A stretch of 59,422 nucleotides of DNA from Octopus bimaculoides (Eukaryota). Location: positions 14,826,765-14,886,186 of the forward strand of contig NC_068988.1 in assembly GCF_001194135.2 (NCBI RefSeq), written 5' to 3'. The notes under the pieces are model-generated. The model had not been told where the DNA came from. It did not search any database and saw nothing but the letters and a program-made list of their open reading frames with translations. Every line of letters begins with the position of its first letter. Within the stretch, counting starts at the first letter, position 1. The translations under genes and the position numbers were made by a program. Positions 1 to 59,422 of the stretch are shown here, in pieces.

Positions 1-275
1 TCACCTTTACCTTTGTAGCAGTTGACTATGATGCTGCTACACCAGTCATTGGGTATGACTCCTTCGTGTATCACCTGGTTCGTAATACGGGTGACTAGGC
101 TATAGCCAACACTGCCAGATATTTTGAGCATCTCTGCAGTGATTCCTGATGGGCCGGGGGCTTTCCCGGTCTTCATACTCTTAATTGCTTTATCTACCCT
201 GGTACTATCAACTCGGATAGCTGGTCCCTCTATTGGGTCGACATACGGCAGGCTCTCTTTCTCCCATTCATTCTC
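1..275 (-). mobile_element. RTE-clade LINE ORF fragment (RT N-terminal region), continues off the window edge
   Basis: Manual - strand translation is stop-free: ENEWEKESLPYVDPIEGPAIRVDSTRVDKAIKSMKTGKAPGPSGITAEMLKISGSVGYSLVTRITNQVIHEGVIPNDWCSSIIVNCYKGKG. The KAPGPSGITAEMLK and IPNDW..SIIV..YKGKG motifs are typical of non-LTR RT domain entry. The upstream side ends at a TA/CA microsatellite. Confidence 0.9.
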
Positions 276-327
<52 letters not shown>

Positions 328-393
328 CTATATGACACACATACATGTATATATGTGTGTGTGTATATACATATATATATATATACACACACA

Positions 394-459
<66 letters not shown>

Positions 460-638
460 ACTGGCACATATACATGTATATATATATATACATACATTCA
501 TTCATATACACATACATAAATACATACATACATATATATCTATATATGTGTATATTTGTGTGAAAAAGAAATAACATATGCATGCAGAATGTACACAAAC
601 ACACACACACACACATACACACACACACACACACACAC
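276..638. repeat. Compound (TA)n/(CA)n microsatellite running into a gap
   Basis: Directly visible. Confidence 0.95.
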
Positions 639-1599
639 NNNNNNNNNNNNNNNNNNNNNNNNNNNNNNNNNNNNNNNNNNNNNNNNNNNNNNNNNNNNNN
701 NNNNNNNNNNNNNNNNNNNNNNNNNNNNNNNNNNNNNNNNNNNNNNNNNNNNNNNNNNNNNNNNNNNNNNNNNNNNNNNNNNNNNNNNNNNNNNNNNNNN
801 NNNNNNNNNNNNNNNNNNNNNNNNNNNNNNNNNNNNNNNNNNNNNNNNNNNNNNNNNNNNNNNNNNNNNNNNNNNNNNNNNNNNNNNNNNNNNNNNNNNN
901 NNNNNNNNNNNNNNNNNNNNNNNNNNNNNNNNNNNNNNNNNNNNNNNNNNNNNNNNNNNNNNNNNNNNNNNNNNNNNNNNNNNNNNNNNNNNNNNNNNNN
1001 NNNNNNNNNNNNNNNNNNNNNNNNNNNNNNNNNNNNNNNNNNNNNNNNNNNNNNNNNNNNNNNNNNNNNNNNNNNNNNNNNNNNNNNNNNNNNNNNNNNN
1101 NNNNNNNNNNNNNNNNNNNNNNNNNNNNNNNNNNNNNNNNNNNNNNNNNNNNNNNNNNNNNNNNNNNNNNNNNNNNNNNNNNNNNNNNNNNNNNNNNNNN
1201 NNNNNNNNNNNNNNNNNNNNNNNNNNNNNNNNNNNNNNNNNNNNNNNNNNNNTAGTAGTAGTAGTAGTAGGAGTAGTTGTTGTTGTTGTTGTTGTTGGAG
1301 GTGGGGTTAGTTATGGAAGTGTTTGTGCTTGTTGAATATTGGTTGCGGTAATAATTTCAGTAGCGCATGGCCAGAGATTTGGAGGAAGAATCAAAAGTAT
1401 TTAACTGGTACTTTATTCCATCAACTCTGGAAGGACTAATGGTAAACTTGGTGTTGGCAAGATTTGAAGCCAAGTGCATAAAAGAACATGACTAAATACC
1501 ACAAGGCATTTTGTCTGCCACTCGAGTCTATCAATCCCTTAACCTTAAGACAATATTTAAAAACACTAGTTTACTACTTCAAAATTCTTTACGATCAGC

Positions 1600-1790
1600 C
1601 GTGGTGGTGGCAGTGATATCATGTCCATCATCATCATCCTCATCATCATCATCATCCTCCTCCTCATCATCATCATCGTCATCATCATCATCATCATATT
1701 CATCGTCGCCATCGTCGTTGTCGTCATTGTCATCATCATCATATCCATCATCACATTCATCATCATCATCATCATCATCATCTTCTTCGT
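1600..1790. repeat. (CAT)n degenerate trinucleotide microsatellite
   Basis: Directly visible; explains the poly-S/I/D/M ORFs. Confidence 0.95.
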
Positions 1791-1794
1791 CACT

Positions 1795-1960
1795 GGCTAC
1801 AAATTCCGGAATAAAGGCCAGTAATTTCATTGGTAGGGGTCAGTCAATTACATCGATTCCAGTGTTTCATTAACCTCGTAACGATGAAAGGCAAAGACGA
1901 CCCCAGCAGAATTTGAACTCAAAACAAAGCTGAAAGAAATTGTAACAATACTGCCAGCTC
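1795..1960 (-). mobile_element. Degenerate tRNA-derived SINE, family B (gtggtgagctggcagaa... head)
   Basis: Matches copies at 7109-7334, 49015-49310 and 50590-50825 (gatgaaaggcaaag..gacc...gaatttgaactc). Boundaries approximate. Confidence 0.7.
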
Positions 1961-1964
1961 ATTG

Positions 1965-2240
1965 TCATTGTTTTAACGTCCAGTTTTCCATGCATGCATG
2001 AGTTAGATAGACTTCATTGAGGTAGATTTTCTATGGTTGGATACCCCTTCCTTTCACCAACCTCCAGCCTGTTTCTGAGAAAGGTAATATTTTCCCAAAG
2101 CCAGTCGTATTTTCTTTTCACTGAATTATTGGTTTCAAATTTTGGCACAAGGCCAGCTGGAAATAAATAGTGCTGCTTGTATAACAGTGACACTCATTTA
2201 CGACTAGCATACAATGTCAAGACAAGGAGACACTAATGCA
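1965..2240 (-). mobile_element. Interspersed repeat family E (tttaacgtcc.ttttccatgc... / gacactcatttac.actatcac..gatgtcaagacaagg)
   Basis: Similar segments recur near 20920-21140, 34385-34600, 45420-45650, 46700-46815, 47000-47230 and 56740-56960. It shares its 3' terminus with family D. Confidence 0.65.
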
Positions 2241-2413
2241 CGCACACACACACACACACACACACATACAGCTCACACCTCTCTCTCTCTCTCATACACA
2301 CGTACATAGCTCCATGCACACACACACACACACACAGCTACATGCAAGCACATACACACACACACACACACACACATACAACTCCATGCACACATACACA
2401 GCCCCATGCACGT

Positions 2414-2455
<42 letters not shown>

Positions 2456-2621
2456 ATATACATGCAGTGTCATGTAAAAATCCCCCAGTACACTCTGTAG
2501 AGTGGTTGGCATTAGAAAGGGCAACCATACCAAAACAAGCAATGGAGCCGGCTGCAGCCCCTTGCCTCACCAACTCTTGTCAAACCATCCAACCCATGCC
2601 AGCATGAACAGACATTAACCA

Positions 2622-2692
<71 letters not shown>

Positions 2693-3332
2693 GAGGAGGA
2701 GGAGGAGGATAACGACAATGATGATACATGCATACATATACAATAGTCTTCTTTCAGGTTTTGCCTACCAAATCCTCCCTCACAAGGCTTTAGTCAGCGC
2801 AGGGCTACAGAAGAAGACAACTGCCTAAAGATGCCAAAGGGTGGTATCGAACTCAGAACTGTGTGGTTGGAAAGCAAGCTTTCTTAGCAACACGCAACCA
2901 AGCCTGTTCCTTAGCATGAGCACCCAGTTGTAAAATAATTGCTCTAACAATGTTTATCTCTCTCTCATATTAGCATGAAAAATTGAAAATTGAAAACAGC
3001 CAAGATAAAGAAAGAAGCTTAAGAAAAAGTGAAGCGAAAATGTTGATAAATAGATTCTAGAGAATGAAATATAAATTTTGTTAATGCATTTTTCCCATTT
3101 TCACAAAGATATAAAAATAGATAAAAATACAGTATGTACATATACACACATATGCACACATATATACACACATATACATCACGCATATGTACACACACAC
3201 ACGTATGTACACACACACACACACTCACATACACAGAATTACTTGTGGTTCACTTACAAGTATCGTTATCATTTCTGTTTACATACAAAATAATCCTGTA
3301 TACATATTTATATTTATGTATATGTATATATA

Positions 3333-3369
<37 letters not shown>

Positions 3370-3751
3370 NNNNNNNNNNNNNNNNNNNNNNNNNNNNNNN
3401 NNNNNNNNNNNNNNNNNNNNNNNNNNNNNNNNNNNNNNNNNNNNNNNNNNNNNNNNNNNNNNNNNNNNNNNNNNNNNNNNNNNNNNNNNNNNNNNNNNNN
3501 NNNNNNNNNNNNNNNNNNNNNNNNNNNNNNNNNNNNNNNNNNNNNNNNNNNNNNNNNNNNNNNNNNNNNNNNNNNNNNNNNNNNNNNNNNNNNNNNNNNN
3601 NNNNNNNNNNNNNNNNNNNNNNNNNNNNNNNNNNNNNNNNNNNNNNNNNNNNNNNNNNNNNNNNNNNNNNNNNNNNNNNNNNNNNNNNNNNNTATATATA
3701 TATATATATATGTGCGTGTATACATACCTATGTGTGTGTGTGTGTGTGTGT

Positions 3752-3969
3752 CGTCGTCGTCGTTTAACGTCCGCTTTCCATGCTAGCATGGGTTGGACGA
3801 TTTGACTGAGGACTGGTGAAACCAGATGGCTACACCAGGCTCCAATCTGATTTGGCAGAGTTTCTACAGCTGGATGCCCTTCCTAACGCCAACCACTCAG
3901 AGAGTGTAGTGGGTGCTTTTACATGTCACCCGCACGAAGGCCAGTCAGGCGGTACTGGCAACGGCCAGG
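3752..3969 (-). mobile_element. Family D retroposon 3' end (RTE-like 3' tail ending in (GAT)n)
   Basis: Near-identical to copies at 6222-6830, 13770-13996, 23340-23635, 26125-26305, 34705-34995, 42165-42400 and 44665-44830. All share the 3' end ...gcatggaaagcggacgttaaacgatgatgat and are variably 5' truncated. Confidence 0.85.
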
Positions 3970-4950
3970 AAGTGGTATCAAAAGATTTTTGATAAAAAAT
4001 AACTTATTTACCTTAAGTTTTCACATCATCTCCTTCAAAACAGTCACCTTGCACAGCAATACACCGTCTCCACCATTCCTACCATTTTTGGAATCCTGCT
4101 TGGAAGTCGTTATTCCGTAAGCAACTCAAGGACATTCTGCGATTCGTTCTGGGTCTTGACAACTGGGTCTTGACCTTTGAGTTGCATTTTCATTTTGGGG
4201 AAGAGATGGAAGTCCACAGGAGCCAAATCTGGCAAAGAGGGTAAGTGTGGAAGCAATACCATGTTATTTTTGGCAAGAAACTCATGACTCAAGAGATCTC
4301 AGTCAAGAATCCAATTCTTCAAACTCCACACATCTAGTTGCATTCGGCAAATGTCCCCACTCAAAAACTTCAAAATGTTGCAGTAGAACTCTCAGTTGAT
4401 AGTCTGGCCCTGGGGATGAATTGTTGATGCACAATACCACATATCTGGGAGTGACACTCACGGCAAGTCTTCCAGATCGCTCATCATATACTTGGGATAT
4501 TCTTCTGCTTTTGAAGCACTTGTGTCACACGAAACCCATTGCCTTGTCACAACCCATTGTACAACCCATTCCCTTGTCACCGGAAACTTGTCGAAGAATG
4601 CTCAATGTCTCTGTAGTTCCAGGTTTTTGAGGAGTGTGGAACCACCTCTCAGCCACTATTGTTCCCAAGTATATGACCCTAAAGAAGTAGCACCTGTTAG
4701 GGACCCAACTATGGGTTAACTAGCATATGAACCAATAGTGTGAAGGACCCCTAATTCTTGTCAGAACTTCCTTCTAGGAGATGGTAAACTCATACAAAAA
4801 ACCTGAAGTGCAGTTGGTTTCTGCTCATCTCAAAATTCTGTTGCACCACTGGTTTTGTAGCTGATTATGGTGCAAGGTGGGTTCAGTGCAGGGCAACACT
4901 TTTTCCACTGAAAACAAATTCACACTCAGAAACTTTTTGGACTCTATGAA
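3970..4950 (-). mobile_element. Degenerate, internally deleted mariner (DD34D-type) DNA transposon
   Basis: - strand pieces: FKSRRISQVYDERSGR (N-terminal), GIVHQQFIP.GQTIN.EFYCNIL, and LPHLPSLPDLAPVDFHLFPKMK..LKG (YSPDLAPxD motif). Stops and frameshifts present. Weak TIR-like ends near 3972 and 4926-4950. Confidence 0.8.
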
Positions 4951-5379
4951 CATTTGCACAGACTTACTGTGTTTAAGAAGTGATCTTTCTTAGTCACAAA
5001 TTAACTTATAATATATATGTATATATATATATATATATNNNNNNNNNNNNNNNNNNNNNNNNNNNNNNNNNNNNNNNNNNNNNNNNNNNNNNNNNNNNNN
5101 NNNNNNNNNNNNNNNNNNNNNNNNNNNNNNNNNNNNNNNNNNNNNNNNNNNNNNNNNNNNNNNNNNNNNNNNNNNNNNNNNNNNNNNNNNNNNNNNNNNN
5201 NNNNNNNNNNNNNNNNATATATATATATATATATAAAGATATTAAACTATATGAAATGAAGGCATTTCTCTTCCACTTTTTATATATTTTTTTTCCACAT
5301 ATTTTCAAATCATAATTTTGCCACGTCGTGTATACTGAATCTTCAGTATCTTTACATCTTGTATATTTTTATATATAAG

Positions 5380-5530
5380 ACAGGCTTCTTTCAGTTTCCA
5401 TCTACCAAATCCACTTGCAAGGCTTTGGTCGGCCCTAGGCTATAGAAGACACTTGCACAAGGTGCCATGCAGTGGGACTAAACCTGGAACCATGTGGTTA
5501 AGAAGCAAGCTTCTTACTATAGAGCCTGCA
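5380..5530 (-). mobile_element. Family A tRNA-derived SINE, 5' half
   Basis: Matches the head gcaggagtggctgtgtggtaag...ggcaccttgggcaagtgtcttc of the full copies. Confidence 0.8.
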
Positions 5531-6221
5531 CCTATATATATATATATATCTATGTATACCTTGCACCTACACATATATAGGTGGCACCTATATATGTACA
5601 CCTTGTACCTATATATACACACATGTGTGTGTGTGTATAGTCAATTCAAATAAATGAGTAAAATTAATAGACAACAAGAGGACGTGCACAAGAAATGTAA
5701 TTAGCTTGATGCTGGACGAAAAGAGAGAGTTTATTGTTTCAAGCATAGTTCTTCATTGGAAAGGAGAAAATGAAAAGTCCAAAGAAGGAAAAGCAATCGC
5801 AAACAGCATTCATGTAGTTACATTGCTGACACACACACACATACACACATGTATATACATATATAAGTGTGTGTGCACATGTGTGTGTAAGTATATATAT
5901 ATGTATATGTGTGTGTGTAGATATATATCACTATTGTCTTCATTTTATGTCCTCTTTTCTGTGCTAGCATGGCTTAGATGAATATTTTATTGAAGTATTG
6001 TTTTACAACCAGATGCTTTTCATTCCACTAACCTCTACTTGTTTCTGGAATAAGGAATTTCCTGTTTCACTTATCCTCAAAGGTGCAAAGCCAGGAAATG
6101 ATTTGTTCACAAAAGGAACTAATAACAATACCCCATTATATAGCTTGCAATTTTCAGAGAAGCACAAATGTAAACAAATGCTAACATATTCACACTCACA
6201 CACACAAATATATATACATAA

Positions 6222-6830
6222 ACTCCGCTTGCGAAGACCTGTTGAGGCAAGTGAAATCGAAATCGAACCAAATTCGATGAGTGGCACCCATGCCAACCTC
6301 TCCTTCATTGGACACTAAACTTGGCTTGCGAAGACTTGTTGGGGCAAGTGAAATCGAAATTGTGATGGCACCTGTACCAGTGGAGCGCTAAGAGCACCGT
6401 CCGAGCGTGATCATTGCCAGAGCAGCTGTCTGGCTTCCATGCCAGTGGCACATAAATAGCATCATTTGAGTGTGATCGTTACCAGCGTCGCCTTACTGAC
6501 ACTTGTGCCAGTGGCACGTGAAAAAACAACATTCGAGCGTGGTTGTTGCCAGTTCTGCTGGACTGGCTCCTGTGCAGGTGGCATGTAAAATACACCATTT
6601 TGAGTGTGGTCGCTGCCAGTACCGCCTAACTGACCTTCATGCCGGTGGCACGTAAAAGCACCCACTACACTCTCGGAGTGGTTGGCATTAGGAAGGGCAT
6701 CCAGCTGTAGAAACTCTGTCAAATCAGATTGGAGCCTGGTGTAGCCATCTGGTTTCACCAGTCCTCAGTCAAATCGTCCAACCCATGCTAGCATGGAAGG
6801 CGGACGTTAAACGATGATGATGATGATGAT
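6222..6830 (+). mobile_element. Longest family D copy with internal degenerate tandem modules and (GAT)n tail
   Basis: Duplicated gcttgcgaagac.tgtt.gggcaagtgaaatcgaaat and repeated gcc.gtggcac.taaaa units precede the shared 3' end. Confidence 0.85.
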
Positions 6831-7108
6831 ATATACATATATATATGCATATACTATGGGCTTCTTTCAGTTTCTGTTTGCCAGATCCACTGACAAAGCT
6901 TTAGTTGGCCCAGAGTAATAGTAGCAGGCACTGATGCTGTGCAATGGGACTGAATTCCAAACATGGTTCAGAAGCAAACTTCTCAACCACAGATCTCATG
7001 GCTGATTGATATGGCTTTGGTCAGCCCAGAGCTGTTGTAGATATATATCATCATCATCATCATCATCATCTTCATCATCTTCATCATGATTTAATGTCCA
7101 TTTTCCAT

Positions 7109-7334
7109 CTTATTTCTTTACTGCCCACAAGGGGCTACACACAGAGGGGACAAACAAGGACAAACGGATTAAGTCGATTATATCGACCCCAGTGCGTAAC
7201 TGGTACTTAATTTATCAACCCCGAAAGAATGAAAGGCAAAGTCGACCTCGGCGGAATTTGAACTCAGAAAGTAACGGCAGATGAAATACAGCTAAGCATT
7301 TCGCCCAGTGTGCTAACGTTTCTGCCAGCTCACC
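7109..7334 (-). mobile_element. Family B SINE nested in a family E copy
   Basis: It interrupts catttttccat / ccatgggttggacag and matches 49015-49310. Confidence 0.85.
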
Positions 7335-8029
7335 TCCATGGGTTGGACAGTTCAACAGGAGCTGGTTATCCAGAAGACTGTGCCAGGCTCTAATGTTTGC
7401 TGATCACTTTACAGAGTATTGAGTGCTTTTTATGTGGCACTAGCACCAGTGAGATCACCAAGTGACTTGCAAAACAAGACACCTCAACTGAGGAGTATTC
7501 TACCAAGGTGGGTGGCTTTATGCCAAGTGATGCTGAATTTTAAGTATGACAGATTGACAGGTACAGGTATCTTTCTGTAGGGTAGTGTGCATGTATGTGT
7601 ATGCATGTATATGTGTATGGGGGAGGTATGTGTTTACAAAACTACAAATCCCATTTTTTATTCACCTTCTACAGAACCCCTTCAGTTATAAATGACCATG
7701 GAATTGGACCTGGAATGCTACCTTCGGAGGCACAAGTTTGGGCAAGGTTGTTTATGGGAAACCAGCAGTCACCCATGCATACCAGTCTCCCCTCCTCATG
7801 CCACTGAGGTTCTTCAATGGAAAGACAAAGACCGATACAGATTGGTACCAGTGATGTCGCAACTCATTTTGACAGCTGAGTGAACTGGAGCCACGGGAAA
7901 TAAAGTGTCTTGCTCAAGAACACAACAGTCAGCCCAGTCCAGGAATCAAACTCACTACTACATGATTGTAAGCCCATTGGACTGCCCTTGGACTGATAAC
8001 AGATGAACTGTAGACAGGAACTTCACTGC

Positions 8030-8245
8030 AAGATAAATGGACAACGAAAGCGAGGTAGACCGAGGAAAATGTGGAGGGGACAGGTGGAGGAGGAGATTGG
8101 GAGGGTTGGCTTGAGAAGGGAGGACATCCAAAACCGGGCAAGATGGTGAGATGGTGTGAGGGCAGTTGCTATGGTATTGAGGTAGATCCAGCCACCCCCA
8201 TTAATGGGGACAAAACCCAGATTCAAAATGATGGATGATGATGAT
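8030..8245 (+). mobile_element. RTE LINE 3' end with (GAT)n tail
   Basis: Translates to RKRGRPRKMWRGQVEEEIGRVGLRREDIQNRARW*DGVRAVA, the GRP..W...V...L...D..NR..W C-terminal motif of RTE ORFs, followed by a short 3' UTR and gatgatgat. Confidence 0.75.
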
Positions 8246-9199
8246 CACACTTGACCTCACAGTGTGAAGCTGACTGAAGTAAAATAAACAATACACCAAC
8301 ACACTCTTGTTTCTGATTATTTTTATGTATAACTTAACAAAGCTATGCTCTTATGAACTTACCTACACCTTCATCCTGTTAAATCCTCAGGATTACTTCT
8401 CTTATGTTCACCTCCTTGTAATCTGAGGGTACACTCTGACATCACCTCTTTTCCAATTGGGGGCAACCATGTATCTCCTCTACTGCAAGATACCTGCTTC
8501 AGTCTCTCTATCATACTTCAACCTATTACCACCTGGTATAAATCCACCTCCTCAATACTACACCCTACCTTAGTGATGGGGTTTTGTCTTGCAAGATACT
8601 CAATGACTTCACTAGTGTAAGTGTCATGTAAAAAGTACCCAGTACACTCTATGAAGTGGTTGGTGCTAGAAAGGACATCCAGTCATAGAAGCCATACCAA
8701 AACAGACAATTGGAGCTTAGAGCAGTCCTCTGGCTTGTTGGCTCTTCTCAAACTATCAGCCATGCTGAATATGTGAAAAATTTACCTAGATTAAAGCATG
8801 TACCAATGGTGTACCTATATTACTATATATATGTTTGGGTTAACAAAAAAGAGGAAAATATTCTCAGTACAGATGTGGAGTATATTTATAAATTGTAGAG
8901 CTCAGATTGTTAACTGTTAACACTTACAGTTTCAAAATTATCACTGATCACTTAACTGATTTCTCAAGCACAACACAAATAACAAATATGGTTTATGTGT
9001 GAGAAGTCACTGCAAAGGTGAACAGTATATAAAAGAAAAACTTTGTGTATGTGTGGGTGTGTATATGTGTATACATACACATATATTTATATATGTGTAT
9101 GTATGTAGGTATATATGTATTCATGGGTGTGTGTCTGTGAATTTGAGTGTATGTGAGGTGAGTGGTTTTATGTATATGTCCACGAGGCATGTGTGTGTG

Positions 9200-9251
<52 letters not shown>

Positions 9252-9407
9252 CACACAGAATGTAGATTAGTAAATAGTCATGGATATAAATATAAATATA
9301 CAGAAAACTACATATGCAGATGGCTACACAGCTGAACAGCCAAACAGATAGATTTATAAATAAATAGATAAATGAGTGTACATACACACACACACACATG
9401 TATGAAT

Positions 9408-9453
<46 letters not shown>

Positions 9454-10495
9454 ATGTGTCTGTGTATGTATGTATATACCTCTCTTTGTATCTCTCTCTC
9501 TCTCTCTCTCTCTCCCTGTATATATATATATATGTATATATATAATGTTTATATGTATATGTGTGTGTGTGTGTGTGGTTGGGTCTATGTATGTGTAAGT
9601 TTGTAAGTTTCATGTATGTCTATGTATACATGCACACACACACAGATAAATATGTAGCTAGATAAGATGAAAAGATAGACAGGAGATACAGTAGACTGAA
9701 TACATAATTATATGTGGCTGAATCTGATAAATTTGCAGGAAATGGTCCTCTCTTTCCAGCTGACTTGTTTGTTTATATCTGTGTGTGTGTGTGTGTGTGT
9801 GTGCGTGCGTGTGTGTGTGTNNNNNNNNNNNNNNNNNNNNNNNNNNNNNNNNNNNNNNNNNNNNNNNNNNNNNNNNNNNNNNNNNNNNNNNNNNNNNNNN
9901 NNNNNNNNNNNNNNNNNNNNNNNNNNNNNNNNNNNNNNNNNNNNNNNNNNNNNNNNNNNNNNNNNNNNNNNNNNNNNNNNNNNNNNNNNNNNNNNNNNNN
10001 NNNNNNNNNNNNNNNNNNNNNNNNNNNNNNNNNNNNNNNNNNNNNNNNNNNNNNNNNNNNNNNNNNNNNNNNNNNNNNNNNNNNNNNNNNNNNNNNNNNN
10101 NNNNNNNNNNNNNNNNNNNNNNNNNNNNNNNNNNNNNNNNNNNNNNNNNNNNNNNNNNNNNNNNNNNNNNNNNNNNNNNNNNNNNNNNNNNNNNNNNNNN
10201 NNNNNNNNNNNNNNNNNNNNNNNNNNNNNNNNNNNNNNNNNNNNNNNNNNNNNNNNNNNNNNNNNNNNNNNNNNNNNNNNNNNNNNNNNNNNNNNNNNNN
10301 NNNNNNNNNNNNNNNNNNNNNNNNNNNNNNNNNNNNNNNNNNNNNNNNNNNNNNNNNNNNNNNNNNNNNNNNNNNNNNNNNNNNNNNNNNNNNNNNNNNN
10401 NNNNNNNNNNNNNNNNNNNNNNNNNNNNNNNNNNNNNNNNNNNNNNNNNNNNNNNNNNNNNNNNNNNNNNNNNNNNNNNNNNNNNNNNNNNNNNN

Positions 10496-10785
10496 AGATT
10501 CCACTGAAATTAGATAAATAACCTTCGAGCAGATAGTCAGCAGCGCCGCCTGGCTAAGGCTTGGCTACTCTGCATTGACAAGGGGCAACACCCTGAAACT
10601 AGTCTAGTCTGCAGATGCCAAACCAGCAGGGGGACACTGCTGACCTCCCCTGTTCGAAGGTTATAAAGGACACAGGTTTCGTGTGTCACATAGCTAGCTA
10701 GAGGCGATGGCTTCTTGGAGCTAATTCACGGCAGCTTTCGTCCTAATTTTGGGACTGCCATGTTGGCTTGGCGATAACTATTAAT
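10496..10785 (+). mobile_element. Hammerhead-containing structured repeat (retrozyme / Penelope pLTR-like), left end hidden in gap
   Basis: 15-bp stem 10518-10532/10650-10664 (one G.U) and 8-bp stem 10536-10543/10637-10644 enclose a hammerhead motif. Downstream GACACA/TGTGTC hairpin; ends at (TA)n. Confidence 0.7.
10569..10615 (+). ncRNA. Minimal type-I hammerhead ribozyme, U3-A8 core variant
   Basis: TCTGCA TTGACAA GGGG-CAACA-CCCT GAAA CTAG-T-CTAG TC TGCAGA. Stem I 6 bp, core UUGACAA, stem II 4 bp, palindromic stem III, predicted GUC cleavage after 10609. Confidence 0.75.
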
Positions 10786-10904
10786 ATATATATATATATA
10801 TAAACAAATTGGCTGCTTATTTCTCTGGAACTGGTCAAGATGGTATAGACATCACTGATGAGAACTCAATAAGTTTCGAAAATCATTTAAGGTTGTTCCT
10901 ATTT

Positions 10905-11165
10905 ATTCTTTTCTTTTTGTTCTTTTATTTGTTTCAGTCATCTGACTGCAGCCATGCTGGAGCACTGCTTTTAGTCAAACAAAGTGATCCCAGGACTTAT
11001 TCTTTGTAAGCTTAGTACTTATTCTATCGGTCACTTTTTACCAAACTGCTAAGTTATGGAGACATAAACACACCAACATCAGTTGTCAAGTGTACTAGAC
11101 AAACACAGACATGCAAGCATATACATATATATATGACGGGCTTCTTTCAGTTTCTGTCTACCAAA
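10905..11165 (-). mobile_element. Family A SINE, 3' half
   Basis: ttttcttttatttgtttcagtcatctgactgcagccatgctggagc... matches the tails of other copies. Confidence 0.8.
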
Positions 11166-11186
11166 TACACACACAAACACACACAT

Positions 11187-11227
<41 letters not shown>

Positions 11228-11254
11228 GATATATATATATTTTATATATAACAA

Positions 11255-11503
11255 ATACAAAATGGGACAAGAACGCAAAACATCCACACAGTTAGGTGAT
11301 ACAAAAAAAGGACAACAAAACATCCAGATAGACGATACAAAGAAAACAAGGACGAGTCATTCGGAGTTTTCTTTCCTCAGTCGAGTTCCAGATTATCTTT
11401 GCAATATCGGCTCNNNNNNNNNNNNNNNNNNNNNNNNNNNCATATATATATGACGGGCTTCTTTCAGTTTCTGTCTACCAAATACACACACAAACACACA
11501 CAT

Positions 11504-11544
<41 letters not shown>

Positions 11545-12030
11545 GATATATATATATTTTATATATAACAAATACAAAATGGGACAAGAACGCAAAACAT
11601 CCACACAGTTAGGTGATACAAAAAAAGGACAACAAAACATCCAGATAGACGATACAAAGAAAACAAGGACGAGTCATTCGGAGTTTTCTTTCCTCAGTCG
11701 AGTTCCAGATTATCTTTGCAATATCGGCTCGTTATACTCGAGATTGTTCCAATCTGGCCAGCCCCAAGGAAAAACTAAGAGCATTAGATTCCTTGGAAGA
11801 AAGCAGCAAATGTATACGAAAACAAGGATGAAAAAAAACAGAGAATGTTACACAAATACAAATAACAGGACATATTAAGGACGAATTATATTAAGCTGGT
11901 GTGTGTGGAAGTAAAGCCTTACGTCAGGGATACAAGATTTCACAGGTTCAGGGAGGAATATAGATGTTACATGGACAGCAGCCAAACCAGAAAAGAAAGG
12001 TCAGGCTTGGCTGAACACTGGTCATGTAGA
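11255..12030. repeat. Unclassified interspersed repeat, partly duplicated across a gap
   Basis: 11123-11413 is repeated at 11441-11733. Internal hairpins agattg/caatct and ccaaggaa/ttccttgg. No protein motif recognised. Confidence 0.5.
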
Positions 12031-12556
12031 GAGAGAAGAGAGAAAGGTAGAGGCAGAGGGACAGAAGAAATAAGGAGGGGAGAGAAAAAATGACAGGGAC
12101 ACAGTGAAGTGAAAAGAGGAGGGAAAGTGAGCATGAAGAGAAGGCAAGGAAATGTGAGAGAGGGGGAACAAAATAACGAAGAGTGGAATGAACGACGTAA
12201 GCGTGAAAAGGCTGATAGAAAGAAGAAAAGAAGGAAAGAATAGAGTCATACAAGATAAAAAAAAATATATAAATATATATGTATATATATANNNNNNNNN
12301 NNNNNNNNNNNNNNNNNNNNNNNNNNNNNNNNNNNNNNNNNNNNNNNNNNNNNNNNNNNNNNNNNNNNNNNNNNNNNNNNNNNNNNNNNNNNNNNNNNNN
12401 NNNNNNNNNNNNNNNNNNNNNNNNNNNNNNNNNNNNNNNNNNNNNNNNNNNNNNNNNNNNNNNNNNNNNNNNNNNNNNNNNNNNNNNNNNNNNNNNNNNN
12501 NNNNNNNNNNNNNNNNNNNNNNNNNNNNNNNNNNNNNNNNNNNNNNNNNNATATAC

Positions 12557-12720
12557 AGGAAAATGAAAAAAAGCCAGAATGCTGAACTGGAAGCATATTT
12601 AAATAAAGATTCATTCTCCTTCTTCTTGATAATTTGCTTCTTCGCAATGAAAACCGGTTAGAAAAAATCTTTATTTAAATATGCTTCCAGTTCAGCATTC
12701 TGGCTTTTTTTCATTTTCCT
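12557..12720. repeat. Perfect 55-bp inverted repeat with 54-nt spacer
   Basis: 12557-12611 is the exact reverse complement of 12666-12720. Confidence 0.95.
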
Positions 12721-12786
12721 ATTATTTCTCCACGTGCGGTTAACACAACCCCACTATTTACTGACTTATATATATACATATATATA

Positions 12787-12980
12787 TTATGGAGATGTAC
12801 TTGCATAGCAAGTGACCTGATCGTGTGCTGGAATGAAAACAATTGCAGTGTGGAAGGTGTTTATAAGCCATTTAAGAAACACACAAAAACCGTGAGATTT
12901 ACTTCAAAATTTAAATTTAATTTGCCAAAATATTTTTGTCGCTTTGAGACCACAACCTGTTCACTGACAAAATTCCGTGC
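12787..12980 (-). mobile_element. Putative Penelope pLTR-like fragment with decayed hammerhead
   Basis: Begins at a (TA)n and contains the hammerhead-like motif at 12921-12971. Confidence 0.4.
12921..12971 (-). ncRNA. Decayed hammerhead-like motif, G3-C8 core, G12 replaced by A
   Basis: - strand: TTTGTCA GTGAACA G GTTGT-GGTCTCAAA-GCGAC AAAA ATAT TT TGGCAAA. 7-bp stem I, 5-bp stem II and palindromic AAATATTT stem III. Confidence 0.45.
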
Positions 12981-12984
12981 TCAC

Positions 12985-13760
12985 CTATATTGTCATCTAA
13001 ATTACGCAAAAATTAAAATAACACTGACATCTCATGTTAACAGATATATTTATCAAAATTACATAAAAATATATCTTGAAATACTAAAGAGTAAATTTAT
13101 TCAATAAAATTGCCATTGGCTTCAACCACGGCCTCCTGACGACTTCGGAATCTCCTGCAACTCTTCTTGACAGTCTCCTCATTTAAGCTGATGAATGCTG
13201 CCATAATCCTTGCCTTCAGTTCATCTTTAGTGTTACAAGGAGTTTTGTTAGTCTCTTGCTCAACTGCACCCCACACATAATAATCAAGGGGATTGCAGTC
13301 TGGGGAGCTAGGTGGCCAGATGCTAGAAGTGATGTGGTCACACACATTGTCTGACAGCCATGACTGGGTTCTCCTGTTTGTGTGGCATGGTGCAGAGTCC
13401 TGTTGCCAGACACAGGGTCTTCCAGCAGCCCCCTCTTGACCCAGGGCAGCACTACCTCCACCAGGCACTTGATGTGGGCCTCCATGTTAAGTCTTAGGCC
13501 ATGCAGGAAGATGAATGGAGACATAATGTCACCATCACTATTGATCACTCCAAACACCATAACATTGATTGGATGTTTGATTTTTATCACTCTCGGTACA
13601 TGTCCTCAGCTTGGAACCTAAACACTCTGAAATGTTCATATTGGAGCTTCTAACATGAATGCCAAGCAGTACAGCATGTTGCTTCCAAATTACTGGCAGA
13701 GTGAATAGCATCATGGTGTTGTTTTTCTCACAGACAGTGCCTAACTGACCCTACTATACT
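12985..13760 (-). mobile_element. Internally deleted Tc1/mariner transposon, DD37D (maT) type
   Basis: QQDSAPCH...WPPSSPDCNPLDYYVWGAVE has 37 residues between the second and third Asp. Upstream frame KHPINVMVFGVINSDG; frameshift near 13435. N-terminal MMLFTLPVIWKQHAVLLGI at 13714 joins the catalytic region directly. Confidence 0.88.
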
Positions 13761-13769
13761 GTCATCATC

Positions 13770-13996
13770 ATCATCATCATCATCGTTTAACATCCGCTTT
13801 CCATGCTAGCATGGGTTGGACGATTTGACTGAGGACTGGTGAAACCGGATGGCAACACCAGGCTCCAGTCCGATTTGGCAGAGTTTCTACAGCTGGATGC
13901 CCTTCCTAACGCCAACCACTCAGAGAATGTAGTGGGTGCTTTTACGTGTCACCCGCACGAAAACGGCCACGCTCGAAATGGTGTCTTTTATGTGCC
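13770..13996 (-). mobile_element. Family D retroposon 3' end
   Basis: Near-identical to 42165-42400 in the opposite orientation; runs into a gap. Confidence 0.85.
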
Positions 13997-15139
13997 NNNN
14001 NNNNNNNNNNNNNNNNNNNNNNNNNNNNNNNNNNNNNNNNNNNNNNNNNNNNNNNNNNNNNNNNNNNNNNNNNNNNNNNNNNNNNNNNNNNNNNNNNNNN
14101 NNNNNNNNNNNNNNNNNNNNNNNNNNNNNNNNNNNNNNNNNNNNNNNNNNNNNNNNNNNNNNNNNNNNNNNNNNNNNNNNNNNNNNNNNNNNNNNNNNNN
14201 NNNNNNNNNNNNNNNNNNNNNNNNNNNNNNNNNNNNNNNNNNNNNNNNNNNNNNNNNNNNNNNNNNNNNNNNNNNNNNNNNNNNNNNNNNNNNNNNNNNN
14301 NNNNNNNNNNNNNNNNNNNNNNNNNNNNNNNNNNNNNNNNNNNNNNNNNNNNNNNNNNNNNNNNNNNNNNNNNNNNNNNNNNNNNNNNNNNNNNNNNNNN
14401 NNNNNNNNNNNNNNNNNNNNNNNNNNNNNNNNNNNNNNNNNNNNNNNNNNNNNNNNNNNNNNNNNNNNNNNNNNNNNNNNNNNNNNNNNNNNNNNNNNNN
14501 NNNNNNNNNNNNNNNNNNNNNNNNNNNNNNNNNNNNNNNNNNNNNNNNNNNNNNNNNNNNNNNNNNNNNNNNNNNNNNNNNNNNNNNNNNNNNNNNNNNN
14601 NNNNNNNNNNNNNNNNNNNNNNNNNNNNNNNNNNNNNNNNNNNNNNNNNNNNNNNNNNNNNNNNNNNNNNNNNNNNNNNNNNNNNNNNNNNNNNNNNNNN
14701 NNNNNNNNNNNNNNNNNNNNNNNNNNNNNNNNNNNNNNNNNNNNNNNNNNNNNNNNNNNNNNNNNTATATATATATATGTATATATGTGTGAGAGGTGTA
14801 TGTATGTATACATACAACGGCCTTTTTTCAGTTTCCGTCTACCAAATTCACTCACATTATTTTATTGGCCTTTCTTTGTGGCCTGGTATTTATATTATTC
14901 ATCTTCCTTGCCGAATCACTATGAAGACATAAACAAACCAACACCAGTTGTGAAGCAGTGGTGAGAGACAAAAACAAGCCCAAAGTTATACTCACTGCTT
15001 TGTGTGTGTGTGTGTGTGTGTGTGCGTGCACGTGCGTGTAATGGGCTTCTTTCAGTTTCTGTCTAGTAAATCCACTGACAAGGTTGTGGTTGGTCCAAAG
15101 TACCATGCACTGGGACTACACACGCATACACATATACAG

Positions 15140-15177
<38 letters not shown>

Positions 15178-15187
15178 NNNNNNNNNN

Positions 15188-15228
<41 letters not shown>

Positions 15229-15330
15229 ATATAAGCACTTGTGTGTGTGTGTTTGAGGTCATGTAAACAAGAGGGAGTTTTGTCAAACCTACAACCTAAT
15301 GATAATATAATAATTGTGTGACTTTCTTAC

Positions 15331-15366
15331 CTTAAAAGGGGACAACGATACATCTTGTGTAGGTTC
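15331..15366 (-). CDS. 36-nt internal exon (EPTQDVSLSPFK) of an unidentified gene
   Basis: Acceptor tttatcttttacag|G and donor AAG|gtaaga. Phase 0/0, in frame with the exon at 15471-15554 across a 104-nt intron. Confidence 0.7.
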
Positions 15367-15470
15367 CTGTAAAAGATAAACAGATACCTACAAGTAATTA
15401 AGGTGAAATAACAGTTTTTAAGTTGAAGTAAAAGGTGAGAACATCATCAAAAGGACTTGGAATAACTTAC

Positions 15471-15554
15471 CTTTTCCTTGTAAGGTGACATACTTTTAAG
15501 GGTATCCATCACTCTTGTCACTACGTTATCTTGTTCAGGGAAAATGTAAGACAT
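15471..15554 (-). CDS. Putative first coding exon (MSYIFPEQDNVVTRVMDTLKSMSPYKEK) of an unidentified gene
   Basis: ATG in an acaATG context after an A-rich leader, open frame to donor AAG|gtaagt, phase 0. Confidence 0.65.
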
Positions 15555-17047
15555 TGTTCTTTTGTTTGTTTGTGTCTTGTTTTTGGTTTTTGTTGGGTTT
15601 TGTTTTTTTTTGTTTTAAGGATTTTTTTTGGTATTTTTAACAATAGTAATCACTAGTAATCACTTCACTGGAAACTTCTGGAAGTTTTTTTTTTTGTATA
15701 ATTTTTAATTATTTTTTTTTTTATGTGTGTGTTCTAGAAATGTTCATGATCTGATTGATTTTTCTAGGTTTTTTTTTTCCTAATGAGGAATTTATCTTGA
15801 AATTTTCTTTCTTCAAATTGTTATAGTGCATGAGAGAGAGGGAGAGAGAGAGAGAAGGGAGGAAAAAGAGAGAGAAAGATATGTATATGTATATATTNNN
15901 NNNNNNNNNNNNNNNNNNNNNNNNNNNNNNNNNNNNNNNNNNNNNNNNNNNNNNNNNNNNNNNNNNNNNNNNNNNNNNNNNNNNNNNNNNNNNNNNNNNN
16001 NNNNNNNNNNNNNNNNNNNNNNNNNNNNNNNNNNNNNNNNNNNNNNNNNNNNNNNNNNNNNNNNNNNNNNNNNNNNNNNNNNNNNNNNNNNNNNNNNNNN
16101 NNNNNNNNNNNNNNNNNNNNNNNNNNNNNNNNNNNNNNNNNNNNNNNNNNNNNNNNNNNNNNNNNNNNNNNNNNNNNNNNNNNNNNNNNNNNNNNNNNNN
16201 NNNNNNNNNNNNNNNNNNNNNNNNNNNNNNNNNNNNNNNNNNNNNNNNNNNNNNNNNNNNNNNNNNNNNNNNNNNNNNNNNNNNNNNNNNNNNNNNNNNN
16301 NNNNNNNNNNNNNNNNNNNNNNNNNNNNNNNNNNNNNNNNNNNNNNNNNNNNNNNNNNNNNNNNNNNNNNNNNNNNNNNNNNNNNNNNNNNNNNNNNNNN
16401 NNNNNNNNNNNNNNNNNNNNNNNNNNNNNNNNNNNNNNNNNNNNNNNNNNNNNNNNNNNNNNNNNNNNNNNNNNNNNNNNNNNNNNNNNNNNNNNNNNNN
16501 GAATGTATGTATGAATGTGTGTGTATGTATGTATGTATGTTGGTAGGTAGGTATATGTGTATGTATAAATAATACTAACAACAATGATCTTATTGTTCAC
16601 AGTGCTCAGGTGCACTTGTTTCCGCAAGATACATAACAGTGTTTAAGTAATATACACTCATACTTGTTGAGATATATGAATTTATATATGTATATAGATG
16701 CATGTATGTACATATATATATATGTGTATATATATAGATATATATGTATGTGTGTGTTTGTATATGAACATATGTATGTATGTATGTATGTATGTGTGTA
16801 TGTATGTGTGTATGTGTGTGTGTGTAAGTGTGTATGTGTCTGTATGTGTATCACTATTTAAAAGCCTGCACCGAGCAAAGACATGTGTTTAAAGTATTTC
16901 TGTGTCAACAAAGTCGACAGGCTTTGATAATATATCTATTGAATAACAAATTTGCTTTTCACAATTCACAGCTAATTAAAGTAATGAAGATGTGTAACAA
17001 TATTAATGCTGCTGCCACTGTTACTACTACCACTACCACCGCAGCTA

Positions 17048-17086
<39 letters not shown>

Positions 17087-17594
17087 GTCGTTGCCATAAT
17101 TATTATTATCATTATTATAATTATGATTCCTGAGCTATCATCATCATCATCGTTATCATTAATATCACCACCACCATCATCAGTATCAGCATCATCATCA
17201 CCACTACTCCCCACCACCACCGCCGCTACCATAAGTAGCAGCAGCACCACCACCACNNNNNNNNNNTATATATATATATATACACACATACACACACATA
17301 TATATATGTTTAAATGTATATGTATGTGTGATATATATATGTGTGCCTGTTTAGTATAACTTTCTGTTATGGTGTATATAAATATATACATAGATGTGTT
17401 TCGTGGAAAGAGGTTGTACATGGAGTTTTATACATCTTTGCATTCCTGTAGTTGTCAATTTATACACTCACATATTTAAGTATGTACACATGCATGCACA
17501 CACACACACTTAGACACACAGACACATTTAAACACACAATCATCTATATTTATACACATTCTTTTAAAATGCAACACACTTCAATCACTTCCTA

Positions 17595-17611
17595 TATATA
17601 TAGATAGATAA

Positions 17612-17679
<68 letters not shown>

Positions 17680-17720
17680 GTAGATAGGTAGATAGATAGA
17701 TTGATAGATAGACAAATAGA
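17595..17720. repeat. (GATA)n microsatellite
   Basis: Directly visible. Confidence 0.95.
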
Positions 17721-18628
17721 TATGCGTATGATTGAATGTATGTATGAATGTGTGTGTATGTATGTATGTATGTTGGTAGGTAGGTATATGTGTATGTATA
17801 AATAATACTAACAACAATGATCTTATTGTTCACAGTGCTCAGGTGCACTTGTTTCCGCANNNNNNNNNNNNNNNNNNNNNNNNNNNNNNNNNNNNNNNNN
17901 NNNNNNNNNNNNNNNNNNNNNNNNNNNNNNNNNNNNNNNNNNNNNNNNNNNNNNNNNNNNNNNNNNNNNNNNNNNNNNNNNNNNNNNNNNNNNNNNNNNN
18001 NNNNNNNNNNNNNNNNNNNNNNNNNNNNNNNNNNNNNNNNNNNNNNNNNNNNNNNNNNNNNNNNNNNNNNNNNNNNNNNNNNNNNNNNNNNNNNNNNNNN
18101 NNNNNNNNNNNNNNNNNNNNNNNNNNNNNNNNNNNNNNNNNNNNNNNNNNNNNNNNNNNNNNNNNNNNNNNNNNNNNNNNNNNNNNNNNNNNNNNNNNNN
18201 NNNNNNNNNNNNNNNNNNNNNNNNNNNNNNNNNNNNNNNNNNNNNNNNNNNNNNNNNNNNNNNNNNNNNNNNNNNNNNNNNNNNNNNNNNNNNNNNNNNN
18301 NNNNNNNNNNNNNNNNNNNNNNNNNNNNNNNNNNNNNNNNNNNNNNNNNNNNNNNNNNNNNNNNNNNNNNNNNNNNNNNNNNNNNNNNNNNNNNNNNNNN
18401 NNNNNNNNNNNNNNNNNNNNNNNNNNNNNNNNNNNNNNNNNNNNNNNNNNNNNNNNNNNNNNNNNNNNNNNNNNNNNNNNNNNNNNNNNNNNNNNNNNNN
18501 NNNNNNNNNNNNNNNNNNNNNNNNNNNNNNNNNNNNNNNNNNNNNNNNNNNNNNNNNNNNNNNNNNNNNNNNNNNNNNNNNNNNNNNNNNNNNNNNNNNN
18601 NNNNNNNNNNNNNNNNNNNACCACCGCC

Positions 18629-18662
<34 letters not shown>

Positions 18663-19079
18663 TCATCACCATCACAGTCTATATTGCCACCGGTGATGTC
18701 AGAATACACTGCCTTCATCCTCATCCACCTCCCCATTCTCCCCCTCCTCTTTTCCACCACCTCTCTTTCTCCTAAATTGATTAGATCATTGATCTGTTTG
18801 TGGCATCCGTTCTCGTCTTTCTCTTCTCCCCCCCTCGCTCTCGCTCCACCCTGCCTCACTGTACTTCAAACTTTACTCTTTGCCGTCCTCTACTCCTCCC
18901 AATGCAACTACCACCTCAGCCACCACCACAGCCACCACTGTGCCACCACCTGTACCGCCATTATCTCTCCGCTCACCTTCCTCCATAACCAGTCACTGTA
19001 ACATCTGTTTCATCACCTCATCTAAATCCCCAAGATAAACACCATCATCACCGCCACACCATCGGCACTTCCCCATAAT

Positions 19080-19237
19080 CCAATCACATCGGGAACATCA
19101 TCATCATCATCATTGTCGACATCGCAATGATCATCATTATCAGTCTCATCATCGTCATCATAATCATCATCATCAACATAAACATCATCATCATTATTAT
19201 CGTCATCATCACGACCACCAGTACCAGCATAGATATT

Positions 19238-19275
<38 letters not shown>

Positions 19276-19511
19276 TATCATCATCATCATCATCATCTTC
19301 ATTGTCGTCGTCATCATTATTGTCATTGTCGTCTCAGTCATCATCTTCAATATGACTCACCATCATCACCGTCATCATCATCATCATCATCATCATCATC
19401 TCCTCCACCATTATCATCTTGATTGTCTGCATCTTCCTCACCACCAACACCATCACCACCATCACCACCACTATCAATATCATCATCACCATCGCCATCA
19501 TCACCACCATC

Positions 19512-19583
<72 letters not shown>
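19080..19583. repeat. (CAT)n/(CAC)n degenerate microsatellite
   Basis: Directly visible; source of the poly-I/H/S/M/D ORFs. Confidence 0.95.
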
Positions 19584-20452
19584 NNNNNNNNNNNNNNNNN
19601 NNNNNNNNNNNNNNNNNNNNNNNNNNNNNNNNNNNNNNNNNNNNNNNNNNNNNNNNNNNNNNNNNNNNNNNNNNNNNNNNNNNNNNNNNNNNNNNNNNNN
19701 NNNNNNNNNNNNNNNNNNNNNNNNNNNNNNNNNNNNNNNNNNNNNNNNNNNNNNNNNNNNNNNNNNNNNNNNNNNNNNNNNNNNNNNNNNNNNNNNNNNN
19801 NNNNNNNNNNNNNNNNNNNNNNNNNNNNNNNNNNNNNNNNNNNNNNNNNNNNNNNNNNNNNNNNNNNNNNNNNNNNNNNNNNNNNNNNNNNNNNNNNNNN
19901 NNNNNNNNNNNNNNNNNNNNNNNNNNNNNNNNNNNNNNNNNNNNNNNNNNNNNNNNNNNNNNNNNNNNNNNNNNNNNNNNNNNNNNNNNNNNNNNNNNNN
20001 NNNNNNNNNNNNNNNNNNNNNNNNNNNNNNNNNNNNNNNNNNNNNNNNNNNNNNNNNNNNNNNNNNNNNNNNNNNNNNNNNNNNNNNNNNNNNNNNNNNN
20101 NNNNNNNNNNNNNNNNNNNNNNNNNNNNNNNNNNNNNNNNNNNNNNNNNNNNNNNNNNNNNNNNNNNNNNNNNNNNNNNNNNNNNNNNNNNNNNNNNNNN
20201 NNNNNNNNNNNNNNNNNNNNNNNNNNNNNNNNNNNNNNNNNNNNNNNNNNNNNNNNNNNNNNNNNNNNNNNNNNNNNNNNNNNNNNNNNNNNNNNNNNNN
20301 NNNNNNNNNNNNNNNNNNNNNNNNNNNNNNNNNNNNNNNNNNNNNNNNNNNNNNNNNNNNNNNNNNNNNNNNNNNNNNNNNNNNNNNNNNNNNNNNNNNN
20401 NNNNNNNNNNNNNNNNNNNNNNNNNNNNNNNNNNNNNNNNNNNNNNNNNNNN

Positions 20453-20508
<56 letters not shown>

Positions 20509-20788
20509 CATATATACACACACATATATATACATGTATATATTTTGCATATATATGTGTATGCATGTGTGTATGTATGTGTGTGTGTGCTTGCTAGTGT
20601 GTATGTGTGAACGTATAGCTTCTTCTCTTTTAATTTTTTTCCTTCTTTCCTTTCATTGGATGAAGATTTTAGGTCAGAAACATTAAAACATTATCGTTTC
20701 CATTTCTCTGAGCATGAAACGAATAAAAATAACCAAAACTTTATTGTATTTTGTCTTGTTTTTCATATTGTCATTTTCATTATCTATC

Positions 20789-20852
<64 letters not shown>

Positions 20853-21349
20853 CATATACATGTATGTGTGTGTACGTATATATATGTATGTATATATATA
20901 TATATATATGTGGTCATCATTTTAACGTACACTTTCATATCCTTGAACTGGTAGAGGAAATTCCATGAAGCAGATGCCTTCCCTGTCACCAACACTCACA
21001 TGTTTCCAATTAAGGTAATATTTCCCCATCTCCAGACATGTTTTCCCCAGAAGATTAGAGATGGAGGAAGGATACCGTTTGTATGACGGTGACACTTGTT
21101 TACAGCTATCATGCACTATCAAGACAAAGAGATACTAACAGACACACACTCATTTGCGTACATATATCATTGTCATTATTACTTAACATCCGTTTTCCAT
21201 GCTGGCATGGGTTGTATGGTCTGACAAGAGCTGGCAAGGTTACGCTCCACACCAGACTCCATTGTCTGATATGTGTGTGTATGTGTGTGTGTGTGCATGT
21301 ATGTATGTATGTATACATAAGCATATATATATATATATATATATATATA

Positions 21350-21510
21350 AACGACAGGCTTGTTTCAGTTTCCCTCTACCAAATCCACTCAAAATGCTTT
21401 GGTCGGCCCGAGGCTATAGTAGAAGACACTTGCCCAAGGTGCCACGCAGTGGGAATGAACCTGGAACCATGTGGTTGGTAAGCAAGCTACTTACCACACA
21501 GCCACTCCTA
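21350..21510 (-). mobile_element. Family A SINE, 5' half
   Basis: Matches the head of the full copies. Confidence 0.8.
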
Positions 21511-21523
21511 CACCTGGAGATGG

Positions 21524-21560
<37 letters not shown>

Positions 21561-21636
21561 AGCAGACAGGTAGGCAGGCAGGCAGACAGGCAGGCAGGCA
21601 GACAGACAGACAGATAGATAGATAGACAGATAGAAT

Positions 21637-21682
<46 letters not shown>

Positions 21683-21815
21683 CAGACAGACAAAGAGAGN
21701 NNNNNNNNNNNNNNNNNNNNNNNNNNNNNNNNNNNNNNNNNNNNNNNNNNNNNNNNNNNNNNNNNNNNNNNNNNNNNNNNNNNNNNNNNNNNNNNNNTAG
21801 ATAGACAGATAGAAT

Positions 21816-21873
<58 letters not shown>

Positions 21874-23188
21874 CAGACAGACAAAGAGAGAGAGAAAGAG
21901 CAAGAGAGTCAAACTGACAAACAGACACAACACACAGATACACATACACTGACGCATAGTGTTATGCATGTATGAATTACGTGTGTGCATACATGCTTGT
22001 GTGTGTATGTGTGTCTGTAAATACATTTGGATATGTGTTTGCATGTATATGTGTGTATCTGTGTGTATGTTGCACATATATGTATGTATGTGTGTTGTAT
22101 GTGAATATATATATATATCTGTAAGAAAATGTGTACCCGTTCACATTTACCAAACAAATAGCTTTTAATAATCCTAACCAACACTGTAATCCAACAAAAC
22201 AGATTAATAATCATAAATGTGATGAATGTGTGCATGCATTTTATATATATGTGTCTGTGTATATATATATGTGTGTGTGTTTGTATTATGTATGTGTGCA
22301 TATTTATATATGTATATATGCACATGTAGATTCTTGTAACTCACTAACTCTTGTCTATGACTCTTCTCTATGTAATTACACTACATACAGAATTAGATTT
22401 TGATCATTTTCTTTAATTATTGATTAATTTTGTTCCTTATCTTATCACAGGTAGACATAAATGAAATGTGGTGTTGAGTGAAAGATAATGATCCAGCTTA
22501 CTAATCAGGCAATCTGGTTTCAGTTCCCAGTTGTACCTCCTTAACATGAGTTAAATGTCACTGGAAAGGATATAAATTGTTATATATCTATTGAAAATAT
22601 ATAGACATCACAAAGTGAATATACATCCCTCATGTCGTGTATACATATATATGCTGTATTCAATGCTATCATAGTCAAAGTGCATATAGTACAGAACATT
22701 AATTTACAACTGCATGTCCTTCCTGTTTGTTCATAAGTTACTTAGTTATATCATCTTACATATATTTCATTAACAATCAAAAATATCAGTTATGTAAGGA
22801 AGACAATACAAGCAAGCTACACTGTCAAATCTTCAGAGATTGTATAAGGCTCATTAGTAACATTTAAAATTTATACTAAACTGCAGATATTATGACTGTT
22901 TCAATTGCCGTAATAGCTAGTGGAGCAGAATTGGCAACATGAAATCCATTGGGGCACAGAAAATCTGCCTCAAAAACATTCCACCTGAGCTACACAAGTG
23001 TGAAGAAATGGACATTAAAACAGTAATGATGTAGTATGACCATGTGGTTAAGAAGCTTGCTTCACAACCACATGGTTTGGGGTTCAGTCCCACTGCAAAG
23101 CACCTTGGGCAAGTGTCTTCTGCAATAGCCATGAGCCAACCAATGCCATGTGAGTGAATTTGGTAGATGGAAATGGTGTGGAAGCCCA

Positions 23189-23226
<38 letters not shown>

Positions 23227-23339
23227 ATGCATGTTTTCTCCTGTAATAAACATGCTTGCATTAGCTGAAGAAAAGTAACAAGTATCGAATAAGTCAACAA
23301 GAAACTAAGAGTTCTGAATGTAAGTGTTCTATGCCCATG

Positions 23340-23635
23340 TTATCATCATCATCGTTTAACGTCCGCTTCCCATGCTGGCATGGGTTGGACGATTTGACTG
23401 AGGACTGGTGAACCAGATGGTTACACCAGGCTCCAATCTGATTTGGCAGAGTTTCTACAGCTGGATGCCCTTCCTAACGCCAACCACTCCGAGAGTGTAG
23501 TGGGTGCTTTTACATGCCACTGGCACGAAGGCCAGTCAGGCGGTACTGGCAACAACCACGCTCAAAATGGTGTATTTTACGTGCCACCCGCACAGGAGCC
23601 AGTCCAGCGGCACTGGCAACGATCTCGCTCGAATG
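23340..23635 (-). mobile_element. Family D retroposon 3' end
   Basis: Matches 34705-34995 and 6222-6830. Confidence 0.85.
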
Positions 23636-23967
23636 TTTAATAAATATGCATGTATGTATGTGTGTGTGTGTGTGTTTATGTTTGTCCTTTCCACTATGAG
23701 CACCACCACTGCTGACCAACTGGTGACACTTTGTTTATGTCTCCTTAACTTAGCAGACAACAAAATAGTTCAATAGACTAAGTAATGGACATAAAAAGAA
23801 TATATATATATATATGTAATCAGGTCAAATTTTTCGACTAAAACTCTTCAACCTGGTGCCCCAGCATGGCCGCAGTTCAGCAGCTGAAGCAAGTAAAAGA
23901 TAAAAGATATAAATTACACACTGTATTTTAAAAAATACTTCTTAATCTTCTCCACCGTTAACTATAC

Positions 23968-24049
23968 CTTCGTTAACTTTCTCTTTGTCACCCGAAGCCA
24001 CAATCAATAAGAAAAGACCAGAAATTAGAATACAACTCATTAACAACAT
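23968..24049 (-). CDS. Putative signal-peptide coding exon (MLLMSCILISGLFLLIVASG-DKEKVNE); exon 23968-24072
   Basis: Branch-like ctaac at 24094-24098, acceptor cattttag| at 24073-24074, ATG at 24049. Hydrophobic stretch ends in A-S-G; phase-1 donor AAG|gtatag. Confidence 0.5.
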
Positions 24050-24689
24050 AATAATCTCTCGTTTGTATCAGGCTAAAATGATTTTTAATCCTTGTTAGGA
24101 TTATCTTCTGACCTTAAAACAGCTGTATCAACAACAGAGTTAAGGGTACTGCTATAATGAGATGATCTCAGTAAAACTTACAACAAAAACAAAAATAACA
24201 AAAATACAAAACAAACAAAAAGAAATGGATCTATTATTAGAACATGTCTTTAATCTTTTGTCTTTTACCTGTTGCAGACATTAGACACTGGCCATGCTGA
24301 GGCAATGCCTGAAGAATTTTAGTCAAACAAATCAACCTCAGAACATTTTTTTTTCTTTTTAAGACTGTACTTATTCTATCAGTCACTTTTGCTGAACTGC
24401 TAAGTTACGAGGATATAAACACACCCACACTGGTTGTCACGCAATGATGGCAGACAAACATAGACACAAAGACAGACACACATGCACACACATGTATGTA
24501 TGTGTGTATTTGTATGTGTGTATTTGTATGTGTGTATTTGTGTGTGTGTATATATATATACATATACATATATATATATACATATATGTGCAACATACAC
24601 ACAGATACACACATATATACTGGGTGCTTTTGACGTGGCACCAGTACCCACACCATGCTTTTTACATGGTACCTTGGTTTCAGGATCTC

Positions 24690-24797
24690 AATTCTGTTGT
24701 GGTGGGCAGGTCTTCTCAAGCAGAGCAATGTGTCACATATTTCAGACCTCCATCATCTCCTCCAGTAGGTTCAGTATTTTGAGATCAGCCTTCAATA

Positions 24798-24800
<3 letters not shown>
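24690..24800 (-). mobile_element. Old RTE LINE C-terminal fragment
   Basis: VLKADLKILNLLEEMMEV*NM*HIALLEKT resembles RTE ORF ends; contains stops. Confidence 0.45.
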
Positions 24801-24846
<46 letters not shown>

Positions 24847-24947
24847 GTCATCGTCAACATCACTTAACATCCAACTTCCAGGCATGCATGGATAGGACAC
24901 TTGACAGGAGACAGCCAGACAGAAAAGCTACCCAAGGCTCTGCGAGT

Positions 24948-25001
<54 letters not shown>

Positions 25002-25035
25002 ACATATACACGTATATACATTTATATATACAACA

Positions 25036-25416
25036 GGCGCAGGAGAGCCTGTGTGGTAAGAAGCTTGCTTCCTGACCACATGGGTCTAGGTTCAGTCCTA
25101 CTGCATGGCACCTTCAGCAAGTGTCTTCTGCTATAGCCTCTGGTTGACCAAAGCCTTGTGAGTGGATTTGGTAGATGGAAACTGAAAGAAGCCCTTCGTA
25201 TATATGTATATGTATGTATTTGTGTGTTTTGTTTGTGTCCCCCCCCCCCCACCATTGCTTGACAACCAATGTTGGTGTGTTTATGTCCCTGTAACTTAGC
25301 GGTTCGGCAAAAGAGACCGATAGAATAAGTACTGGGCTTACAAAGAATAAGTCCTGGGGTCAATTTGTTCAACCAAAGGCGGTGAAATGACTGAAACAAG
25401 TAAAAGAATAAAGAAC
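25036..25416 (+). mobile_element. Near full-length family A tRNA-derived SINE with internal TA/TG microsatellite
   Basis: tRNA-like head (gtgtggtaag...ggttcagtcc), ccttcagcaagtgtctt central motif, internal microsatellite and gaaacaagtaaaagaataaaga tail. Confidence 0.88.
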
Positions 25417-26124
25417 AGGTTTCCGCACAGTTTCCATTGACCAAATTCATTCACAAGGAATTGGTTGACTCAGGGCTATAGTAAAAACACTTGCCCAAGA
25501 TGCTGCCATGCAGTTTGACTGAACCTGACACCTCATGTTTGCAAAGCGAGCTTCTTAACCACACAGCCATGCCAACATCTATCTAAGTTTCCAAATATTA
25601 TCAATAACAAATATCTATGAATGAAAAACTATTTTGAATGGTATATATCACAACAATACTAAAACTTGTCCCCAGGCAATATTAAATCATGAGAAAATTT
25701 CATATGTAAAATACCTATTTGTAATTCAAAAGAAAAGAAGAAATGTTTGGTCTAGAGACACATAGAGACAAGATTCTTGCTGTATTCTTTAGGGGAAGAC
25801 GGATGTCCTATGAGAGTCTATCATAACATAAATGTCAGTGATAAGTGATAGCAAAGATATGTCACAGATGTAAAAACAATCAGGTGTTGTAACAGAGAAA
25901 TTTAAGCTGAATCAATAGAAAAAAACCTCTTGAGTGTGACAAGATTAAAATAGAAAAATATAAATAGATATAAATATAGTTAAACTGATATTTAGTACAT
26001 ATATACTCAAATTTTTCACTGTATATCACACATACACACACTCACACACTTATACATACATACAGATACATATATAGATATATGTACATATATATATATC
26101 TATATATATGTTTATATATGTGTG

Positions 26125-26305
26125 TGTCATCATCATCATCATCATCATCGTTTAACGTCCGCTTTCCATGCTAGCATGGGTTGGACGATTTGACTGAGGA
26201 CTGGTGAAACCGGATGGCAACACCAGGCTCCAATCTAATTTGGCAGAGTTTCTACAGCTGGATACCCTTCCTAACGCCAACCACTCAGAGAGTGTAGTGG
26301 GTGCT
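26125..26305 (-). mobile_element. Family D retroposon 3' end truncated at a TA microsatellite
   Basis: Matches other family D copies. Confidence 0.85.
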
Positions 26306-26427
26306 TATATATATATATACACACAAATATATGTTTATATGTATATGTATATATGTGTGTGTGTGTCTAGATAGATGTTTATATATGTATATATATGTAT
26401 ATATATATATATGTATATATATGTATA

Positions 26428-26490
<63 letters not shown>

Positions 26491-26511
26491 ATGTGTTTAG
26501 ATAGACGTTTA

Positions 26512-26543
<32 letters not shown>

Positions 26544-26800
26544 CATATACACACACATTTACATATACATGTATATACATGTATATATGTATGCATGTGT
26601 GTGTTTGTATTCACAAACATTGTATGTATGTATATATATATATATATATATATATAATCATTGTTCTCACTTTTGTCATTTTTATTATCATTCTCAGGTA
26701 ATGTTGTTAAACAATTATTTTGTAAGCACATGGGAATATAACACATACATAAACACATGTATTTGTTTATACACTAGACTCACTCTCTCTCTCTCTCTCG

Positions 26801-26853
<53 letters not shown>

Positions 26854-27109
26854 CTCTCTCTCTCTCCATTTTGTCAAGTCTTCACATTCTGAGTTCAAAT
26901 TCCATCATGGTCGTCTTTGCCTTTCATCCTTTTGGGGTTGATAAAATAAGTATCACTTGAGCACTGAGGTCGATGTAATCAACTGAACCTGCTTCCTTGA
27001 AATTACTAGCCTTGTGCCAAAATTTGAACCAGTATTAACACTAATGTCCATTAAATGTATTTCCCATGTTGTAATGAAACAATTGTAACTACAGAATTAA
27101 AATAGTACT

Positions 27110-27839
27110 ATAAATTCCACACACTCACACATACATACATATAATTATACACACACATGCCTACATAAATAATCACACTCACACACATATATTTATACTA
27201 TCATACAAAATATCCCTACATAAATAATTATATACATGCACACAGACACACATAAACTCATACACACACACACATATACACATGTCCACATATACAGAGA
27301 AATGCTCAAATTTATACTTATGAAAGTACACACATTCATATAACCATATACAAACATACCCACACAAATAATCTCAGATACGTGTGCACATACATATAAT
27401 CAAAGGCAGATAACCACACATGCATACATACAATTACACACATACATATAATCACATGCATATATGCTCATACAAATAATCCTACACATACATACATGCA
27501 TATATTCACACAAATAATTAGATGCATACACACACTCATACATACATTCATTTATATACATGTTCTCACAAAAATTATCTTACACACACACACATCAATA
27601 TAATCATATACATATATATAACCATACACACACATATACATATAATCAATCAAACACACACATGCCCACAAAAATAATCACGCATATACACACACAAACA
27701 TGTAGTCATACACACATGCAAACATATATTTATACACATACATGCTCAGATACACATGCCCACACACATGCCCACACACATACCCACACACACACATGCC
27801 CACACACACACACACACACACAACACACATACACATGAA

Positions 27840-27870
<31 letters not shown>

Positions 27871-28060
27871 ACACACACATACACATGAACGCACACACAC
27901 TCACACACACACACACTCACAAACACATATATACTCACACACACACACGCAAATACAAATATATATATGCACAAACACACACACACACACACACACACAC
28001 ATATGCACAAACACAAACATACACATTTACACATACATCCACAAACACTTAATCCATCAG
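27110..28060. repeat. Long degenerate CA/TA-rich low-complexity tract
   Basis: Directly visible. Confidence 0.9.
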
Positions 28061-28117
28061 AAAAAAAGAATATATAATCCAAAAGATTAATTCACACACA
28101 CACACACACACACACAC

Positions 28118-29100
28118 CTGATAGTAGTGGGTGTTTTAAACAAAGGTGTTCTTTTATAAACTGCATATCACCATTTCCATTAACACACATAATTTATAGT
28201 GTTGTTGTTGACCTTCTTGGCAAAATGAAACATTCCCAGAACCTCTCAAATATTCCACCTTTATTCTTTGTTTGGTCAGCAGACTCTTTGAAACAGTGAA
28301 ACATTTTCCACTGACTTCATTTGCTTGCATCTTCTTGTTGTTATAGTTGTTGTTACACTGTTTGTTCTTTGGGTTTGTTTTTTGTTTTTTGCTTTGATCG
28401 GAATCGTTAGTTGTTATTGTTTATTTTGTTTGTTTGCTTTCCGTTGCTCTGATTGCAATTGTTAAAATTATTCTTATTACTGTTGTTGTTACTGTTGGTA
28501 TTGTTGTGGTTGTTGTTCATAGTTTGTACTTTATTTTTAGTCAGTGAATTTTGGGGGTCTTTTTTAAGTAAAAGAAACTCAAAAAGTGGAAGTTCTTTAT
28601 ATTAAATTGTTGTCTTTTTTTTATTTTTGTTGTTGGTGCGTGTGTTTTTCTTGTGATTGTCTTGGCTTGATGTAATTATTGTTCTAGAAAGATTCCACCT
28701 CATTCTTCTTCTTCTCCTCCTGCTCTTCCTTTTTCTTCTTCTTCAGAAATATCTTCCAAAAATCACCCCCAAAACCCAACCCTTTACATAAACAAAAATA
28801 GAGAATTTAATATTTCCTATAAAATTTTCTAATCATTCTTCCTTTTTACCATTGTCGTCATTTATATTGCTATTATTGTTGTTGTTGTTGTTGTTTATGT
28901 TACATTTACCCTTGTCCTTCATCTCATCCTCTTCCTCGTCATCATCATCACCATCATCATCACCACCATCATTACTGTGATAATGAAGTAAGTAGAAAGA
29001 AACAAAAACAAACAAGCAAAAAAAGAAAATAAAACACACACACAAAAAAAATAAATAACCGCTACTAACAATTAACTTTAAGCTTCATCATCCATTAATG
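28118..29100 (-). other. Candidate 5' UTR-type first exon of a - strand transcript
   Basis: About 1 kb free of SINEs, A/CAA-rich on the - strand, ending at donor CAG|gtgtgt (28118). Only short ORFs. The 5' end is a guess. Confidence 0.3.
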
Positions 29101-29208
29101 TTATTATTTACAAGGGAATTATTTTAAAAACGATTATGTTATATTCTCCTTTGTTTCATTTTGGGTGAAAGCAAAAGCGAAATTCGCCTTTTTCCGCCAC
29201 CCAAACTA

Positions 29209-29222
29209 ATTGCCATAGTAAC
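29209..29222 (+). promoter_or_regulatory. RFX X-box-like site ATTGCCATAGTAAC
   Basis: One mismatch to GTTGCCATAGYAAC, about 320 bp upstream of the ATG at 29541 in non-repetitive sequence. Confidence 0.5.
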
Positions 29223-29452
29223 CTGACTTATTAGTAAACTCATTTGCCTAATCCAGCCCAATCTATCTTCTTTAAACACCTGTAATATCCTTCAAAAACA
29301 TTCAATCAAATTTCACTCTACCATGATGGATAGGGAATATTTAGGACAACGCTTCTGACTTTGGGTAACTATTTCAGAGTGTTTACCCCTAATTCTCACT
29401 CAATCTCTCTTTCACCCCCTGTTTCTTTCACTCCATTTCTCTCTCTTTCTTT

Positions 29453-29513
<61 letters not shown>

Positions 29514-29540
29514 TCTTTCTACAATTGAACACCTTCCAAT

Positions 29541-29793
29541 ATGGCAGCCAGAAACAGTACATACATAGAAGATGAAGAAGAAGAAGATGAACCAGAGGAA
29601 ATACCTGAAATATTCGAGAGGAATGTCTCACAGGCAAGGCCAGTGCATGGAAGCATCATTCGTGATAACAGAAAAATGCCTGCCGATGCTGTTTATGCCT
29701 CGACATCAAGAGAAATTTACCCAAAGCACAAGTACTATTCAACGGAATCATCAAGTTATGGTGGTTTTACAAGCAGCCTAACCATGACATCAG
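29541..29793 (+). CDS. Putative first coding exon of an unidentified gene (acidic N-terminus, 84 aa + 1 nt)
   Basis: Non-repetitive ORF MAARNSTYIEDEEEEDEPEEIPEIFERNVSQARPVHGSIIRDNRKMPADAVYASTSREIYPKHKYYSTESSSYGGFTSSLTMTS with aatATGG context and strong donor CAG|gtatgt (phase 1), downstream of a (CT)n tract. Confidence 0.8.
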
Positions 29794-30001
29794 GTATGTA
29801 ACATAATGCATATGCAATATGCATGCTCATTTATTTATCTATCTGTATTTATATATATATATATATATCATGCATGTTTATGTATGTATGTGTATACATA
29901 TATATATATATATGTATATGTATATATATGTGTATGCATATATATATATATATATATACATGTAATTTATCAAATATTTATTTATTTATTTATAAAATTC
30001 T

Positions 30002-30037
<36 letters not shown>

Positions 30038-30378
30038 NNNNNNNNNNNNNNNNNNNNNNNNNNNNNNNNNNNNNNNNNNNNNNNNNNNNNNNNNNNNNNN
30101 NNNNNNNNNNNNNNNNNNNNNNNNNNNNNNNNNNNNNNNNNNNNNNNNNNNNNNNNNNNNNNNNNNNNNNNNNNNNNNNNNNNNNNNNNNNNNNNNNNNN
30201 NNNNNNNNNNNNNNNNNNNNNNNNNNNNNNNNNNNNNNNNNNNNNNNNNNNNNNNNNNNNNNNNNNNNNNNNNNNNNNNNNNNNNNNNNNNNNNNNNNNN
30301 NNNNNNNNNNNNNNNNNNNNNNNNNNNNNNNNNNNNNNNNNNNNNNNNNNNNNNNNNNNNNNNNNNNNNNNNNNNNNN

Positions 30379-30451
<73 letters not shown>

Positions 30452-30879
30452 ATATATATATATTTATTTATTCATTTAGCTATTGGTGCATGTGTGTGTA
30501 TGAATTTGTACAAACTATAAATATCTAAAACCTAATGTTCTCTTTCCGGTCATAAGGTGAGCAACTGATCTCTGATGAAGCAGCAATAACTATTGAAACC
30601 AATCAGACCTTTCTCTTTCATAATACCACAAATAGAAAGCAACACTTGTGGTTTAACCATAATATCTACTTTCGACAGAAAGGCTAAAATGTGTTTACTG
30701 TAGAAAATATACACTTGTCTTACATTTCTGATATATATTTATATCTAATGTGTATATATATTTATACTTATAGTAACATTTTGGGAGAATCGTTTTTGCA
30801 AATATACGCAAAAAGTTTTTTAAAGAATGAATGCTTTATGTCTGTGTGTATGTGTATGTTTGCATGTGAATGCTTTTGT

Positions 30880-30899
<20 letters not shown>

Positions 30900-30917
<18 letters not shown>

Positions 30918-31290
30918 ATGTATATGTATGCCTGTGTGCATATTTTGATGTGTGTGTTTGTGTGTATGGCTGTGTGTGCATCAGTGTGTGTGTGTGTGTG
31001 TGTCTGTGTGAGCATGTGTGTGCATGCATGTGTCTTTATGTATATGTATGCCTGTGTGCAAATCTTGATGTGTGTGTTTGTGTATGTATGTGTGCATGTG
31101 TGTATTTATGTATATGTATGCCTGTGTGCATATCTTGATGTATGTGTTTGTGTGTATGTCTTTGTGTGTACATGAGTGTGTGTATGTGTGTCTGTGTGTT
31201 TATGTATATGTATGCCTGTGTGCATATCTTGATGTATGCATTTGTGTGTGTGTGTATGTCTGTATGTGTTCATGTCCGTGCATGTGTGTG
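30900..31290. repeat. Degenerate higher-order tandem repeat (unit tttatgtatatgtatgcctgtgtgcatatcttgatg + TG tract)
   Basis: The unit core recurs four times with variable TG spacers. Confidence 0.8.
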
Positions 31291-31503
31291 TGTGTGTACG
31301 TTTTATATGAAAATTCCTTCGTCCTCATTTTTCGGCATTATGGTTCAGTTGATTCTGAAATGTATTTCTTTATTTACTTAATGTCCAACCCATGCCAGCA
31401 TGGAATGGGGATGCTAAGAGTAGATGACAATGATGAATGACGATAACAACTGGTGGTGGTGGTGGTGGTCTTGGTGGCGGCAGTGCTGCTGCTGCTGATG
31501 CTA

Positions 31504-31535
<32 letters not shown>

Positions 31536-32504
31536 AATGAGGGTGAGGGTGAGTGGTGGTGNNNNNNNNNNNNNNNNNNNNNNNNNNNNNNNNNNNNNNN
31601 NNNNNNNNNNNNNNNNNNNNNNNNNNNNNNNNNNNNNNNNNNNNNNNNNNNNNNNNNNNNNNNNNNNNNNNNNNNNNNNNNNNNNNNNNNNNNNNNNNNN
31701 NNNNNNNNNNGTGGTGGTGGTGGTGGTGGTGGCAGTGGGAATGGTTTTGGTCGTGATGGTAATGATGATGATAGTGGTGAGACAGACGATGTCAATGTAG
31801 ATGATGACAATGATGATGATGACAACGATGATGATGATGACAATAAAGATGACAATGATGATGATGATGATTACATGATTTATTAAAACAGCCTTTTAAA
31901 ACACCACCACCACCACCACTGCCACCACCACCACCACTGCCACCACCAAATACCAATATACACATAGACAAGCTGCAATGATTGTATGTCTCTGATATTG
32001 TATATTTACGGTCTGTTGACCATTGATTATTATGTCACATTCTAATGAGTAACCCTGTGATGGACAGGCATTCCATTCAGAAGGAATATTGGTCTGCCCA
32101 CCCCCACAGTATGGCGGCAGAGTCTGAAAGCCACAACAATGTGAGGAATCACATTGTGACCAGCAGTGTATAACAACATCCAATGGTCTGGTTGATACAG
32201 CAATACAATGATTTTAATACAGATTTCCATATAAGGCAGTATGTTGGCAGAATCATTAGCATGCTGGGAAAAATGCTTAGCAGCATTTCCATCTGTCTTT
32301 ACATTCCAGGTTCAAATTCTGCCAAAGTCAACTTTGGATTTTTTTGTAAAAAATTTATTCCTTTTAAAAGAAGAAACTGTTTATTTTCATAAGAGAATGT
32401 TTAATGGTTTTAATGATCATGAATGTATATATATTCAACCACACAGATATATATTTGTGTGTTTGTGTATATACATACATACATTACAATACATTACATA
32501 ACTT

Positions 32505-32825
32505 ACTGGTACTCTATTGGTTATGATGACAAGTGTTCCATTTGATCTGGACAATGGAACAACCTGCTCATGAAATTAACGTGCAAGTGGCTGAGTACTC
32601 CACAGATACGTGTACCGTTAATGTAGTTTCATGGAGGTTCAGCTTGACATGGAATGTGACAAGGCTGGCCCTTTGAAATACAGGTACAACTTGTTTTAGT
32701 CAGGTAAGTGAACTGGAGCAATGTGAGATAAAGAGCCTTGCTCAAGGACATGATGCACCATCTGAATCAAATTAACAACCTTACAATCCCGAGCCAATTA
32801 CCCTAACAACTAAGCCACGTACCTT
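32505..32825 (-). mobile_element. Family C tRNA-derived SINE (gtgtccttgagcaag.cact central motif)
   Basis: Matches 55050-55372; partial copies at 7860-7975, 33765-33990, 46810-46915 and 47385-47475. Confidence 0.82.
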
Positions 32826-32829
32826 CACT

Positions 32830-33340
32830 ATACATATATACATACATAAATACATACATACATACATACATACATACATACATACATACACAGATACATA
32901 CATTCATACATACATACATAAATACATACATACATACATAAATACATACATACATGAATACATACATGAATACATACATAAATACATACATACATGAATA
33001 CATACGTACATAAATATACATACATGCATAAATATACATACATGCATAAATACATACATACAGGCATATATAAATATATACACGCATACATAAATACATA
33101 CACACATACATGCATACATACATACATACATAAATACATACATAAGTACATACATACATAAATATACATACATGTATACATACATACATACATAAATACA
33201 TGCATACATGCATACATAAATACATACATACATACACACACACATACAGACACACATACACACACATACATACATACATACACACATACATTCACACATA
33301 CATACATACATACATACATACATACATACATACATACATA
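32830..33340. repeat. (ATAC)n degenerate microsatellite
   Basis: Directly visible. Confidence 0.95.
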
Positions 33341-34065
33341 GGGAGAGAAGGAATGAGAAGGAGAGTTGTGACCCAAACCAGACGTTATATTACAGACGGA
33401 CAAATTTCACTATTATTATAATAAAGATTGACAGAATCATGAAACAATTTTTTGAATACCTTGCAGTAATTGTTGTGGCTGTTTGCATTCTGGGTTCAAA
33501 TCTCACCAAGGTCAACATTACCATAACATAACATTAAATGGTTATGAGGGTCCCTCTGAGTACAATAGAAACCAAAGGGGTCCATAGGTAAAGAAATGAT
33601 TGAGAACCCCTGACCAAGAGGCTGTGAACCCCTTCTCAGAAAAGATCATAACAAAATTTACATGCTACAGAAATCCCTTATTGAACCCTCGGAAAATCTT
33701 TGCTATGCAAAGGCAGATCTGGTGGGTCAGACAGATTAATGTCCTATGCAGGATGTGGAGACACGTGACTTATTAGTTAGTGGGGTTTGGGACTCATGAT
33801 ATTAAGATTGTGGTTTTCATTCCTGCACCAGGTGATGTGTTGTGTTCTTGAGCAAGACACTTCATTTCATGCTGTCCCAGTCCACTCAGCTGGCAAAAAT
33901 GAGTAATGCTGCAATGGACTGGTGTCCCATCCAGGTGGGTAATTTATACGCAATGGAAATCGGGAAACTGGCCCCTTTTGAGTCAGTATGACTCAAGAAG
34001 GTAACCTTTACCTAACCTTTTTACCTATGCAGGATGGGACAGACTAAGGACTAAAGTTTCATGCT

Positions 34066-34330
34066 TGCTTACTTGCTGCATGCTCTAGCTTGATGCAGCT
34101 GGGATCATCCCAGGTTAGTGGTCCCAGAGACATCATCATGAGTAGAGACAACCAGGTCCACCAGTGCTCTCCATCGCTGGCAATCCCATGCCAGCCCCTC
34201 TGCATCCTCCAAAGTGACATTGAGCCTCTGGAGATCTTCCCCCAATCATGTCCAGCTATCAAAGGAGCTCCCTATACCAGCAGTTCTTGACCACAGCTCT
34301 CAAAGCGTCATGTGGCCTCAATAGTCTTCC
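34066..34330 (-). mobile_element. RTE LINE 3' end
   Basis: WT*LGEDLQRLNVTLEDAEGLAWDCQRWRALVDLVVSTH (EDA..LA.D...WR.LV motif), then a short UTR and gcaagtaagcaagca tail. Confidence 0.7.
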
Positions 34331-34704
34331 CTCTATAAATATAAATTTTTAATTGAATTGTTTTTTTTGTTTTTTTGGTAGGGTGATAGTTGTAAACGAG
34401 TACCACTGTCATACAGTATCATCCGTTTCCATTACCAATATTCTGTGTAAACCAACTTGCTTGGAAAAAGGTGAGGGTTGGCAACAGGAAGGGCATCCAG
34501 CCATAGAATAAAATCCACCTCAATAAACTCTGTTCAACCCATGCACGCAAAGAAAAGTAGACATTAAAACAATGATGCCGTGGGGGAGATAGGAGGACGA
34601 TGACAACAACAATGACAATGATGACAACAACAACTTTGAATAAAAACTGCCTCGTTAGACTCATTTCTTTCTTCCTGTAACATCTATCACATCTTTTCAA
34701 AACA

Positions 34705-34995
34705 AAGTCGTTGCCAGTGCCGCTGGACTGGCTCCTGTACAGGTGGCACGTAAAAAACACCATTTTGAGCATGGCCGTTGCCAGTACTGCCTGACTGGCC
34801 CTCGTGCCGGTGGCACGTAAAAGCACCCACTACACTCTTGGAGTGGTTGGTTGTAGGAAGAGCATTCAGCTGTAGAAACTCTGCCAGATCAGATTGGAGC
34901 CTGGTGCAGCTTTCTAGTTCGCCAGTCCTCAGTCAAATCGTCCAACCCATGCTAGCATGGAAAGCGGACGTTAAACGATAATGGTGATGATGAAT
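34705..34995 (+). mobile_element. Family D retroposon 3' end
   Basis: Matches other family D copies. Confidence 0.85.
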
Positions 34996-35637
34996 ATAAG
35001 TGCCAAAGTAATTCCACCATTTTCTTCTTTATATCCAAGTTTTCCAGCCAAAACTGACACTCTGTCATGGTTATATATAGCTACTGGTGCCAAAGCATCA
35101 TGTAATAAGAAATACTAGCAAAACATACCCAGAGACATGCTTAGCATAAAAACTACTTGGCATTTTTACCCTAGTTCATATCACACTATTCAATATCTAT
35201 TCACCAGATATTTCTATGTTAGTGTACTTATAACTAAACAGTAAAGAATTTTGCTTCCCAACCAAGTGGTGTTAGGTTCAGTCCAGCTGAATGGCATCTT
35301 GTTCAAGTGTCTTTTGCTATATATAGCCTTGGACTAACCAATGCCTTGTGAGTGAAATTTCTAGAAGGAAACTGTGCAGAAGCCTATCATTATCATCATT
35401 TAATGTCTGTTTCCCATGCTGGTATGGGTAGGATGGTTTGACAGGGAACTAGTGAGCTGCAGAGCTGCATCAAGCTCCAATGTCATCTTTGACATGGTTT
35501 CTACAAATGGATGGCCTTCGATATGCACAAACTGGTGTTGTTATACCAACCAATCTACATCATGTAGTTCCTTCTTGTTGTTAATGGCTGGTCTCAATTC
35601 GTTTATAAGGAAACTCTCCATGATTCTGAGATTGCCC

Positions 35638-35672
<35 letters not shown>

Positions 35673-35677
<5 letters not shown>

Positions 35678-35990
35678 TCATAAGAATGGTACAACAAGGT
35701 ACCGATATTTGCTGGAGAATAGCAATCGATATAAAAACGACGCTATTATATAGCTTCACTGCGTATATACTGGCAAAAATGCGTGTGTGCAACAAAACAT
35801 GAAAAACTTGTCTTACCTTAGGAAGAACATCCGAAAATGGACAACCCAGATTAAGGATAATGCAATACCTAGGTTTCAGACTCTTCAAATACGTTTCACA
35901 ACGTAAATCTGATTAGTCCTTATCAGCTGCATTTACCTAGACAATATTTCAAATGCTGCTACATCAATGCCAAGTATACTATTTCTTATA
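35673..35990 (-). mobile_element. Putative Penelope pLTR-like fragment carrying a hammerhead
   Basis: Hammerhead motif at 35859-35933 followed by ATG (35830) and donor AAG|gtaaga (35816); ends at (TA)n. Confidence 0.5.
35859..35933 (-). ncRNA. Type-I hammerhead motif with extended stem II and C3.A8 core (probably impaired)
   Basis: - strand: AATGCAG CTGATAA GGACT [aaTCAGATt TACGTT gtga AACGTA TTTGAag] AGTCT GAAAC CTAG GTA TTGCATT. Palindromic ACCTAGGT stem III and GUA site. Confidence 0.65.
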
Positions 35991-36228
35991 TTTAATTGGT
36001 TATGCTATGATTTTATTTACTCCATGTACCCAGACATTGTGGACACCTTCTATATATATTTATATATATATATATACAAACTCAAATTAGGCAATCAACT
36101 TTTTGTACATACTTATACAGTTATAAATTCAACTTTAGATACGTATATATGCATTAATATATATTTTCCATATATATCCCACATGGATTCTATTAACATG
36201 TATTATTATTATATTTATTCTTTTATTA

Positions 36229-36680
36229 TTTTATTCTCTTACTCGTTTCAGTCATTTGACTGTGGCCATGCTGGAGCACCACCTTTAGTCGAACAACTTG
36301 ACCCCAGGACATTCTGTGTAAGCCTAGTACTTATTCTATCGGTCACTTTTGCCGAACCGCTAAATGACGGGGATGTAAACACACACGCATTGGTTGTCAA
36401 GCGATGGTGGGAGGACAAACACAGACACAAATAACAAATACATACATACATATACATATATATATATATATATATGACAGGTTTCTTTCAGTTTCCGCCT
36501 ACCAAATCCACTCACAAGGCTTTGGTCGGCCCGAGGCTATAGTAGAAGACACTTGCCCAAGGTGCTATGCAGTGGGACTNNNNNNNNNNTATAGTAGAAG
36601 ACACTTGCCCAAGGTGCTATGCAGTGGGACTGAACCCAGACCATGTGGTTGGTAAGCAAGCTTCTTACCACACAGCCAAA
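36229..36680 (-). mobile_element. Full-length family A SINE (small gap inside)
   Basis: Head and tail both present; head-to-head with the + copy at 36838-37118. Confidence 0.88.

Positions 36681-59422: not shown

What the first reader, a model, noticed from the sequence alone, without database searches (positions are those of the whole stretch)
10518..10759. Two hammerhead elements 42 kb apart share one RNA architecture with different stem sequences: candidate rod-like self-cleaving RNA family
Seen in sequence: the element here (+) and the one at 52700-53003 (-) have the same order of parts. Outer stem: ATAACCTTCGAGCAG/CTGTTCGAAGGTTAT (15 bp) versus TATGTTTACAAG/CTTGTAAACATA (12 bp). Second stem after an internal loop: GTCAGCAG/CTGCTGAC versus GACAGGCATCTTC/GGAGGTGCTTGTC. 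Then GCTAC-stem I-hammerhead-stem I-TGC, with stem I covarying TCTGCA/TGCAGA versus TCCAGA/TCTGGA. Straight after the outer stem comes AAGGACACAGG, forming a GACACA/TGTGTC hairpin (perfect in the 53041-53161 copy), and later a GGGACTG-containing hairpin. The G.U pairs work only on the ribozyme-sense strand in both elements. Established: minimal type-I hammerheads with palindromic stem III occur in Penelope-like pLTRs and metazoan non-LTR retrozymes, which can yield circular RNAs. Inference: structure conserved through near-complete stem turnover implies selection on RNA fold in a non-coding mobile RNA family, possibly undescribed in cephalopods.
Basis: partly seen in the sequence, partly recalled or inferred. 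Interest (0 to 1): 0.9.

Follow-up and report, generated by a model that had tools for sequence, protein, structure and literature searches.

The report
Hammerhead ribozyme retroelement copies (Penelope/retrozyme type)
The two loci are real, distantly related copies of a short non-coding retroelement that carries a self-cleaving hammerhead ribozyme at the tip of an RNA rod. This is a known kind of element (Penelope-like element / animal "retrozyme"), so the finding is sound but not a new class.

Summary
A relaxed hammerhead (HHR) descriptor finds exactly two complete motifs in the window, at 10569-10615 (+) and 52917-52875 (-), against 0.017 expected per simulated window. Each sits at the tip of a 139-147 nt rod (z -5.0 and -6.6). 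The 11-mer AAGGACACAGG plus a hairpin follows at the same offset in both. About 120 nt of small hairpins then run to a shared end, AACTA(C)TTAAT.

- The first ribozyme has a U3/A8 core (TTGACAA), a variant known from Schistosoma Penelope elements.
- A third, inverted partial copy lies at 53176-53321 (+).
- The second locus is a 1.4-mer tandem of a 330-nt ORF-less unit, joined head-to-head to that inverted copy. This is the classic Penelope-like insertion layout.
- The 5' side of the first element is lost in an assembly gap.

The strand-asymmetry claim fails for element 1. Rfam reports no hammerhead at gathering score. No further copies could be found, so covariation rests on two sequences.

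Best reading: two diverged subfamilies of a non-autonomous, Penelope-mobilised hammerhead retroelement, a new member of a known kind. Cleavage, circular RNA and the mobilising enzyme are all inferred.

The parts
10497..10517 (+). e1: AT-rich leader just before the rod. It is the first sequence after the assembly gap (9821-10495) and resembles the linker of the inverted copy e3 (TTCCACTGAAATTAGATAA vs TTCACTAGAATTATTA).
10518..10664 (+). e1 rod: outer stem of 15 bp, internal loop (ATA / CTCCC), 8-bp stem, then an imperfect helix leading into hammerhead helix I.
   Evidence: CM R1 164 bits
10569..10615 (+). e1 type-I hammerhead. Helix I TCTGCA/TGCAGA. Core TTGACAA (U3/A8 variant). Helix II GGGG/CCCT with loop CAACA. 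GAAA. Helix III ACT/AGT with loop AGTCT, created by a 5-nt tandem duplication TAGTC-TAGTC. Predicted cut after C10609.
   Evidence: U3-A8 variant described in PMC4209133
10666..10687 (+). e1: conserved AAGGACACAGG and the AC-rich hairpin GACACA-GGTTTCG-TGTGTC. It begins 57 nt after the predicted cut.
10688..10785 (+). e1 downstream module: small hairpins shared with e2, ending in the conserved AACTATTAAT about 176 nt after the cut.
10783..10803 (.). (TA)n microsatellite abutting the 3' end of e1. This is AT-rich target DNA of the kind Penelope endonucleases prefer.
   Evidence: PMC8557442, PMC11167929
52828..52966 (-). e2 rod: outer stem of 12 bp, internal loop (AACTT / TCCCC), 13-bp stem with three G.U pairs, then an inner helix leading into helix I.
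   Evidence: CM R1 147 bits
52875..52917 (-). e2 type-I hammerhead. Helix I TCCAGA/TCTGGA. Core CTGATGA. Helix II (C)GAG/CTC(A) with loop CAAAGA. GAAA. Helix III is the palindrome ACATGT (2 bp plus a 2-nt loop). Predicted cut after C52881.
   Evidence: weak Rfam Hammerhead_3 trace
52700..52828 (-). e2 terminal partial unit: AC-rich hairpin 52828-52809, the downstream hairpins, and AACTACTTAAT at 52717-52707. Homology to the upstream unit stops at 52700, 181 nt after the cut.
52967..53013 (-). e2 AT-rich linker between the downstream module and the rod. It starts with the small palindrome AAATCTCTC-T-GAGAGATTT.
53014..53158 (-). e2 upstream copy of the downstream module, 92% identical to 52707-52831. 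With the parts above it makes a 1.4-mer tandem of a 330-nt ORF-less unit.
53159..53177 (-). Extra 18-19 nt copy of the AC-rich hairpin (GACACAGGAAATGTGCCAT) at the junction of the inverted and direct copies. It belongs to a 22-nt period with 2.4 copies. It is either a tail-like fragment or the result of slippage.
   Evidence: (D2)
53176..53321 (+). e3: inverted partial copy holding the linker, the 5' arm of the rod and the hammerhead up to GAAACAT (core 53296-53319). Its outer end lies within 3 nt of the predicted cleavage site.
   Evidence: (I1-I3, I5)

Best explanation
WHAT IT IS
Both loci are genomic copies of one family of short, non-coding retroelements that carry a type-I hammerhead ribozyme. 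They belong to the Penelope-like element (PLE) / animal 'non-LTR retrozyme' kind and represent two diverged subfamilies.

UNIT (about 330 nt in e2)
- A hammerhead at the tip of a 139-147 nt rod that prolongs helix I.
- Then AAGGACACAGG and an AC-rich hairpin, starting 53-57 nt after the cut.
- Then about 120 nt of small hairpins ending in AACTA(C)TTAAT.
- Then an AT-rich linker.

LIKELY MECHANISM
1. A genomic array is transcribed into longer-than-unit RNA.
2. The hammerhead cuts after GUC. In e2 helix III is only the palindrome ACAUGU, so it should need a second copy and act as a dimer. In e1 a 5-nt duplication has built a 3-bp helix III, and the core carries the compensated U3-A8 pair.
3. Monomers may be ligated into self-paired circles.
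4. A Penelope reverse transcriptase/endonuclease supplied in trans copies the RNA into AT-rich DNA. This leaves partial tandems and head-to-head inverted partial copies.

SHOWN: the motifs, the folds, the e1-e2 homology, the ORF-less tandem-plus-inverted layout, and the AT-rich/(TA)n flanks.
INFERRED: cleavage, circularisation, and mobilisation by a Penelope enzyme. Also inferred is that the conserved AC-rich hairpin and the 3' terminus are the enzyme's cis-signals.
For: - Hammerheads are real: the descriptor finds only these two sites, against 0.017 expected.
- Rods are far more stable than shuffles.
- The circular 330-nt e2 monomer folds at -106.3 kcal/mol, z -7.3, 64% paired, GC 41.8%.
- e1 and e2 are homologous end to end (z 6.9).
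- AAGGACACAGG occurs three times only, at the same offset each time.
- The cut-to-3'-end distance is 176 nt in e1 and 181 nt in e2.
- The downstream hairpins are shared, with compensatory changes.
- The rod has 30 shared pairs, 11 changed on both sides, all paired.
- Layout: period-330 direct repeat plus inverted arms at 93-97% identity.
- There is no ORF in the unit.
- There is no Penelope protein remnant anywhere in the window. tblastn with the Poseidon_Ac protein gave a best E of 5.8.

Literature:
- PLE insertions are partial tandems, often with an adjacent inverted copy and a 30-40 bp tail. Hammerheads sit in the pLTR (pseudo-LTR) (PMC8557442).
- The U3-A8 core variant, and pairs of hammerheads 100-700 bp apart on opposite strands, are reported for Schistosoma PLEs (PMC4209133).
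- Animal retrozymes are 170-400 nt, low-GC, self-paired units with type-I hammerheads (PMC7229834).
- Animal retrozymes have been argued to be non-autonomous derivatives of PLEs (bioRxiv 10.64898/2026.07.22.740005).
- A Penelope reverse transcriptase starts inside an AC-rich stem-loop downstream of the hammerhead cut and prefers AT-rich DNA (PMC11167929).
- Octopus genomes hold many Penelope families (PMC13282606, PMC8967140).
Against: - Only 2.5 copies are available, so covariation is a two-sequence comparison on a structure derived from those same sequences.
- Rfam does not call either hammerhead.
- The pair that closes helix II is non-standard: C.A in e2 and e3, G.U in e1. Catalytic competence is therefore uncertain.
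- The e2 locus has only one complete ribozyme in direct orientation, so this locus could not itself release a monomer.
- The e1 rod folds as well in antisense, so part of the 'structure' is simple DNA palindromy.
- e1 has 49.7% GC, above the <45% quoted for retrozymes.
- The 3' ends lie about 120 nt beyond the AC-rich hairpin, not inside it as in Poseidon_Ac.
- The outer end of the inverted copy is not the usual 3' end of a PLE.
- No autonomous partner was seen, and the organism was not established.
Confidence: 0.75

Rival explanations
1. The loci are the 3' ends (pLTR with hammerhead, plus the start of the next unit) of 5'-truncated autonomous Penelope elements. They would not be a separate non-autonomous retrozyme-like family.
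For: Most genomic PLE hammerheads are single motifs from truncated copies (PMC4209133). PLE insertions end a fixed distance downstream of the hammerhead (PMC11167929). The 5' side of e1 is lost in the gap at 9821-10495, so what preceded it is unknown.
Against: In e2 the module downstream of the ribozyme is followed after 145 nt by the linker and the next rod. This gives a 330-nt unit with no room for an ORF. tblastn with a Penelope protein finds nothing in the window.
Confidence: 0.15
2. The two elements are unrelated hammerhead repeats. Their common architecture would only reflect what any hammerhead in a self-paired repeat looks like (convergence).
For: blastn finds only the 11-mer in common. 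Helix I pairing is required of any hammerhead. Rods are common in retrozymes and viroid-like RNAs (PMC7761336).
Against: The global alignment is z 6.9 above shuffles, and the similarity extends outside the ribozyme. The elements share identical GCTAC...TGC flanks of helix I. They share a C-rich internal loop. AAGGACACAGG sits at the same offset in both, and the cut-to-end distances match. The downstream hairpins are shared.
Confidence: 0.03
3. A host-domesticated structured RNA, such as a regulatory self-cleaving element or a hairpin small-RNA precursor, rather than a mobile element.
For: The folds are strong. If transcribed, the long inverted repeat at 52884-53321 would form a double-stranded RNA.
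Against: The tandem and inverted partial copies, the truncation, the 3-8% divergence between copies and the AT-rich/(TA)n flanks are insertion scars, not gene architecture. The neighbourhood is repeat-rich intergenic DNA.
Confidence: 0.03
4. A chance palindrome, DNA-level foldback or assembly artefact.
For: The window is a gap-rich draft (24 gaps, 7306 N), with an exact 177-bp duplicate beside one gap. The e1 rod is nearly strand-symmetric.
Against: Complete hammerhead motifs occur at both sites, against 0.017 expected. The G.U pairs in e2 are sense-specific. The copies differ by substitutions, not by exact duplication.
Confidence: 0.02

Closest known systems
Metazoan non-LTR retrozymes (Cervera & de la Pena 2020, PMC7229834; review PMC7761336)
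   Same: Type-I hammerhead with 6-bp helix I, short helix II and a weak palindromic helix III. The unit is non-coding and about 330 nt, within the 170-400 nt range. GC is low in e2 (41.8%). The predicted circle is highly self-paired. The copies are arranged in tandem.
   Different: Only 1.4 direct units are present, with one complete ribozyme, instead of dimers to multimers. An inverted partial copy is attached. e1 has 49.7% GC. Retrozyme repeats were said to show no conserved motif pointing to their mobiliser, whereas these two subfamilies share AAGGACACAGG plus a hairpin and a common 3' terminus. Circular RNA was not tested.
Hammerheads in the pseudo-LTRs of Penelope-like elements (Cervera & de la Pena 2014, PMC4209133; Craig et al. 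2021, PMC8557442)
   Same: The hammerhead lies in a repeat that forms partial tandems, with an adjacent inverted partial copy. Paired motifs lie about 400 bp apart on opposite strands. The U3-A8 core covariant is present in e1. Positions 15.2-16.2 and loop 3 are palindromic. The flanks are AT-rich or (TA)n.
   Different: There is no RT/GIY-YIG ORF in the unit or the window. Helix I is 6 bp and helix II 3-4 bp, as in 'canonical' animal type-I motifs, rather than the 4-5 bp and 7-8 bp of minimal PLE hammerheads. The closing pair of helix II is not G-C. The inverted copy ends at the ribozyme, not at the element's normal 3' end.
Poseidon_Ac of Anolis: internal start of reverse transcription in an AC-rich stem-loop, with a 'tail' (Frangieh et al. 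2024, PMC11167929)
   Same: An AC-rich stem-loop lies a few tens of nucleotides downstream of the hammerhead cut. The tail in Poseidon_Ac starts about 55-60 nt after the cut, and the hairpin here starts 53-57 nt after it. A short extra copy of that hairpin lies at a copy junction. Insertion is next to AT-rich DNA.
   Different: There is no sequence homology beyond AC-richness. Here the 3' ends of both copies lie about 120 nt beyond the hairpin. The extra hairpin copy may be simple 22-nt slippage.
Sm-alpha SINE-like repeats of Schistosoma and newt satellite 2 (classical animal type-I hammerhead repeats)
   Same: Short dispersed or tandem non-coding repeats with a type-I hammerhead. Their weak helix III favours cleavage as a dimer.
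   Different: No sequence similarity was tested or seen. No tRNA-like part was found. Copy number in the source genome is unknown.

Membership tests
Hammerhead ribozyme, type I | Conserved core C3U4G5A6N7G8A9 ... G12A13A14 ... A15.1-U16.1, H17 | tested here: met
   e2 has CTGATGA...GAAAC...GTC. e1 has TTGACAA...GAAAC...GTC, that is U3/A8. This keeps the 3-8 pair and is a described natural variant (PMC4209133).
Hammerhead ribozyme, type I | Three helices around the core, with helix I open | tested here: met
   Helix I is 6 bp in both. Helix II is 3 Watson-Crick pairs plus a non-standard closing pair. Helix III is 2 bp with a 2-nt loop in e2 and 3 bp with a 5-nt loop in e1. The descriptor gives 2 hits against 0.017 expected.
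Hammerhead ribozyme, type I | Score at or above the Rfam gathering threshold (Hammerhead_1 and relatives) | tested here: not met
   No hit at gathering score. No hammerhead model appears at E<=10 in the 0.5-2 kb searches. The only trace is Hammerhead_3 at 13.9 bits against 48.5.
Hammerhead ribozyme, type I | Self-cleavage at H17 | not testable with these tools
   Needs in-vitro transcription or mapping of RNA ends.
Metazoan non-LTR retrozyme | Short tandem repeats (about 150-450 bp, dimers to multimers), each with a type-I hammerhead | tested here: inconclusive
   e2 has a 330-nt period but only 1.4 direct units and one complete direct ribozyme. The upstream side of e1 is in a gap.
Metazoan non-LTR retrozyme | Non-coding, low GC (<45%), highly self-paired monomer | tested here: met
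   e2 has no ORF over 50 aa. Its GC is 41.8%, and the circular MFE is -106.3 kcal/mol, z -7.3, 64% paired. The visible part of e1 has 49.7% GC.
Metazoan non-LTR retrozyme | Expressed as circular RNA | not testable with these tools
   No transcript data are available.
Penelope-like element (autonomous) | ORF with a telomerase-like RT and a GIY-YIG endonuclease | tested here: not met
   There is no such ORF in or near the elements. tblastn of Poseidon_Ac protein against the window gave a best E of 5.8.
Penelope-like element (insertion architecture) | Partial tandem forming pseudo-LTRs, with an adjacent inverted partial copy at the 5' side | tested here: met
   The direct repeat has spacing 330. 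Inverted arms of 28-40 nt blocks are 93-97% complementary over 52884-53013 / 53176-53321.
Penelope-like element (insertion architecture) | [quoted passage not shown] | tested here: inconclusive
   An 18-19 nt extra copy of the AC-rich hairpin lies at the inverted/direct junction. It is shorter than a tail and can be explained by 22-nt slippage.
Penelope-like element (insertion architecture) | Insertion into AT-rich DNA or (TA)n microsatellites | tested here: met
   e1 ends at (TA)n, 10783-10803. The e2/e3 flanks are AT-rich: TATAATTTG and TTGTTGGAAATAA.

The most novel reading that the evidence does not exclude
These are two subfamilies of an undescribed retrozyme-like family (possibly cephalopod) in which the mobiliser's cis-signals can be read directly. 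One signal would be the conserved AAGGACACAGG AC-rich hairpin, 53-57 nt after the ribozyme cut. The other would be the conserved 3' terminus AACTA(C)TTAAT, about 180 nt after it. Together they would be the recognition and start sites of a Penelope reverse transcriptase. In addition, the inverted copy ends within 3 nt of the predicted cleavage site. That would be a genomic footprint showing that hammerhead-cleaved RNA is used as a template.
Probability: 0.2. Interest if true: 0.55.

Novelty: new member of a known kind. Interest (0 to 1): 0.3.

Why it matters
It is known that animal genomes hold short hammerhead repeats (retrozymes) and that Penelope elements carry hammerheads. How retrozymes are mobilised is still open. 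The 2020 review states that their repeats show no conserved motif pointing to the enzyme they use (PMC7761336). A 2026 preprint argues from vertebrate phylogeny that they derive from Penelope pLTRs (pseudo-LTRs).

This locus adds a small but concrete piece. An ORF-less 330-nt hammerhead unit has been inserted with the typical Penelope scars. Two diverged subfamilies keep a common AC-rich hairpin and a common 3' end at fixed distances from the cut. If that holds genome-wide, it gives testable cis-elements for retrozyme mobilisation in an invertebrate. By itself it is an expected kind of repeat.

Tried and rejected
RFAM
- Scan of the whole window at gathering score: nothing.
- Permissive scans of both regions: only chance miRNA, snoRNA and sRNA hits.

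SEARCH FOR MORE COPIES
- blastn of both elements against the window: none beyond the three known pieces.
- Covariance model R1 over the window: only e1, e2, their antisense strands and e3.
- Other CTGANGA...GAAAC or TTGANAA...GAAAC sites (23265, 30572, 56666, 8929, 25587) lack helices and fail the descriptor.

SEARCH OUTSIDE THE WINDOW
- The 50-aa ORF across e2 has no word-sharing homologue.
- The exhaustive HMMER search gave 5 weak hits to unrelated repeat proteins.
- The one hit that looked like a translated tandem array (P0107) was fetched. It is a 92-bp satellite with no hammerhead core, so it was rejected.
- The metagenome scan for AAGGACACAGGN{3,6}TGTGTC returned 120+ chance matches. Every match with a core-like string upstream came from one bacterial coding region seen mainly in human-gut assemblies, and none had a hammerhead.
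- The viral scan gave 8 matches, which I took to be chance.

OTHER CHECKS
- Organism: the Tc1-like transposase fragment has relatives in spiders, insects, crustaceans and Octopus bimaculoides (67% identity). The species is not settled.
- tRNA scan for a SINE head: none.
- Target-site duplication around the e2/e3 composite: none convincing.
- Type-III reading of e2 suggested by Rfam (upstream CAUGU pairing with ACAUG): rejected because helix I would be a poor hairpin.
- The AAG GAC ACA GG frame reads K-D-T-G in both elements, which could hint at a coding remnant. Both frames stop within 20 codons and nothing else is shared, so this was rejected.
Full report
ABBREVIATIONS
- HHR: hammerhead ribozyme.
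- PLE: Penelope-like element. pLTR: its pseudo-LTR.
- e1: element at 10518 (+). e2: element at 52966 (-). e3: inverted partial copy at 53176-53321 (+).

WHAT IS IN THE SEQUENCE

Element e1 (+ strand) begins right after an assembly gap (N run 9821-10495). Its parts, in order:
- an outer stem of 15 bp (10518-10532 / 10650-10664, one G.U);
- an internal loop, ATA opposite CTCCC;
- an 8-bp stem (10536-10543 / 10637-10644);
- an imperfect helix;
- GCTAC;
- hammerhead helix I, TCTGCA (10569-10574) / TGCAGA (10610-10615);
- TGC.

Element e2 (- strand) has the same order:
- an outer stem of 12 bp (52966-52955 / 52839-52828);
- a loop, AACTT opposite TCCCC;
- a 13-bp stem with three G.U pairs (52949-52937 / 52857-52845);
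- GCTAC;
- helix I, TCCAGA / TCTGGA;
- TGC.

RNAfold returns these nested rods as the minimum-energy structures. e1 gives -72.1 kcal/mol (z -6.6) and e2 gives -55.1 kcal/mol (z -5.0).

THE RIBOZYMES
e2 has the canonical core:
- CTGATGA, then helix II (C)GAG-CAAAGA-CTC(A), then GAAAC;
- the palindrome ACATGT as a 2-bp helix III with a 2-nt loop;
- GTC, with the predicted cut between 52881 and 52880.

- Its core is TTGACAA, that is U3 and A8 instead of C3 and G8. The change is compensated. It is described as a natural covariant in Schistosoma Cercyon Penelope elements (PMC4209133). Work on Poseidon_Ac shows that restoring the 3-8 pair partly restores activity (PMC11167929).
- The sequence after GAAAC is TAGTC-TAGTC, a 5-nt tandem duplication. 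It turns a palindromic ACTAGT, the e2-like state, into a 3-bp helix III (ACT/AGT) with a 5-nt loop. The second GTC lies directly against helix I, so the cut is predicted after 10609.

In both elements the pair closing helix II is non-standard: G.U in e1, and C.A in e2 and e3. Activity is therefore not assured.

Rfam calls neither motif. There is nothing at gathering score and no hammerhead model at E<=10 in the regional scans. The only trace is Hammerhead_3 at 13.9 bits in an 81-nt scan.

I wrote a relaxed descriptor with these requirements:
- helix I of at least 5 bp;
- a C3/G8 or U3/A8 core;
- helix II of at least 3 bp;
- GAAA;
- UH directly before the 3' strand of helix I.
It finds exactly these two sites in the window. 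In 300 first-order Markov simulations of the window the mean was 0.017 hits, and none had two. The hammerheads are real.

ARE THE TWO ELEMENTS RELATED?
blastn finds only the 11-mer AAGGACACAGG in common. A global alignment nevertheless scores z 6.9 above shuffles and runs from the leader to a common end.

The shared features are:
- the GCTAC...TGC flanks of helix I;
- the C-rich loop before the outer stem;
- AAGGACACAGG with a GACACA/TGTGTC hairpin, starting 57 nt (e1) and 53 nt (e2) after the cut. The 11-mer occurs only three times in the window, always in this position;
- a 7-bp hairpin, GGAAGC..GCTTCC in e2 and AGAGGC..GCTTCT in e1;
- a CTGYCR..YGRCRG hairpin next to GGGACTG;
- the terminus AACTA(C)TTAAT, 176 nt (e1) and 181 nt (e2) after the cut.

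They are two diverged subfamilies of one element.

On the MAFFT alignment of the rods, RNAalifold finds 30 common pairs. Eleven are changed on both sides and all are paired in both sequences. Partners slid by 1-3 columns give 32-48% pairing. This agrees with a conserved fold. However, it uses two sequences and a structure derived from them, so it is not an independent test.

The claim that G.U pairs make the fold sense-specific is true for e2 (-55.1 against -45.4 kcal/mol). It is false for e1 (antisense -76.3 kcal/mol).

On the minus strand the region reads as follows.
- 53158-53014: downstream module.
- 53013-52967: AT-rich linker.
- 52966-52828: rod with the hammerhead.
- 52828-52700: downstream module again, 92% identical to the first copy and ending at 52700.

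This is a 1.4-mer tandem of a 330-nt unit. The unit has no ORF longer than 50 aa and 41.8% GC. As a circle it folds to -106.3 kcal/mol (z -7.3, 64% paired).

A third copy, e3, is joined head-to-head to it on the plus strand (53176-53321).
- It holds the linker, the 5' arm of the rod and the hammerhead as far as GAAACAT.
- It is 93-97% identical to e2 in blocks (I1-I3 and I5).
- Its outer end is within 3 nt of the predicted cleavage site.
- The sequence reads GAAACAT|C, so the end would be exactly C17 if two bases were lost.

An extra 18-19 nt copy of the AC-rich hairpin lies at the inverted/direct junction. It is part of a 22-nt period with 2.4 copies.

In the multimeric RNA, e3 corresponds to the segment just 5' of the direct copy, with a 55-nt gap. 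This is the geometry expected if both DNA strands of the target were used as primers on one RNA.

e1 ends at a (TA)n microsatellite (10783-10803). The flanks of the e2/e3 composite are AT-rich.

INTERPRETATION
Partial tandems that form pseudo-LTRs are the described architecture of Penelope-like insertions. So are an adjacent inverted partial copy, an optional short tail, a hammerhead in the repeat, and AT-rich or (TA)n targets (PMC8557442, PMC4209133).

Poseidon_Ac protein nicks and extends both strands of AT-rich DNA. It starts reverse transcription inside an AC-rich stem-loop downstream of the hammerhead cut (PMC11167929).

Short (170-400 nt), low-GC, self-paired, non-coding tandem units with type-I hammerheads are the animal non-LTR retrozymes. 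These accumulate as circular RNAs in a coral, a mussel and the axolotl (PMC7229834). They have been proposed to be mobilised by Penelope elements (PMC7761336). They have also been argued to be non-autonomous Penelope derivatives (bioRxiv 10.64898/2026.07.22.740005).

The e2 locus fits the overlap of these two descriptions: a retrozyme-sized, ORF-less unit carrying Penelope-type insertion scars. No Penelope protein remnant is present anywhere in the window, so the enzyme would act in trans.

What e1 was attached to upstream is unknown because of the gap. It could be the end of a truncated autonomous element.

MECHANISM: SHOWN VERSUS INFERRED
Shown:
- the motifs, folds and homology;
- the unit size and the tandem/inverted layout;
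- the flanks.

Inferred from the named families:
- transcription of longer-than-unit RNA;
- cleavage after GUC, by e2 as a dimer through the ACAUGU palindrome and by e1 possibly as a monomer;
- ligation into circles;
- copying by a Penelope reverse transcriptase into AT-rich DNA.

More speculative: the conserved AC-rich hairpin and the conserved 3' terminus are the cis-signals for that enzyme, and the end of e3 at the cut site records a ribozyme-cleaved template. Two points count against the analogy with Poseidon_Ac. The copies end about 120 nt beyond the hairpin, not in it. The extra hairpin copy may be simple slippage.

SEARCH FOR RELATIVES ELSEWHERE
Every attempt failed.
- The e2 ORF has no homologues.
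- The exhaustive HMMER search gave only spurious repeat proteins. One of them was followed to its DNA and proved to be an unrelated 92-bp satellite.
- The metagenome and viral pattern scans gave chance matches only.

The organism could not be fixed. A Tc1-like transposase fragment at 13097-13468 (-) has arthropod relatives and an Octopus bimaculoides relative. If the window is from an octopus, many Penelope families are known there (PMC13282606, PMC8967140). None of the four hammerhead-cephalopod/Penelope searches of the held library returned a paper describing cephalopod hammerhead repeats.

VERDICT
The feature is real and the description is largely correct, but it belongs to a known kind.

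The points worth keeping are:
- the U3-A8 core in e1;
- the 5-nt duplication that builds helix III in e1;
- the Penelope-type scars on a retrozyme-sized unit;
- the AC-rich hairpin and 3' end conserved between subfamilies;
- the inverted copy ending at the predicted cut.

All of these need genome-wide copies and RNA data before they carry weight.

Noticed in passing
window 53315-53325 (+): The inverted partial copy e3 stops at GAAACAT|CAAATT, within 3 nt of the predicted hammerhead cleavage site (GAAACATGTC|). If two bases were lost, the end is exactly C17. This could be the footprint of a ribozyme-cleaved RNA template, but it is a single case.
   Followed up: partly
window 10600-10609 (+): A 5-nt tandem duplication TAGTC-TAGTC sits inside the e1 hammerhead. 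It converts a palindromic 2-bp helix III (ACTAGT, as in e2's ACATGT) into a 3-bp helix III with a 5-nt loop. That would allow cleavage as a monomer.
   Followed up: partly
window 53125-53177: The AC-rich hairpin region has a 22-nt period with 2.4 copies. One copy is extra compared with the other unit at 52811-52828.
   Followed up: partly
window 13097-13590 (-): Two overlapping ORFs encode fragments of a Tc1/mariner-type DDE transposase (PF13358 relatives). The best named relatives are from spiders, insects, crustaceans and Octopus bimaculoides (67% identity over 61% of the query).
   Followed up: partly
window 10913-11177, 36212-36517, 39553-39837, 41041-41329, 40308-40518, 25156-25384, 58081-58337, 52103-52247 and others: A SINE-like interspersed repeat of about 150-300 nt has at least 12 copies at 72-92% identity. 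One lies just 3' of e1, beyond the (TA)n. ARAGORN finds no tRNA-like head.
   Followed up: partly
window 11124-11300 and 11441-11617: An exact 177-bp duplicate lies on either side of a 27-N gap (11414-11440). It is most likely an assembly artefact.
   Followed up: no
whole window: There are 24 N gaps totalling 7306 of 59422 bases, many of them bordered by microsatellites. The non-N GC content is 37.4%. One gap (9821-10495) removes whatever preceded e1.
   Followed up: yes
L129 1690-8727 (ENA ERZ26052378 contig ctg5354): An unrelated 92-bp satellite of at least 76 copies is read through as a 908-aa ORF. It surfaced only through a spurious peptide match and has no hammerhead core.
   Followed up: yes
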